A DNA stretch of 63,983 nucleotides, filler included, from an uncultured bacterium (GTDB lineage Bacteria; Hinthialibacterota; Hinthialibacteria; Hinthialibacterales; Hinthialibacteraceae): NCBI GenBank assembly GCA_964449065.1. It is 4 parts of 4 records of this genome, joined end to end, with 100 filler letters (N's around TTAATTAATTAA, not from the genome) between each part and the next. Parts side by side here need not be neighbours in the genome. Positions count along the whole stretch, not along the records: positions 18,456 to 36,716 come from CAYVAZ010000066.1; 3 more parts are not named here. The stretch is one strand, 5' to 3'. Numbering within the stretch: position 1 is the stretch's first letter; every line of letters begins with the position of its first letter. Below are positions 1 through 63,983 of the stretch, piece after piece. The position numbers and the translations under genes are program-made. Under the pieces are notes generated by a model. That model searched no databases. It was not told the DNA's origin and worked only from the letters and a program-made list of their open reading frames with translations.

Positions 1-82
1 CACTGCGTTTGACTAAGAATAGTTGGCTCACAACAAAAACCATTTTTCAAGCAATAGACAATCATGGATTGCGTAACATCAG

Positions 83-535
83 TTATATAACTTCATCATC
101 ATCGCTTTTGGGGCCGGATTCACCTTTTAAGAAGCGGGCGACTTTTTCGTGATCCCGCTCTTTGACATCGATTCGGGCATAGGCTTTATCGAATAAAATG
201 CGAATCTCCCCTATGATTTTTACAAAGGCGCGGTCATCACCGTATTTATCAACTAATGGTTTGGCATCTTTTTCGACCTTATCAAAAATTTCTTCGGCCT
301 CTTCCACATTCGAGTCGCTTTCCATCAAAAGAGCTTTCACCTTTTGCAGGCGTTCAATCAACAGTTTGAACTTTCCGGTGAGTTTTGGCTTTTTTTTGTG
401 TTCTTTTATTTTGTAATGATAGTAAAGATAAAATGAGACACCGCAAATAATCACCCAAAAATACAAGGCAATCATTCCCCAGCTGAGGGCTTTTTCACGC
501 AGAAAGCGTTCGATATTGTTGAGCAGTTCTTCCAT
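83..535 (-). CDS. hypothetical membrane protein (single TM helix, helical cytoplasmic part)
   Basis: 150-aa ORF directly downstream of the SDR gene on the same strand; hydrophobic stretch WGMIALYFWVIICGVSFYLYY followed by basic residues. Confidence 0.75.
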   Translation of the reverse strand: MEELLNNIERFLREKALSWGMIALYFWVIICGVSFYLYYHYKIKEHKKKPKLTGKFKLLIERLQKVKALLMESDSNVEEAEEIFDKVEKDAKPLVDKYGDDRAFVKIIGEIRILFDKAYARIDVKERDHEKVARFLKGESGPKSDDDEVI

Positions 536-556
536 TGTATTTCACCGTTTTTTTGT

Positions 557-1312
557 TTATACGACCCACATGCCGCCGTTGGCGTCAATGGTCACACCGA
601 CCAAATAGCTGCTGTCATCCGACGCTAAAAAGGTGACGATGGATGCCATTTCGTCTGAGGTTCCTGCCCGTTTAATGGGGATTTTTTCCATGAGGCCCTG
701 CATGACATCCGGCGGGGTGAATTTATCGTGGAAGGGGGTATCGATAATTCCGGGTGCGATTCCGTTTACCCGAATGCCATCCGCGATGAGTTCTCTTCCC
801 ATCGCTTTGGTCAGAGTAATGACGGCACCTTTGGCGGTACTGTAAGCCATTGCGCCGACTCCACCGCCAAAGCGGCCGGCAACCGACGCGTTGTTAATGA
901 TGACGCCGCCGCCGTTGGTTTTCATGTTGACGCCGATTTTTTGCGTAAGCAATACCACGCTCCAAACATTCAGGTCGAAAATTTCATCCCATTTCGGCCT
1001 GCTGATCTCAAAGAAGGGCATACGCTCCACCAAACCGCCCGCGTTGTTGAACAAGACATCCACGCGGCCGAATTCACCGATTACCTTTTCGGCAAGAGCG
1101 GTGACTTCATCGTCGCTATTCATGTCGCATTGGATGCAGAGGGCTTTCTTGCCTGTTGCTTCAATTTCCTGCCGCAATTTTTTTGCCCCGTCTTCGTTGC
1201 CGCGATAGGTAAAGGCTACATCGGCACCTTCTTCCGCCATTTTTAGAGCGCTGGCATAACCGATTCCGCTGCTTGCTCCGGTGATGAGGGCTTTTTTTCC
1301 TTGCAGGCGCAT
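557..1312 (-). CDS. short-chain dehydrogenase/reductase (FabG-like)
   Basis: TGASSGIG Rossmann motif, NNAG, catalytic YSTAK, PGxIDT; AGGAG RBS. Confidence 0.95.
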   Translation of the reverse strand: MRLQGKKALITGASSGIGYASALKMAEEGADVAFTYRGNEDGAKKLRQEIEATGKKALCIQCDMNSDDEVTALAEKVIGEFGRVDVLFNNAGGLVERMPFFEISRPKWDEIFDLNVWSVVLLTQKIGVNMKTNGGGVIINNASVAGRFGGGVGAMAYSTAKGAVITLTKAMGRELIADGIRVNGIAPGIIDTPFHDKFTPPDVMQGLMEKIPIKRAGTSDEMASIVTFLASDDSSYLVGVTIDANGGMWVV

Positions 1313-1450
1313 AAGACTCTCCTTTATCCAATGAATACATAGAAAGATTCTTCAAACCCACTAAAATTACGTTAGATTTATTATTAAGAATGGAAACATG
1401 AAAGTCAATTTCCATCAATCCCGAAAGAGCAATTTCATTTCCACACGACT

Positions 1451-2764
1451 ATGAATCCAACGCAATTGGAAACAGCCGCTCTTTATGATGAACGCGAAAT
1501 CCAGCGCCAGCGATTGTTCTGGCTGATTCGGATACGATGGTACGCCGCCACGGCTTTGCTGCTGGTGGGCATGATCAGTTTGTTTATCGATTCATTATTT
1601 TTTCAGGGAGAAGTGCTCTGCGCCTTCAGCGTGCTGATGTACGGTTATAACTATTATTTCTGGCGGCAAATTCAAGAACCGGACTATCCATTGAGCAATG
1701 CGTTGATGCAGGTGCTATCGGATATCATCGTATTAACCTTGATTTTGTTTTTTACCGGTGGATTCAAGAATCCCTTTTTCACCTTTTATTTTTCCATTGT
1801 GATCATTGCCTGGATGGTTCTCAGTTACCGCTTGAGCATTTTTGTCACGGTATTGGTAACGCTGTGTTTTGCCGTTCAGGGGTTAAGCTGGTTCAGCACG
1901 GATCTAAAACTGTTCGGTGAATTGCCGATGCATGTCATCGGCGCGCCGGTGAGTTTTGTCATCACCACCGTGGTAACTGCCTATTTTGTTTATATCATTA
2001 TGGAAGACTTGCGGCGGCGTGAAGAAGACGTGAAGCATGCACGGCAGCAATCGATGCAGGCGCAGCGGCTGGCGGCGGTCGGGCAATTGGCCGCCGGGGT
2101 GGCCCATGAGATCAACACTCCGTTGGGAACCATTAATCTCGTGGCGAATGATGCCTTGGATGTGATGACGGACAAACCGCGTCCGGATGCATCCGACCTG
2201 AAAGACGTACAGGAATCGCTGCTGACCATTAAGGAACAAACCAACCGCTGTAAGAACATCACCAAAACCTTGCTGGAATTTTCCCGCAAACCGACCGTGG
2301 AACGTGAACTCTGTACACTCAATGATATCGTGGATGTGGCGCTGGATATTTGCCGGCACAAAATGAACGGGATTGCAATTGAAACGGCATTGGATTCCAA
2401 GATTCCATCGTTATACATTGACCGCAATGGTATGGAGCGGGCGGTTTGCAATTTGCTGTTGAACGCGGTGGATGCCTTGGATGCAACAAATGAGAACGCG
2501 GCAATCTGTATCGAAACCACTCTTGTGGATCAACAGGTACAACTGCAAGTTCGGGATACCGGCTGCGGAATGACGGAAGAATCTCTGTCGCGCATCTTCG
2601 AGCCGTTCTATACCACCAAAGAAGTCGGCAAGGGAACGGGATTGGGACTGTATATCACCTACGGTATCATTCAGGATGCGGGCGGCACTTTGGAAATCAC
2701 AAGCGAACCAGGCAAAGGGACGAATGCCGTCATAGCCATCCCGGTGCAAGGAGAGACGGATTGA
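1451..2764 (+). CDS. membrane sensor histidine kinase with RegB-like input domain
   Basis: about 6 TM helices incl. GGFKNPF; H-box AHEINTPL; N box NLLLNA; G boxes DTGCG, GTGLGL. Confidence 0.93.
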   Translation: MNPTQLETAALYDEREIQRQRLFWLIRIRWYAATALLLVGMISLFIDSLFFQGEVLCAFSVLMYGYNYYFWRQIQEPDYPLSNALMQVLSDIIVLTLILFFTGGFKNPFFTFYFSIVIIAWMVLSYRLSIFVTVLVTLCFAVQGLSWFSTDLKLFGELPMHVIGAPVSFVITTVVTAYFVYIIMEDLRRREEDVKHARQQSMQAQRLAAVGQLAAGVAHEINTPLGTINLVANDALDVMTDKPRPDASDLKDVQESLLTIKEQTNRCKNITKTLLEFSRKPTVERELCTLNDIVDVALDICRHKMNGIAIETALDSKIPSLYIDRNGMERAVCNLLLNAVDALDATNENAAICIETTLVDQQVQLQVRDTGCGMTEESLSRIFEPFYTTKEVGKGTGLGLYITYGIIQDAGGTLEITSEPGKGTNAVIAIPVQGETD

Positions 2765-4116
2765 GCACGGTGTTAATCGTAGATGACGATGCCGCTTTCC
2801 GCAAAGCCTTAGGCAAATCGTTAGAGCGGAAAGGGTATCAAATCCATACGGCGGAAAACGGAAAGAACGCATTGCAGCATTCCGCCTTGGCGGAATGCGA
2901 GGCTGTGGTTGCCGATATGCGCATGCCTGAGATGGATGGGATTGCCCTTCTGCAAGAACTGCAACAGCAGTATCCGGATTTGCCTGTCATTGTGCTAACC
3001 GGGCATGGAGATATTGAATCCGCCATCGATGCCATCAAAAAAGGGGCGTTCCATTACTTCACCAAACCCTGCGATATTTCGGAACTGGATATCTACCTGC
3101 AAAAAGCCCTAACCAACCGCGAAGTGATGCAGAATAACCGCCATCTGAGAGACGCGCTGCAACTGGCGGAAAAAAATCATGGAATTGTCGGCGAAAGTTC
3201 AGCAATACAACAACTGCTGCAGCTGATAGACCGCACCAAAGATTCGGACGCGCCCGCCTTAATTGTAGGAGAAAGCGGAACCGGTAAAGAACTCGTCGCC
3301 CGCGCGCTGCACTTTCAAAGCAAACGCAAGGATATGCCCTTCATCGCGCTCAACTGCGCGACGCTGAAACCGGACTTGTTGGAAAATGAATTGTTTGGAC
3401 ATGTCGCCGGCGCGTTTACGGGGGCGACTTCCAAAAAAGAAGGCTTATTGACCATCGCGAACAACGGCACGTTGTTTATCGATGAGATCGCCGATATGGA
3501 TTTAAACGTGCAGGCCAGCCTGCTGCGCGTGATCGAAACCGGCGAGTTCCGCCCGTTGGGTTCGACCAAAGAACAAAAAACCAATGTACGCCTATTGGCG
3601 GCCGCCAACCGCGATTTAACCAAGGAAGTGGAAGCCAAGCACTTTCGCGAAGATTTGTTTTACCGCTTAAGCGTGATCATCATCCGCACTCCGCCCTTGC
3701 GTGAACATCCGGATGATATTCCCCTCTTGGTTCAATCGTTCTTGCAGAATTCCGCCGCCGGCAAAGGGATCACGTTTGAACCGGAAGCAATCCGGCACCT
3801 GCAACAGCACTCGTGGAAAGGAAATATCCGGGAATTATTCAACATTTGCGAACGCGCACTCTTGATGCGCAACGGGGATGTGGTGACCGCACAGGAAATC
3901 GCCATGCTTTTGACTATGAATCCTACCCTATCCATTTCGGCGCCCACCGGACTTGCGGAAGCGGATCCAGTGCAGACATTGGAAGATATGGAGAAAACGT
4001 ACATCCAAAAAGCATTGGATGAAACGGAATTCAACATTTCAAAAACCGCGGAGGTGTTGGGAATCGACCGCCGCACCTTGCAGCGCAAAATGGACCGCTA
4101 TGGCTTAGACCGGTAA
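2761..4116 (+). CDS. sigma-54-dependent response regulator (REC-AAA+-Fis HTH)
   Basis: IVDDD/DMRMP receiver, GESGTGKE Walker A, GAFTGA, FIDE Walker B, C-terminal HTH; TTG start overlaps the kinase stop. Confidence 0.95.
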   Translation: MSTVLIVDDDAAFRKALGKSLERKGYQIHTAENGKNALQHSALAECEAVVADMRMPEMDGIALLQELQQQYPDLPVIVLTGHGDIESAIDAIKKGAFHYFTKPCDISELDIYLQKALTNREVMQNNRHLRDALQLAEKNHGIVGESSAIQQLLQLIDRTKDSDAPALIVGESGTGKELVARALHFQSKRKDMPFIALNCATLKPDLLENELFGHVAGAFTGATSKKEGLLTIANNGTLFIDEIADMDLNVQASLLRVIETGEFRPLGSTKEQKTNVRLLAAANRDLTKEVEAKHFREDLFYRLSVIIIRTPPLREHPDDIPLLVQSFLQNSAAGKGITFEPEAIRHLQQHSWKGNIRELFNICERALLMRNGDVVTAQEIAMLLTMNPTLSISAPTGLAEADPVQTLEDMEKTYIQKALDETEFNISKTAEVLGIDRRTLQRKMDRYGLDR

Positions 4117-4168
4117 TTCAAATGCAGAGATTAGGGATTAGGGATGAATGGTTGTTTGAATTGTATGG

Positions 4169-4277
4169 GGAGCATCGGCTTCCAGCCGGTAAATGACGGA
4201 CCGGAAAAAAGTCAATAATTGTAGTGCAGGCTTCCAGCCGCTGCTATATATTATGCAGGCAAGATGCCTGCACCACA
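4169..4277. repeat. REP-like palindromes (GTAG/GTGG-type doublet plus a degenerate copy)
   Basis: TGTAGTGCAGGCTTCCAGCC...GCAGGCAAGATGCCTGCACCACA inverted pair at 4220-4277; related GGAGCATCGGCTTCCAGCCGGT at 4169-4190. Confidence 0.7.
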
Positions 4278-4280
4278 ATA

Positions 4281-4620
4281 TACTATATCAACCAGCGTTT
4301 TCGTTTTAGGAAAATACGGCTGGAACCGAGGCTTGGGAATGACCAATCCATGAGCAGGAAATGGCCAAGAAGAACTTTCTTGTGGAGGTTTACCGGTTTC
4401 GAGAAAATGAAGAGCGGCTTCTCGAATTGTTGGCCATAAGCGTATTGCTTTGGCTGCCTTTCGCAGATTATTATAAGCATTCATACTGGGAGAATGAATG
4501 AATTCGATAACGCGATAGGAAGCAACCAGTTTTTTGTCTTTTTCTATGACGGCGATTTCTCTGAGTTTTTGTTCTAAAGACCATGCGAGACCTGGAAGCG
4601 ATTTGACAATATCATCATAA
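4281..4620 (-). pseudogene. internal fragment resembling the C-terminal half of SWIM zinc-finger family proteins
   Basis: reads LPGLAWSLEQKLREIA...LRKAAKAIRLWPTIREAALHFLETGKPP...WPFP...FP...LVDI; no credible start; runs into the REP element. Confidence 0.5.
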
Positions 4621-4952
4621 CCGCGAACACGCGACATTTCGGCGCATTCATCGAACAAAGCAATATCTGTTGTTTGAGTTGGATGCGTTCGGAAATTGGC
4701 GAAGCCCCCGCTTGGCAATTACGCGGCATGGCGACGCATCCAAACGATCGAGGATCGGGCGTCGGGCGTGAATTGTTGAAATTCTCAGAAAACTATATTG
4801 CTTCAGAATCAGATATCCGCCAATTCTGGTGCAACGCCCGAACTGGAGCAGTTGGTTTCTATCAAAAACAAGGCTGGCTCGTATGTTCAGACGAGTTCCT
4901 CATCCCCGGCGTCGGGCCACATTTTAAAATGCAGAAGATCATTTCAATTTAA
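4620..4952 (+). pseudogene. N-terminally truncated GNAT acetyltransferase
   Basis: frame reads TRHFGAF...AWQLRGMATHPNDRGSGVG...WCNARTGAVGFYQKQGW...GPHFKM; the usual N-terminal ~35 aa and a start/RBS are absent. Confidence 0.65.
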
Positions 4953-6337
4953 TTTGTTGGCGCAAAAATAATCCTGCGATATGAAGTAAGATTGTGTGCG
5001 CCATCATCTGTTACTTCACAGATGACATGAAAGTCCTTACCAGTAGAATCTGATGGAATTTTAACTCTTGCCTGATTTGAGTTGTTGTTCAGTATTTCAA
5101 CCGTACTATTGTAAGAGCCTGCTTCGGATAAGACCCACCATTTAAACGCTAATGTGTCACCGTCCGGGTCATGTGATTTGGAAGCATCAAGTGTGACCAA
5201 CGTTCCTTGTTTAGGATTTTGGTTCAAAATATCAATGCTATTATCATCATTGATAACAACAACTGGATTCCTGTTACCTTCGCCGTCTTTTGCCCAATCC
5301 ATTCGCGCAGCGAAATTATTAAAAATTGCTGGATAGAAATACTTGAAATATTTTGAAGATGTTTGATAGGCTGAACCTTGGTGATTTGTTAAAGCAAATG
5401 TTTCATCATCTTGCCCCTTGCCCCATTCAAAATACCCACTCCAACCAATATGACCAGGAATTTCAGGGTTATTCAGACCATTTGGCATAATATGAAGAAA
5501 TGCAGGCGTGTCGCCTTCTACACCATATTTGTATTTAGGGTAGATACTGCCTAAGTTGCCATGTGTTTGGATATGGGCGGCGTATTCATCCCAATTTGCT
5601 TTCCCAATTCCGTTTTGTAATTTCCAGGCGCACTCATCCCAGAAAAACTTGAGGTCTTTCTTAAACTCTCTACGCATCCATTGATGAGAACTTATATGAT
5701 AGGGAGTGCCTTTTTTGTATGACCGATCCTGATCCGTAATCGTATAGACGCGGATTTTCTGAAGAAATGCTTTCAGTTCTTCCGGGCTTCGCTCTTTCTG
5801 CACTTGCCAAATCGACTGAGCGATTGTGTTCCCTCCACCCCAGACCGTTACCCAAAGCGGACGGTCGTCATCTTCATCGGCTAACTGAATAATCAGATTG
5901 CTTCCAGGAGAAATATTATTCTCGCCAATATGTTCAAAACCTCTTTTTTTACTGCCGAATAGAGTGCGATCTCTCAAGTATTTCGGGCTTGGCCAATATC
6001 CAATTTTTTGTTGAGTTTCACTTTCTATATGTTCATTCTGATTAGATCGTTTTAGAAGATTGGGTGAATCTTTTTCATAGGCATTGATTGCATCATGAAT
6101 CAGGTCAATAAAATCATCACGGGTGGTTTCCAAACTCCAACCGGTTGTATAAACCAGTCCTTCAATTTCGAATAAATCGGCATGGACAAGAAGCCGAATC
6201 ATAGATTCCATGTCATCCGGCTCCCATGTAGAAATATCTGTAAGCACAACCATACGCGGTTTAAGCGGAGCGGAATGAGTTGTAACAGAAATAGTAATGA
6301 TGATGATACTTACCGCTAACAAGAAGAGTCTTTTCAT
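4949..6337 (-). CDS. secreted DUF1593 (nucleoside-hydrolase-like) protein with C-terminal Ig/PKD-like domain
   Basis: signal peptide; RMVVLTDI..EPDD.ESMIRLL, WGGGNT, EGDTP, FAARMDW, DPDGD motifs. Confidence 0.88.
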   Translation of the reverse strand: MKRLFLLAVSIIIITISVTTHSAPLKPRMVVLTDISTWEPDDMESMIRLLVHADLFEIEGLVYTTGWSLETTRDDFIDLIHDAINAYEKDSPNLLKRSNQNEHIESETQQKIGYWPSPKYLRDRTLFGSKKRGFEHIGENNISPGSNLIIQLADEDDDRPLWVTVWGGGNTIAQSIWQVQKERSPEELKAFLQKIRVYTITDQDRSYKKGTPYHISSHQWMRREFKKDLKFFWDECAWKLQNGIGKANWDEYAAHIQTHGNLGSIYPKYKYGVEGDTPAFLHIMPNGLNNPEIPGHIGWSGYFEWGKGQDDETFALTNHQGSAYQTSSKYFKYFYPAIFNNFAARMDWAKDGEGNRNPVVVINDDNSIDILNQNPKQGTLVTLDASKSHDPDGDTLAFKWWVLSEAGSYNSTVEILNNNSNQARVKIPSDSTGKDFHVICEVTDDGAHNLTSYRRIIFAPTN

Positions 6338-6440
6338 TATAAACCTCTAAGGATTATTAAATTACAAGAAAATTAATTCATCGGAATCTTACTCTATCTT
6401 ACCGCCGGCAGGAAGTACCTTATAATATTTTCGGGATATA

Positions 6441-6599
6441 ATACCAAGTTGAAAAAAGAATGTGAGTTATGACTTCTTTTATTTTGTAGGGGTAACCCCC
6501 AGTGGTTACCCCACAGCAGGGCAGCCACAGGGGGCTGCCCCTACGATGGTAAGACAATTTATAAATAACATTTTCAATGCAATTGGTATAAAACGGATT
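6441..6599. mobile_element. MITE-like element with imperfect TIRs enclosing a GTAG-type REP doublet
   Basis: left ATACCAAGTTG...AATGT, right ACATT...CAATTGGTAT; core GTAGGGGTAACCCCCAGTGGTTACCC...GGGCAGCCACAGGGGGCTGCCCCTAC at 6486-6544. Confidence 0.6.
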
Positions 6600-6609
6600 G
6601 GTTTAATAA

Positions 6610-6831
6610 ATGAACCGGAGAACTGCCGTGTTGGACGCGTTAGTAAAACTTTTATGGCTCCCTATTCAATTGGTGCTTGTGTTGATTGGAGTTCTGGGAC
6701 GCACTTTGGCAATCATAATTGGTTTGGGATTGTTCGGAATCGGGTTTGCGCTTTGCTTTTTGGGCCCCCTCATCTTAATAGGGGCCCCCTTGTGTTTGAT
6801 TAGTGCTTTGCTGGTGATAAAAGCGTTTTAG
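6610..6831 (+). CDS. small hydrophobic membrane protein
   Basis: 73 aa, almost entirely hydrophobic with Gly/Pro hairpin pattern; fills the gap up to the convergent rpsA stop. Confidence 0.55.
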   Translation: MNRRTAVLDALVKLLWLPIQLVLVLIGVLGRTLAIIIGLGLFGIGFALCFLGPLILIGAPLCLISALLVIKAF

Positions 6832-6833
6832 CC

Positions 6834-8714
6834 TTACTCATCTTCCTCTTCATTTTTGCGTTTGAAGAATTCTTCTTCGGTAGTCGATACGTTTGCGGAT
6901 TGTTCCATCAGTTTCTTCATTTGCTCGCCTAGCATTTCACCCAACGTCGCATTGCTGCCGGTGTCTTCGGCTAAATATTTTTGCACTTCTTTCTTTTCTT
7001 GCTCTTTGTCGAAGTCTTTTAACGATAATCCGATTTTGCGGCTGGATAAATCAAACTTGATGATCTTCATGGTGTATATTTCACCCGGCCTCACCAAATC
7101 CTTTGGAGATCTGCCGCGTTCTTCTGAAAGTGTTGATACGTGTGCCAAACCTTCCACACCCGGTTCAATCTCAACAAAGGCGCCGAAATCGGTTACGCGA
7201 ACCACTTTGCACTGGACATTGTGCCCCACGCGGTATTTCTGCGAAAGCGCAATCCACGGGTCGGCATCCATCTGCTTCAAACCAAGAGAAATGCGTTTTT
7301 CTTCGGGAACGATTTCCAACACTTTGACTTTGATTACCTCTCCGGTTTTGACAACTTGCTTGGGGCTGGTTACACGCTTTTCCCACGACATATCGGATAC
7401 GTGAATCATACCGTCCACGCCTTCCGGCAAGCGGACAAACGCGCCGAATTCTTTCATGCCGGTCACTTCGCCTTCGATTACACTGCCTGCCGGATGATTG
7501 GCATGGGCAAGCGTCCATGGATCCACTTCCGTTTGACGGTAGCTGAGCGAAATGCGTTTGCGTTCGTCTTCGATCCCTAAAATTTTGACCTGGATTTCGT
7601 CGCCGACTTTTATTTCTTCGGATGGATGTTTCACCCGTTTCGTCCACGACATTTCGGAAATATGGATCAAACCTTCAATGCCTGCTTCCAGCTCAACAAA
7701 GGCCCCGAATTTTTCCAGTTTCATCACTTTACCGGAAACCACTTTTCCTTCGGGATATTTTTCATGGACATCGTCCCACGGATTCTTTTGCAGTTGCTTC
7801 AGGCCGACGGAGATGCGGTCGCCTTCGATGCTTAAAACCATGACTTCAATGGTATCGCCGATATTGACGATTTCTTGCGGTTTGTTGATTTTCGACCACG
7901 ACATGTCGTTCACATGCAGCAAACCGTCCACACCACCCAGATCCACAAACGCGCCGAATTGGGTTAGGTTTTTCACCAACCCTTTTACGCGCAAGCCTTC
8001 TTCCAGCTTTTCCAGGGTTTCTTCGCGCATTTGTTTGCGCTGCTCATCCAGCAAGACCCGCTGTGAAACCACCAAGTCACGCTTGGGCTTCATTTCCAGG
8101 ATGCGAACCTGAACGGTTTGGCCGATTAACGATTTTTTCTCCGCATCGGTTTTCACGTTCATCCCTAATTGCGAGTGCGGCATAAACGCGCGAATCCCAT
8201 CCAGCGACGTATCGAAACCGCCCTTGATCACCTCTTTGATTTCGCATGTAACCGGTTCTTGGTTTTTGAACGCGTTGTGCAGTGTTGTACGGGTTTTGTA
8301 TTCTTTAGCGCGGCTGCGGGAAAGAACGGGCAGACCGTCTCTGCCTTCGCGGCGAAGGACCATCACTTCAATTTCCTGCCCGACATAGATATTCGTGTCT
8401 TTACCGTCTTGGATAAATTCATCCAACGGCACGATCCCTTCCGACTTGGAACCGATATCCACAACCACTTCATCTTGATTCACCTTTACCACGGTTCCTG
8501 TGACGATTTCACCGCGTTGAAACGTACTGAACGAATCGTCAATCATCGCTTCAAAATCGGCGTCGTCCTGCACTTCTATGTCATCCTCTTCCCCGGTGTG
8601 CCGCGATAATTCCAGCGGTTCATCCAAGCCGACTTCATTGGATCTCGTTGCGTCGGTGGATGGTGTTTCTGAAAATTCTTTTTCTGTTGTTAGTTCTTCG
8701 AGTTGTTCAACCAT
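6834..8714 (-). CDS. rpsA: 30S ribosomal protein S1
   Basis: six S1 repeats (FGAFV..GV.GL.H.S, RISL); GGAGG RBS; acidic N- and C-terminal extensions. Confidence 0.97.
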   Translation of the reverse strand: MVEQLEELTTEKEFSETPSTDATRSNEVGLDEPLELSRHTGEEDDIEVQDDADFEAMIDDSFSTFQRGEIVTGTVVKVNQDEVVVDIGSKSEGIVPLDEFIQDGKDTNIYVGQEIEVMVLRREGRDGLPVLSRSRAKEYKTRTTLHNAFKNQEPVTCEIKEVIKGGFDTSLDGIRAFMPHSQLGMNVKTDAEKKSLIGQTVQVRILEMKPKRDLVVSQRVLLDEQRKQMREETLEKLEEGLRVKGLVKNLTQFGAFVDLGGVDGLLHVNDMSWSKINKPQEIVNIGDTIEVMVLSIEGDRISVGLKQLQKNPWDDVHEKYPEGKVVSGKVMKLEKFGAFVELEAGIEGLIHISEMSWTKRVKHPSEEIKVGDEIQVKILGIEDERKRISLSYRQTEVDPWTLAHANHPAGSVIEGEVTGMKEFGAFVRLPEGVDGMIHVSDMSWEKRVTSPKQVVKTGEVIKVKVLEIVPEEKRISLGLKQMDADPWIALSQKYRVGHNVQCKVVRVTDFGAFVEIEPGVEGLAHVSTLSEERGRSPKDLVRPGEIYTMKIIKFDLSSRKIGLSLKDFDKEQEKKEVQKYLAEDTGSNATLGEMLGEQMKKLMEQSANVSTTEEEFFKRKNEEEDE

Positions 8715-9006
8715 GAACGTCTATGCCTCCAAATTCGAGGGGAAAATTTTGCTGTCAGCAATCAATATAGTCATTTTTGATTATTTGTCAGATCGAATTG
8801 CGGAATGATTGTATCAAACCGGCGGTTTTTCATGCATTTTGACTTTAAACCAACTGATTTTACTAGAGTATTGTAATCAGGTAAGGTATGTAAGCCGATG
8901 AAAAATGACGCGGAAGTATTTTTCATTCTATAGCAAAAATTACCATTCCACTAACCATTTAATCCAACAAACATCCGTGTCATCGGTGTTATTTTATGAC
9001 TGGTCT

Positions 9007-9663
9007 TCAAGTTTTTGAAGTGCTGGATTCCGTTTGCGTACCATCCGCAAGCAAATACCTTTGTTCCATTTCCTGCAAGCGGCTGCTCAACCGCTCTGTG
9101 ACCGCTGCTATAAGGGCGTCTCTGTCCACCGCTTCAATCTCAAGCGGATCAATCATTTCTCCGATTTCCACACGTATTTTTTTGAATTTTGGAACGGAAC
9201 CCCCTTTCGGCAACGCCCGGTATGAGCCATCAATCCATACCGGAACAATAGGACAGCGGCCGTAAATGGCCAGCCAGGCGGTTCCGGATTTTATGGGCTG
9301 CAGTTTTCCGTCCAGCGAACGGGTTCCTTCCGGAAACAGCAGCAAAGCGTTTTGTTCGCGCAGCAGCCGCAACGCCGATTTCATCCCGCCGGCATCGCTG
9401 CGCGAAACCGGGCGTGCTCCGAACGATTTGATTAACGCTCCAAACAAACGGTTGCGGAACAAACTGGCTCTAGCCAAAAAACAAATTTGCCGCCGGACGG
9501 AAATCGCCACCAAAGGTGGATCTAAATAACTGCAATGATTGCAGGCAATCACCACCGCTCCCTTTGGGGGTAGATTTTGAAAACCGGTCACCGTAAATCC
9601 AAATAAGAGTTTCGCGACCGGCTGAAGCATCCACCAAACCAATCCATACCAAGGTGTCATCAT
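9007..9663 (-). CDS. plsC: 1-acyl-sn-glycerol-3-phosphate acyltransferase
   Basis: NHCSYLDPP (HxxxxD), FPEGTRS, PIVP motifs. Confidence 0.92.
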   Translation of the reverse strand: MMTPWYGLVWWMLQPVAKLLFGFTVTGFQNLPPKGAVVIACNHCSYLDPPLVAISVRRQICFLARASLFRNRLFGALIKSFGARPVSRSDAGGMKSALRLLREQNALLLFPEGTRSLDGKLQPIKSGTAWLAIYGRCPIVPVWIDGSYRALPKGGSVPKFKKIRVEIGEMIDPLEIEAVDRDALIAAVTERLSSRLQEMEQRYLLADGTQTESSTSKT

Positions 9664-9684
9664 GTATTCGTATACCGGGATCGT

Positions 9685-11673
9685 TTAATCTAAGGAGTCC
9701 AATTGTTTTTGGGCCTGTTCCAAAAATATCATGGTGCCGATTATACACAAGACACATTGAATCAACACGTAAATAAGCGGATAAAAAATCGAGTCGCCGC
9801 CGGCATTGATCAATGTCCGCCCCGTTATGCTGATGTTGTCTTTCGGATACAAGGAAGCGACCCCCACCAATGGGCTGACAATCGATAGAACCGGTGTCCC
9901 CAAATAAGCCGCGGATGTACCGGATTGATCTTCGAGCGGTGGAATTACAAAGGGAACAATTAAGGTGATGAGAATAACCGAGCCGGATAAGACCAACGCC
10001 CGGTTGGTTTTTCCGGTATAGGCGGAACAAAACAAGCCAAAGGAGGTGTAAAGAAGCAGACTGAAAAACAGGACGATGGGATATACTACAATGGCAACCG
10101 CGCTGTTCGCGTTGGTGAACAAGTCTACCTCAAACCCCAACATGCCGCAGATAATTTGCAGGGACATCCCCGGCACATACAGCGCCAACGCAATAAACAA
10201 GCTGTATTGTAAATTTGTCCAAAACTTGGCTTGGATAATTTGTTTGGATGAAAGCATAGTCGTGCGCAGCAAATCCAGCAGTCCGCGTTCCCGGTCCGAA
10301 CTAATGCTGGTGGCGGACAACGGTAGGGTAAACAACGCCGCGGTCACAAACGGAAGCGCCAAAAACAGCCACGACCCGCTGTAAGAGGCCAGCGGCAGGG
10401 TGAAGATTGAAATCATCAGGGATAAATAGCAGAGACGAATCAGTGTGGAAATCTTGGCAAACCACTGCACCCGCTTTTCCAGCATAATGCCGGGATTTCC
10501 TTCTTGAGAGGTGACATCAAATGAAAAATCTTCCTCGCGTTCGTGTTCTTGCACTTCGTCACCGCCGTCCATGATGCCGAACATTGTGGCGCAAATGTAG
10601 ACCATAAACGCCAACCCAATGGTGCTCATCACAAAAATGACGGCTTGCAGGAATTCCAAACTGACCAAGATGCGTATCCACAAGATGACCAAGCCAAAGA
10701 TGAGTAAGACCATGCCGAATCGTACAATGCGATCCATGATCTTTTTGTGGTTCGAACTCAGTTCAATTCCTTGAGACAACCGGCGGATTTGCCATACCGC
10801 CCCCCACAAAAACAGGCCGCTTAGGCCTATCGAAGAAATAATATAGGCCCCCATAGCATAGCTGAAAAACCGGAGTTCGCCGGAACGAAGATAATGAATA
10901 AAGTCAGGAAGAATGGATTCCGCCCCCCGAAGACCGCGCAGTGGGTTGAACTCGTTGCGTAGGGAAAAAAACGGGCTGAGATATTGCAGCCCATGGTTGA
11001 ATCCGGTATCGTCATACCACCGGAACGAATCCATATATTTCCAAATCGAACCATGGTAGGGCAGCAAAAACGCCGCCAGCAAAATCATGCCCGCTGAAAC
11101 CAAATACACTTCATACACCCTTGACCTTAACGTAGAGCAAAAAATCCCCAAGCAGCCGTAGGTGAACGTTGCAGTCAACAGGATCAAATACGTACGGGCG
11201 ACTTCACCAATGTCTAACCCACCGCCCAAAAAGCAGAGTGAAAGCACAGGACTGGCGGAAACCAACAGAAAAAACATGAAAATGAGAGGCGAAAGCATTT
11301 TGGCAAACAAGATATGGCTGATAGAAATCGGAGAGGAAAACAGCAGTTCAACCGTATCCTTCTCCCGTTCTTCCGCGATCGAAGGCGCCATCAAAAACGG
11401 GGTGACCAGCGTAATCAAAATCAAATGCCCGAAAGACAAAGACAAGAACAGTTCCCGCGCCCCGCGGGCGGTATCTTGATCCGGCGCCCAATGGCTGGTA
11501 AAGGCGCTCCAATTTTGCCCTACCAGAAAGGTCAAACCACTCAAAAACAGCAGCAGCGTGATAAACGATTTTTTGCCGCGCAAAAAGCGGGTTAATTCTC
11601 CCCACAACAGTGGAGAGCGGTAAATCCGCAATAAGTCCGATTGATAAAACGGTGAAATAGATTTTGTTTTCAT
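9685..11673 (-). CDS. ABC-2 type transporter permease with two permease repeats
   Basis: two SI..ERE..T/LL.LL..T/S.lS...I..aK signatures; many TM helices. Confidence 0.85.
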   Translation of the reverse strand: MKTKSISPFYQSDLLRIYRSPLLWGELTRFLRGKKSFITLLLFLSGLTFLVGQNWSAFTSHWAPDQDTARGARELFLSLSFGHLILITLVTPFLMAPSIAEEREKDTVELLFSSPISISHILFAKMLSPLIFMFFLLVSASPVLSLCFLGGGLDIGEVARTYLILLTATFTYGCLGIFCSTLRSRVYEVYLVSAGMILLAAFLLPYHGSIWKYMDSFRWYDDTGFNHGLQYLSPFFSLRNEFNPLRGLRGAESILPDFIHYLRSGELRFFSYAMGAYIISSIGLSGLFLWGAVWQIRRLSQGIELSSNHKKIMDRIVRFGMVLLIFGLVILWIRILVSLEFLQAVIFVMSTIGLAFMVYICATMFGIMDGGDEVQEHEREEDFSFDVTSQEGNPGIMLEKRVQWFAKISTLIRLCYLSLMISIFTLPLASYSGSWLFLALPFVTAALFTLPLSATSISSDRERGLLDLLRTTMLSSKQIIQAKFWTNLQYSLFIALALYVPGMSLQIICGMLGFEVDLFTNANSAVAIVVYPIVLFFSLLLYTSFGLFCSAYTGKTNRALVLSGSVILITLIVPFVIPPLEDQSGTSAAYLGTPVLSIVSPLVGVASLYPKDNISITGRTLINAGGDSIFYPLIYVLIQCVLCIIGTMIFLEQAQKQLDSLD

Positions 11674-11932
11674 TGCGTATTGAGTTTATAATTTTCGATT
11701 AATAAGAGTTTGACCAATGTGACTACGGTATGCTTTTCAAACCGTTATGTCAAAACGAAAGGTTAATCTTAACAAGAATAATTGGATATTCCATACGCTT
11801 CCGTTTGACAATCAGTGCTCAATTTTGATATCGTATATTCAATCGGTAACAATTTTTTATAAAACCCATGACCATTTGCAAACGTTACAGAAATATACGG
11901 TAGACAAAAATTCCGGAAAATGGTAACGCTCA

Positions 11933-14542
11933 ATGATTCCGTTCCAACACAACTTTAAACATATAACGATGCTCCCAAAGCAATTGTTTGTTATTTTTAC
12001 GTCCGTATTGCCATTTTTTTTATGGTTTGCCGACTGGAAACCGCCCGCGATGGCGCAAGCCGTCTTGGATGAGAAATCGGCGGAACTGTCTCCTGTCGAT
12101 TCTGACCTGAATATCCGTGCCAATGTGGTGATTGGTTTGGATCCCCAAGAGCCCTTTCGCCGCATGAGGGCTTGGGTACCTATCCGTATTGAACTCAATA
12201 ATTTAGACGATGATTTTACCGGCAACTTAATCGTCCAGCTTAAAGACGGGCAAATCGTGTACCGCACGCCTGTCGATCTGCCTGCCCGCGCAAAACAGTT
12301 ATACACCATCTATGTATTTTTGCCGGAAACACTGGACGAGTTGGAGTTTTATCTGCAAACCGGCGGACGAAAAATTGATTTTGAAGTGATAACCGTTTCT
12401 ACCCCGGCGGTCGAATCAACCCGCTTTATCGCGCTGTTAAGTTCGGAACGGGGAACCCATGAGCATTTGGCCCATCGTGAAGAGGATGACCGCGCGGAAA
12501 TCTTTCGTGAAGTGGTGTATACCTCATCCATTTATCTGCCTAAAAGTTGGGTGGGGATGCAGAACATCGACACGCTCATCTGGGACGGCAATGACAATTT
12601 GGTTCTCACGCCGGAACAGGAAAAAGCCCTGGATCAATGGATTCAAATGGGCGGAACCTTGGTGCTGGCCTGTGGAGAACGCTGGCAAATGCTGAATTCT
12701 TCTGCACTGCGGCTTTACTCGCCGGTCACGATGGATGGCTCTATTGTTCTTCCCGCCAAGCAAAACCTCAGCACCGTCAACGAAAATAGTGATCCGGTTC
12801 TGCTGCCCAGCGTGGTGGCCGCCACGGGAGAGTTGCTGGATGACCCCAAGATTAATGTGCGGATTAAAGCGGGAGATCATCCCTTTTTGGTCGAACGGCC
12901 ATGGGGTGCCGGCAAAGTGGTTTGGGTGGCATCCAGCTTGCGCGAACCTCTATTTGAACCGGTGTATCAAGAAATATTTTTAACGTATTTGGCCTCCAAC
13001 AATTTAAGTTTTACACCGCTGATGATCGACAATTTGGATGCCGCCATTACTTCGTTTTTGCGCTGGATGGTGCAGGCGGAACTGCCCAGTACCGGTTTTG
13101 TTGCCATGTATTTGGGGCTGTACATCATTATTTTGGTGCCGGTCAATTATTTGGTATTTCGCAGCATTAAGCGGTTGGAATGGGCGTGGTTTACCATTCC
13201 GGTTTGGGCGGTGATTTTTGCGTATGGGGCATACTATATCGGCTCATTCAGCCAGCATTCCGAGGTCATCGCCAACCAGATCAGCCTGCTGGAATCCAAG
13301 CCGGATGCCAAATACGCGCGCTCTACCACATTCTGCTCGGTTTACTCTCCCATTCGCAAATGGTACACCATCCGCTTTGAAGAACCCAAAGCCTTTCCCA
13401 TGGCGGCGTGGGAAAACATGTTCCGCCCGCAAACCATGGCATCCGATAACAGCATGGCCGTATCGTTTCATCCCCGCGCGAATCAAATCGATGATTTTCT
13501 CATCTATCACTGGTCGCAGCGGTCGTTCAAAGCCCAGCACACCCTCCCCATCGGCGATGGGGTCAGTATGAATATCCGCTTTCGCGATAATGAGTTGGAA
13601 GGGGGCATCACCAACAACACACCGTTCCCTCTGACCGGCACCCGGCTTTATCTCAAAGAACGGATGATCCATCTCAGCAACATGCAGCCGGGAGAAACGG
13701 TGCGTTTGGATGGAAAATGGAGAAACGCGCAGCGGTTGGAACTGTATAACACCTGGCAAATGAGTCCGCGCCGGATGAATTATGGCCGCGACAACCGCGA
13801 TATGAGCCTATTCATACGCGACCGCTTGGCGGAAGGCTTTGCGCAATACTATTTTCAAAGCCCGGCCACCCAAGGCATGGCGGTCTTTGTGGCGCATGCC
13901 GATGTGAGCGCGCTTGATTTTATGCTGGGCGACAACGTAATTCATCCGAACGGAGAAGCCTTGTTGACAACTTCATCCACCATAGAAGAACTCATGCTGG
14001 GCACCCACACGCTGCAGCCGGACGATTGGCAAATCAACCAAACCGCGTTCGGTGCCTACGGCTATGGCGGGTTTCGAGGGCGGTTCGGCAGCAACAATCA
14101 ATTCATGCAGGTAGAACCCAATAGCGAGGTTCGCAGTGAGATCATTACTGAATTGCCGTTAGAGTATGGACGAATCAACTGGCTGCGCTTGGAATTTAAC
14201 CCCAAACGCATTGAAAACCACCGCACAGGAAGAAGGCCTCAAACCATGAACAACCAACCTTTGCAGGCGGAAACGGGTATGTATGTCCGCGACCGCCTTT
14301 CCAGACGGTATATAAAGATTGATGAAATCACCGACGCAAACGGCTATGTAGAAAACCCCGATCAGTATGTCGATAAGATTGCCGGGTCTATTACCGTAAA
14401 ATACACCAACCGGGATGCTCAGCATAAAGTGATACCGCGCGAAGCGTTTCAAATCAGCATGGAAATGGATTACGGCAACGAAGGCGATGATTCGTTTTTG
14501 GGATATTCATTGGAACTGGCAAGACTGGAATACGAAGAATAA
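11933..14542 (+). CDS. large membrane-anchored ABC-associated protein with class-I glutamine-amidotransferase-like domain
   Basis: N-terminal signal/TM, WVPIRIEL, ALDQWIQMGGTLVL, central TM pair YIIILVPVNY...WAWFTIP; upstream of an ABC ATPase; start uncertain. Confidence 0.75.
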   Translation: MIPFQHNFKHITMLPKQLFVIFTSVLPFFLWFADWKPPAMAQAVLDEKSAELSPVDSDLNIRANVVIGLDPQEPFRRMRAWVPIRIELNNLDDDFTGNLIVQLKDGQIVYRTPVDLPARAKQLYTIYVFLPETLDELEFYLQTGGRKIDFEVITVSTPAVESTRFIALLSSERGTHEHLAHREEDDRAEIFREVVYTSSIYLPKSWVGMQNIDTLIWDGNDNLVLTPEQEKALDQWIQMGGTLVLACGERWQMLNSSALRLYSPVTMDGSIVLPAKQNLSTVNENSDPVLLPSVVAATGELLDDPKINVRIKAGDHPFLVERPWGAGKVVWVASSLREPLFEPVYQEIFLTYLASNNLSFTPLMIDNLDAAITSFLRWMVQAELPSTGFVAMYLGLYIIILVPVNYLVFRSIKRLEWAWFTIPVWAVIFAYGAYYIGSFSQHSEVIANQISLLESKPDAKYARSTTFCSVYSPIRKWYTIRFEEPKAFPMAAWENMFRPQTMASDNSMAVSFHPRANQIDDFLIYHWSQRSFKAQHTLPIGDGVSMNIRFRDNELEGGITNNTPFPLTGTRLYLKERMIHLSNMQPGETVRLDGKWRNAQRLELYNTWQMSPRRMNYGRDNRDMSLFIRDRLAEGFAQYYFQSPATQGMAVFVAHADVSALDFMLGDNVIHPNGEALLTTSSTIEELMLGTHTLQPDDWQINQTAFGAYGYGGFRGRFGSNNQFMQVEPNSEVRSEIITELPLEYGRINWLRLEFNPKRIENHRTGRRPQTMNNQPLQAETGMYVRDRLSRRYIKIDEITDANGYVENPDQYVDKIAGSITVKYTNRDAQHKVIPREAFQISMEMDYGNEGDDSFLGYSLELARLEYEE

Positions 14543-14570
14543 ACGATCTGAATTGTTTTAATATCTGTTG

Positions 14571-15004
14571 TTCCTCTCCCAATGTAATGGGGGAGGCTAG
14601 TACAGTATCAACGATTAAATGACGGGTATCGATCCCCCCTAGCCCCCCTTATCAAGGGGGAACAACGGATAGCCAGCCGTCATTTTTTGATTGACAAAAT
14701 ACTAGTAGTTCATCAAGGCTTACATGATGGGAGATAACTTAGTATCTACATGAAATGAATGGGATCAGTCATTCACAAGCGTTAGCGCAGTGTTATACCC
14801 CCTTGCATAAGGGGGTGGAGCCGTAGGCTCCGGGGGATTTTGCGTAGTTGGAAGCGTTCTTCGATCCCCCCTAGCCCCCCTTATCAAGGGGGGAACAACG
14901 GATAGCCAGCCGTCATTTTTTGATTGACAGAGTACTAGGTGGTGGGGGGTTAAAAGTCCGCCGCATCAACCCCACCCTACCCCTCCCCAATCTTGGAGAG
15001 GGAA
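14571..15004. repeat. compound repeat: outer CCTCCCC/GGGGAGG hairpin element interrupted at CTAG by two tandem MITE-like units
   Basis: CTAG at 14597, 14702 and 14935; about 75-bp direct repeat TCGATCCCCCCTAGCCCCCCTTATCAAGGGGG(G)AACAACGGATAGCCAGCCGTCATTTTTTGATTGACA..TACTAG in both units. Confidence 0.8.
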
Positions 15005-15029
15005 TACTACATAAAAGCAGGGGCGTTTA

Positions 15030-15956
15030 ATGATTACGGTCAATAATTATACCAAAAAATACGGTGATCATGTTGCCGTAAAAGATTTTAATCTGCATGT
15101 CGATAAGGGCGATATTTTCGGGTTTATCGGTCCGAACGGAGCCGGGAAAACCACCACCATCCGTTTCTTGGCGACCTTGCTGAAACCGACGGAAGGCGAA
15201 GCGTTTATCAACGGCTACAGCGTTACCAAACAGCCGATGGATGTCCGGCGTTCGATGGGATACATGCCCGATACCTTTGGCGTGTATGAAGGCATGCGTG
15301 TGTGGGAATATCTTGATTTCTTCGCCGCCGCCTACAACATCAAAAAAGACAAACGCAAAACCATTATCCGCGATGTCATTCAACTTTTGGATTTGGAATA
15401 CAAAAAAGACGCGTTTGTAGAGAGCCTATCCCGCGGGATGAAACAGCGCCTCTGCTTGGCGAAAACATTGGTGCACGACCCGGAAGTGCTCATATTGGAT
15501 GAACCCGCCTCCGGCCTAGACCCCCGCGCCCGCCATTACATTAAAGAGCTGCTTAAAGAATTGCGCAAAATGGGCAAGACCATTTTGATTTCATCGCACA
15601 TTTTGGCGGAGTTGGCGGATTGCTGCAACAAAATTGGCATTGTGGAAAAAGGGCAACTGCTGGCCGCCGGAGACATCCGCAAAATCATGTCCGAGATTCG
15701 CGAAAATGTGTTATTGGAAATCGAACTGATCCAGGCGGATGAACGCTTGGATAAAATCTTGTGGGATTTTGAAGGCGTGAAGAATGTTGAACCAATGGGG
15801 CAAATCACGCGGGTAGAATATGTCGGCGATCTGCTTCACATACCCAAATTGCACAAATTGCTGATTGAAAAAGGCATTGAAGTGCTTTATTTCCGTGAAG
15901 TGCCAACCAGTTTGGAAGATGTTTTCATGAATGTTACCAAAGGCGAGGTCTCATAA
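15030..15956 (+). CDS. ABC-2 type transporter ATP-binding protein
   Basis: GPNGAGKTT, LSRGMKQR, ILDEP, SSH. Confidence 0.95.
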   Translation: MITVNNYTKKYGDHVAVKDFNLHVDKGDIFGFIGPNGAGKTTTIRFLATLLKPTEGEAFINGYSVTKQPMDVRRSMGYMPDTFGVYEGMRVWEYLDFFAAAYNIKKDKRKTIIRDVIQLLDLEYKKDAFVESLSRGMKQRLCLAKTLVHDPEVLILDEPASGLDPRARHYIKELLKELRKMGKTILISSHILAELADCCNKIGIVEKGQLLAAGDIRKIMSEIRENVLLEIELIQADERLDKILWDFEGVKNVEPMGQITRVEYVGDLLHIPKLHKLLIEKGIEVLYFREVPTSLEDVFMNVTKGEVS

Positions 15957-15967
15957 GGATATCCAAT

Positions 15968-17470
15968 TTACAAAGGCCGTTTCTTGGTGTATTGCCGCTT
16001 GCGTCTTTGTCTGGTTGTCCGCTCTTTTTTCTCTTTCTTTTGATCGGCTTCGTATTCCGGGGCTGGTGATATGCGGAAGGTTTCGTATTCATCCAATAGC
16101 CGCGTGAGGTAGACTTGAATCAACAAGGTCCGGTTTTTCGCGAAAAAGGTGCTTATATTTTTCGCATCCAATGGATAGCCTTGATCTGAATTCGGATATC
16201 CAACGGGGATGTGGTCGTTCGCGGATGGATCAAATTCCGGATGAGGATCGATGTTGAGAGAAAGGAGTTGATTGGTTTTTTTTATCTCTTTTTCGAGGGC
16301 GGTGATATCCAAATAAAACGAACGGTACGCGTCTAATTTGCGGAAATTGTGAACATCCCGAATGATTTTCTGGTGAAAAACGCAGCCCCAATCCGACAAG
16401 GAAAATCCTTTTTGGGTTCGTTCGGTTTTAAATTGAACCACATACTCTTCCACCGGATTCTCCAACGTGTCATACACGCAAAGCACGGTGTTTTGATACC
16501 CGTGAAAATACGCTTCTTCGGGGGCCTCGTACAATGAATCGGTTTGGAGTTTGAGTTTTGTTTTCCAATCGTCCCACTTGCTGGGTTGCACCCGAAGGGC
16601 TTCGAGGATTAATTGGTTCCGCAAATCGTTGTCATCCCAATCAGCGTTTTTGCCTTTGCCGGTTCGTTTGGGTTGCGTGATCGATCCGTGATCCTCCTGG
16701 GGAATCACGCCGAACGCGGTATGGGATGCCGGTTTCGGTTCGGTATATTTTGGGGGATGATAGGTAAACCCGTTCACGGTTTTTTTCTCGTCGACCGGCT
16801 TGCCCTGTTCATCAAAATACACGGTTAATTTTGCGGCATTTAAATTGGCGGTTGAAACACGGACGGTGCCGTCTGATCCTTCTTCGTTCAACAACTGAAA
16901 CACCCCGCCATATCCCCGGTTGCCAACCAGAACCGTGGCCATGATGTTGTCTTTGCCATACCACTTGGTGGAGAACACATCCTTTTCAGCCAAATCCCAC
17001 GTGAATGGAGACGCCAATTCCAATCCATGCAGCAAATGGGTTCCGGTTTCCAGCCCATATTTAAACCGCTTCTGAAATCCTTTAAACAACCGCCCGTAAA
17101 ATTTTTTGCCCTTGTGCGCGAGAGGAGACCCGAAATTGGCTGGCGCCAGCATCAAGTGGCGTTTAATCGGGCATTGTGATTCGTTCTTCTCATAAAAATG
17201 AGTCATCCAGCTGCGCACGACCAGTGCACCGGTGCTGTGGGAAACTACATTAACTTTGGCAGCCTTTTTTAGACGGGGGTTGTTGAGCCAGGCCCGGTTC
17301 ATGGCTTCGCGTAAATCCATGTATGTGACTTCATCGTTTAGCGAAAGCCAATCGGCCAAATCAATTTGCTCTACGCTCACACCAAGGTTTTCACTTAGGA
17401 ATTTTGCCAGCTCAATAAAACTGGCTGCTTCATCACTCCATCCGTGCACGATAACGATTGGTTCAACCAC
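15968..17470 (-). CDS. alpha/beta-hydrolase fold protein (lipase/esterase-like)
   Basis: IVHGWSD oxyanion motif, SHSTG nucleophile elbow, APANFGSPLA, SDGTV, DH; GTG start with GGAGG RBS. Confidence 0.85.
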   Translation of the reverse strand: MVEPIVIVHGWSDEAASFIELAKFLSENLGVSVEQIDLADWLSLNDEVTYMDLREAMNRAWLNNPRLKKAAKVNVVSHSTGALVVRSWMTHFYEKNESQCPIKRHLMLAPANFGSPLAHKGKKFYGRLFKGFQKRFKYGLETGTHLLHGLELASPFTWDLAEKDVFSTKWYGKDNIMATVLVGNRGYGGVFQLLNEEGSDGTVRVSTANLNAAKLTVYFDEQGKPVDEKKTVNGFTYHPPKYTEPKPASHTAFGVIPQEDHGSITQPKRTGKGKNADWDDNDLRNQLILEALRVQPSKWDDWKTKLKLQTDSLYEAPEEAYFHGYQNTVLCVYDTLENPVEEYVVQFKTERTQKGFSLSDWGCVFHQKIIRDVHNFRKLDAYRSFYLDITALEKEIKKTNQLLSLNIDPHPEFDPSANDHIPVGYPNSDQGYPLDAKNISTFFAKNRTLLIQVYLTRLLDEYETFRISPAPEYEADQKKEKKERTTRQRRKRQYTKKRPL

Positions 17471-17571
17471 AATTTTACCTCCAGTAGACGCCTGAAAAAT
17501 GACCCTATCAAACAGATTACCATTCGTCTACCTGTGGAGGAAAAGTAGTTGTTATAAGAGGGGGATTCAAG

Positions 17572-18246
17572 TTAGTTCTCTTGTTCTCCCCATACCGTTT
17601 CAATAAACGGTTTTCTGCCCGATCCGTAGGCATAGCGCTCATAGTGGCTGGGGTTCTTTTTGGAGTAATCCTGATGGTATTTTTCCGCTTCATAGAATGG
17701 TTTGGCCGGCTCGATTCGGGTGACAATCGGCCGATCAAAAATGCCGGAATTCTCTAATGCCTGTTTTGATTCTTCCGCCAGTTTCTTTTGCTTTTCGTTG
17801 TGATAAAAGATCGCGGTCGTGTAGTGATATCCTCTGTCCGCGAATTGCCCGCCGGCGTCGGTCGGATCAATCTGGCGCCAAAAGATATCCAGCAGCTGTT
17901 TGTAACTTACCTCACTGGGATCATACTTCACCTGTACTGCTTCCAAATGCCCGGTTGTCCCCGAAGCAACTTGCCGGTAGGTTGGGTCAACTTCATCGCC
18001 GCCGGTGTATCCGCTGATCGCTGCCGCCACGCCGTCGGTGCGGTCCAGCGCGAACTCAATGCACCAAAAACATCCCCCCGCGAATGTGGCCACTTCCAAT
18101 CCTTCTTTGCTCTCAACTGTCAAAGGGTTCTCCTCCGGATTCTCTCCCGGTTCTTCTTGGCTTGATGTCAGACTTTCGATGGCCTGGTCATCGCATCCCA
18201 TCAAATAAACACCCGCGAATAACGATAAAACTATTCTCCGCTGCAT
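17572..18246 (-). CDS. msrA: peptide-methionine (S)-S-oxide reductase, probable lipoprotein
   Basis: GGCFWC, GYTGG, HLEAV, DPT..GGQF.DRG, FYEAE.YHQDY; lipobox LMGC. Confidence 0.95.
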   Translation of the reverse strand: MQRRIVLSLFAGVYLMGCDDQAIESLTSSQEEPGENPEENPLTVESKEGLEVATFAGGCFWCIEFALDRTDGVAAAISGYTGGDEVDPTYRQVASGTTGHLEAVQVKYDPSEVSYKQLLDIFWRQIDPTDAGGQFADRGYHYTTAIFYHNEKQKKLAEESKQALENSGIFDRPIVTRIEPAKPFYEAEKYHQDYSKKNPSHYERYAYGSGRKPFIETVWGEQEN

Positions 18247-18355
18247 GGTTGGTCTCCAATACGGTTAACATCATAAACTTTATGATATCTCTCACATCCA
18301 TTATCCTAAAAACAGTGATTCGTGACAAGCACCGAACCCTCAGATAAAGCGTTGA

Positions 18356-18455
18356 NNNNNNNNNNNNNNNNNNNNNNNNNNNNNNNNNNNNNNNNNNNNT
18401 TAATTAATTAANNNNNNNNNNNNNNNNNNNNNNNNNNNNNNNNNNNNNNNNNNNN
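18356..18455. other. artificial contig linker
   Basis: 44 N + TTAATTAATTAA (stops in all frames) + 44 N. Confidence 0.98.
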
Positions 18456-19390
18456 GTTCCTTGCCATGGAGCGGTCTGCCCCTGACCAAGGGTAATGTCA
18501 TAGGTCAATGTCGCATCACCAGACAAGCCGCTTAAGGTCCAATCGATGCTCCCTTTCGCTGTGAAGGAAACGTCACCGGCCGTGAATTGAACATTCGAGA
18601 TGGTGGAACCGATAGGAGTCAGCTCATTGACCACCGCATCCACCGTTTCGCCACCGCGGACACTTGCCGTAATAGAAATACCGGATAATGAGTCACCGGG
18701 CTGAAAGTCTTCCGTTGGAATTGAGCGGACAACTTGTAAGGGATATTCGGTTATAGCTACATCCCGAATTTCAAACAATCCCAATTGATCTTCGCCTTCA
18801 CCGGTGCCCGCCAAACCTACCAGAACCGGGTCTTCCATTGCAATCACTTCCGTTTGTTGAAACAACCATTCGCCGGCCGCATTCATGGTGAAATAGTGGA
18901 AGCTGTTTCCAATCCGGTCGATGCGAACCGGCCCGATATGGTTATCGCCCAATTCCACATTGCCGTCTACATTTGTCCCGCCGCCTTGTATGGTACGAAA
19001 TGTCGGATAAACCGAACTATCCGCTCCCCCACTATCCGCGGCGGAATTGCTGGTCATTAAATACGAAGCATGAACATCATCCGGCTCAAGACTTTGGCGG
19101 ATCATGATTCCAGCCCGCCCGGCATCGATAACCGGGAACGGGTCGGCTTCAATCGAGAAACTGCCTGACATTTCTGAATGGATGAAATGGAACTGATCGC
19201 TCAGTGATCCACCTCTGCCAATGGTGGTCCCAAGAGCATCCATCTCATACGTGCCGCCGTCAAAACTGGATTGACCGGGCGCCAGGATGGGTTCACCGAC
19301 ATCGACCGCTTCATCAAAAATACCGATCTGAGCCTGTGCCATCGTAACCGACACCGATATTACACTAAAGAAATAGAATAGCATTTTCAT
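18456..19390 (-). CDS. secreted acidic beta-sandwich protein, array paralogue A (3'-truncated by contig end)
   Basis: ATG 19390 with GGAGGAAGT RBS; signal peptide then QIGIFD..DVG; aligns with the three neighbouring ORFs. Confidence 0.85.
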
Positions 19391-19423
19391 AATACTTCCT
19401 CCCAATATTCTAAGTTTATCTAT

Positions 19424-19452
19424 TAACTAACATATTTATTGAAGGAATTCAA
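19424..19452 (-). promoter_or_regulatory. putative extended -10 sigma-70 promoter of paralogue A
   Basis: minus strand TTGAAT-17 nt ending ATGT-TAGTTA. Confidence 0.35.
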
Positions 19453-19488
19453 GTGAATTATTTCGGTATATCGATTGAACATCTTCAT

Positions 19489-19522
19489 AAAAAAGGCACG
19501 GCGATCTCTCACCGTGCCTTTT
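19489..19522 (-). terminator. rho-independent terminator of paralogue B
   Basis: AAAAGGCACGG/CCGTGCCTTTT stem with U-tract just after the stop at 19543. Confidence 0.85.
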
Positions 19523-19542
19523 GGTTGTGTATATTGTGTACA

Positions 19543-22038
19543 CTAATACAACATAAAGTGCTCTACGGAAACCGGTGGTTCAGGAACATCTTCTCCCAAT
19601 GCAAACGCAATCATGCGGTTGAGTAAATCGATGCCCGCTGGAGTAAGGTTTACATCTCCAAGTCCCCAACCAAAGCGTAGTCCAGGTACATTGTTGCCAT
19701 TAACCGTAGTTCCGGCATCAATGACCCAAAATACGGCGGCTTCCGGGTTCTCCGGCAATGTGGCTAGAACCGTTACCCCTTCCGGTGGATTCGCCAAAAA
19801 TGCAACCCCTTCCGGATTTACATGAACTTGTAATTCACCCAAGTCTAATCCTTCGGTTACCGGATGTGTATTGTTCACAATTTCCAAGTTGGTTACATCC
19901 CCTTGTGTGGGAGGGTCGCCGCTTGGTGCAAACGCGAATTCATCGAACAAAAAGCTTTCATATGTAATGAAAGGACGGGGGTCGTTGACATGAATATTCA
20001 GGCCGCCGATGTTGCCGGAACCAACCGAACCGCTCACAATGCCGAATACAGAACCATCCAAATTGGTTGGTAAACTGCCGTCATCGTCAAACTGCTCAAT
20101 GGTCAGACCGAATTGGCTGTGTAGATGAGAAGCGAATACCCGGTCTTGCAAACTAATTTCAGAATCTTCAATAAAGTGAAATACCGTTTCACCTGTTTCC
20201 GCAACCGGATTTCCAGCAATCACGATTGAATCATCTCCACCAATATTTTGTGGAGTTTGATTGGCAATCGTTAATTCTCCATTAAAACTACCGGTTTTAA
20301 ATACCGGAGAATCAATGGCTGGCGCTTCTAAATCATACGTGAGCGACAATCCCTGTCCAGTTAATCCGGTGATGTCCCACGTAATGCTTCCATCAGCATT
20401 TTGGGTTGCATCCCCTGCCGATGCATTGAGGTTTGACAGGGTAAACTCATTAGGAATAAACTCTTGAACGATAACCTCCCCATCAACTGTATTTCTAAGG
20501 ACGACCTGCAATTCTGCCGAAAGCGTATTTTCTCCATTTTCCAAAAAGTCATCCGATAAGCTGCGGGAGGCAATAAATTGCGCTTCCGGATCAAAACTAT
20601 CCAAATCGATATCGGGATTGGTTGTAACCGCAATCCAGTCAATGCTAGAACTGTCTTCTCGTCCGGCAAGATAAATAAAATGTTCACCGGCAGTCAGTTC
20701 AAACGGACGCGGATCGTTGCTGGGGTCTTCTTGTTCCACCCAATCCAGTTCCCATTCTTTCGCGTTTTCAATATTCCAACGGCTGAAGTCTGTACCATCC
20801 GGCGGTATATCAATATCAAAATGCCAAGAGTCACTATTCCCGTCTTCTCCTCGGACATTCCCGAATAAATAATAGGTACCGTCTTCGGGTATCATTAAAG
20901 GAAACTCAATTAAATCGGTTGCTCCGGCAGCCACGTTTATGATAAAAATTCCACTTTCGTTTCTGGGATCAAGTCCCAAACCAAACGCGCCTTCACCGGC
21001 TACATTTTCACCATCTTCAACTTGAATAACGGTTGGAAAAAATGGGTCGGCTTCAAACGGTTGTGCGGGGGGTCCGGTAAATGTTGGGTCGGTGGGGAGG
21101 ACGGAAACTCCGCCGATATAACTTTCATCGTGGATTCCATCGTTAAAGGTTCCTTGCCATGCCACCGAGGAACGGTTCGGCAGAGTTACATCATACGTAA
21201 GAGTCGCTTCACCTGACAATCCCGCCAAATTCCAATCGATGGTTCCATCGCCATTGTCGGTAACATCCCCTGCGGAGGCCTGAACATTGCTTACTGTCGA
21301 ACCGCGTGGAACCACCTCTTGCACGCTTGCATCAACCGTTTCACCATTGCGGACCGTTGCCGTGACCGTGACTTGGTTGAACGAAGCGCCCGGTGAAAAA
21401 TCGGTGCTTGGAAGTGTTCTCATCACATTCAATGGAAACTCTTCGATCGAAACATCGGTAAATTCAAAGATACCGAAATCGCCATCTCCACTGGCTGCCA
21501 GTCCGGCGAACACCGTATCATCCAACGGGACAACTTCTTCATTCAACAGTTCCAGGGTTCCACTGCCATCAATTCGGTACAGGCGAAGCGAGTTGCCCAA
21601 CCGCTCAATGCGAATGGAAACCGATTCCGCATCGTCCGGATCGCCGTCAAGAATGGTCCCGCCGCCTTGCAAAAAGCGGATATGCGGCCAAACGTTGAAA
21701 TCATCTGTCATCAGCAACGAGCCATGCGGAGCGTCTGCGTCTAACGACTGACGAACCATCAAGCCGCCGCGGCCGACTCCACCCACATCAAACGGGGCCG
21801 TTTCAATCGCAAAGCTGCCGGAGAGTTCGCTGTAGACGAAATGAAATTGATCGGTAAGGGAATTGTTCCCTACCCCGGATCCAACGGCATCCACGGTGTA
21901 ATTTCCATCGGAAAAGTCAGCCAAACCGGGAATATCCGGTTCACCAATATCGGAATTTGCATCAAAAACACCGATTTGAGCCATTGAGACAGAAACAGAA
22001 AACACAACAAACAACAACAAAAAAATACTTCTCTTCAT
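19543..22038 (-). CDS. secreted acidic multidomain protein, array paralogue B
   Basis: likely start MKRSIF at 22038 (GGGAG RBS); ConA-like + Ig-like + CBM-like + second Ig-like + glutamine-amidotransferase-like domains; ends PPVSVEHFMLY. Confidence 0.9.
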   Translation of the reverse strand: MKRSIFLLLFVVFSVSVSMAQIGVFDANSDIGEPDIPGLADFSDGNYTVDAVGSGVGNNSLTDQFHFVYSELSGSFAIETAPFDVGGVGRGGLMVRQSLDADAPHGSLLMTDDFNVWPHIRFLQGGGTILDGDPDDAESVSIRIERLGNSLRLYRIDGSGTLELLNEEVVPLDDTVFAGLAASGDGDFGIFEFTDVSIEEFPLNVMRTLPSTDFSPGASFNQVTVTATVRNGETVDASVQEVVPRGSTVSNVQASAGDVTDNGDGTIDWNLAGLSGEATLTYDVTLPNRSSVAWQGTFNDGIHDESYIGGVSVLPTDPTFTGPPAQPFEADPFFPTVIQVEDGENVAGEGAFGLGLDPRNESGIFIINVAAGATDLIEFPLMIPEDGTYYLFGNVRGEDGNSDSWHFDIDIPPDGTDFSRWNIENAKEWELDWVEQEDPSNDPRPFELTAGEHFIYLAGREDSSSIDWIAVTTNPDIDLDSFDPEAQFIASRSLSDDFLENGENTLSAELQVVLRNTVDGEVIVQEFIPNEFTLSNLNASAGDATQNADGSITWDITGLTGQGLSLTYDLEAPAIDSPVFKTGSFNGELTIANQTPQNIGGDDSIVIAGNPVAETGETVFHFIEDSEISLQDRVFASHLHSQFGLTIEQFDDDGSLPTNLDGSVFGIVSGSVGSGNIGGLNIHVNDPRPFITYESFLFDEFAFAPSGDPPTQGDVTNLEIVNNTHPVTEGLDLGELQVHVNPEGVAFLANPPEGVTVLATLPENPEAAVFWVIDAGTTVNGNNVPGLRFGWGLGDVNLTPAGIDLLNRMIAFALGEDVPEPPVSVEHFMLY

Positions 22039-22080
22039 AACTTTTCTCCCTAAACAAAATCGTAATCTATTCTTAACGTA

Positions 22081-22108
22081 ATTATAACATAACTTCACGC
22101 TACGTCAA
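22081..22108 (-). promoter_or_regulatory. sigma-70 promoter of paralogue B (extended -10)
   Basis: minus strand TTGACG-16 nt ending ATGT-TATAAT. Confidence 0.65.
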
Positions 22109-22140
22109 AAAAAACGCCCCGTCTATGGACGAGGCGTTTT
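22107..22140 (-). terminator. rho-independent terminator of paralogue C
   Basis: AAAACGCCCCGTC/GACGAGGCGTTTT stem, long U-tract on the minus strand. Confidence 0.85.
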
Positions 22141-22164
22141 AGTACATATTTAGCGCTTATCATT

Positions 22165-24360
22165 TTAATATAAAGACCACTCATCCACGGTAACAGGGCC
22201 ATCTCCTGTAATCAGTTCGACATCCGTGAAGGTACCAATCGAAAGCGTCCCCACGTCGTGAGCAGTCACCGCGAGTCCTGCAAAGACAGGGTCATCCATT
22301 TCTACGTCTTCCAGAACCAAGGCCTCTACCCGCTCACCGTTCGAATCAACATAGGCATAGGTGATTGTGGTTCCACTGCGGGAAACTTCAACCCGGTTTG
22401 TTAATCCACCGCTAACCAATGTTTCATCGCCACCCCATGCGGCGTTTTCCCCAAAGAATAAGCGCCATTGCGGACCAAAGTCTCTACCTTGTGTGCGAAT
22501 CATGGAGAACCCGAATGCGGATTCCGGTTCCAACTCATTGCGGATCATCGGTCCGGCTTTCGCCCAGGTTGCGTTGCCGCTGAATTGGTCAAGATTTACT
22601 GTTGCCCGCAATGTGACATCACCTGTCACTTCCGAATAAAGGAAATGGAAGTTATCCGCGGTATTCCAAATATCGTTGCCGCTGCCAATCACCGTATAGG
22701 TTCCTGTATCGGGGTCAAAACCAGCAGCACCCGACTCGCCTAAATTGTCACCGCCTGCTTCAGCAATATCCATATTGGCTTGGAATATGCCTGTTCCGGT
22801 GAGACCTTCACGCGGGTCAATGATTTCGCCTGTGAATGGATCAAACGCTGCCGGATCAATGGAGGGATCATTAGTCACTGCAAGCCAATCAATTGATGTG
22901 CTGTCTTCACGGGGGGCAATAAAGAGTGAGTTTTCTCCCTCGGTTAGTCCAAAGAAAGGACGGGGATCAAAATCGGCCGGTTCCCGGCTTTTTACCCAAT
23001 CAAAATGCAGGCTTCTTCCGCCTCCCGAATCCCAAATGGTTAGCGGATCATTGATGGGTTCAAACTCTACATCCACAAAGAACGAGTCACTGTTGCCATC
23101 TTCACCGCGCACATGGCCGAAAATAAATAGATCTCCATAGCCGGCGGGAATATTAATGGGAAATTCCAACCAACCGGCAATCGCGCCGCTTACACCAACC
23201 ATGGTAATACCGCCGTCCGCATCCGGGTCATAGAACAGCCCCCAGTCACCATTTTCTACCGGGTCCCGGACCGGAACGCCATCTTCCACTTGAATGACGA
23301 CCGGATTATCTGGATTCAGTTCAATTGTATCCGCTTCGGCCGCCAAGGCCGGCACTTTGGGAAGCAGCATGTCGCCGCCAATGAAACTTTCGGGATTGAT
23401 ACCATCCGAGAACGTTCCGGTAAATGAAGCCGAACCGCTGGTTCCTAATGTGATGTCATACGTAACGGTCGCTTCGCCGGAATGGCCGTTCAACGTCCAC
23501 GTAAATCCGTTGTCTGACACATTGCTTAGCGTTCCGCCAGAGGCTTGAACATTTGAAATGACGGCATCGGGAGGACCGACTTCTTCGACTACTGCATCTA
23601 CGGTCTCACCATCCCGTGCCTTCGCGGTTAAAGTTACCCCGGTTAATGAAGCGCCGGGTTCGTGGTCTTCAGTCGGCAATGCTCTACCAACCCAGAGTGG
23701 AAATTCCGTCACGGCGACATCATTAAATTCAAATTCTCCAAGTAGTTCGGCCCCGTTTGCCGTGGCTGCCAAACCGGCCAAAACCGTCTCAGACATCGGG
23801 ACAGCTTCGCTTTGGATCAACACCCATTCATCGGAGGTGCTGAAGGTATAAAAGTGGAGGCTGTTGCCGATCCGCTCGATTTTGATCAGACTGATATTGT
23901 TATCCGAAATGCCTCCCGGTTCCTGATCGCCGTCTACGATGGTTCCCCCGCCTTTAATGGTGCGAAGATGCGGGAAAACGGAGCCTTCCGCGGCATTGGT
24001 ATTGCCACCAGGTATCGAAGCGCCAATGCGGAGCCATGATCCATGAACGGAATCTTGATCCAGTGACTGGCGAATCATGATGCCGCCTTCGCCATCCGGC
24101 AACAATGGAAACGGATCGCATTCAATCGCGAAACTGCCGGACATTTCGCTGTAGACGAAATTAAACTCATCCGCGAAGCTGCGGCGGCCGATGGTGGTGC
24201 CCAACGCGTCCATCGTATATGTGCCGTTATCAAACGACGCTTGCCCCGGGCCGAGTATCAAATCGCCGACATCTGCCCGTTCTTCAAAAATACCGATCTG
24301 AGAAAAACTTGCTGAAACAAACAGTGATACAACTGTGAGTGCAAAGAGCGCTCTTTTCAT
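22165..24360 (-). CDS. secreted acidic multidomain protein, array paralogue C
   Basis: signal peptide; shared 3-domain core plus a second ConA-like domain (GSGNDIWNTADNFHFLY..WAKAGPMIR); ends GPVTVDEWSLY. Confidence 0.9.
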   Translation of the reverse strand: MKRALFALTVVSLFVSASFSQIGIFEERADVGDLILGPGQASFDNGTYTMDALGTTIGRRSFADEFNFVYSEMSGSFAIECDPFPLLPDGEGGIMIRQSLDQDSVHGSWLRIGASIPGGNTNAAEGSVFPHLRTIKGGGTIVDGDQEPGGISDNNISLIKIERIGNSLHFYTFSTSDEWVLIQSEAVPMSETVLAGLAATANGAELLGEFEFNDVAVTEFPLWVGRALPTEDHEPGASLTGVTLTAKARDGETVDAVVEEVGPPDAVISNVQASGGTLSNVSDNGFTWTLNGHSGEATVTYDITLGTSGSASFTGTFSDGINPESFIGGDMLLPKVPALAAEADTIELNPDNPVVIQVEDGVPVRDPVENGDWGLFYDPDADGGITMVGVSGAIAGWLEFPINIPAGYGDLFIFGHVRGEDGNSDSFFVDVEFEPINDPLTIWDSGGGRSLHFDWVKSREPADFDPRPFFGLTEGENSLFIAPREDSTSIDWLAVTNDPSIDPAAFDPFTGEIIDPREGLTGTGIFQANMDIAEAGGDNLGESGAAGFDPDTGTYTVIGSGNDIWNTADNFHFLYSEVTGDVTLRATVNLDQFSGNATWAKAGPMIRNELEPESAFGFSMIRTQGRDFGPQWRLFFGENAAWGGDETLVSGGLTNRVEVSRSGTTITYAYVDSNGERVEALVLEDVEMDDPVFAGLAVTAHDVGTLSIGTFTDVELITGDGPVTVDEWSLY

Positions 24361-24475
24361 AGTACTTCCTCCACATTAGATAATATTAAACCGCTATAGC
24401 GATACACCTTTTTAGCATATCTCTTACAGGATTGCAACGGGGATTTAAAAAAATGTCCGAAACGGTAAATTCAGC

Positions 24476-24511
24476 AAAAAAAAAACGCCCCGGCTTTTGA
24501 CGGGGCGTTTT
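24476..24511 (-). terminator. rho-independent terminator of paralogue D
   Basis: AAAACGCCCCG/CGGGGCGTTTT stem with 10-U tract on the minus strand. Confidence 0.85.
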
Positions 24512-24569
24512 GATCAATCCAACAAGTCGATATTGCCGGTGCTCCCCGGCTATTCAACTCTGATATGCT

Positions 24570-24679
24570 CTAGTACTTTTCTAACGATTGGTTGAAGGGT
24601 GTCGATCCCCCCTACCCCCCTTATCAAGGGGGGCAACAACGGATAACCAGCCGTCATTTTTTGATGGACAATCTACTAA
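24570..24679. mobile_element. MITE-like element, third copy of the CTAGTA-bounded family
   Basis: CTAGTAC...TCGATCCCCCCTACCCCCCTTATCAAGGGGGGCAACAACGGATAACCAGCCGTCATTTTTTGATGGACAATCTACTAA matches 14597-14705. Confidence 0.75.
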
Positions 24680-26268
24680 TGCAACATGTATTCAGTGACA
24701 GAAGCGCCCGGGTCTGCTGGAGTCACTTCTGAGAATGTGGCTAAATCAACCGCGTCCGGGTTATTCGTTACTGCAATCCAATCGATCATGGAAGCTCCTT
24801 CACGAGGGCTGAACATGATGAAATTTTCTCCAGGTAAAAAATCAAAAAACGGGCGCGGATCAAACTCAGCTGGATTTCGGCTGCTCACCCAGTCCAAATG
24901 CCAGAGGATACCACTGGGAATTCCATTGCCAAAATCCCAAATCTGCTCATCGTTGTTTTCCGGGGGGAACTCAACACTGACGAAGAATGAATCCGCATTG
25001 CCGTCCGGGCCAAAAACATTTCCGAACATAAATAAGTCACCGTAGTTTTCAGGAATGATGACAGGAATTTCCAAGAATTGAGAAATTCCGCCGGTTATGT
25101 GTATCAATCCTATTCCACTGGCAAGAGACGGATCGGCAATAAATCCCCAGTTCCGTTCATCCGGAAAAAACGGGCGCGCATCTTCAATTTGGATGAGTAC
25201 CACTTCACCGTCAATCAACTGAACCGGTTCTTGATCGGTTTGAAATTCAGGATTTTTCGGCAACACTGCATCCCCGCCGATAAAACTTTCTTCGTTAATT
25301 CCATCGGCAAACACACCTTGCAAGCCAAAGCCGGAACGGGGTCCGTTGGTTAAGTCATAGGTTAAGGTGGCTTCGCCGCTGTGGCCGTTCAGTGTCCAAA
25401 CGATTTCATTGCCATTCAACGCGACTGTACCCGCGGATGCATTTGCATTCGACAAGAGGATGTCAGCAGGGGCACGTTCCGTAATCACGGTATCGACGGA
25501 TTGTCCATCGCGTGCTTTTGCTGTCAATGTAATTCCTGAAATTACCTGGCCTGGATCCACATCATCCGCTGGAATGGACCGTTCAACCCACAATGGAAAT
25601 TCTGTGATTTCAACTTCCGAAAATTCGTATTCACCAAATCCTTCCACGGCTCTGGCTGTAACTGCCAATCCTACTAGAACCGTTTCCGGCATTTGAACTT
25701 CTTCTTCATATTGCAACACCCATTCATCGGACGCATTGCGTGAATACATACGGTAGGTATTTCCAACACGATCCACACGAACCGGACCGACGTTTTCATC
25801 CGTAAAACCACCGGCAGGATCATCATCATCTCCATCTACCATAGACCCGCCGTCTTTCAACCAACGAATGTGAGGGAAATTCGAGCCAACCGTAGCGCCG
25901 GTATTCCCGCCTGCACTTTCGTCCGCAAGACGTGTCCAAGCGACCATGACAGAATTCGCGTCTAAATCTTCCCGAATCATAAAGCCGCCGTGTCCGGTAG
26001 GGCTGAGGGGAAAAATATCACCCTGAATGGAAAAACTGCCGGACATTTCATTGTAAACAAAATAAAACTCATCAAAAAACTGATCTCTGCCGATTTGAGA
26101 ACCGGAACCGCCTACGGTGTATGTCCCGTTCTCAAATGAGGCTTCTCCCGGAATAAATAAAGGCAATTCCGGACCGACATCTTGCTCATTGTTGAAAACA
26201 CCGACCTGAGCCATTGCAGCACTCGCAAAAGCAGACACACCAATGCACATAAAAAGCACTTTCTTCAT
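24676..26268 (-). CDS. secreted acidic multidomain protein, array paralogue D (core only)
   Basis: signal peptide; ConA-like + Ig-like + CBM-like core; ends PGASVTEYMLH; GGAGGAAGT RBS. Confidence 0.9.
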   Translation of the reverse strand: MKKVLFMCIGVSAFASAAMAQVGVFNNEQDVGPELPLFIPGEASFENGTYTVGGSGSQIGRDQFFDEFYFVYNEMSGSFSIQGDIFPLSPTGHGGFMIREDLDANSVMVAWTRLADESAGGNTGATVGSNFPHIRWLKDGGSMVDGDDDDPAGGFTDENVGPVRVDRVGNTYRMYSRNASDEWVLQYEEEVQMPETVLVGLAVTARAVEGFGEYEFSEVEITEFPLWVERSIPADDVDPGQVISGITLTAKARDGQSVDTVITERAPADILLSNANASAGTVALNGNEIVWTLNGHSGEATLTYDLTNGPRSGFGLQGVFADGINEESFIGGDAVLPKNPEFQTDQEPVQLIDGEVVLIQIEDARPFFPDERNWGFIADPSLASGIGLIHITGGISQFLEIPVIIPENYGDLFMFGNVFGPDGNADSFFVSVEFPPENNDEQIWDFGNGIPSGILWHLDWVSSRNPAEFDPRPFFDFLPGENFIMFSPREGASMIDWIAVTNNPDAVDLATFSEVTPADPGASVTEYMLH

Positions 26269-26312
26269 TAAACTTCCTCCAAAATAAAATTAGATGGTTA
26301 TTGCGATATATT

Positions 26313-26341
26313 TTTATAACATTTTTTTAACAGTATTTCAA
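26313..26341 (-). promoter_or_regulatory. putative extended -10 sigma-70 promoter of paralogue D
   Basis: minus strand TTGAAA-17 nt ending ATGT-TATAAA. Confidence 0.45.
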
Positions 26342-26416
26342 TACAAATCTTATAAATTTTATAAAATTCATAAACATTATTTTCTCTTTATTATCGAATA
26401 GAATTGGTTTTCAAAT

Positions 26417-26444
26417 TTGACTTTATAATAATGTACTGTATAAT
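26417..26444 (+). promoter_or_regulatory. putative sigma-70 promoter of the ABC-lipocalin operon
   Basis: TTGACT-16 nt-TATAAT in an AT-rich divergent intergenic region. Confidence 0.55.
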
Positions 26445-26550
26445 GAACGATATAACATTCATATTTAGGTTGCTCTTCTTTGATTATACGAAAGCGATAT
26501 ATAGTCTAAGTTTAGTATTATAAAAAGATTATGAAAGATAATACGCAAAA

Positions 26551-27231
26551 ATGAATAGCCCAATAGTTCTATTAAAAAATGTTATAAAGCATTATATTCG
26601 TGGTGAAGAGACCGTTTGCGCGGTGGAAGATATTTCGTTTCAGATGGAAAAAGCCGAGATGGTGGCTTTAACCGGTCCATCCGGTTGTGGAAAATCCACC
26701 TGTCTAAACCTCATCGCCGGAGTAGATGTTCCCGATCAGGGTGAGATTTATATCAAGGGCAAAGACATTACCAAAGCAACATCGAAAGAGTTAACCGATC
26801 ACCGCCGCTTTTCCGTCGGTATCGTCTTTCAATCGTTTCATCTGTTGCCACATCTTACGCTGGAAGAGAATGTATCCATTCCACTTTCGTTGGCGGGAAA
26901 GCGGGATCCCGACCGGGTGGAGTATTTGATCGACCGTGTCGGTTTAAGCCACCGCAAAAGCCACTATCCCACCGAACTCTCAGGCGGTGAGCAGCAGCGC
27001 ACTGCCATTGCCCGCGCCCTGGTGCAAAATCCGGCTGTGGTTATTGGTGATGAACCGACCGGAAATTTGGATCAACACACCGGCGAACAAATTCTTCATC
27101 TCTTGGATGAACTGCGTAAAGAAGAAGAGACCACCATGCTGTTGGCCACTCACGATCTTAACCTTGCACAAAAAGCCGACCGGATTATTCAAATGCGCGA
27201 CGGCAAGATCGAGAACGGGGCGGGCGCATGA
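26551..27231 (+). CDS. ABC transporter ATP-binding protein (LolD/MacB-like)
   Basis: [29 protein letters not shown]. Confidence 0.95.
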
Positions 27232-29783
27232 TTTTACGCGCGTTTTTTCTTCGGTTCGTAACCAAACATCCCATCCGTTTTCTGGCTACTATTTTTGGAG
27301 TTGCCATCGGTGTTGGTTCTGTCATCGCGATTGTGCTTTCCTGTCAAGCCGCGATCCGCGCAATGGTGGAAGATGTTGAAGTGATCGCCGGACGCGCGCA
27401 GTTTGAAATCACCTCACCCGGAAGCATTCCGCAGACTTTGTTGGGGGACTTACGCTATCTCGCCAAAGACGCCCACATTGCCCCGGTTGTTGACGGTTTG
27501 GTCTTTGTACCGAAACTCAACGATATGATTCGTGTTTTGGGTTTGGATATGCTGACGGACGCATCGTTCCGTGAATTGGAGTGGGAAGGCAACGAAGGCA
27601 TTCAGCAGGAACAGATGATTGAGATTTTGCGAGCCGAGGGAGTATTGGTACCCCATGCCTTGGCCCAACAACTGGATATACAATCCGGGTCATCTTTTGA
27701 GATTGTATCGCAGGCACAAACGCATTCGTTAGATGTTATCACAACGTTTGAGCCACAAAACTTTTCTTCCAGTTGGGACCGAATCCTCATTATGGATATT
27801 GCCAAAGCGCAAACGCTGCTAGGCAAAGGCGGGTATATTGACCGGATTGAAATCATCCCGCGCGTTGGCGTAAAAGAGCAGGAACTGAAATCGCAGATCG
27901 TATCCGCGCTGCCGCCGCAATACAATCTCGGCACGCCGTCAGACCGCAGTGATCAAACCGCGCGCATGATTCGTGCCTTGCGCTTTAACCTTACCGCGCT
28001 ATCCGGCATCTCTCTGTTGGTCGGTGCCGTGCTGGTTGCCATAACGTTGTATACATCCGTCATCCAGCGGAAATACATCATCGCGCTGCTGCAATCGCTT
28101 GGGGCGTCCCGAAAACAAATCGCGTATGGTGTATTGATTGAAGCCGGCAGCATCGGCATTTTGGGCGGGATCACCGGTGTCGTCTTCGGGATAGTTGGAT
28201 CGTGGATGGCGCTCTCCAGTGTACGCGCGACCGTAGCGGCGGTGGTGCAGGGCGTACCGGCTTCCAGCATCCAAATTGAGCCTATGCTGGTTGTTGTTGG
28301 TATTGCATTGGGCTTAATGGTTTCGCTTCTATCATCGTATTGGGCGGTACGTGAAGCGTTAAAAACGCCGCCATTGCAAGGCTTAAAAGCCGATAATCCC
28401 GAACGAAAAACGGTCACGAGCTATTTTGTTAATGTTGGGCTGGCTTTGTTGTTTGTCATCATTGCGATTGGCTCAATTTATTTGCCTCCTTACAAAGGGC
28501 TTCCCGTACCCGCTTTGTTCTCTGCTCTCTTTGTGCTATTAACATTTGTCACCTTATCACCGCTTGCGGTCGATATGACAACATGGCTTGTCCATAAAAC
28601 TGTCCGAAGTGTGAAAGCGGTTGTGATCCCATTAGCGGCATCCAGTCTCGCCGCCGCAAGAGAGCGAACCGCATTAGCCGCTTCAGCAATCTGCTTGTCA
28701 ACCGCGTTGGCAATATCCATGACGATTATGATTTCTTCCTTCCGCCAAACCATCGTGGATTGGACCAGTCAAGCCACACTGTCCGATTTATGGATTCGTC
28801 CGTTGAAAACATCATCGGGAGTGCCAGCGGGGAACCTGTCTCCATCATTGATTGATCTCGCTGTCAAGGAATTTGGAGTCGAGCGCGTTGATCCATTCTA
28901 CCGCTCGGAAACCATCATCGATGGCGAGAAAGTGACTTTGGGCGCGGGCGCGTTTCACCCGGTCCGCACGCGCACCGGCGGGGTACCCTTTATGGATGAG
29001 CGTCCCTCCCGCGAGGTGTTTCAAGAGGCGCATAAGAACAACGCTGTGCTGGTGAATGAATCCTTTATGCGCCGCTTTGGATACGGCAAAGGCGATGTCA
29101 TCACCATGCAGGTGCAGGATCAAACCATCCAGCGAAAAATCGAAGGAGTCTTTTACGATTACTCCAGCCACCAGGGTAACGTTATCATGGATAAAGATGA
29201 TTTTTTGCAATACTACACTACTGAAGGGCCGGAAGGCATTGGTGTGTTTCTTCCCGATGGGATTTCAGCCCAAGAAGGCCGAGAAACGTTGCGCGAGAAA
29301 ATTCCGCCAAATTACGCAGTTGATATCATGCTCAATCAAGAACTGCGGCAAGAAATCATGCGGGTATTCGAACGCACCTTCTCCATCACCTATGCATTGC
29401 AGATAATTTCATCCGTCGTGGCGGGGATTGCGGTCCTTTCCGTGCTCTTCGCGCTGGTTGGTGAGCGAAAGCAGGATTTGGCATTGCTGCAATCCATTGG
29501 GGCAACCGGTGTGCAGGTTATCCAAATGGTCATCGGCAAAGCGCTTATAATGGGAGTGATTGGTTTGATTGGAGGGATAGCGGCAGGCTATTTTGTGGGG
29601 GTGATCCTAGTCGAAGTGGTCAACCTGCAATCCTTCAACTGGACGCTGCGCTTTGCGATGCCTTGGATGGAGATTTCTTTTATGGCTGTTCTTGTATTGA
29701 TTGCGTGCAGTTTGGCGGCCATCGCCCCGGCTCTTACGGTTGCCAACCAAAGTTTGCAGGAGGTATTACGTGCCGATGAATAA
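27228..29783 (+). CDS. ABC transporter permease, double FtsX/MacB type (AttF/G-like)
   Basis: two FtsX-type halves (IALLQSLGAS, LALLQSIGAT); ATGA overlap with the ATPase. Confidence 0.9.
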   Translation: MILRAFFLRFVTKHPIRFLATIFGVAIGVGSVIAIVLSCQAAIRAMVEDVEVIAGRAQFEITSPGSIPQTLLGDLRYLAKDAHIAPVVDGLVFVPKLNDMIRVLGLDMLTDASFRELEWEGNEGIQQEQMIEILRAEGVLVPHALAQQLDIQSGSSFEIVSQAQTHSLDVITTFEPQNFSSSWDRILIMDIAKAQTLLGKGGYIDRIEIIPRVGVKEQELKSQIVSALPPQYNLGTPSDRSDQTARMIRALRFNLTALSGISLLVGAVLVAITLYTSVIQRKYIIALLQSLGASRKQIAYGVLIEAGSIGILGGITGVVFGIVGSWMALSSVRATVAAVVQGVPASSIQIEPMLVVVGIALGLMVSLLSSYWAVREALKTPPLQGLKADNPERKTVTSYFVNVGLALLFVIIAIGSIYLPPYKGLPVPALFSALFVLLTFVTLSPLAVDMTTWLVHKTVRSVKAVVIPLAASSLAAARERTALAASAICLSTALAISMTIMISSFRQTIVDWTSQATLSDLWIRPLKTSSGVPAGNLSPSLIDLAVKEFGVERVDPFYRSETIIDGEKVTLGAGAFHPVRTRTGGVPFMDERPSREVFQEAHKNNAVLVNESFMRRFGYGKGDVITMQVQDQTIQRKIEGVFYDYSSHQGNVIMDKDDFLQYYTTEGPEGIGVFLPDGISAQEGRETLREKIPPNYAVDIMLNQELRQEIMRVFERTFSITYALQIISSVVAGIAVLSVLFALVGERKQDLALLQSIGATGVQVIQMVIGKALIMGVIGLIGGIAAGYFVGVILVEVVNLQSFNWTLRFAMPWMEISFMAVLVLIACSLAAIAPALTVANQSLQEVLRADE

Positions 29784-30861
29784 ATACTGTTTTATGCTGC
29801 TGCTATCATGTGTTTCTGCTTTTGCGGATGAGCCGGAATGGAAACGCATCTACCCCGGAGTGGAATTTTCCTTTCCCCGCGACCACGGTTCGCATCCCGA
29901 TACCCAGACCGAATGGTGGTATGTCACCGGGCAAGGCACCGATGAGCAAGGGAAGGAAATCGGCTATCAATTCACCATCTTCCGCTTCGGTATTATTCAT
30001 GAAGATGAACAGGAAGATTCCGATACGCTGCAACCCAATCACTTGCTGATGGGACACATGGCGGTTGCCGATATATCGAACCAATCCTTTTACAAAGCGG
30101 AACGCATCCGCCGCGCGGGCGCGGGTTTTGCCGGGGCATCCGAAGAGAAGATGTATTCATGGATCGGTGATTGGGAAATCGATCAAGATGAAACCGGAAC
30201 CATTACCATCAAAGCAACGGCGCGGGAAGAAGGGATTTCACTCAACCTAACATTGAATCCGCTAAAAAAACCGGTCTTTCACGGCAAAGATGGCTATTCA
30301 CAAAAGGGGGAAGAAGTCGGCAACGCATCCGTTTACTATAGTTATACACGCATCCAAACTTCTGGAACCATAACCATCGAAGGCACAGAGCATCAGTTTA
30401 CCGGCACATCTTGGTTTGATCACGAATACGGCAGCAGCCAATTGGGCGAAGGCGTGGCAGGTTGGGATTGGTGGGGTATTCACCTTGATGACGGCAGTGA
30501 ACTGATGCTTTATCAACTGCGCTATAAAGAAGGCGGCGCAATTCCGCAATCATCCGCAACCTTAGTAAAGCCCTCGGGTGAAGATATTCAATTCAATAAA
30601 GAGGATTGGATTCTGACTCCGCTATCGTTTTGGGAAAGTAAAAGAACCGGAGGAAAATATCCTGTGGAATGGGAATTGAAAATCCCCAAACACAATATCA
30701 ATATCAATTTGCAAGCAAAGTTAAACAACACCGAAATGGTCACAGACCGCTCAACCGGGGTGACCTATTGGGAAGGCCCGGTTGCCGTCACCGGCAGCCA
30801 TACCGGATCCGGCTATATGGAACTGACGGGCTATGCGGGAATATTTAACAATACATTTTAG
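29776..30861 (+). CDS. lipocalin-like AttH/CrtC family protein
   Basis: FSFPRDHGSHP..EWWY, YYSY.R, WFDHE, GWDW, YWEG, GYMELTGY; likely start MNKYCF with signal peptide. Confidence 0.9.
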   Translation: MNKYCFMLLLSCVSAFADEPEWKRIYPGVEFSFPRDHGSHPDTQTEWWYVTGQGTDEQGKEIGYQFTIFRFGIIHEDEQEDSDTLQPNHLLMGHMAVADISNQSFYKAERIRRAGAGFAGASEEKMYSWIGDWEIDQDETGTITIKATAREEGISLNLTLNPLKKPVFHGKDGYSQKGEEVGNASVYYSYTRIQTSGTITIEGTEHQFTGTSWFDHEYGSSQLGEGVAGWDWWGIHLDDGSELMLYQLRYKEGGAIPQSSATLVKPSGEDIQFNKEDWILTPLSFWESKRTGGKYPVEWELKIPKHNININLQAKLNNTEMVTDRSTGVTYWEGPVAVTGSHTGSGYMELTGYAGIFNNTF

Positions 30862-30871
30862 GTTTATTGGT

Positions 30872-31762
30872 ATGGGTAGACGCATTTTCAATTTCCGCTT
30901 CATCAATCTCGCAGCGCTGATATTAATCATCAGCGGACTGGTTCATCTTGTGATTTTCGCGATTACGCAAGAAGCCTTTGCCGGTTCGACTTCCATCCGT
31001 AAACCGATTTTGTTCGGCATCTCGACCGGACTTACTATTTTTTCCATCGGCATGATTGCGGCATATTATTTGAGAGACCAATGGCAGCGAATCTTGGAGT
31101 GGGTTGTAGGCATTAGCGCAATCATCGAGGTCGCTTTCATCACGCTTCAATACTGGCGGGGAGTGCCATCCCACTTCAACCGCACAACTTGGCTGAATGC
31201 TAGAATCGATGATGTGGTCTATTACACCGTCATGGTCTTACTCACCGCGGTTTTGTATCAAACGATACTCGTCTTGTGGAAAAAGCCTGTCATCGAAATC
31301 CACAACGATATGAAATTGGCAATCCAATCCGGAATGCTTTTTCTCACCTTTTCTTGCTTATTTGGGTTATGGATGGTCTTCTACGGCGAATCACAAGCAG
31401 CGAAAGGATTGCCTCCCGGGGTTTATAAAAATGAAGGGATTCTGAAGTTTGTGCATGGCTGCACGATCCACGCCATTCAGTTGTTACCGCTGTTAAGTTG
31501 GGCATACCAAAAACTCTCGTTCCCGTTAAACCAAAGGCTATGCTATATATGGATATCCAACGCGGGGCACAGCGGATTGCTGCTTTTTTCTCTCATGCAA
31601 ACATTGGCCGGAAGACCGCGAATGGATTTCACCATTCTATCCTTGAGCGTTTTTCTTATCTCTGTGATTCTCTTTATAATTTCATTTGCTTTGCCAATAT
31701 TAGTACGTTTTATCAAAGCCATTCATCCCAAAAAACAAGGGTCCATCCATGAAGCCGTATGA
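30872..31762 (+). CDS. hypothetical integral membrane protein
   Basis: about 8 TM helices; RKPILFGIS, QYWRGVPSHFN, HG..IHAIQ.LP motifs; start uncertain. Confidence 0.8.
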   Translation: MGRRIFNFRFINLAALILIISGLVHLVIFAITQEAFAGSTSIRKPILFGISTGLTIFSIGMIAAYYLRDQWQRILEWVVGISAIIEVAFITLQYWRGVPSHFNRTTWLNARIDDVVYYTVMVLLTAVLYQTILVLWKKPVIEIHNDMKLAIQSGMLFLTFSCLFGLWMVFYGESQAAKGLPPGVYKNEGILKFVHGCTIHAIQLLPLLSWAYQKLSFPLNQRLCYIWISNAGHSGLLLFSLMQTLAGRPRMDFTILSLSVFLISVILFIISFALPILVRFIKAIHPKKQGSIHEAV

Positions 31763-32711
31763 CACCATCATCATCGGCGCGGGGATATCAGGCCTGATTG
31801 CCGCACAGATACTGCAACGCGAAGGCCGCGGTGTTTTGCTGCTCGAAAAAAGCCGGGGAGTAGGCGGGCGCATGGCCACACGCCGTATCGGTGAAGCGGT
31901 GCTGGATCACGGCGCGCAATTCTTTACCGTCCGCTCGGACGAATATCGGGTATGGGTGCAGCGCTTTGTCGAAGAAGACATTGCCCGAATTTGGTGCCAT
32001 GGCTTTGGCAAGGATGACGGCCACCCACGCTACCGGGGCACCAAAGCGATGACCGGTATCCCCAAGTGGCTGGCACATAATTTGAATATCCACTTTCAAC
32101 AACGCGTTGAGATATTATCGCTTCAGGATGATTGTGTGGATTTGCGAACGGATTCCGGAGAAGCATATCAAGCAAAATCGGTGATCCTAACCGCACCGCT
32201 GCCGCAAGCATTAGATTTGATTCAGCAATCCCGGATCATAATCGAAGATGTTATAATCGATTCACTCAAGACGATTGAATACGATCCTTGTATCGCTCTT
32301 TTGTGTGTGTTCGATCGTGAGACCAAGGTGCCCGATGAGGGCGGGCTGCAAGTTCCGAACGAAACCATCGATTTTATCGCGGATCATTTTAAGAAGGGAA
32401 TATCGCCTGTTCCGGCAGTGACGATTCATGCATCGGCAGGCTTCAGCAGACACCATTACGAAAGCGAAGATGAAGCGGTGTCACACCAACTACTGGAAGC
32501 GGCAAAAGAATGGCTGCCGAATCCTCCGACAGAAGTGCACGTCAAACGGTGGAAGTACAGCAAACCCAAAGATACCTTGCTGCATAAGTATTTTCGAATT
32601 TCGGACTTTCCGCCGGTACTTTTGGCAGGCGACGCGTTTGACGGGGCCAAAGTTGAGGGGGCGGCACTCAGTGGATTGCATGCCGCGAAGGCACTTCTTC
32701 AAGCATCATAA
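31749..32711 (+). CDS. renalase-like FAD/NAD(P)-dependent oxidoreductase
   Basis: IIGAGISG, EKSRGVGGRMATRR, DHGAQFFT, RWKYS, VEGAALSG. Confidence 0.92.
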   Translation: MKPYDTIIIGAGISGLIAAQILQREGRGVLLLEKSRGVGGRMATRRIGEAVLDHGAQFFTVRSDEYRVWVQRFVEEDIARIWCHGFGKDDGHPRYRGTKAMTGIPKWLAHNLNIHFQQRVEILSLQDDCVDLRTDSGEAYQAKSVILTAPLPQALDLIQQSRIIIEDVIIDSLKTIEYDPCIALLCVFDRETKVPDEGGLQVPNETIDFIADHFKKGISPVPAVTIHASAGFSRHHYESEDEAVSHQLLEAAKEWLPNPPTEVHVKRWKYSKPKDTLLHKYFRISDFPPVLLAGDAFDGAKVEGAALSGLHAAKALLQAS

Positions 32712-33374
32712 TGAGAATTGGGCTGCGTCGGCATATTCCAACAGGATAAACTCATACTCATTTTTCCAACGGTCACCGATTTCTATATCAACCTCTTCTT
32801 GCTTCAGATGATCTATAATTCGTTCCGCTTCGGCATAAAACCGGAAACCGCTTACACTTTTCGCGTAAGCATCATCGAGCGATGTGGGGAACATGCGTTT
32901 CATTTCTTGCAAGCGGCTTGCGGTCATTCCTTCCAACATGGGCATATAGACTTCCGAAGCCCCATCCTCCGCCAGGTATTTCTCAGCGGCTTCTTTTGCC
33001 GTCATACGGCCCGCGACGACAGCCTCCGCGGCCGCGATTTGATTGCGTACGTTCTCTTGAATCGCTTGAAACTGATCTCCGGTTAAGGCCAATTCTTCTC
33101 TTGTTTTCATATAATCCACAATCTCTTTTGTCGTGAGTGAGATATCGTATTTGGCGATTAAATGGTTATGTACGGCATTGATTTTTTCCTCACGGGGTGT
33201 CCTTCCGGGAAATCTTGGATGTGTCGTTTGCGGCCTATCTTCTAGGGATAAACCATGCATATTTAATTGCTTTTCAACCATCCAAAAATAACACTGGTAT
33301 TGAGTAACCATCATGACGATAAGAAAAACGATAAACAAGGCTGACTTTGAAGGATTATCAAACATGGAATCCAT
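32706..33374 (-). CDS. hypothetical protein with N-terminal membrane anchor
   Basis: 222-aa ORF with GGAGG RBS, immediately after the lipoprotein gene. Confidence 0.7.
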   Translation of the reverse strand: MDSMFDNPSKSALFIVFLIVMMVTQYQCYFWMVEKQLNMHGLSLEDRPQTTHPRFPGRTPREEKINAVHNHLIAKYDISLTTKEIVDYMKTREELALTGDQFQAIQENVRNQIAAAEAVVAGRMTAKEAAEKYLAEDGASEVYMPMLEGMTASRLQEMKRMFPTSLDDAYAKSVSGFRFYAEAERIIDHLKQEEVDIEIGDRWKNEYEFILLEYADAAQFSL

Positions 33375-33383
33375 ACCTCCCCT

Positions 33384-34838
33384 TTACTCAAACACGGATG
33401 TAAATTTATCCCAAAATTGCTCCAACAAACTTTTGCTTCTGCCAATGTTGCTGTGTTTGAGAGTCTTGGCATCATTCTTCAACCGCTGGTTGTCTTCATC
33501 GCCAGGCCGGTTTGGGATTGCCGCCACGTCATCAAACAAGGCATCCGATTTTTCTTTCATACCTTTTGCTTGCAGCAGCTGTGCTTCCACCAGTTTAATG
33601 CGCCCGCCCAAATACGAATCCAGTCGGTCTTCATTGGTCATGCTGTTCAATATTTCTTCCGCCCGGTCAAAGTTTTCATCTTTAATACTTTGTTCGGCAA
33701 GAATCAGCCCCGCATCTTTTCCGGAAACTTGACTGCCATACCATTGATACACTTGTTCCAATTGATGTCTGGCATCATCACTTCGATCAAGATACATTAA
33801 ATCAATGGCATATCCCGCCAAAATATGGCTGATGGAGCCGCCCGATACCGAGCCGCGTCTGTCCTCATTTTGAAAAATGGATGACGTGATAAACCAATGA
33901 TAGAGTGGATAACTCAAATCATATTTACCGGGATACACATCGCTGATGGTCATCCCCATGATGCGGGTGTAGTACGTCATCCAATTGTCGTGTTTCGGAT
34001 TTTGCGCAATCAAGTCCAATTGCTCATTGAGTTGGTCGTAGTTGTTGAAAATCAGCGCAATGGATGCATACAGCATATCCCGGTACAAAGCCCAGCGAGG
34101 CTCATCATTCATCTCTGCCGCACGGTTCGCGGCTTCCACGGCAAAGAGATAATCCCCGCGCCCGAAATGCATCATCGCCGCTCCCATCATCAAACCCGGC
34201 TGGTTTGATTCCTGGCATTTAATCAGCATGTTGTTGAGTTCACCGGAACCGGGGCTGTTCTTCTCAATCTTCATCACCAAATTGGGGATAACTTCAAAAT
34301 ACGCGAACAACTGCAACTGCTGCCGGCTGTGGTGCGGATACAATTCACCAAAGTTTAAGAACATTTGCAGGGCTTCGAAATCATTTCCCCTGGACCGTTC
34401 GTCTTCGGCAATTTGGTAATACAAATCGGCTTTTTGATCCTGTTCATCATCTGTTCTTTCAGGCTGGGTTTTATAAGCCAATTCCACCAAGCGGCGCGCT
34501 TCTCCGAATTGATGCGCGCTTTTCATTACCTTAAACGCGCTTTTATACGCACGGGCACGAATCGCGTCGTCATAGGAGTCATTCCCGCCAACCGATTCAA
34601 GATACTTTGCAATCACATTTGGGTCATCATCTGGATGGCGGTTGGGCAAGGCATCCAACACGGCGAATTTATCATCCGCGCTTGCGTTGGATTGCAGAAT
34701 CTCATCAACGGCTGCTAAACGCTCCTCTACATTTTTAATCTCTTCTATTTGTGCCCTTACATCCACATGGCTGCAACCGGAAAATATATAAACGGCAAAC
34801 AGCAATACCACAGTAAGCGTGTGCTTTTTCATGATCAT
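33384..34838 (-). CDS. TPR-like helical-repeat lipoprotein
   Basis: lipobox FSGC; TPR-like helices (LYYQIAE..RG.D.EAL, GDYLFAV, E.FDRAEEIL). Confidence 0.75.
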   Translation of the reverse strand: MIMKKHTLTVVLLFAVYIFSGCSHVDVRAQIEEIKNVEERLAAVDEILQSNASADDKFAVLDALPNRHPDDDPNVIAKYLESVGGNDSYDDAIRARAYKSAFKVMKSAHQFGEARRLVELAYKTQPERTDDEQDQKADLYYQIAEDERSRGNDFEALQMFLNFGELYPHHSRQQLQLFAYFEVIPNLVMKIEKNSPGSGELNNMLIKCQESNQPGLMMGAAMMHFGRGDYLFAVEAANRAAEMNDEPRWALYRDMLYASIALIFNNYDQLNEQLDLIAQNPKHDNWMTYYTRIMGMTISDVYPGKYDLSYPLYHWFITSSIFQNEDRRGSVSGGSISHILAGYAIDLMYLDRSDDARHQLEQVYQWYGSQVSGKDAGLILAEQSIKDENFDRAEEILNSMTNEDRLDSYLGGRIKLVEAQLLQAKGMKEKSDALFDDVAAIPNRPGDEDNQRLKNDAKTLKHSNIGRSKSLLEQFWDKFTSVFE

Positions 34839-34945
34839 TCCATTTTAAAAATATAGATTTTTAGAGATGGGATATATTATATCAAAAACAAAAGATTTGG
34901 GTAAAAATATTTCTCAGCGGATCAATATTAACAATCCAATAACAA

Positions 34946-35854
34946 TTACTTGGCGGAAACAACAACTTCACCTTCTTGCTTTATTAACTCGCTAAACAAC
35001 TCATTCAGTCTTGCAGTCACCTCACCGCATTGTTGATCGCCAATCGGACGTTGATCCACTTCAATCACCGGGGCGATTTCTCCCATCGTCCCCGTGCAAA
35101 ACATCTCATCCGCGCGGTAGACTTCGGTCAACGAGATATTTTTCACTTCATACAGAAGCTTGTTCGTTTCGCACAATTCCAAAATCACACCGCGGGTAAT
35201 CCCTTCCGGGCAGGCGTGGGTATGCGGGGTCATCACAACACCGTCTTTCACGATGAACACATGCGTGGCGTTGGTTTCGGCCACAAAGCCGTTCAAGTCG
35301 AGCATCAGCGCGTCATCCACTCCCGCCGCGTTGGCTTGAATCTTGGCCATTATCGAAGGAATCAAATTGCATGAGTGAATCTTCTGATCCAACACATCCG
35401 CGGGAGGTCTTCGAATCGTAGTGGTAGCCAAACGGATTCCAGCCTTATCATACACTGGCGGTTTGTGTTCCGCCAACACAATCAGCGTGGGACCAACCGT
35501 GTTGAGGCGCGGGTCCATCCCGCTGGTGTATTTCAGTCCGCGCGTAAGGGTTAAGCGAATGTGAATGCCGTCATACATCTTGTTCGCTTCCAGTGTTTTC
35601 TTAATTTGCGCGATCATTTCTTCATGCGATGGTATTTCGGCAAAAGCCAACGCCATCGCGGAATGGCGCAGGCGGTCTAAATGTTCGCGCAGTGTAAAGA
35701 TTCTGCCATCATACACCCGCAAGCCTTCCCAAACCGCGTCGCCTCCCTGCACCACCGAATCAAACGGACTCACCCCCGCTTCATCCCGGTGTAAGAGTTT
35801 CCCGTTTATGTTGATCAACAAATTTTTATTGTTCTCATTAAACTCTTGCTTCAT
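34946..35854 (-). CDS. aminotransferase class IV (branched-chain aminotransferase-like)
   Basis: GDAVWEGLR, HLDRL, KIHSCN, E.NAT.VF, GITR, ADEMF.TGT. Confidence 0.93.
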   Translation of the reverse strand: MKQEFNENNKNLLININGKLLHRDEAGVSPFDSVVQGGDAVWEGLRVYDGRIFTLREHLDRLRHSAMALAFAEIPSHEEMIAQIKKTLEANKMYDGIHIRLTLTRGLKYTSGMDPRLNTVGPTLIVLAEHKPPVYDKAGIRLATTTIRRPPADVLDQKIHSCNLIPSIMAKIQANAAGVDDALMLDLNGFVAETNATHVFIVKDGVVMTPHTHACPEGITRGVILELCETNKLLYEVKNISLTEVYRADEMFCTGTMGEIAPVIEVDQRPIGDQQCGEVTARLNELFSELIKQEGEVVVSAK

Positions 35855-35865
35855 TACCGATCCTT

Positions 35866-36600
35866 TTAGTGTATGCGGTGTGGATACAATTCCTCATACA
35901 GTTCTTCACATTGTTTGAGTAAATCCTGCCATTGCGGAGGAACTTCTTCATGCTTTGGTTTGTAAGGAGCGAAACCAGTCGACTTTGCGGCATTGTCATA
36001 CCAATACTTCGCCCAAATACCATCCGTATCACGAATACCCAGTTCCCAGCTCAGCATTTCATCCACAAACACTATCCCCAGCGCATCACACCATTTGTGC
36101 AAGATGTCTTGGGGATTCATCAAAATATCTTTGGAGTCTATCACGATAGGTGTTGTTCCGGTCGATTTTTTGAGGCGCTTGAACAATTCCACCTGTTCCA
36201 GAAGACCGAATTCATCCAAATTCAATTCTGGAACGATCTTTATGAAGGAAGTGATCATGTCTTTCGGTTCGCGAATCAAAAAACAATTCGTTACCCTCTC
36301 CGTCCAACTCATATCGGTGCCGGGGATCATGTGTTTGTTCATGTGTTTTTGGTAGTAAATGTTTTTTCCATTGGGAAGAGGAGCCAGTAAAGACTCAATT
36401 ACTTTACCGGGATCGGTTTCATGATGTTGAATCACTTCATCCCTGCCGGGATGATCGGTATTGACCTTGGAAAGGTAATACGCATAGAAAGGTTCATCGA
36501 TTACAAGGGTATCGGGGCGGTTGCCCCAAGACCGCATCAACGCCGTGGAAATGTTCCGCGGCCCCGACCATACCGCTAAACGTAAGGGTTCGACTAACAT
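35866..36600 (-). CDS. sulfotransferase-like P-loop protein (partner of class IV aminotransferase)
   Basis: WSGPRNISTALMRSW, DEPFYA, YQKHM, FLIREP, WA.YWY..A..STGF. Confidence 0.85.
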   Translation of the reverse strand: MLVEPLRLAVWSGPRNISTALMRSWGNRPDTLVIDEPFYAYYLSKVNTDHPGRDEVIQHHETDPGKVIESLLAPLPNGKNIYYQKHMNKHMIPGTDMSWTERVTNCFLIREPKDMITSFIKIVPELNLDEFGLLEQVELFKRLKKSTGTTPIVIDSKDILMNPQDILHKWCDALGIVFVDEMLSWELGIRDTDGIWAKYWYDNAAKSTGFAPYKPKHEEVPPQWQDLLKQCEELYEELYPHRIH

Positions 36601-36716
36601 TGATCAAATCAATTAAAAAATTATCAATGGATTCTAAATCACATTATTAACACACGTTACGCACTACATTATGATATGCCCATTTTTCTAATCGTTCGCT
36701 GAATCTATCACCCTCT

Positions 36717-36816
36717 NNNNNNNNNNNNNNNNNNNNNNNNNNNNNNNNNNNNNNNNNNNNTTAATTAATTAANNNNNNNNNNNNNNNNNNNNNNNNNNNN
36801 NNNNNNNNNNNNNNNN
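36717..36816. other. artificial contig linker
   Basis: 44 N + TTAATTAATTAA + 44 N. Confidence 0.98.
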
Positions 36817-37028
36817 CGGTTGCGATATATCCATACTTCATCTCCAAAATACCCTCATTCCGATTTGCATTCATATTATGTAACTGATGTTCCGAATTCA
36901 GAATTCCTCCGAAACAAATATCATGTTTAATGAAGTAAAGATGAGAGTTTGAAATCTGAAGGATAACCAGTACACTTTACTGCTCAATATGAAAATTTCT
37001 TTGTATTTATGAGTCAATGGAGATTGGA

Positions 37029-38555
37029 ATGCCTGAAACGTTTTATCTAACAACTGCAATTTCTTACGTAAATGCCAAGCCGCATATCGGCCACGCGTAT
37101 GAGTTTATTGCATCGGACGCGATTGTGCGCTATCAGCGTATGTTGGGCAAAGATGTGTTTTATCTTTCCGGGGTGGATGAGCACAGCGCGAAGGTTGAAA
37201 AGGCAGCGGCCGCCGCTGGTAAAGAGCCCGCTTCGTATTGTGAAGAAATGTCGGAAGTGTTTCGTCAGTTGCACCAGTTGGTTGGCTCAGACGTAAACCG
37301 GTTTATCCGCACCAGCGAACCCGTGCATCATAAAGTCACCAAAGAAATGCTAAACCGATCGAAAGCAAAGGGTGACATCTACCAAGATGTATATGAGGGT
37401 TGGTACAGCCCCTCCAGTGAAGCCTTTTTACAGGAAAGTGAATTGTTGGAAGGCAATTTGGATCCGATGACAAAAACGCCTTGTGTTTGGATGAAAGAAG
37501 AAAACTATTTCTTTAAACTTTCGAATTACGCGGATCAGTTAAAAGCCTATTATGATGCCAATCCCGCGTTTGTTTACCCGGCGAATTACAAAAACGAAAT
37601 GCTTTCGCTGATTGACCAAGGATTACGGGATATCAGCATTTCCCGCTCGACCACCAAATGGGGCATTCCGATTCCGTGGGACCCGGAGCATGTTGCTTAT
37701 GTCTGGTTTGACGCGCTGTCGAATTACATCACCGGGGTTGGGTTTCAGCATGACGAGAATCAATTTGAGAAATATTGGCCTGCCGATGTGCATGTAATCG
37801 GAAAAGATATCACACGCTTTCACGCTGTGTTCTGGCCTGCCATGCTGCTTTCAACCGGATTGCCTTTGCCGAAACAGGTTTTGGTGCATGGATTTATCTT
37901 TCATAAAGGCGAGAAGATGTCGAAATCGATCGGCAATGTGGTTGATCCGTTCAATTTGGTGAAGCAATATGGCAGAGACCCTTTGCGCTATTTCTTGCTC
38001 CGTGAAATCGCTTTCGGGCAAGATGGTAATTATTCAGAAGATTCTCTGATCAACCGTTATAACTCCGATTTAGCGAATGATATCGGCAACCTGTTTTCGC
38101 GTGTGATATCCATGATCAAAAAATACCGGGATAGCGTGGTGCCGAATCCTGCCGGCGTGGATGATGAATTGCGCGCTCTGTATCATAAAACGGTTGATGA
38201 TTATCAAGAGCAAATGAATGTGTATGCTTTGCACCGCGCGTTAAGCGTGGTTTGGGAACTAATCGGATTTGCCAACCGCTATGTGGATGAACAAGCGCCT
38301 TGGGCATTGGCGAAAGACGAGAGCAAAGCGGATCAACTCGACCGGGTGCTATTTAATTTAGCGGAAGCGCTGCGTGTCACGGCTGTGTTGGTGTATCCCT
38401 TTATGCCCTCAACCGGCGAAGAGATGCTGAAACGCCTCTCCTGCCCGTTTGAGAACTTTCCATTGCTGGAAGACGCGAAGGTGGAAAACATGACCGCTGG
38501 AAAGACGGTGATTACCGGCGATGCGTTATTCCCCCGTTTGGAGAGTGAGAAATAG
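37029..38555 (+). CDS. metG: methionine--tRNA ligase (short form lacking the C-terminal tRNA-binding domain)
   Basis: HIGH, DEH, WGIP, YVWFDAL, GKDI.RFH, KMSKS. Confidence 0.97.
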   Translation: MPETFYLTTAISYVNAKPHIGHAYEFIASDAIVRYQRMLGKDVFYLSGVDEHSAKVEKAAAAAGKEPASYCEEMSEVFRQLHQLVGSDVNRFIRTSEPVHHKVTKEMLNRSKAKGDIYQDVYEGWYSPSSEAFLQESELLEGNLDPMTKTPCVWMKEENYFFKLSNYADQLKAYYDANPAFVYPANYKNEMLSLIDQGLRDISISRSTTKWGIPIPWDPEHVAYVWFDALSNYITGVGFQHDENQFEKYWPADVHVIGKDITRFHAVFWPAMLLSTGLPLPKQVLVHGFIFHKGEKMSKSIGNVVDPFNLVKQYGRDPLRYFLLREIAFGQDGNYSEDSLINRYNSDLANDIGNLFSRVISMIKKYRDSVVPNPAGVDDELRALYHKTVDDYQEQMNVYALHRALSVVWELIGFANRYVDEQAPWALAKDESKADQLDRVLFNLAEALRVTAVLVYPFMPSTGEEMLKRLSCPFENFPLLEDAKVENMTAGKTVITGDALFPRLESEK

Positions 38556-38558
38556 ACC

Positions 38559-38891
38559 ATGCTTTCAATGAACCATGATGAACAAGAATGGCTGAACTCG
38601 TATCAGGGAGAATTGAAAAAGCAGTTCCCCGGTGTGGTTCAGCAATTCATTATCTACGGTTCCAAAGCGCGTGGAGATTTCCATGCGGATTCCGATTTGG
38701 ATATCGTTTTAGTCGTAACCGAAACCGATTGGAAGATCAAACAGCAAATACAATATCTCGGTTATGAATTGTCAATTGGAAAAGATGTTCTTCCTTCCCT
38801 CATGATTTTTGACCAGGGGGAATGGAATAAACTGAAAGATATGCAGTCTATTTATCAAGAAGAAGTAGAGAAGGATGGTGTGAGAGTTTGA
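38559..38891 (+). CDS. minimal nucleotidyltransferase (MNT) domain protein
   Basis: YGSKARGDFHADSDLD motif; 110 aa ending KDGVRV. Confidence 0.9.
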   Translation: MLSMNHDEQEWLNSYQGELKKQFPGVVQQFIIYGSKARGDFHADSDLDIVLVVTETDWKIKQQIQYLGYELSIGKDVLPSLMIFDQGEWNKLKDMQSIYQEEVEKDGVRV

Positions 38892-38910
38892 CGAGAAATA
38901 GATATTCACT

Positions 38911-38999
38911 GTTGCCAAAAATGCGTTTGGATTGAAATGAACTCTACTTCAGGCTCGGCGGGAGCCTCGCCTTCCTAAAAAGAACCTACTTTTGGCAAC
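38911..38999. mobile_element. about 90-bp MITE-like element with GTTGCCAAAA TIRs and a REP-like core
   Basis: GTTGCCAAAA...TTTTGGCAAC perfect 10-bp inverted termini; core GGCTCGGCGGGAGCCTCGCCTTCC; second copy at 63840-63928. Confidence 0.7.
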
Positions 39000-39007
39000 G
39001 ACTCTCG

Positions 39008-40843
39008 TTACCCCAATTGATCCAGCAACCGCTCCGCTGAGGATTCAACCGCGTTCAAGAGGCTTTCAAACCGTTTGATGGCGTTGGCTTTTTTCTCTTT
39101 ATCGCCTGCATTGGCGGGGCATAGTTTTAGGTATTCAAATAACTCTTTCGGCGCGCCGTTTTCGATAATGTATTCCGCTACCGGATTGGACATAAGTCCG
39201 ATGCGGTATTCTTCCAACTTCCGTTCCAAAGCGGCAAGCGATATTTGATCTTTGTTCTTTAAATACTCCCTGCCCTTTTGCGCTTTATTTAATCGGCTTT
39301 GCAGCAAATCCTTTAACTGCTTTTTGATATCCTGCTTTTTACCGGGTTGAACCGCTTTATTTTTCTCCATGATACTTCTGATATGAGATACTACGCTTCT
39401 ATTTGATGATGCGTATTGTTGCAACGCATCCGACAAAGTCATGATTTCGGTTCCATGAATTTTCGCGCCGCCCTCGGTAGCGTCGATTACGGCGGCGTTG
39501 GTTTGTTTGATGTCTTCCGCCAGCATGTTGATGTAGACCAAAAAGTTGTGCATGGTCGGTACTTGGCTGCCATCCACTCCTTCTACCCAAAAGAGTTGTT
39601 CACGTGTGTTTTTCGTTTCATCTTCAATGGTTGAGACCTCAACGTAATTTTTCTCATCATCGATAAATCTTGCTTTGCGCGTATTGGCGGCTTGCCCGGT
39701 ATGTGTTGCTCCGGTATTGGGCTCCAGTGCAAGGTCTTGTCCGATGAGGATGATGGGATCACAGCCGAAATAGGATGCCATATATATCCCTGCCTGTGAA
39801 ACCATGCTTCCCTTTTTGATGATGCCTTTGCCGCCGGTTTGTTCATCCAGCCAAGTGAAGAATTCATGCTTATCGGTGCAATAGGTTCGTGTTTCATGAA
39901 ATTTTGCCGGGATTTCCGGGCGGGCTTCGGGATCAAACAACAGGCGGATCGACGAATCATACATCTCCGTTTTAAAATGTTTGAGATTGAGTTCTGTGGG
40001 ATCTACAGTTACAACAAATTGCGGTTTAATGTTGTGATTGAGGCACGTTTCCAGTGCGGTATCCGTTGCGAAAATAAGAGCATGATCCTGATAATCCACT
40101 AGCCGGTCTATGTTTTTTATTAACGATGGTCCGGCGGCGACTATCACCGCCGGGATTTCTTTGCATTGCCGCGCGAAGGGCTTTATGCCCGGGCTGGATT
40201 GAATGGTATCCATGTTTTGGAACAAGTTGGTTAATGTCAACAGCCCGTCTTTCATCTTTGTTGTCAAACCGCTGGTACCGAACTGGATGATGGCATTGAT
40301 CTGCTGCCGGGCTTCTTGCGCCCATTCGGGAAAGGTATTGGTAATGGGCGGTTGATCGATCAACAATGGCGGATTGGCCATGAAATCAATGACATAGGGC
40401 ATCAATTCTTGATAGACCTTATGATGATCGGTACCAACAATGAAATGAACCCGTCGGTCTCCCAGCAGGGCGGTTAAGTCAATAGTCTGTAACGCTTGCC
40501 GAAATACACTAACGGATGGTTCCAACACAAACAGGTTGCGAAAGGTTTGGTGGCTTTGATGCAGCAATAGCGGCAGATATCCCAAGCCGCAGCCCATCAG
40601 GATGATGTTGTGCTTGGCTGTAAGGTCCGCGATTGAATTCAACAAATTTTGGCAGTAGCCAATGGGGTCATCCGGATGATGCAGCGCGCTAATACCGTTT
40701 TGCGTTTGGACCAAAAGGGTTGGGTATTGCGTTTTGCCCGCCTGCAATTGCGTTTGCGCGTCGATACTGTTAGACGATATCAAATTCGCTAACGTTTGAT
40801 TTCTTTGTTCTAGAATCTTTGTATTTTTTGTAATAAGGTTCAT
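39008..40843 (-). CDS. motility-associated factor (Maf/DUF115) flagellin glycosyltransferase family
   Basis: GCGLGY, IVAAGPSL.KN, P.FVVTVDP, GCDPIILIGQDLA, IDATEGGA; likely start MNLITK. Confidence 0.88.
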   Translation of the reverse strand: MNLITKNTKILEQRNQTLANLISSNSIDAQTQLQAGKTQYPTLLVQTQNGISALHHPDDPIGYCQNLLNSIADLTAKHNIILMGCGLGYLPLLLHQSHQTFRNLFVLEPSVSVFRQALQTIDLTALLGDRRVHFIVGTDHHKVYQELMPYVIDFMANPPLLIDQPPITNTFPEWAQEARQQINAIIQFGTSGLTTKMKDGLLTLTNLFQNMDTIQSSPGIKPFARQCKEIPAVIVAAGPSLIKNIDRLVDYQDHALIFATDTALETCLNHNIKPQFVVTVDPTELNLKHFKTEMYDSSIRLLFDPEARPEIPAKFHETRTYCTDKHEFFTWLDEQTGGKGIIKKGSMVSQAGIYMASYFGCDPIILIGQDLALEPNTGATHTGQAANTRKARFIDDEKNYVEVSTIEDETKNTREQLFWVEGVDGSQVPTMHNFLVYINMLAEDIKQTNAAVIDATEGGAKIHGTEIMTLSDALQQYASSNRSVVSHIRSIMEKNKAVQPGKKQDIKKQLKDLLQSRLNKAQKGREYLKNKDQISLAALERKLEEYRIGLMSNPVAEYIIENGAPKELFEYLKLCPANAGDKEKKANAIKRFESLLNAVESSAERLLDQLG

Positions 40844-41126
40844 GAGTAAATGTTGGATTCCAAGATGTATTGATATCGGGTAAGTGGAAGTATATATGAA
40901 ACCCCATAATGCCAATATACAACAACATGTTGATTTGCAAAAAGCATCCAAAAACAATCAAAACGAAACGCAGCCCACCATGACCATCTCTGCTCACTCG
41001 ATTTGAACCGACATTCTTATTGCAACTTGATATTATACATTTCTCGTTAAGAATTAGACGCTGAGTTTGGTAAACGTCCGCTTGTTTTTAAAACGGATTG
41101 AAAGGCAAATATTGAAGGATACTTCT

Positions 41127-41585
41127 GTGGCAATTCCATTTTTAACCAAAGAAAAAGCAGATGATTTGATTGAACGCCTCAAGCGGATTCAAGCAACGGA
41201 CACCCCCAAGTTCGGTACCCTGAACCCCACTCAACTCATGCGCCACCTGCGCCATGTCTTTGAGGTTTCTCTCGAAAAAGTAGAAGAGAAAGACATCAGC
41301 AATATCATCACCCGTTCCGTTGTAAGAGTTTTGTTTTTTCATTGGTTTACCAATTGGCCGAAGGGCAAGATTAAAGCACCGGATAGTTTTACCCCTTCTC
41401 CGGAATACGGTTTTGAAGAAGAACGCAACCTGCTATTGAATGCGATTCATGAATTTATAGAGGAAGCCGAAAAAGACCCCAACCGCAAAACGCTGAGCCC
41501 TTTGTTAGGTAAGTGCACACTGGAATACTGGCGCCGCATCCACGGCATTCATGTAGAGCACCATTGCAAGCAATACGATGTTTAA
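41127..41585 (+). CDS. DUF1569/DinB-like protein
   Basis: PKFGTLNPTQLMRHL, P..G, H.EHH.KQY; GTG start after GAAGGA. Confidence 0.8.
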   Translation: MAIPFLTKEKADDLIERLKRIQATDTPKFGTLNPTQLMRHLRHVFEVSLEKVEEKDISNIITRSVVRVLFFHWFTNWPKGKIKAPDSFTPSPEYGFEEERNLLLNAIHEFIEEAEKDPNRKTLSPLLGKCTLEYWRRIHGIHVEHHCKQYDV

Positions 41586-41641
41586 ATAACTGTTTCAAAT
41601 GACGGAGGAGCACTTCATGGCTAGTTGAATGAAGCGTCACT

Positions 41642-43432
41642 CTATTTCATCTTTTCCAACTCATACAAGCGGCGGCTATACAAATTCAATATTTCCGCCC
41701 GCTTTACCAATCCCAAAAATTTCTTCGTTTCTTCATCCAACAATGGAATTTCCGTCTCAACCCGCTCATTCATCTTCCGCAAAACGCTATGCAAATCTTC
41801 ATCGCGGGTGATGTACGCGAAATCCGAATCGACAATATCCGCCGCCAACACCAAATCGCGCATCTGTTCTTCCAAAAATAACTCACGAACGTGATCCATC
41901 GAAAACGTCCCGATGATATCCCCCTTCGAATTCGTCACGGGAAACACATTCTGCGTTGTATTTAGGATCAAAGGCAGGATTTGACGTAAAGTATAGGTAT
42001 ATGGAATCGTCAACCCGCCGTCTTGAATTTTTAACTCATTCACCCGCAATCCCGCCAAGACATCCTGCCGGTATTCCCCAAAATGCACCGGAGAATCCGA
42101 TTTTGTCGGCACTTGTTCTTCGTACAACGTAAAGCGGTCGGTGATCAAATACGTCATCGATGAGACCAGCATCATGGGCGGCAGCAATTTATATGAACCG
42201 GTCATCTCGGTAATCATCAACAAACTGGCTATCGGCACTTTCGCGATTCCGGCAAAAAACGCCACCATTCCAACCAACGCGAACGAGCGGGGGTCTTCTA
42301 TCCAGCCCGGCAAGTTCTGATCAAAAATTTGCCCGACAGCCCCACCCAACATGGCGCCAATGAACAAAGAAGGACCAAAGACTCCGCCGCTGCCGCCGGA
42401 TGAAATCGTAAACGATGTCGCGATGATCTTCACCAATGCAATCGATAACATGAAGGTTATGCCCATATTCTCGTTCAAGGCTTTTTCTATGTATCCGCTG
42501 CCGGTTGAAATCACGGCCGGGAACCCCAACGCCAATAGCCCCATCATCAACCCGCCCAGCATAGGCTTAAAATGGTTGGGAACCGGAATCTTCTTAAAAA
42601 AATAATCCCGGCAGCCGTAAAACATCACGACATAAAACACACCCAACGCGGCGCACACCAATCCCAACACAGCATATGGGAACAATTCCCAAATCATAAA
42701 GGTAAAATCGGGAGTATGGTATAATTGGTTTTCGCCGGTGATGTAGGCATATAACGAGTAGGAAACAAGAGAAGATATTAGCGCTGGTATAAGCGCTTCT
42801 GTTTCAATATCATCGCGGCGGTACAATATTTCCATGGCCAACACGGCCGCGCCAAGAGGCGCGTAAAAGATCGCCCCGATTCCACCTGCCGTCCCCGCAA
42901 CCACCAGTAAGCGCAGATCGGCCGCATCCATTCGCAGCATCTGTCCCAGCCATGAGCCAAACCCGGCGCCAATTTGCGCAATCGGCCCCTCCTGTCCCGC
43001 CGAACCGCCGGAACCAATCGTAATGGCAGAGGCTATTGTTTTAATCACAGGAACTTGCGGCCGTATTTTTCCCCGCAACTGATGAAACGCCCGAATATAC
43101 GAATCCGTCCCATGTCCTTCCGCCTCCGGCGCCCAGGTATAAACCAACACGCCGCTGATGAGGCCGCCTATCATAGGCAAAAGAGGAAACAACCAATAAT
43201 TCCATCCATCAGCAGGCAATAAGATAGAGCCGTGCCCCGGATTTTGCTCCATTCCCCATCCCAACCCGGTGATGAGAAAAAGGTTTAAACTTTCCCCAAT
43301 TAAAAAATGAAACAGGATCGCGCCAAACGCGGATATCACCCCCACCAACGCGGATAAAAACACCCATTTCCCGCCGTGAAGCGCGTTCCATGGGACATAC
43401 CAAGGACGTGGTTTTTTTGCTGAATCGGGCAC
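41642..43432 (-). CDS. ClC-family chloride channel/transporter with two CBS domains
   Basis: PEAEGHGTD, GSAGQEGP, GGSGGVFGP, EMTG.Y; C-terminal CBS pair. Confidence 0.93.
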   Translation of the reverse strand: MPDSAKKPRPWYVPWNALHGGKWVFLSALVGVISAFGAILFHFLIGESLNLFLITGLGWGMEQNPGHGSILLPADGWNYWLFPLLPMIGGLISGVLVYTWAPEAEGHGTDSYIRAFHQLRGKIRPQVPVIKTIASAITIGSGGSAGQEGPIAQIGAGFGSWLGQMLRMDAADLRLLVVAGTAGGIGAIFYAPLGAAVLAMEILYRRDDIETEALIPALISSLVSYSLYAYITGENQLYHTPDFTFMIWELFPYAVLGLVCAALGVFYVVMFYGCRDYFFKKIPVPNHFKPMLGGLMMGLLALGFPAVISTGSGYIEKALNENMGITFMLSIALVKIIATSFTISSGGSGGVFGPSLFIGAMLGGAVGQIFDQNLPGWIEDPRSFALVGMVAFFAGIAKVPIASLLMITEMTGSYKLLPPMMLVSSMTYLITDRFTLYEEQVPTKSDSPVHFGEYRQDVLAGLRVNELKIQDGGLTIPYTYTLRQILPLILNTTQNVFPVTNSKGDIIGTFSMDHVRELFLEEQMRDLVLAADIVDSDFAYITRDEDLHSVLRKMNERVETEIPLLDEETKKFLGLVKRAEILNLYSRRLYELEKMK

Positions 43433-43587
43433 AAGTATTTTCGCGATCTAAAGATGAGTGAATGGTTATCCGCCAATTTTGAATCTAACTCGAATGATAA
43501 CCTTGTCAATACAGAGCCCTACCTATCTTTTCATCGCTAAGTAAGATATCGCCATGTTCGACACAAACTCCCCTAACGAGACAATCC

Positions 43588-44976
43588 ATGAATCCGGAAG
43601 AACAAAACACATCCGGTCTCAAACCCGGAGGTTTTCTGGAATTTTTCTCCATTGCAACCCCGTTAATCATCAGCAACGGGGCGATCTCACTGCATCATTT
43701 TGTCGACCGTCTGTTTCTTGCCTGGTATGGACAAAATGAAATCGCCGCCTCCCTGCCCGCCGGAATCTTGGCCTACACCTTCATCTCCTTCTTTTTGGGT
43801 ATCAGCAGCTACACCAACACGTTCGTAGCCCAATATTATGGAGCCCAGCAATACCAAAACATCGGCAAAGCGACTTGGCAGGGCATTCATTTCTCTATCT
43901 TCGCGGGAATTGCATCGCTTTTATTGTTGCCGGTTGGCAATTCCATCATTCATCTCGCCGGCCACGACCCTGACGTAATGAAGTTGGAATACACCTACTT
44001 CAACTATATCTACGCCTGTATCTTCTTTTTCATCATCAACGGTGCCCTGAGCAGTTTCTATTCCGGCAGAGGCAAAACGCTGCTCATCATGCTTATTACC
44101 GTTGCCAGCACACTTCTCAATATCGTGCTGGATTACGCCATGATCTTCGGCAAATGGGGATTCCCTGAAATGGGAATTAAAGGGGCCGCAATCGCGACGG
44201 TCATATCTGCGATTGCGATGACAGTGGTCTATTTCATCTTGATTTTGTCCAAAACAAATCACGAAAAATATCAAACACGCACCACTTATGGCTTAGATTA
44301 TGATCTCATTAAAAAAATGATCCGCTTCGGCACTCCCGCCGGGGCACAAAACTGTTTAGGGATCGCATCCTTCACGGTTTTTGTATTCTTAATCGGGCAA
44401 GTGGGTACTGTTGAACTTGCGGCCAGCAACATCGTCATCGCCATCAACACCATCTCGTTTATGCCCGCTGTCGGGGCCAGCATTGCCGCGGCAACCATGG
44501 TGGGGCAATACATCGGCCGAAAAGACCACCATCTCGCCGAGCGCTCAGCCTATACCGCGGTTTATTCCGTTGAAGCCTTTATGCTATTTTTAATGTTCAT
44601 TTTCTTCTTTTTCCCGGAACCAATTATGCGTATTTTCCAAGGAGATATGATGGAGGGAGCCGCTTCTTTTGAAGCCGTCATTGAATACGGTTCCATTTTG
44701 CTCTTGTTTGTAGCGGTCTACCAAGTATTTGATGCCATGCTTATCACCTTTTCCGGCGCCTTGCGCGGCGCGGGGGACACCGCCTTCCCCATGTGGACGG
44801 AACTCATCTGCGCGTGGTGCTTCTTTGTTCCCGGCACTTGGATTATCTTATTTGTGTTCGACGGCGGCGTGATCTTCGCTTGGTTTTGGGCTTCTATCTA
44901 CATCATGGCGGTGGGATTGGTGCTATACTACCGTTTCCGGTGCGGCTATTGGAAAACCATTCACGTGATCGATTAG
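43588..44976 (+). CDS. MATE family efflux transporter
   Basis: DRLFL, VAQYYGA, NIVLDY..IFG.WGFPEMGIKGAAIAT, GALRGAGDT; 12 TM. Confidence 0.93.
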   Translation: MNPEEQNTSGLKPGGFLEFFSIATPLIISNGAISLHHFVDRLFLAWYGQNEIAASLPAGILAYTFISFFLGISSYTNTFVAQYYGAQQYQNIGKATWQGIHFSIFAGIASLLLLPVGNSIIHLAGHDPDVMKLEYTYFNYIYACIFFFIINGALSSFYSGRGKTLLIMLITVASTLLNIVLDYAMIFGKWGFPEMGIKGAAIATVISAIAMTVVYFILILSKTNHEKYQTRTTYGLDYDLIKKMIRFGTPAGAQNCLGIASFTVFVFLIGQVGTVELAASNIVIAINTISFMPAVGASIAAATMVGQYIGRKDHHLAERSAYTAVYSVEAFMLFLMFIFFFFPEPIMRIFQGDMMEGAASFEAVIEYGSILLLFVAVYQVFDAMLITFSGALRGAGDTAFPMWTELICAWCFFVPGTWIILFVFDGGVIFAWFWASIYIMAVGLVLYYRFRCGYWKTIHVID

Positions 44977-44994
44977 AATATCCTGGGTGAATCA

Positions 44995-46134
44995 ATGTTT
45001 TCGTTATTATCCTCTTTGCTTATGGATTGTTTTGACACCGTTACAATCATCCTGTTGTGTTTCACTCTATTATTTTTGTTCATGCCTTCATCCAGAATGA
45101 AATTTACGAAAGTATTTCCTTTCCAGACGGCAATGATGGCGTCATTTTTCTTCACACTGGCAGCAGGGTGGTTTTTTATCCGCTGCGGCTTGTGGGTATT
45201 TTTCTTCGCGCAGGCTTCCCTGGAAAGTCCCTACATCCGCTTTCAAGTCGCAGGCCCGGTCATTGCGTCAGAGCGAGCCGTTACCTGGAACTTTCCCCGG
45301 TTAAAACAAACCATCGAAGAAACCCACATCCACAATGAACGCTCTCTCAAAACCGAAACCGATTTCAGCGATAACCAAATTAATCTAATTACCGACGGCC
45401 TCAATCAAGCCGAAGCCTTCCGCCAATCTCTCTTCGAACCCTATCCCTCAAGCAAAACCAAAATGGAAGTTATTGCCCAGGCCCTTATTGAATTCCAAAA
45501 GTTAGCAACCCCCCAACTGACCGGCCGCCCCAATCTCGATGATTTCTATCTCGATCAACAAGAATTGCTGGACAAAATGTCCGGCAAAGCCGGCCGCATT
45601 TACGACGATATTGCCTTCGAACTCTTCAACGGAAAGTGGTACGGCAACTGGGATCAAAACCAGGTCGATCACCGATGGGATGCGGCGTATGTATTTGATC
45701 CATCATTAAACATCAAAACCGAAAACCTCATGTGCGTCCGTGCGCTGCAATATGCTTGGATTGGCGACGGCTTCGGCTGGAACGCTGTGACCGCACCGAA
45801 ATGCCAAAATACCGGGGATGTGATTTTGGGGACGGTCTATCATGTCCGCAATCAAGACCCGGATGACATCTATGTCCACCGTCCTCATGTGGGCATTGCG
45901 CTGGATGAAGGACAACTGATCTGGCTTACCAAAAGCGACATTTTTTTAGAACAAGCCTTCACCCATGAAAACGAACCGGAAAAAGACTATTATGTCATCA
46001 CCGGCTGTTGGTATGAAATAAAAGACGGAACATGGCAAAACGTTGACCGCGGCTTTCAAGCGGTATACACCCGTGATCCCAATAACCGGCCGGAATGGTA
46101 CCGTTTCCCTCTTGAACTCTCCATTGATCTTTGA
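44995..46134 (+). CDS. hypothetical membrane-anchored protein
   Basis: 379-aa ORF in operon-like position; Trp-rich C-terminal beta domain; true start may be 45097. Confidence 0.7.
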   Translation: MFSLLSSLLMDCFDTVTIILLCFTLLFLFMPSSRMKFTKVFPFQTAMMASFFFTLAAGWFFIRCGLWVFFFAQASLESPYIRFQVAGPVIASERAVTWNFPRLKQTIEETHIHNERSLKTETDFSDNQINLITDGLNQAEAFRQSLFEPYPSSKTKMEVIAQALIEFQKLATPQLTGRPNLDDFYLDQQELLDKMSGKAGRIYDDIAFELFNGKWYGNWDQNQVDHRWDAAYVFDPSLNIKTENLMCVRALQYAWIGDGFGWNAVTAPKCQNTGDVILGTVYHVRNQDPDDIYVHRPHVGIALDEGQLIWLTKSDIFLEQAFTHENEPEKDYYVITGCWYEIKDGTWQNVDRGFQAVYTRDPNNRPEWYRFPLELSIDL

Positions 46135-46188
46135 ACCGGCCTTTCGTAAAATAAACTATTGATAAACAATAAAGCGAGGACAATCTAA

Positions 46189-47190
46189 ATGAAATATATA
46201 CTTATCGGTTTATTAACCACGACTCTTCTCTTTCCATACAACAGCAAGGGAGAAGTTCTCGAAACCATAGATGCCATCGTGAATGGACAACTGATCCTCT
46301 CCGGCGAAGTGGATTATGAAGTGCAGCAGCTCCTGCGGGAAGAAAAGCGCGCCAACCTATCCCAACGTGAACTCACCATATTAAGACGGAATGTGCTGCG
46401 CAATTTCATCGACGAAATTTTGGTTGTCCAAGAAGTACGCGAAAAACTGAGCGAAGAGCAGCGGGAGCAAATCGCAAATCAGATTGAAGAAGAAACCAAC
46501 AAGCAATTGCAGCAAATCCGCCGGCAATTCACCTCTCCACAAGATATACGGAGATTAAAGCAAATGTACGGTTTGAGTTGGGAAGATTTTCGCCGCATGC
46601 GGGCGCGCCAAATAGAACGGGACTACTTAGTTAATAATGTCGCGCGTTCAATGGCTATGGCAAAAAATCCCATTGAACCACCCACCCCGCAAGCATTGGA
46701 AGCATTTAAGCGCAACCATCCAGACAAAGAACCCGGCGATAAAATAGAAATCGCCCATATCTTGCTCCGTATTCCTCCTAACGCCACATCCAGACAAATC
46801 AATTCCATCGAACAAAAAGCCAATGAAATTGCAACCCAGGCCCGAAATGGCACGAATTTCTCCCGGTTAGCCCAGCAATTCTCCGATCATGACGAAACAA
46901 AAACGACAGGGGGAAATCTTGGCGCATGGGATCAAGATACGATTCGAAGTGAGTTTGCATTTCTCTTTGGACAACCGGAAGGCTATATTTCCGATCCGGT
47001 TCGAACTTCAACCGGTTTTCATATCGTGAAGGTGGTAAACATCCTCACTTGGGAGGATGTGTATTATGAAACCAAACATGTCCAAAACGTGGATGAATGG
47101 CTGAAAAATATCCGGGAAAACGCGGAAATTAAAATCCGCTATGATGACGAGTTGGAAAAAGAATTATTGGAGAATGAAGGGGTGGAATAA
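46189..47190 (+). CDS. SurA-like periplasmic peptidyl-prolyl isomerase (parvulin)
   Basis: signal peptide, I.AIVNG SurA_N, IAHILL, F..LA.QFS, GGNLG, PVRTSTGFHIVKV. Confidence 0.88.
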   Translation: MKYILIGLLTTTLLFPYNSKGEVLETIDAIVNGQLILSGEVDYEVQQLLREEKRANLSQRELTILRRNVLRNFIDEILVVQEVREKLSEEQREQIANQIEEETNKQLQQIRRQFTSPQDIRRLKQMYGLSWEDFRRMRARQIERDYLVNNVARSMAMAKNPIEPPTPQALEAFKRNHPDKEPGDKIEIAHILLRIPPNATSRQINSIEQKANEIATQARNGTNFSRLAQQFSDHDETKTTGGNLGAWDQDTIRSEFAFLFGQPEGYISDPVRTSTGFHIVKVVNILTWEDVYYETKHVQNVDEWLKNIRENAEIKIRYDDELEKELLENEGVE

Positions 47191-47547
47191 CTATACGTTT
47201 TCTATGGCTTTTTGCAGGTCAAAGCCGGTGTCAAAATCATCGATAGTGTCATCATCCGTCTTTTTAATTTCGCCCATCTCTACCAGATTAAACACAATAT
47301 CCCCAAAGTCCTTACCATAGCGTATCCCCCATTCCTGCAAAACCGTCCAAGCCAATATACCATATTTTTCCCGTGCCAATTGAGCAATACCTACCAACAA
47401 TTCCTGTCCGGTTACATGCTTCGGTTTCTTAAAGTGTTTTTGGGTATGGTGTAATGCTTCAACGGTAAACATATACGCATTGGGGTGAAAACGGCTGTCA
47501 TGTTGGTTTAGCCATTGTAAAAAACGTTCTTCGTTTTTTTGATCCAT
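47191..47547 (-). CDS. Minf_1886-family (Verrucomicrobia/Planctomycetes-type) conserved protein
   Basis: AY.F..EAL, HVTGQELL.GI, YG.LA..VL..WGI....DFG.IVFNLV. Confidence 0.85.
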   Translation of the reverse strand: MDQKNEERFLQWLNQHDSRFHPNAYMFTVEALHHTQKHFKKPKHVTGQELLVGIAQLAREKYGILAWTVLQEWGIRYGKDFGDIVFNLVEMGEIKKTDDDTIDDFDTGFDLQKAIENV

Positions 47548-47767
47548 ACCAACTCAACTCTCCTATTTCTATAACTGTATATAGAATATCAACTCGCGGT
47601 TCTGAGGAAGCGGCAACATACAATCCGCCTTCCTGTTACCATACTTAAACCTATACTTATCAATAAGAATTATTCATTTTGCATGATTTACCCATTATAT
47701 TATCTCCAGGAAATGAGGCAATGCCCTTTTCTTTCCGCCCCGGCTCGGATTGGTTATGAATTTGGTT

Positions 47768-48667
47768 ATGAATACACAATCAACTTGTTTTACATTGCTT
47801 TCAGAAGGAATAACCGTCATTGTTCCTGTTTTTAACGAGGCGGAAGGCCTTCCACAATTTTTACAAAACGTGGACGCGTTTGCCTCTTCTTGTTCCTTCC
47901 CGTACGAAATTTTGTTTATAGACGATGGCTCCACCGATGAGAGCGTTTCCATTTTAGAACAAACCCGTTACACCCTTTTAACGCATGATGTTAATCGCGG
48001 TTATGGCGCTGCCGTGAAGACCGGCATAGAACAAGCCGGCAATGAAGCCATTGTCATCATTGATGCCGACGGTACGTATAACACCAACGATATCGAAAAA
48101 ATCTTGCGAAAACTGAATCAATACGATATGGTTGTTGGAGCAAGAACCGGAAACAACGTGCATATCCCCCTCTTTCGTCGTCCGGTGAAATGGGCAATCC
48201 GCCATTTTGCCTCATGGATGGCAGGCCATTCCATCCCGGATTTAAATTCCGGGCTGCGCGCCTTTCGGCGTTCGGAGGTAATGAAACTTATCCGGCTCCT
48301 TCCGGATGGTTTCTCTCTAACCACAACCATTACGGTTGCGATGCATACAGCCGGGCAGCGCGTACATTATGAACCGATTGATTATGCCAAACGCACCGGC
48401 TTATCCAAGTTTCGCCCCTTCTCCGATACCTGGAATCTGTTAATGCTGATCCTGCGAACCGTTGTGCTGATTCGCCCATTGAATGTCTTTTTACCCTTAA
48501 GTATCATTCTCTTTGTAACTGCCCTTGTGGTAGGTTTATATACCAAATTCGTGTTGCATGAATTTATGGACGCCACATTTATTGTGTTAATGATGACCAG
48601 TATTCAAATGTTCGTCCTCGGCCTCATCGCCGATCTCATTGTCCGTATCAATCTATGGACACCATAA
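47768..48667 (+). CDS. glycosyltransferase family 2 (polyprenol-phosphate glycosyltransferase-like)
   Basis: IVPVFNE, DDGSTD, NRGYGAA, DADG, DLNSGLRAF; two C-terminal TM helices. Confidence 0.92.
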   Translation: MNTQSTCFTLLSEGITVIVPVFNEAEGLPQFLQNVDAFASSCSFPYEILFIDDGSTDESVSILEQTRYTLLTHDVNRGYGAAVKTGIEQAGNEAIVIIDADGTYNTNDIEKILRKLNQYDMVVGARTGNNVHIPLFRRPVKWAIRHFASWMAGHSIPDLNSGLRAFRRSEVMKLIRLLPDGFSLTTTITVAMHTAGQRVHYEPIDYAKRTGLSKFRPFSDTWNLLMLILRTVVLIRPLNVFLPLSIILFVTALVVGLYTKFVLHEFMDATFIVLMMTSIQMFVLGLIADLIVRINLWTP

Positions 48668-48701
48668 CGTATACCGACTTTTTCACGGAAGAGTGAACAC
48701 C

Positions 48702-50582
48702 ATGAAACACAATTTTCTAATCATATTCATCTCAACCGTATTCTTCTCTACCATTGGCTGTTCTCCAAACGAACCAAAAGTAGAGCCTCCCGATCCCCGG
48801 CAAGAAATCCTCACGGTGGATGAAAATACCTATACGGTTGCCAATGTGTTGACGGCGCTGCAAGAAGAAGTGCCGTTTCAAGAAATTATTTCCGCGTGGA
48901 CACAAGAAAATTCCACCGGGTTGGATGTTCCCGGCAAGGACTCATCCGATTCTTCATCCGTAGAGAAACTCATTAAACAAGCGGGACATACTTTCGCGTT
49001 CGAAGAGGCAATCGCTCGACAAGCCCGCCAGGCAGAATTGAATCAACTGCCGGATTTTCAATCCTATATTGACGACACGGTTAAATCCGAACTGTACGAA
49101 AAGTTTGTCATCGAAGAAATACTGCAAAATATCTCCTTTACGGAAAAAGAACTCGAGCGCAAATACGAACTCAACAAAAACCGCTTCAAATCGCCCAAAT
49201 CCGACCGCTTTGCCATCAGCGGCCTTTATGTAAAAACGGATGACAAGACGAATGAGCAAGCCTGGAGCAAGGCCCAAGAGGCCTACAATAAACTGCAAAA
49301 TGGTGCCGATTTTGTGGATATCGCAAAAGAATATTCTGAAGCACCTGAATCCATCCGCGGCCTCATCCAAGAAGTCAATATCAGCGATTTCACGAACGAA
49401 GAAATCCCCCTCGCATTGATGAAACTGGAAGACGGCGAATTCAGCGAAATTATCCCCTCTGGCGATAAATTACTCATCTATAAACGCCACAAATACATCC
49501 CGCCGGAATATCAACCCTTTGAATCGGTCAAAACTTGGATTCGGGAAATGGCCGCTTTAGAAGCGCAAAACAGTGAACTTGCTCTTCTCTATCAAAAATT
49601 AAAAGAAAAATACCAACCTTCTTTGAATACGGATTTACTGATCAACCCTCAAGAAGATCAAATGAATCAGCACATAATCTCTCTTCCCGGAATCTATGAA
49701 ATGACGTTACAAGAATTCATACAATCCGCGGAAAACCAACATATTTACACATACAAAGAGAAAATCGATTACGTGAATCTGTTAGCACAAAAAGCCGTCA
49801 TTGTGAAAGAAGCTTTGGAACGGGGATGGTCGGAAGAGTCTGTGGCATCCATAGTGAATTATTACAAAAACAAATGGCTCACCACCGAATGGATTAACAG
49901 CATAGTGCAAGACCGTCTGCCAACCGAACCCCAACTGCGGGAACTGTATGCCAACAATCTAAATAGCAAACACTTCAAAGTCCCCCAAACCTATGAACTC
50001 TATTCTATTTTCTTCCCGGCAAACTATTCTCCCGAACAAACCTTTTTAGAAAAAGAAAAGGAGTTTATTCTTGCCAGAACCAAATCCATGCAGGCGTATC
50101 AAGAGCTGCAAGACGGCAAACCGTTTGCCGAAGTCGCTTCCAAATATTCTCACAGCGAAACCCACCAGCAATCGGGCGGCTATTTAGGAACGGTATCGAT
50201 TAACCAACTCGGCGGACAGCGCGGCAATTCGATTCAATCATCGGATTTAAAGGCGGGGGAATTCAGCGAACCGTATGAAATCAATCTCCAACAAGAAGGC
50301 CATAACGGCTATGAAATCTATTTTGTTCAAGAGATACAACCCGAACGCGTGATGACCTACCAAGAAGCGAAAGAAAAACTGTTGAACGCCGCCAAATCCA
50401 AAGAGTACAACGAAGAATACCAGCGTCTATTTCAAAAATGGGAATCAAGCAACACCATCCGCTTCCATTCCAAAGCAATGGATTCGGTAAGAAATTATCT
50501 TGTGGATTTGATCCGCAAACCGGATACGCGGATTGCCGAGTTGTACCGCTACACTCAACCGGAGGCTGAATCAACACAATGA
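48702..50582 (+). CDS. lipoprotein with two parvulin-type PPIase domains
   Basis: lipobox TIGC; GADFVDIAKEYS and GKPFAEVASKYS..GGYLG. Confidence 0.82.
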   Translation: MKHNFLIIFISTVFFSTIGCSPNEPKVEPPDPRQEILTVDENTYTVANVLTALQEEVPFQEIISAWTQENSTGLDVPGKDSSDSSSVEKLIKQAGHTFAFEEAIARQARQAELNQLPDFQSYIDDTVKSELYEKFVIEEILQNISFTEKELERKYELNKNRFKSPKSDRFAISGLYVKTDDKTNEQAWSKAQEAYNKLQNGADFVDIAKEYSEAPESIRGLIQEVNISDFTNEEIPLALMKLEDGEFSEIIPSGDKLLIYKRHKYIPPEYQPFESVKTWIREMAALEAQNSELALLYQKLKEKYQPSLNTDLLINPQEDQMNQHIISLPGIYEMTLQEFIQSAENQHIYTYKEKIDYVNLLAQKAVIVKEALERGWSEESVASIVNYYKNKWLTTEWINSIVQDRLPTEPQLRELYANNLNSKHFKVPQTYELYSIFFPANYSPEQTFLEKEKEFILARTKSMQAYQELQDGKPFAEVASKYSHSETHQQSGGYLGTVSINQLGGQRGNSIQSSDLKAGEFSEPYEINLQQEGHNGYEIYFVQEIQPERVMTYQEAKEKLLNAAKSKEYNEEYQRLFQKWESSNTIRFHSKAMDSVRNYLVDLIRKPDTRIAELYRYTQPEAESTQ

Positions 50583-52033
50583 AAATTTTATTGGCGACTT
50601 CCGAACTCAACCCTTTCGTGAAAACCGGCGGCTTGGCTGATATGATAAGCGCGTTGGCGGTGGCGTTAAATCAAGAAGGCTTGCACGTGAGTGTTGTGCT
50701 GCCGTATTACTCCAAAATAGAGACCGGTGCGGAAAAAATAACCGGCATTGAAATCCCCATCGGCGATGCGATTGTAGAAGGCGCAATATACAAAACGGCG
50801 CTGCCCGATACCGCCATCCCTGTCTATCTCATTCATCAACCCGGTTACTTCCACCGCGATGGCATCTACAACGATCACGATAAAGACTATACCGATAACT
50901 TGCAGCGCTTCACCTTCTTCTGCCGTGCGGCAATTGCTATGGTTCAAAAAGGACTCCTGGATGTCGATATCGTCCACGCCAACGATTGGCAAACCGCATT
51001 GATTCCGACTTACGTAAAAACGGTTTTCAGCAACGATGCCAAACTCCAACCCATCAAAAGTGTCTTTACCATACACAATCTAGCCTATCAAGGCAGTTTT
51101 CCCGCTTCGGAATTTCCCCTAACCAACATCGGCTGGGAACACTTTCACATGGACGGGTTGGAATTTTACAATCAAATCAATCTGCTCAAAGGCGGTATCG
51201 TTTTTTCGGACAGAATTACAACGGTAAGCCCCACGTATGCAAAAGAAATTCAAACCCCGCATTTCGGCTGCGGTTTGGAAGGGATTCTTCAAAGCCGCAA
51301 CCATGCCTTAACCGGTATTTTGAACGGAGTAGATTACAGCACATGGTCACCGGAATCCGACCAATTCATAGCGCACCAATACAATCCTAATAACGCGCTC
51401 GAAAAAAAACCGCTGAACAAATCCGCTCTCCGCCAAATGTTCAACCTTCACGAACCCTCCATCGACCAACCGCTGCTCAGCGTTGTTACACGCATAGCGC
51501 ACCAAAAAGGTTTGGATTTACTCGTAAACGTTCTCCCCAAACTCTTTGAGCTGAATGCCCAGTTCGTCTTGCTTGGTTCTGGCGACCCGGCTTTGGAAGA
51601 ACGTTTTCTTACCCTGCAACAACAATATCCCAAGCACTGTTCCGTCCGTATCGAATACAATGAGCAGGTCGCCCATCAAATCGAAGCCGGAGCCGATCTG
51701 TTTGTCATGCCTTCCCGCTATGAACCCTGCGGGTTGAATCAAATGTATTCCCTACGCTACGGTACCATCCCCATCGTACACAATACCGGCGGCTTGGCGG
51801 ATACTATTATTGATATCGATGTCAATCCCAATGGAAACGGATTCAGCTTTGACGAGCCCTCTGCCGACGCTCTGCTGACCTCCTGCAAAAGAGCATTGGC
51901 CTATTATCAACAAAAAGACATGTGGAACGAACTTATCCTGCGTGCGATGCGGCAAGACTATTCATGGAATTATTCGGCAAAACAATATGTACAAATCTAC
52001 GAAGAGATAGTTGCCGATCCTGTAGCTGTGTAA
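50579..52033 (+). CDS. glgA: glycogen synthase
   Basis: KTGGL, HANDWQT, TIHNLAYQG, TTVSPTYA, MPSRYEPCGLNQMY. Confidence 0.97.
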   Translation: MKILLATSELNPFVKTGGLADMISALAVALNQEGLHVSVVLPYYSKIETGAEKITGIEIPIGDAIVEGAIYKTALPDTAIPVYLIHQPGYFHRDGIYNDHDKDYTDNLQRFTFFCRAAIAMVQKGLLDVDIVHANDWQTALIPTYVKTVFSNDAKLQPIKSVFTIHNLAYQGSFPASEFPLTNIGWEHFHMDGLEFYNQINLLKGGIVFSDRITTVSPTYAKEIQTPHFGCGLEGILQSRNHALTGILNGVDYSTWSPESDQFIAHQYNPNNALEKKPLNKSALRQMFNLHEPSIDQPLLSVVTRIAHQKGLDLLVNVLPKLFELNAQFVLLGSGDPALEERFLTLQQQYPKHCSVRIEYNEQVAHQIEAGADLFVMPSRYEPCGLNQMYSLRYGTIPIVHNTGGLADTIIDIDVNPNGNGFSFDEPSADALLTSCKRALAYYQQKDMWNELILRAMRQDYSWNYSAKQYVQIYEEIVADPVAV

Positions 52034-52073
52034 TTTACGACTCTCATTACCAACGAAAGCTGTGAGAAGACCA

Positions 52074-54161
52074 ATGAGTCAAAACGAAATTTATCTCCAT
52101 TTTTTTTGGCATCAACATCAGCCCTGGTACCCCGGTCCCGGTACGGGAACCTGTACCATGCCCTGGACCCGCCTGCATGGAATTAAAGACTACTACGACA
52201 TGGCATACCTATGCAAGCAATTTGACGGGTGGACGCAAACCATTAATTTGGTCCCCTCTCTCATCGAACAAATCTTAGGATACGTCGATGGCAGCATCAC
52301 CGACCGCTACTTTCAACTCAGCCAAAAACCGGCGGATCAACTGACGAAAGATGAACAAAGAGAAATTGTCGAACGCTTTTTTGACGCCCATGCTCCCCGC
52401 TTGATTCACATCCATCCCCGTTATGATGAATTGTTCCACAAACGCGAAACCAGCGGTGCCCAACGCTTTACCACGCAAGATTTTCTCGATTTGCAGGTGT
52501 GGTTTAACATCGCCTGGATTGATCCGGTATGGTACTCCAACCCAACACTGAAAGAATTAATGGACAAACAGCGAGAATACGATGAAGATGATAAAAATGA
52601 ATTGCTGAAGCTGCACATTGAAATATTAGAAAAAATTATCCCCATCCACAAAGAGATGAACAAAAAGGGGAACTTGGAACTCACAACCACTCCCTATTAT
52701 CATCCGATTTTGCCATTGCTATGTGATTCGTCTATCGCCAAAGTCTCCAATCCAAAAGATCCCGTGCCGGAACCGCCCTACATGCATCCGGAAGACGCCG
52801 AGTGGCATATCCGTGAAGGCAAAGCCTATTTTCAAAAGATTTTTGATTTTCAACCCAATGGTGTCTGGCCTTCTGAAGGTTCCGTATCCGATGAAGCCTG
52901 TGCGTTACTTGCCAAAGCCGGCTTTAATTATTTCGCCACCAGCCAGGATATTCTCTTCCGCTCTACCTGGGCCGATCAAAACCACAAACCGATTCATCCC
53001 GACCTGTACCGCCTGCACAAACTCGAAACACCCGGTGGAGATTTGGATTGCATTTTCCGCGATCAACATCTTTCCGATCTCGTCGGCTTTCATTACGCCA
53101 ATCAAAACGCGAAAGAAGCCGCCCAAAACTTCATGCGCACTGTTAAAGAGCGTTCCAACGAATGGAATTACAATTTCCCTCCCTTAGTCAACGTGATTTT
53201 AGACGGCGAAAACTGTTGGGAGTTCTACCCCAACGACGGTCATGATTTTCTGAAATACCTGATAGAGGGCATCATGAATGATTCTCAACTGCAGCCCACA
53301 ACCGTGCCCAAATACCGCGAAATGTACCCCACAGAGTCGCCTACGCTAACCTCCATCTATCCCGGCTCATGGATCGCCCATAACTTCCGCATTTGGATCG
53401 GCCACCCCGAAGACAACGCCGCCTGGCATTATCTTCGCCAAGCCCGTGATGAAGTCGCGCATCGTGAAAGCACTCTGGATCAAGAAACCAAAGACGAAGT
53501 TTGGAAAGAAATTCACATCTGCGAAGGCAGCGATTGGTATTGGTGGTTTGGGGATGAAAACTCATCCGTGCATGACTCGATGTTTGATGAGCAATTCCGT
53601 CTTCATTTAAGCCGGATTTATACCCTGCTGGAATTGGATATCCCAGAAGACCTCAAACGCCCCATCAAACGCATCACCAAAGACCACTACACCGGCGGCA
53701 TCTTTTTGCATCCGCTCACGTTGAACGGCAAACAAGCCGGCTACTACGATTGGGCGGGTGTACGCGCGATTGAATTCAGCACCAGCTCCGGCGCCATGCA
53801 TCAAGCCGAAAACCATCATGGCGCATTGAAATTTGGACGCTTTCAAAACCAACTCTACTTTCAAATCCGGTTCGATTCACTGGAACAAATCCCCAACAAC
53901 GTATCCGTTGAACTCAACATCACCAAACCCAGCATGCAATCCATCAATGTATCTACCGGACAAAACCACTGCCAGTTCGACGGCAGCACCATCACCTTTA
54001 TCGCTGACCTGAAATCGGCCAAGATGCAATTGCATCAAGAAATTTGGTTTTACTTATCCTTCCAGTTTGATGAAGAACAACACGTATCCATCCCAACCAC
54101 TGGAGAACTCTATTCACCTGCCTACACCGCTGCTAATGCCAATCCGCTTTGGTTTGCTTAG
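52074..54161 (+). CDS. glycoside hydrolase family 57 (amylopullulanase/alpha-amylase-like)
   Basis: WHQHQP, PYYHPILPL, WPSEG nucleophile, LDGENCWE acid/base, EGSDWYWW. Confidence 0.93.
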   Translation: MSQNEIYLHFFWHQHQPWYPGPGTGTCTMPWTRLHGIKDYYDMAYLCKQFDGWTQTINLVPSLIEQILGYVDGSITDRYFQLSQKPADQLTKDEQREIVERFFDAHAPRLIHIHPRYDELFHKRETSGAQRFTTQDFLDLQVWFNIAWIDPVWYSNPTLKELMDKQREYDEDDKNELLKLHIEILEKIIPIHKEMNKKGNLELTTTPYYHPILPLLCDSSIAKVSNPKDPVPEPPYMHPEDAEWHIREGKAYFQKIFDFQPNGVWPSEGSVSDEACALLAKAGFNYFATSQDILFRSTWADQNHKPIHPDLYRLHKLETPGGDLDCIFRDQHLSDLVGFHYANQNAKEAAQNFMRTVKERSNEWNYNFPPLVNVILDGENCWEFYPNDGHDFLKYLIEGIMNDSQLQPTTVPKYREMYPTESPTLTSIYPGSWIAHNFRIWIGHPEDNAAWHYLRQARDEVAHRESTLDQETKDEVWKEIHICEGSDWYWWFGDENSSVHDSMFDEQFRLHLSRIYTLLELDIPEDLKRPIKRITKDHYTGGIFLHPLTLNGKQAGYYDWAGVRAIEFSTSSGAMHQAENHHGALKFGRFQNQLYFQIRFDSLEQIPNNVSVELNITKPSMQSINVSTGQNHCQFDGSTITFIADLKSAKMQLHQEIWFYLSFQFDEEQHVSIPTTGELYSPAYTAANANPLWFA

Positions 54162-54178
54162 GCAATTGGAGTCGTTTT

Positions 54179-54859
54179 ATGGCACTGATTTTACAAGGTG
54201 GAGCCATCTTTCTTCACATCCCCAAAACCGGCGGCAGTTGGATCACCAAAGTACTGAAAGAATGCAAACTGTTGGACGGCAAACTCGGGCATAAACACGC
54301 GGATACCGCACACCTGCTTTCTCCTATCGGTAACAAACGTACCCGTCTGATTTCATACCATACGAAACGCGTGCTGGGCATCTATCCCAAGCATCCGTTT
54401 CTGTTCTGCTTTGTCCGTCATCCCTTATCCTGGTATGAATCCTGGTTTAAATATATGTCTCAGCCTAATCAAAACTGGTGCCATTGGGGCGATGAACAAG
54501 ACCTCACCCAGTGGCATCCCAATTCGATCCTCAACGGACTTGAAGACCATGATTTCAACCAATTCGTCCGCAATGTAATGAAAAAACGGCCGGGGTATGT
54601 GACGGAGATGTTTAGTTGGTATACCCCGCCATCCATCAACTTCACCGGTAAACAAGAAAATCTGGTGGATGATCTAGTCACAGTATTAAATCAATTAAAT
54701 CTGAATTTCAATGAAGACCAAATCAGAAATACCGCACCGGTAAACAAAAGTATTTACAACAAGACAACCATTCGGTGGGATGCTGAAGTGAAGCAAAAAT
54801 TGATCGAGTTGGAAAAAATCGGCATAACCCGCTATGGCTATGCCCCGTATTATGATTAA
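54179..54859 (+). CDS. sulfotransferase family 2 domain protein
   Basis: FLHIPKTGGSW 5'-PSB motif, FVRHP.SW..S 3'-PB motif, G.QE.L.DD. Confidence 0.82.
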   Translation: MALILQGGAIFLHIPKTGGSWITKVLKECKLLDGKLGHKHADTAHLLSPIGNKRTRLISYHTKRVLGIYPKHPFLFCFVRHPLSWYESWFKYMSQPNQNWCHWGDEQDLTQWHPNSILNGLEDHDFNQFVRNVMKKRPGYVTEMFSWYTPPSINFTGKQENLVDDLVTVLNQLNLNFNEDQIRNTAPVNKSIYNKTTIRWDAEVKQKLIELEKIGITRYGYAPYYD

Positions 54860-54872
54860 AAAGGATTCGACT

Positions 54873-54973
54873 ATGCTCCGAACAATCGTAGTGTTATTCA
54901 CGGCAGTTTCTCTATCAAGTTACGCGAACGCGCAACCGAATACAGCATTCTTTCCATCCTTCAACGAACCCAC
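54873..54973 (+). CDS. 5' end of a secreted protein, cut by contig end
   Basis: AAGGA RBS; MLRTIVVLFTAVSLSSYANA signal peptide. Confidence 0.55.
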
Positions 54974-55073
54974 NNNNNNNNNNNNNNNNNNNNNNNNNNN
55001 NNNNNNNNNNNNNNNNNTTAATTAATTAANNNNNNNNNNNNNNNNNNNNNNNNNNNNNNNNNNNNNNNNNNNN
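54974..55073. other. artificial contig linker
   Basis: 44 N + TTAATTAATTAA + 44 N. Confidence 0.98.
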
Positions 55074-55091
55074 TTGTAAGAGAGTGTCTTA

Positions 55092-55140
55092 CCCCCCTCT
55101 TAACCCCCTCCTAACCTCCCCCATTGCATTGGGGGAGGAA
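55092..55140. repeat. uninterrupted copy of the CCTCCCCC..GGGGGAGG hairpin repeat
   Basis: reverse complement TTCCTCCCCCAATGCAATGGGGGAGG-TTAG-GAGGGGGTTAA matches the flanks at 14571-14596 and 14939-14953. Confidence 0.7.
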
Positions 55141-55310
55141 TAAGGAACCTTTTTTTGATTTTTTACTTCATACCGCTGACCTGTTACGTTTCTTCTTCGC
55201 TATATCTCTCAAGGCTTTTTTGAGGGTTCGGTGCTTGTCACTAATCACTGTTTTTAGGATAATTGAACGATGGTGGGATCGCTTTAGCAACCCACCATTC
55301 CATGCGCGTA

Positions 55311-56474
55311 TCACAACGCCTTGAGCGCTTGCATTTTCTTTTCGCACTCGATATCGGGGGTGTTGAGAACCTCTTCATAGAGCCGCTCATATTGGGTTGT
55401 AATCAGTTCTTGTGCGAACGTGTTGAGAACACGCTGCCGCCCCGCTTTGCCAAAGGCTTCCTGCTTTTTCGAATCGGAAAGAATTTCAATTGCCGATTTC
55501 GCCAAAGTACGGATACACCCGACCGGGGCAAGATAACCTGTGACTCCATCTTCAATCACTTCCGGCACCCCGCCGACCGCGGATGCCACAACCGGCACTT
55601 CGCAGGCCATAGCCTCGGCGATGGTCAGTCCGAAGGATTCGGATTCAGACGTGGAAAGAAGCAAATCCGCGTGACGCAGGGTTTCGGTGACATCGGCCTG
55701 TGGGCCTAAAAAAGTGACCCGGTCCTGCAGGCCAAGTTTGCAGATCAAGAGCTCAGCGGTGGAACGGTCCGGGCCTTCGCCGATAAAGACCAAACGTGCG
55801 GGCATTGCCGAATGAATCAAGTCAAACACTTTGACGACATCGTTGATGCGCTTCACCGGGCGGAAGTTGCTGATGTGGACGATGGTTTTTTTATCTTTGT
55901 GAAATTTATCCTCGTCGGTTGAGGGGCTGTAGAGGTCGGTATCAATGGGATTGTAAATGACCCGGATATCACGGTGGATATCAAATTGGCTGAGCGTCGA
56001 TTTTTTGAGATGGCCGCTGACGGCAGTGACGATGTCGCTGGAATCAATGCTGAACTCGACGACCGGTTTGTAAGAGGGCATCAGACCCACCAATTCCGTA
56101 TCGGTACCGTGCAGGGTGGTGATCACCCGCAGATGACTTTCTCCGCGCGAGCAGAGCATCTGCTTCGCCAAAAACGCCGAGGTGGAATGAGGCACCGCGT
56201 AATGGACATGCAGAATATCCAATTGATGTTCCTTGCAGGTTTGATAAATCGTTGACGCAAGAGCGAGAGTGTAAGGAGGAAACCGGAAGAGAGGATAAAG
56301 AGGAACGTCTACATATTCAAAATGAAACTGTTCGTCCGCGCCTTCCAGTTTATGGGGGACATCATAACTAAAGAAATGAACCTGGTGTCCGCGGCGTGAT
56401 AGGGATTTCCCCAATTCAGTCGCGACGATTCCACTGCCGCCGATGCTGGGATAACATACGATTCCGATTTTCAT
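55311..56474 (-). CDS. bshA: N-acetyl-alpha-D-glucosaminyl L-malate synthase (GT4)
   Basis: MKIGIVCYPSIGGSGIVATELG, YPLF..PPY.LALA, HVHYAVPH, TTLHGTD, HISNFRPVKR, ESFGL. Confidence 0.92.
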   Translation of the reverse strand: MKIGIVCYPSIGGSGIVATELGKSLSRRGHQVHFFSYDVPHKLEGADEQFHFEYVDVPLYPLFRFPPYTLALASTIYQTCKEHQLDILHVHYAVPHSTSAFLAKQMLCSRGESHLRVITTLHGTDTELVGLMPSYKPVVEFSIDSSDIVTAVSGHLKKSTLSQFDIHRDIRVIYNPIDTDLYSPSTDEDKFHKDKKTIVHISNFRPVKRINDVVKVFDLIHSAMPARLVFIGEGPDRSTAELLICKLGLQDRVTFLGPQADVTETLRHADLLLSTSESESFGLTIAEAMACEVPVVASAVGGVPEVIEDGVTGYLAPVGCIRTLAKSAIEILSDSKKQEAFGKAGRQRVLNTFAQELITTQYERLYEEVLNTPDIECEKKMQALKAL

Positions 56475-58402
56475 TTTGTGCTCTCCGCTTGCAATCGAGT
56501 TTGAAAGGCCATCATGGCTAGGTCAATATTTTGAATAAACTGCGTAAGCAACCCGTTCATTTCCGTTAGAATGAATTCATACTTTTTTCCCATGCATTGC
56601 AAATAGGCTGCCCCGCTGTCGTCCTCCGCCTGTTCAGACTTTTGCCTGCGGAAATAAATGTATTGCGCGGACGTTCCCAAAAACGCGTCAAACAGCGGCG
56701 GACTGACCATATCCAACCAACGGGCATTGAACCGATCCCACAGCTGATGCGCCTCTTTTAACTCGATGGGACCGTTTTGAATGCGGGTCTTCCAGAATTC
56801 TATCATTTGGTACAGCTCATGGCAAATTTTTTGTCCCTGCACCAAAACGTGTTTGCCTTCTTCCATGCGGTGCAAAATAAGATTCGGGTCGTGATGCATC
56901 GTTTGCCGTTTGAGCGATTGAATCCGCTCCGCCACCCCATGCTGTTTCAATTCCTGCTTCATGGCATCCACCAACGGCATTCGGGTGGTTTGGTTGAAGG
57001 CGGCCCCGCCTTCGGTGGCATCGATAACCCGTACACCGTATTCGGCAATCGAGCGGTCTAAAGCGTTGATATACTGCTGAAACGGAACCGTGGTTAACAC
57101 CTTTTCACCATAATAGCCTTCCACAATATGCATTTTTCCCGACTCTTGCGCGGCGCGGTTTTCCTTTCCGGCAATGGTGGTGGTGCCGTCCGCTTGCGAA
57201 TCCAATATGGCGCGGGACATGGCGGCGTCTTTGGCATGAGTGGTCCCGCCTTTGGGCGGAAATGCGTAATCAAACCCGACAAGAATAATCGGATCACAGC
57301 CCATATAGACCGCCAAATTAAAGGCGATGTGCCCGACATTCATGGCGCGGTCAACTTTGCCGCAGCGGGTTTCGGCTTCAAACACATGCTCCAGAAAAGG
57401 GGATTCGCCATCGAAGAGCGGCAATAAAAAAGGATGATGGGCGAACTTTTCCGTAATCTTGCGGTTGACTTCAGGATGAAAGGCCAAAAAGGCGTGGCCG
57501 AGTGAATCGATTCGCTCGAAGTGGGTGAAGTTCAGAGGGGTCGGGTCCGCTGTGACGACAAAGTCTGGAACAATCCCATGGTTTTGAAAGCTTTTTTGAG
57601 CGGTATCGACAACAAACAATGGAGCGCGGTCGGCATGATTGCGAACGGCTTCGATGTTTTTATCCAGTGACGGCCCCGCGGCGGAAACGATGGCCGGATA
57701 TCCCGCAAACGCGTGTTGAAAGGTTTTTAACGCAAACCCCTGATAAATGGAGGAAAGATTCATGAGGATGTTGAACTGGTTGCGTCCCCGGTTTTCCATA
57801 TTGGTGCGCAGGTTGACTTCATCATAAGTTACCGCGTCCAACAAACAGTGTTGTACCTGCTTGTAATAGGCCGGGTTGCTTTTCAGCGAGGCATCGTGGG
57901 AAATAACCCGGAAGTTGTGCAGCACGATATCGGTGCGTTTATCGCCGACAATTTCGGGAATTTCTTTCGGATCTTCACCGATGATCCAAACGGTGCCGCT
58001 GCGGTTAATCAGGGCGCGAAAATCGATGGTGCCTAAAGCAATCCGAAAGATGCGCGGATCTTGCTCGATGACGAAGATGTAGCGGGTTTTTAATGCGTGG
58101 GTTTGTAAAAACGTCAATAGATGATAGCCCAAGCCTGTCCCCAGCAAAAAAATATTCGTGGGTTCTTTCAGTTCAATGGCTTCGGCCCAGCGTGCCGCTT
58201 CGCGAATGGGGTCATAGGCGCTGTGAAGCAAGACCGGGGTTTGGGCGCCGGGGGGGACATAGCGAAACGACGGGGCATGGGTTTTGGTTTGCACATATTC
58301 GGCTTGCAAGCCTTCTAACGGTGTTTGCAGCACCCTCTCCGCCGTGGCGGGGTCTTGTGTTTGCAGCGCTTGAATGTTGAGTTCAAATGTTTTTGCGTTC
58401 AT
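56471..58402 (-). CDS. motility-associated factor (Maf/DUF115) flagellin glycosyltransferase family
   Basis: LHSAYDP.REA, GTGLGY, AGPSLDKN, GCDPIILVG.D, IDATEGGA; likely start MNAKTF. Confidence 0.88.
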   Translation of the reverse strand: MNAKTFELNIQALQTQDPATAERVLQTPLEGLQAEYVQTKTHAPSFRYVPPGAQTPVLLHSAYDPIREAARWAEAIELKEPTNIFLLGTGLGYHLLTFLQTHALKTRYIFVIEQDPRIFRIALGTIDFRALINRSGTVWIIGEDPKEIPEIVGDKRTDIVLHNFRVISHDASLKSNPAYYKQVQHCLLDAVTYDEVNLRTNMENRGRNQFNILMNLSSIYQGFALKTFQHAFAGYPAIVSAAGPSLDKNIEAVRNHADRAPLFVVDTAQKSFQNHGIVPDFVVTADPTPLNFTHFERIDSLGHAFLAFHPEVNRKITEKFAHHPFLLPLFDGESPFLEHVFEAETRCGKVDRAMNVGHIAFNLAVYMGCDPIILVGFDYAFPPKGGTTHAKDAAMSRAILDSQADGTTTIAGKENRAAQESGKMHIVEGYYGEKVLTTVPFQQYINALDRSIAEYGVRVIDATEGGAAFNQTTRMPLVDAMKQELKQHGVAERIQSLKRQTMHHDPNLILHRMEEGKHVLVQGQKICHELYQMIEFWKTRIQNGPIELKEAHQLWDRFNARWLDMVSPPLFDAFLGTSAQYIYFRRQKSEQAEDDSGAAYLQCMGKKYEFILTEMNGLLTQFIQNIDLAMMAFQTRLQAESTK

Positions 58403-58424
58403 AAATTCTCTATGGATCAATCCA

Positions 58425-59261
58425 TTATAATTTTGGAATGATTTCGCGGGCATTGGGCGGCGTGTGTTGTTTATCCGTTCCCTTGAGTTCTCCTGGGACG
58501 GTGATGGATTCCCGGCCTTGCAGCAGCATAATTTCAATGCGGCGGTTCAACGCGCGGGTTTCGGGCGAATCGTTGGGAAACCGGGGATGGTATTGTCCTG
58601 CCGATTTATAACTGATGCGTTCTTCCAACGGGGTGATGTTTAAAAATTCGTTTTGCTCCCGGATGCGTTTATCGTTTTCGATCAGAAATTTGGTTGTGAT
58701 CCAAGCACGGGCTTCGGCCAACTTCCAATTGTTGCGGTAGGGAGAGTTGGGAGGGGGTGGACGGCTATCGGTATGCCCGGTCACCTGCACACTCAGATTT
58801 TCAAATTCCTGCAATATTTCCAAGACCTTCAAAAGCATCTCTTTGCCGGATGAGTTTAAGACCGCTTTCCCCGGTTCAAACAAAACACGGCCGGCGAGCG
58901 AAAAGCGTATACCTTCTTTTACCCCTTCGACGATCACCTCCTTGGATGGGTCGTCTACCACCAATTTGGAACGGGCTTTCTCCGCGATGGCTTCCTTTGC
59001 GCGTTCCACATCTTTGGTGCGCTGTACCGGCTGCACTTCCTGCGGCTGAATGGTGACCGGTTTGCGCCATGACACTCTAAAAATATTGGGGATTTTGCCG
59101 AACGAACCTTGAATCGAGGCGATGGTTTGCTTGTACTTTACTTTCTCAAGCGTAGAAAGCGCGAATAGCAAAATGAAAAAGCACAGCAGCAACGACATCA
59201 TGTCGGCAAACGTGCCCATCCATAGCGGGGCGCCGGCTTTTTTTTCTTCTTTACTCGGCAT
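58425..59261 (-). CDS. motB: flagellar stator B subunit, copy 2
   Basis: WMGTFADMMSLLLCFF TM; OmpA-like GHTD, NWKLA..RA, NRRIEI. Confidence 0.92.
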   Translation of the reverse strand: MPSKEEKKAGAPLWMGTFADMMSLLLCFFILLFALSTLEKVKYKQTIASIQGSFGKIPNIFRVSWRKPVTIQPQEVQPVQRTKDVERAKEAIAEKARSKLVVDDPSKEVIVEGVKEGIRFSLAGRVLFEPGKAVLNSSGKEMLLKVLEILQEFENLSVQVTGHTDSRPPPPNSPYRNNWKLAEARAWITTKFLIENDKRIREQNEFLNITPLEERISYKSAGQYHPRFPNDSPETRALNRRIEIMLLQGRESITVPGELKGTDKQHTPPNAREIIPKL

Positions 59262-60120
59262 AATTCAATCCAAACTTTTGGGGCAATTCCGGCCGGGGGC
59301 GCGCGCCTTCCATTTCATCCGGCCGTTCCGAATCTGGGACCGCTATCGGCGATCGCGGGTCTCTGGCATTCGGGTCGGAATAATAGGTGCCGTCCATTTG
59401 ATCGGTTTGCAATAGCGTAATATCAACTCGGCGGTTGAGATACCGCCCAAGCGGCGTATTCGGATCTTGGTCTTCCAACGGCTTAAACTCTCCATACGAT
59501 TGATAGGTGAAACGTTCCGGATTAATTTGACCCGATTTCGAGCCGAAATCGGTAAAGTATTTCATCACATTGTACGCGCGGTCTGCCGACAATTTCCAAT
59601 TGGTATCCGTGTCTCCGGTCTGATCGGTATGACCGTCTATCTGAATCGGGTTGGAAGGGTAGCGAATTAAACGCCGGGCGATGTGATAGAGGCTTTCAAT
59701 CGCTTCCGGCTTAAGTTCTGCGCTCCCGGTGTCAAAGAGGGCATCTCCGGATAGGCGGAAGGTAATGCCTTGTTCGGTGCCTGTCACTTGTACTACACTT
59801 TGAAGGTTGAGCGATTTCACTTCGCGCTGTTCTTCGCGCATTACTTCTTCTTTGGCATAAAATTGCCGGCGGGTTTGCTGGACGGGACGCGACATTTTCC
59901 GGTCGGTTTGCCGGTCGGGGATATTCTCGACCAAATAGGGTGCCGGCAATCCGCCGAAGGCTTTGCGCAACGACCCCAGCGCTTGAATTTTTTTCTTTTT
60001 TTCCAGGGTGGAAAGCGCGAACAATAGGATAAAAAAGCACAGCAGCAGCGACATCATATCGGCAAACGTGCCCATCCACAGCGGGGCGCCGGCTTTGACT
60101 TCTTCTTTGCTTCTTGGCAT
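59251..60120 (-). CDS. motB: flagellar stator B subunit, copy 1
   Basis: WMGTFADMMSLLLCFF TM; GHTD, NWKLS..RA, NRRVDI. Confidence 0.92.
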   Translation of the reverse strand: MPRSKEEVKAGAPLWMGTFADMMSLLLCFFILLFALSTLEKKKKIQALGSLRKAFGGLPAPYLVENIPDRQTDRKMSRPVQQTRRQFYAKEEVMREEQREVKSLNLQSVVQVTGTEQGITFRLSGDALFDTGSAELKPEAIESLYHIARRLIRYPSNPIQIDGHTDQTGDTDTNWKLSADRAYNVMKYFTDFGSKSGQINPERFTYQSYGEFKPLEDQDPNTPLGRYLNRRVDITLLQTDQMDGTYYSDPNARDPRSPIAVPDSERPDEMEGARPRPELPQKFGLNYAE

Positions 60121-60214
60121 TGGCTTGTCCTGTTATTTCGTGGATACAACTTCTATCCTTCATTATATCCGTAAATGAAATACGAAAGAAATCAAAAAGG
60201 ATAACGTCCAGGGG

Positions 60215-60979
60215 TTAGTCTTCTTTTGGAGGCCGAATGCTGGGCGCTAGGAAAGCCAGAAGTTTCTGTTCGAGAATCCGGGGGTTGTCGCCGGATTGAA
60301 TAGACATTACCCCTTCAATAGCAACCTCTTTGATTAAAATTTCTTCCGCAGAACGAATCTTCAGTTTGCCTTCCAAGGGGATGAAAAACACATTGGCCAA
60401 AAACGCCCCATACATAGTGGTCAACAACGCGACCGCCATGGAAGGACCGATGGTTTCGGGATTACTCAAATTCTGAAGCATCTTTACCAACCCGATCAAC
60501 GTCCCGATCATCCCCAACGCGGGGGCAGCGGCTCCCATAAACCCAAAGATGCCCTGCCCGGTTCGGTGGCGGTCTTCAATAAACGCCAGTTCCGTTTGCA
60601 GAATGTCTTTGATCAGTTCCGGCTCAACACCGTCAACGGCCAAGCGCAAACCGGATTGAATGAAATCATCTTCGATCTCATCCATCGAACCTTCCAGCGC
60701 CAGAATCCCTTCACGGCGCGCCCGTTCCGCGAAACTCACCAAGGTGCTAACCGTATCCAATGGAGACAGCGCCTGCGTGAAAAGAGCGTTTTTCACCACG
60801 CCGCCGATCCCCATCACTATATTTAACGGAAAATTGATCAGGGTGGTTGCAAAGGTTCCGCCAATCACAATCAGCACGGAGGGGACATCGACAAACACGG
60901 CAATGTTGGTATCGATCACAATAGAGCCGAGAATCAGCCCCACGCCCAAAACCATTCCAACGACTGTTGCGATATCCAA
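60215..60979 (-). CDS. motA: flagellar stator A subunit (PomA/MotP-like)
   Basis: MDIATVVG, ARREGILALE, PALGMIGTLIGL, AVALLTTMYG, GDNPR; TTG start with GGAGG RBS. Confidence 0.95.
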   Translation of the reverse strand: MDIATVVGMVLGVGLILGSIVIDTNIAVFVDVPSVLIVIGGTFATTLINFPLNIVMGIGGVVKNALFTQALSPLDTVSTLVSFAERARREGILALEGSMDEIEDDFIQSGLRLAVDGVEPELIKDILQTELAFIEDRHRTGQGIFGFMGAAAPALGMIGTLIGLVKMLQNLSNPETIGPSMAVALLTTMYGAFLANVFFIPLEGKLKIRSAEEILIKEVAIEGVMSIQSGDNPRILEQKLLAFLAPSIRPPKED

Positions 60980-60994
60980 GGAAATGCCTCCGGC

Positions 60995-61201
60995 TTACTT
61001 TTGGATTACATTCGGACTGCTGCCGAACACCTTTTGTTTGGATTGTATACACTTATTCACAATGTCATCAACAGAGTCTTTCACGATATATTTTCGTCCG
61101 GTAACCAGCATGATGACGGAATCCGGCGTGGCTTCGATCGTCTCAATCAACTCCCCGTTGAGAAAAAATTTTACATCATTGAGTTTGGTCAGTTCAATCA
61201 T
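60995..61201 (-). CDS. flbD: flagellar FlbD family protein
   Basis: MIELTKLN..FFLN.ELIETIEATPD.VI.L..G.KYIV.D; AGGAG RBS; upstream of motA. Confidence 0.88.
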   Translation of the reverse strand: MIELTKLNDVKFFLNGELIETIEATPDSVIMLVTGRKYIVKDSVDDIVNKCIQSKQKVFGSSPNVIQK

Positions 61202-61490
61202 GGCTTCTCTCCTGGGGATTCCACCGGGAACCGCTTTGAGGATATCCTGATATGGAATCGGCTTGTCAAATTCTTCCTGCAACCGTTTACGGGTTTCTTG
61301 CAGTCGTTTTTGGTCAATCGGCATGAAGTTATCCACGTACAGCTGTTCCGTTATATTATACCTGGTAAAATATACTCGCAGAATTGCGGGAATGCAACAG
61401 CCTAATTGCCTCCCCCTGTTTTTTTATTGGATTGGACTTGTAGCGGACGCAAAATTTATGGTAGAGTCTTAATTGGGGATTGGAGGAGGA

Positions 61491-62060
61491 ATGATGCGAA
61501 AGAGGAGCGGATTTACACTGATCGAGTTGCTTATTGTTGTCGCGATTATCGGGATATTGGCTGCCATAGCGGTGCCGAATTTTTTGAACGCGCAGGTGCG
61601 GGCGAAATTGGCGCGGGTGTATGCGGATATAGACGCGTTGGAATTGGCGTTAAATTCATACCGGTTGGATACCAACTCATTTCCACCATCGCACGATGGC
61701 AGCAGTTTTATTGACCCCCACATTAAACGCTTTGTATTTTTAACCACACCGGTGGTGTATATGTCAACCATTCCCTTGGATGTGTTTGCCGCGAAGCATG
61801 ATTTTGATACGGGAGGATTTAACACCATCGGCGGGAAATATGTGGGGGATCCCTACCGCTATTTGGAATCACAGATTCACCCGACGATACATCAATTTAG
61901 TGAGACGGATGAGTATAAGAAGTTTGTGTATTTGCTGTCCGGGCGGGGTCCGGACGCGGTCATGAACTGGCAGCACAGCCCGCGCCTGCCGGACGCGTTG
62001 GCCTATGATGTCTCGAACGGGCTGAACAGTTCCGGGGATATCAATGTGTTTGGGCCGTAA
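61491..62060 (+). CDS. prepilin-type N-terminal cleavage/methylation protein (GspG-like pseudopilin)
   Basis: GFTLIELLIVVAIIGILAAIAVPNFLNAQ; LTTPV.Y, S.GPD, YD.SNG..S.GDI. Confidence 0.9.
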   Translation: MMRKRSGFTLIELLIVVAIIGILAAIAVPNFLNAQVRAKLARVYADIDALELALNSYRLDTNSFPPSHDGSSFIDPHIKRFVFLTTPVVYMSTIPLDVFAAKHDFDTGGFNTIGGKYVGDPYRYLESQIHPTIHQFSETDEYKKFVYLLSGRGPDAVMNWQHSPRLPDALAYDVSNGLNSSGDINVFGP

Positions 62061-62987
62061 TCAGCCCATCGCTTTATACCACTCAACATCCCGGCTGCTG
62101 AGCGGTTTGGTGTGCGCCAGGATTTTCTCTTTTGCTGCGGATGTGAGTTCCGTGAATGAATAAAAGGCGCTCACATCCCGTCTGGCCTGTTCTTTATTGC
62201 ATGGGTTTACCAGCGTCACCAGTACCGGCAATGAGAGCGCATAGTGCAATGCATCTTGTTGAGATAGATGCCCGCTGGAGCGCAATGTATCCATCGCGTA
62301 AGTTTTGCAGCCTACTGTAGCGGTATCGTTTCTATCCAATTCAGGCAGTGTTTCTTGTTCAAAACTAAAATGATGGGGATCAACCGCGTTCAGTGGGATA
62401 TGAACGACATCAAACTGAAAGCGTTCGATAAATGCAAGCGTCCATTGCGGGTGCGATTGGCCGGCGATTCCGATGAAGCGGCATTTGCCCTGCTCTTTGG
62501 CTTGTATTGCCGCGGAGAGAACACCGTCGTCTGCACAATATCTATCTATGTTATTTTTGTGGGGGTTATCGATTAACCAAACGTCCACATAATCCGTCTG
62601 CAAACGTTGCAAACTTTCATCCAATTCCAGTAAAGCAAATTGCTTGTCAATCGAGCGGGTTTTGGTGGCGAGGATTACGTTCTCCCGCTGTGAAGAAACG
62701 ATTTTGCCTAGCAGGGTTTCCGCGTAACCCGCTCCATAATAGGGGGAAGTATCGATGTAGTTCACGCCCGAATCCAGCAGATAGCGGACGGTATGATTGG
62801 CCTCTTGCAGGGTTGAGGCGAAATGCAAGTGGCTGGCTTCCAAGCCCAGACGGCTCGCGTACAAGCCGGTCGCGCCGAATGCAACTTGAGGGATTTGGCG
62901 GCAGTAAGTTTGCGCAGCATTTCCAATCGCAGCCGCACCGGTTGAGATGGCGATGGTTTTGCAGAAGTTCCGTCGGGTTATGGACAT
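62061..62987 (-). CDS. Tat-signal aldo/keto reductase family protein
   Basis: SITRRNFC twin-arginine signal; GVNYIDTS..YG, LATK, SLQRLQTDYVD, G..RFIG. Confidence 0.88.
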   Translation of the reverse strand: MSITRRNFCKTIAISTGAAAIGNAAQTYCRQIPQVAFGATGLYASRLGLEASHLHFASTLQEANHTVRYLLDSGVNYIDTSPYYGAGYAETLLGKIVSSQRENVILATKTRSIDKQFALLELDESLQRLQTDYVDVWLIDNPHKNNIDRYCADDGVLSAAIQAKEQGKCRFIGIAGQSHPQWTLAFIERFQFDVVHIPLNAVDPHHFSFEQETLPELDRNDTATVGCKTYAMDTLRSSGHLSQQDALHYALSLPVLVTLVNPCNKEQARRDVSAFYSFTELTSAAKEKILAHTKPLSSRDVEWYKAMG

Positions 62988-63035
62988 TGGTTTTCCTCTA
63001 ATTTCTCATCAGGATTGGTGGGGGTAAAACACCCA

Positions 63036-63072
63036 TCGATCTCCCCTAGTCCCCCTTAATAAAGAGGGGGAC
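63036..63072. repeat. isolated CCCCCTT..AGGGGG hairpin core
   Basis: TCGATCTCCCCTAGTCCCCCTTAATAAAGAGGGGGAC resembles the core of the 14.6-kb and 24.6-kb elements. Confidence 0.6.
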
Positions 63073-63168
63073 CGCTTATTCTGATTTTGTGTAATGATAG
63101 TAAAGCACTTTTCTGAAAATAGATGAATTGCAATAATATCTTTACACCATTCACAATACGGAGCCGCC

Positions 63169-63831
63169 ATGAAAATTCTATCCTCATTAACCGTGATCTT
63201 GTCCACGCTAATCCTTTTAACCAATCCGGCAACATTTGCGGAACAGACCGAGAAAGAGAAAGCCAACGAGCGCTATAACCCCGAAATGTTTGAGGAAGAA
63301 TCACGCGCCGAATGGCAAATGGTGGAGAAAGTGATGGAAGCGATGGGACTGAAAAAAGGCGATGACATCGCGGATATCGGCGGGGGTTCGGGGTATTTCT
63401 CGCGTCCGTTTGCGCGTGTAGTCGGTGAAGACGGCATTGTGTATTGCTGCGATTTCGCCACCAAATTACTTGATTTCCTGCAGAAACAAGCCAAAGAAGA
63501 AAATTTAAACAATATTGTGACGGTATACGCGGCAATGGACCGGCCCATGCTGCCGAAAAACAGTGTGGATTTTGCCTTTACCTGCAACACCAATCACCAT
63601 CTGCAAGACCGGGTGGATTATTACAATGGCTTAAAGCGTGTTCTGCGCCCCGGCGGCAAAGTGGTGATTGTCGATTGGTATAAACGTGAACAGGAAGTCG
63701 GTCCGCCGCCCAGCCACAACTTGGCGAAAAGCGTGGTGTTGGAAGAAATGAAAGAAGCGGGATATGAGTTGGTGAAGGACGAAGACTTTTTGCCTTATCA
63801 GTATTTTTTGATCTATGAAGTGAAAGAATAG
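63169..63831 (+). CDS. class I SAM-dependent methyltransferase with signal peptide
   Basis: IADIGGGSGYF motif I, LRPGG.VVIVDW, FLPYQYF; N-terminal Sec signal. Confidence 0.9.
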   Translation: MKILSSLTVILSTLILLTNPATFAEQTEKEKANERYNPEMFEEESRAEWQMVEKVMEAMGLKKGDDIADIGGGSGYFSRPFARVVGEDGIVYCCDFATKLLDFLQKQAKEENLNNIVTVYAAMDRPMLPKNSVDFAFTCNTNHHLQDRVDYYNGLKRVLRPGGKVVIVDWYKREQEVGPPPSHNLAKSVVLEEMKEAGYELVKDEDFLPYQYFLIYEVKE

Positions 63832-63839
63832 TTCGTGTC

Positions 63840-63928
63840 GTTGTCAAAAAACCGTTCCGTTTTGGGAGGGCGAGGCTCCCGCCGAGCTGGAAGTACCGTT
63901 CGATTTAATCCGAACGTATTTTAACAAT
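63840..63928. mobile_element. second copy (opposite orientation) of the GTTGCCAAAA-TIR element
   Basis: GTTGTCAAAA...GGGAGGGCGAGGCTCCCGCCGAGC..GAAGTA...AATCCGAACGTATTTT aligns with the reverse complement of 38911-38999. Confidence 0.65.
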
Positions 63929-63960
63929 CCAGAGCAATTCAAGATTGGATAGACAGAGAA

Positions 63961-63977
63961 TTGGTATTGCACTTGCC
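63961..63977 (+). promoter_or_regulatory. candidate sigma-54 (-24/-12) promoter
   Basis: TTGGTATTGCACTTGC: GG-N10-GC with a TTGC -12 box. Confidence 0.4.
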
Positions 63978-63983
63978 GTAGGG

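Follow-up and report, generated by a model that had tools for sequence, protein, structure and literature searches.

A tandem array of lectin-like proteins with Sec signals

The window analysed here, 63,983 nucleotides in all, consists of four contigs joined by N linkers, and four adjacent paralogous genes lie at the end of one of them, contig C66 (Table 1). All four proteins begin with a typical Sec signal, judged by eye, as the first-pass annotation had reported. The three complete paralogues have about 500 N-terminal residues in common, at 40-50% identity, and diverge thereafter: the shared core is followed in one by nothing, in another by a second lectin-like domain, and in the third by an Ig-like and a further domain. 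The observation that they nevertheless finish with a similar C-terminal end, which we call the tail, is confirmed by the three nine-residue ends listed in Table 1. Because terminator-like hairpins follow paralogues 1 and 2, the members of the array are probably transcribed separately.

Table 1. Features of the paralogue array on contig C66, in window coordinates
Feature	Position	Strand	Length	Description	Remark
Paralogue 1	24676..26268	-	530 aa	Sec signal, lectin-like beta-sandwich, Ig-like domain, second beta-sandwich, Pro/acidic linker, tail	Domains assigned by comparison with paralogue 2, which was modelled
Paralogue 1 tail	24679..24705	-		ASVTEYMLH	Y at the W position
Hairpin after paralogue 1	24482..24511	-		Terminator-like	Consensus scan only; total count not above shuffles
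Paralogue 2	22165..24360	-	731 aa	Layout of paralogue 1 with the first lectin-like domain present twice, then tail	Fold matches, model
Paralogue 2 tail	22168..22194	-		VTVDEWSLY	Canonical
Hairpin after paralogue 2	22115-22131			Terminator-like	Consensus scan only; total count not above shuffles
Paralogue 3	19543..22038	-	831 aa from likely start	Shared core, second Ig-like domain, different last domain, tail	
Paralogue 3 tail	19546..19572	-		VSVEHFMLY	F at the W position
Paralogue 4	18456..19390	-		Runs off the end of contig C66	C-terminus beyond the contig

An AlphaFold model of paralogue 2 (pLDDT 77) is a chain of beta-sandwiches, and the best matches in a fold search were beta-sandwich, lectin/LamG-type domains; there is also a weak match to DUF1349. 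The last domain strand ends at residue 718. Beyond it the tail (pLDDT about 66-70) makes isolated bridges only and adds no continuous strand to a domain, which bears on whether it simply completes a beta-sandwich. When we compared 25 database homologues, 24 retained the tail behind differing last domains, and the twenty-fifth is apparently truncated. Judged by the names of its database matches, the genome belongs to the Hinthialibacterota. The array protein has no homologue in four genomes searched (G026, G028, G029 and G033), and an ESM Atlas search with the last 26 residues returned no usable match.

The tail recurs on many unrelated proteins

Gene calling with our own hexamer model yielded 4234 genes in the genome under study (G000, 87% complete), 4096 of them with a stop. 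An early regular expression derived from the array matched 10 proteins in this genome, 7 of them beyond the window. With an iterated matrix at a score of at least 10, 50 of the 4096 gene ends matched, as against 33 of 1,352,082 internal windows, or 0.1 expected among the ends; at 50 observed against 0.1 expected, these tails are not due to chance. Allowing up to three trailing residues and a score of at least 9, we found 74 tails at the 4096 gene ends where 0.15 would be expected, from a seed that partly used the signal-peptide call. The 74 proteins fall into 50 BLAST families, so that the tail is not limited to the paralogues. Using a crude predictor, we found a signal peptide in 45 of 54 regular-expression matches and in 1043 of 4026 other genes, and a membrane helix after residue 60 in none of the 54, in keeping with the proposal that the tail marks secreted proteins and has no transmembrane helix.

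The consensus is [S/T]-x-[V/I]-x-[E/N/D]-W-x-[L/V/I]-[Y/F/H], with [S/T/V/A] at position 1 and [S/E/M] at position 7 in a fuller form. The key position is W in 64 of 74 tails, and the third residue after it is Y, F, L or M in 61. Tails end 3-5 residues after the W, and 18 of the 74 carry one or two residues beyond the motif. The pattern first proposed, [ST]-V-x-x-[FWY]-x-L-[YH], thus captured the tail but not its genome-wide form, in which W is the key residue and S/T stands two places before the V rather than one.

Cargo proteins are varied in domain content and uniform in composition. A Pfam scan of 63 of the 74 gave a match for 24, among them LamG (6), CBM9-like (3) and FG-GAP (2) domains, as well as Kelch, WD40, fasciclin, subtilase, heparinase, glucose/sorbosone dehydrogenase, DUF1501 and others; these lectin-like domains, propellers and enzymes, like the beta-sandwich model, bear out the earlier view that the proteins are not beta-barrels. 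Lysine makes up 1.2% of residues, compared with 5.0% in other signal-peptide proteins, and the proteins are acidic and cysteine-poor. Only 10 proteins of the same composition were called without a tail, and 4 of those carry divergent tails. One cargo, a DUF1501 protein, has a twin-arginine signal, which fits export in the folded state. A scan for multi-copy internal tails revealed no scaffold protein, and no sorting-signal model in NCBIfam or Pfam matches the tail, known CTERM families included.

One could suppose that the tail is a stability or quality-control element, such as a folding cap or a protease handle, which has spread among periplasmic proteins and plays no part in targeting. A nine-residue motif is easily copied, and the tail makes a few bridges to its protein in the AlphaFold model. 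We nevertheless regard this as highly improbable, given that the tail, set off by a Gly/Pro/acidic linker, closes proteins of about 50 unrelated families, is kept while the upstream domains are swapped, and is conserved across three lineages. It is likely to be an undescribed address label on exported proteins.

Range across lineages

The tail is real and widespread, and occurs in at least three lineages: the Hinthialibacterota, the Sumerlaeota and a third lineage. Translated into a DNA pattern, it gave 8-89 matches, against 0-13 for a reversed control, in 33 of 35 genomes of the class Hinthialibacteria. Counts were low in the other two (6 in G026 and 2 in G028), but we read real tails in both, and the class therefore has no tail-negative genome. 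Since tails were found in G026, G028 and G034, profiling within the Hinthialibacterota lacks a negative genome.

Among 366 genomes outside the class, two from one family of Sumerlaeota stand out, with 13 and 10 pattern matches and none in the control; 11 of 12 loci read from these two carry true tails. The pattern matched in 58 of 75 Sumerlaeota genomes, with no match in families f272, f274, f276 and f277 and in most of f278. In one of the zero-match genomes, G409, a variant tail lies beside a pilin gene.

The third lineage is represented by a canonical tail on a signal-peptide protein in G183 (one, in 320 kb read), and G337 has one tail-like end in 80 kb read; the DNA pattern gave 9 matches against 2 in the control for G183, and 2 against 3 for G337. 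The tails of these two genomes came to light from the pilin side, through expansion of the pilin motif described below. Elsewhere, two apparent excesses of the pattern are not tails: in G400 one repeated 24-mer accounts for 10 of 15 matches, and in G096 there was no tail in 6/10 loci read. G117 had no tail at the one locus read. The first-pass annotation had suggested a lineage-specific secretion or surface-attachment pathway; the targeting or attachment part of that reading is supported by our results, while "lineage-specific" proved too narrow.

An expanded pilin family accompanies the tail

The genome under study has 113 pilin-like genes, about 99 of which belong to one GspG-like family with the conserved end P-[S/T]-N-G-x-x-S-x-G-D. 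A member of this family adjoins 17 of the 74 tail genes, whereas 300 random sets of signal-peptide genes gave a mean of 3.0 and a maximum of 8; the remaining 57 tail genes have no pilin neighbour. Of the neighbour slots, 21 are taken by pilins and 8 by relatives of the tail proteins themselves, and no other family takes more than 3. On the contigs listed for two further genomes, which cover part of each, a pilin gene directly follows 3 of 43 tail genes in G009 (rough expectation 0.46) and 3 of 12 in G021 (rough expectation 0.33), so the excess repeats there weakly; G383 and G409 supply single examples of a tail gene beside a pilin gene. A composition-matched comparison gave 16 of 63 tail genes against 0 of 10 controls (p=0.10), a control set so small that the comparison is underpowered.

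The pilin motif is itself a marker of these genomes. It had 13-70 matches in 23 of 23 Hinthialibacterota tested and 8-60 in 39 of 39 Sumerlaeota tested. In 18 hand-picked outsiders, 13 chosen for PilK-like matches and 5 for size, it had 0-1 matches in 16, and 26 and 25 in the remaining two, G183 and G337. Expansion of the pilin family thus marks every tail-bearing lineage tested. It also occurs in Sumerlaeota without a strict tail match, so that expansion alone does not guarantee strict tails, and tail numbers do not rise in proportion to pilin numbers (89 tails and 109 pilins in G009, 36 and 207 in G021). A proposed resemblance of the tail to the GspG end D-I-G-N-W was set aside: the agreement does not go beyond register, and the matrix scores lie between -5 and -10.

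Adjacency of this kind would also arise if tail and pilin genes merely shared variable surface loci. The tail would then be a surface-anchoring tag independent of pili, with a role like that of PEP-CTERM, either processed by a protease or transferase or bound by a surface-layer or outer-membrane protein. The uniform composition of the cargo, the scarcity of look-alikes without a tail, and the lack of a pilin neighbour at most tail genes all favour such a tag. In related phyla, genes for pilin-like and PEP-CTERM proteins occur at common loci, and a literature search found no paper on such sharing. The tail, however, has neither a membrane helix nor a basic cluster, clustering of neighbouring genes showed no enzyme family enriched near tail genes, and the third lineage was found by way of its pilins. 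The cargo would, moreover, still need a route through the outer membrane. SprA of the T9SS was above the cut-off in none of five genomes (there were two weak 40-residue matches in G021; G000 is 87% complete, and the control genomes were silent too). On balance we think an anchoring tag of this sort unlikely.

The shared type IV filament machine and candidate readers of the tail

A PilB/PilT/PilC/minor-pilin machine is common to the tail-bearing lineages, and a secretin with TPR domains is found in the two phyla checked. In G183, PilT, PilB, PilC, H-I-J-K, a cohesin-like gene and five pilins form one operon. The same parts are scattered over contigs C54, C15, C103/C269 and C8 in the genome under study, where three expanded pilins follow PilC. 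In G112, an open PilK (defined below) stands next to a large gene that follows it, PilM and a secretin similar to the TPR type. We infer that the shared PilB/PilT/PilC machine includes the expanded pilins and, by way of these, the tail proteins.

Genomes contain 3-12 secretins. G383, assembled as one contig, has only three, including a T2SS type and a large TPR-bearing type that are both also present in G000. At one point a T2SS secretin appeared to track the tail (32 of 35 genomes; not found in G026, G028 and G034), a candidate that we dropped because those three genomes do have tails and G383 has tails without the secretin type tracked. A double cohesin-like protein lies beside the secretin operon in G000 and G009 and within the pilus operon of G183; an ESM Atlas search with it gave leads that were all below 0.9.

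PilK is one candidate reader of the tail, the others being the expanded pilins, the TPR region of the secretin and the cohesin-like protein. In 35 of 35 genomes of the Hinthialibacterota class there is a giant homologue of PilK (1750-2300 aa), which is a relative of GspK (hhalign 95.7%; weak NCBIfam match). Every Hinthialibacterota end read (19 aligned and 29 read, in overlapping sets) is open, that is, it stops after the penultimate strand, while an ordinary GspK of G000 has the last strand, with I-x-x-W, in a weak model (pLDDT 58). The tail may thus work like a plug. Against PilK as its reader, a conserved secreted protein of 420 residues with a plug-like end of its own occurs in 27 of 35 Hinthialibacterota genomes and directly follows the open PilK in 12 of 12 loci aligned, although no such dedicated donor gene was found in family f5 (0 of 7 real matches) or in G026.

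The distribution of open PilK does not coincide with that of the tail. The closest homologue is closed, with a last strand of its own, at 30 Sumerlaeota loci and in G383 (31 of 31), in tail-rich and tail-poor genomes alike, and it is closed in G183 and G337 too; searches with an N-terminal and an open-type profile of PilK turned up no open orthologue among the Sumerlaeota. Open PilK is also present in G112 and G122, both without a tail excess. Where PilK has a natural last strand, its likeness to the tail goes no further than the I/V-x-x-W skeleton (present in 29 of 50), and the tail-matrix score of these strands is at chance. A small PilX-like gene in G383 looks open, and was rejected as a candidate in that it has no counterpart in G000. 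A complex prediction with the last 30 residues of paralogue 2 and the N- and C-terminal chains of open PilK, without PilI/PilJ, scored 0.00 with controls that did not fold, and carries no weight in either direction.

These data leave room for a reader that is not a pilin: the tail would be an export signal for a secretin-based machine, recognized by the TPR domains of the large secretin, by the cohesin-like operon protein, or by the GspC/N0 region of the shared T2SS, and cargo would be released to the medium. TPR domains bind terminal peptides, the two shared secretin types are among just three in G383, and the cohesin-like protein sits by a secretin or pilus operon in three genomes. Since an open PilK is not called for here, the closed form found in two lineages is no obstacle. 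The extra terminal residues in 18 of 74 tails are awkward for a carboxylate clamp, however; both secretin types are found, too, where strict tails are few or absent, and the pairing with individual pilin genes is left unexplained. We judge this reading somewhat unlikely.

Our preferred reading is that a type IV filament machine of the pilus/T2SS family recognizes the tail as a portable address label, which would dock as an added beta-strand on a pilin-family subunit and so be carried through a secretin to the surface. We give this a probability of roughly 45%; a link of the tail to a secretin machine of one kind or another, taken in total, is probable. Tail proteins would be exported by Sec or Tat to the periplasm and fold there. 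The tail would then dock as an extra strand either on a PilK/PilX-like subunit at the tip or on the expanded pilins, and the cargo would pass the secretin to be displayed on, or released from, the filament. Strand addition would accommodate residues after the aromatic position better than a carboxylate clamp. A single cell would then have at its disposal 100-200 variants of the pilin and dozens of cargos, lectin-like or enzymatic, that can replace one another. The sequence of the tail, its range, the cargo types, the gene context and the shared machine are the demonstrated parts of this scheme; export, docking and display are predictions. A fuller version, which we advance only tentatively, is a modular type IV filament kit in which 100-200 interchangeable pilins serve dozens to more than 100 unrelated lectins and enzymes, all loaded on the filament by the same nine-residue plug and none bearing the PilY1 propeller.

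Novelty and significance

A full-text search over the main text of open-access papers, which could miss a brief mention, found no paper on the tail. In the accessible text of the Hinthialibacterota paper (PMC9324843) the terms "secretion" and "C-terminal" do not occur, and in that of the Sumerlaeota paper (PMC8092238) pili are mentioned only as twitching pili. New here are the range of the tail beyond the Hinthialibacterota, in the Sumerlaeota and a third lineage, and its link to the pilin family.

At minimum, one can use the tail to predict the surface proteome of two polymer-degrading phyla that are not in culture. To our knowledge, the substrates of the T2SS share no linear signal, and how machines of its family choose their cargo is a long-open question. 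If our reading is right, the tail would be the first linear, transferable cargo signal common to many substrates of a pilus/T2SS-family machine. With a label on dozens of unrelated proteins per genome and a conserved filament machine in three lineages, cargo choice becomes testable with synthetic peptides and purified pilin domains. A 2026 preprint proposes the PilC plug as a means of displaying chosen cargos on pili, of which the tail may be a natural, large-scale counterpart.

Comparison with known systems

The tail resembles the BAM beta-signal in its terminal aromatic residue, but lacks the alternating hydrophobic pattern, tolerates extra residues after the aromatic one, and stands on soluble sandwiches and propellers. 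With PEP-CTERM, GlyGly-CTERM, MYXO-CTERM and LPXTG it has in common that a portable C-terminal label is carried by dozens of lysine-poor exported proteins and is restricted to certain phyla; it differs from them in having no membrane helix, basic cluster or NCBIfam match, and no sortase enriched nearby. The T9SS C-terminal domain (TIGR04183/FlgD-type) likewise goes with a signal peptide and labels the C-termini of many lectin-like and hydrolytic proteins that are otherwise unrelated. That label is a folded domain of about 70-80 residues, whereas the tail has nine, is not a folded domain and matches no model, and SprA was not found: TIGR04183 and TIGR04131 had no match in the 4 array proteins (E<=1) or in 16 further tail proteins (E<=0.05).

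Closer parallels come from pili. According to a preprint (10.64898/2026.09.18.752573), non-pilin cargo is carried by a type IVb pilus when a short peptide at the cargo's terminus binds a minor pilin. Export there depends on an N-terminal signal and concerns one cargo, while the tail is C-terminal, serves many cargos and goes with a T4aP/T2SS-like gene set. TcpF/TcpB and CofJ/CofB are such pairs of cargo and minor pilin.

The nearest relative is the plug of PilC/PilY1 in type IVa pili. The last 10-12 residues of that protein add a beta-strand to PilK (PMC13533445, PMC13711793, 10.64898/2026.09.18.752573), while GspK of the T2SS supplies the last strand itself (PMC13533445). The plug has a conserved W followed, three positions later, by a hydrophobic residue (PMC13711793); a crystal structure has been reported, and the sequence is little conserved between systems (10.64898/2026.09.18.752573). 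PilC/PilY1 is present in one to few copies per genome, on average two PilY1 per myxobacterial genome (PMC13190605), compared with about 70 tail cargos per genome. Tail proteins lack the PilY1 propeller, which the 2026 preprint calls "invariable": PF05567 (IPR008707) had no match in 63 tail proteins (E<=1e-6) or in the array proteins (E<=0.01), and a genome search found none in 5 genomes, with the controls silent too. The flanks differ as well, acidic and hydrophobic in the tail and W-R-E in the plug, and the PilK partner of PilC/PilY1 lacks its last strand, whereas PilK is complete in two of the three tail lineages. What the two have in common is Sec export, about 10 terminal residues that are poorly structured alone, a conserved W paired with a hydrophobic residue at W+3, and genomes that encode PilB, PilT, PilC, H-I-J-K and a secretin.

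Pilins and secretins

The family of GspG-like pilins has about 100 members in the host genome (G000) and in G009, and 207 in G021. Throughout the host genome and at loci L067 and L069, these expanded pilins combine a variable middle with a conserved end, P-[ST]-N-G-x-x-S-x-G-D; the methylation motif aside, they reach no family cut-off. Three related host pilins carry, in a C-terminal extension, a segment of the form S/A/D-[VI]-x-[END]-W that resembles the nine-residue C-terminal W motif (the tail), with about 0.1 expected by chance. The three probably share a single origin, and the resemblance may hint at the pilin itself as the binding partner of the tail.

Secretin_N repeats in one type of T2SS secretin number 27 in G029, as against 6 in families f1 and f3, and the orthologues of this long protein in family f5 have frames of 1600-4000 aa. 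The G029 protein would form an unusually long periplasmic channel. The operon that joins a TPR lipoprotein to two short secretins is kept across several families.

Location of the features discussed (G000, host genome)
Feature	Location	Remark
Giant PilK/PilX-like minor pilin, ~2200 aa	L065:9816-12200 and L080:2943-7160 (G000 C103, C269)	
Large open-ended PilK homologues, other lineages	L178 (G112), L179 (G122); P0074, P0111, P0132, P0152, P0154, P0162	
Conserved secreted protein, 420 aa	L080:1543-2811	Directly after giant PilK; end N-L-[FY]-[FY]-R-E
Double cohesin-like secreted protein	G000 C8:20302-22269; L078; L168; L302	
T2SS secretin, 27 Secretin_N repeats	L020:3-10580 (G029:C6)	Open frame ≥3526 aa
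TPR lipoprotein and two short secretins without N domains	G000 C57:5259-8421; L012; L017	One operon
Three related pilins, tail-like segment in C-terminal extension	G000 C426:1877-2476, C130:12401-12979, C135:2056-2646	
ABC ATPase, 851-aa permease, lipocalin-like (CrtC) gene	window:26551-30861	Directly upstream of array, divergent

Other secreted proteins and surroundings of the array

In three lineages the double cohesin-like protein either adjoins PilM/secretin genes or sits within the pilus operon. Very large secreted proteins of a second class, on host contigs C55, C43, C207, C162 and C384, have in common a C-terminal region that is unlike the tail and contains N-P-x-S-G-A-V; this region is possibly another sorting domain.

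No link was found between the array of four secreted paralogues and the ABC ATPase, permease and CrtC genes. The sequence of window:1-50 is present again on two further contigs, C8 and C428, which suggests that this end of the contig carries a repeat or an insertion element.

The giant PilK homologue

The giant PilK/PilX-like minor pilin, with its numerous Asp-rich loops and a lamin-tail domain, is present in 35 of the 35 class genomes. The 420-aa protein encoded downstream of it has no match in Pfam or NCBIfam and is likely a propeller-less stand-in for PilY1. Large PilK homologues that are open-ended, stopping one strand short, also occur in lineages, such as those of G112 and G122, that are without the nine-residue tail; each of these may rely on a donor of its own or on some other tail. 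The giant homologue bears a weak likeness to Verru_Chthon cassette protein A.
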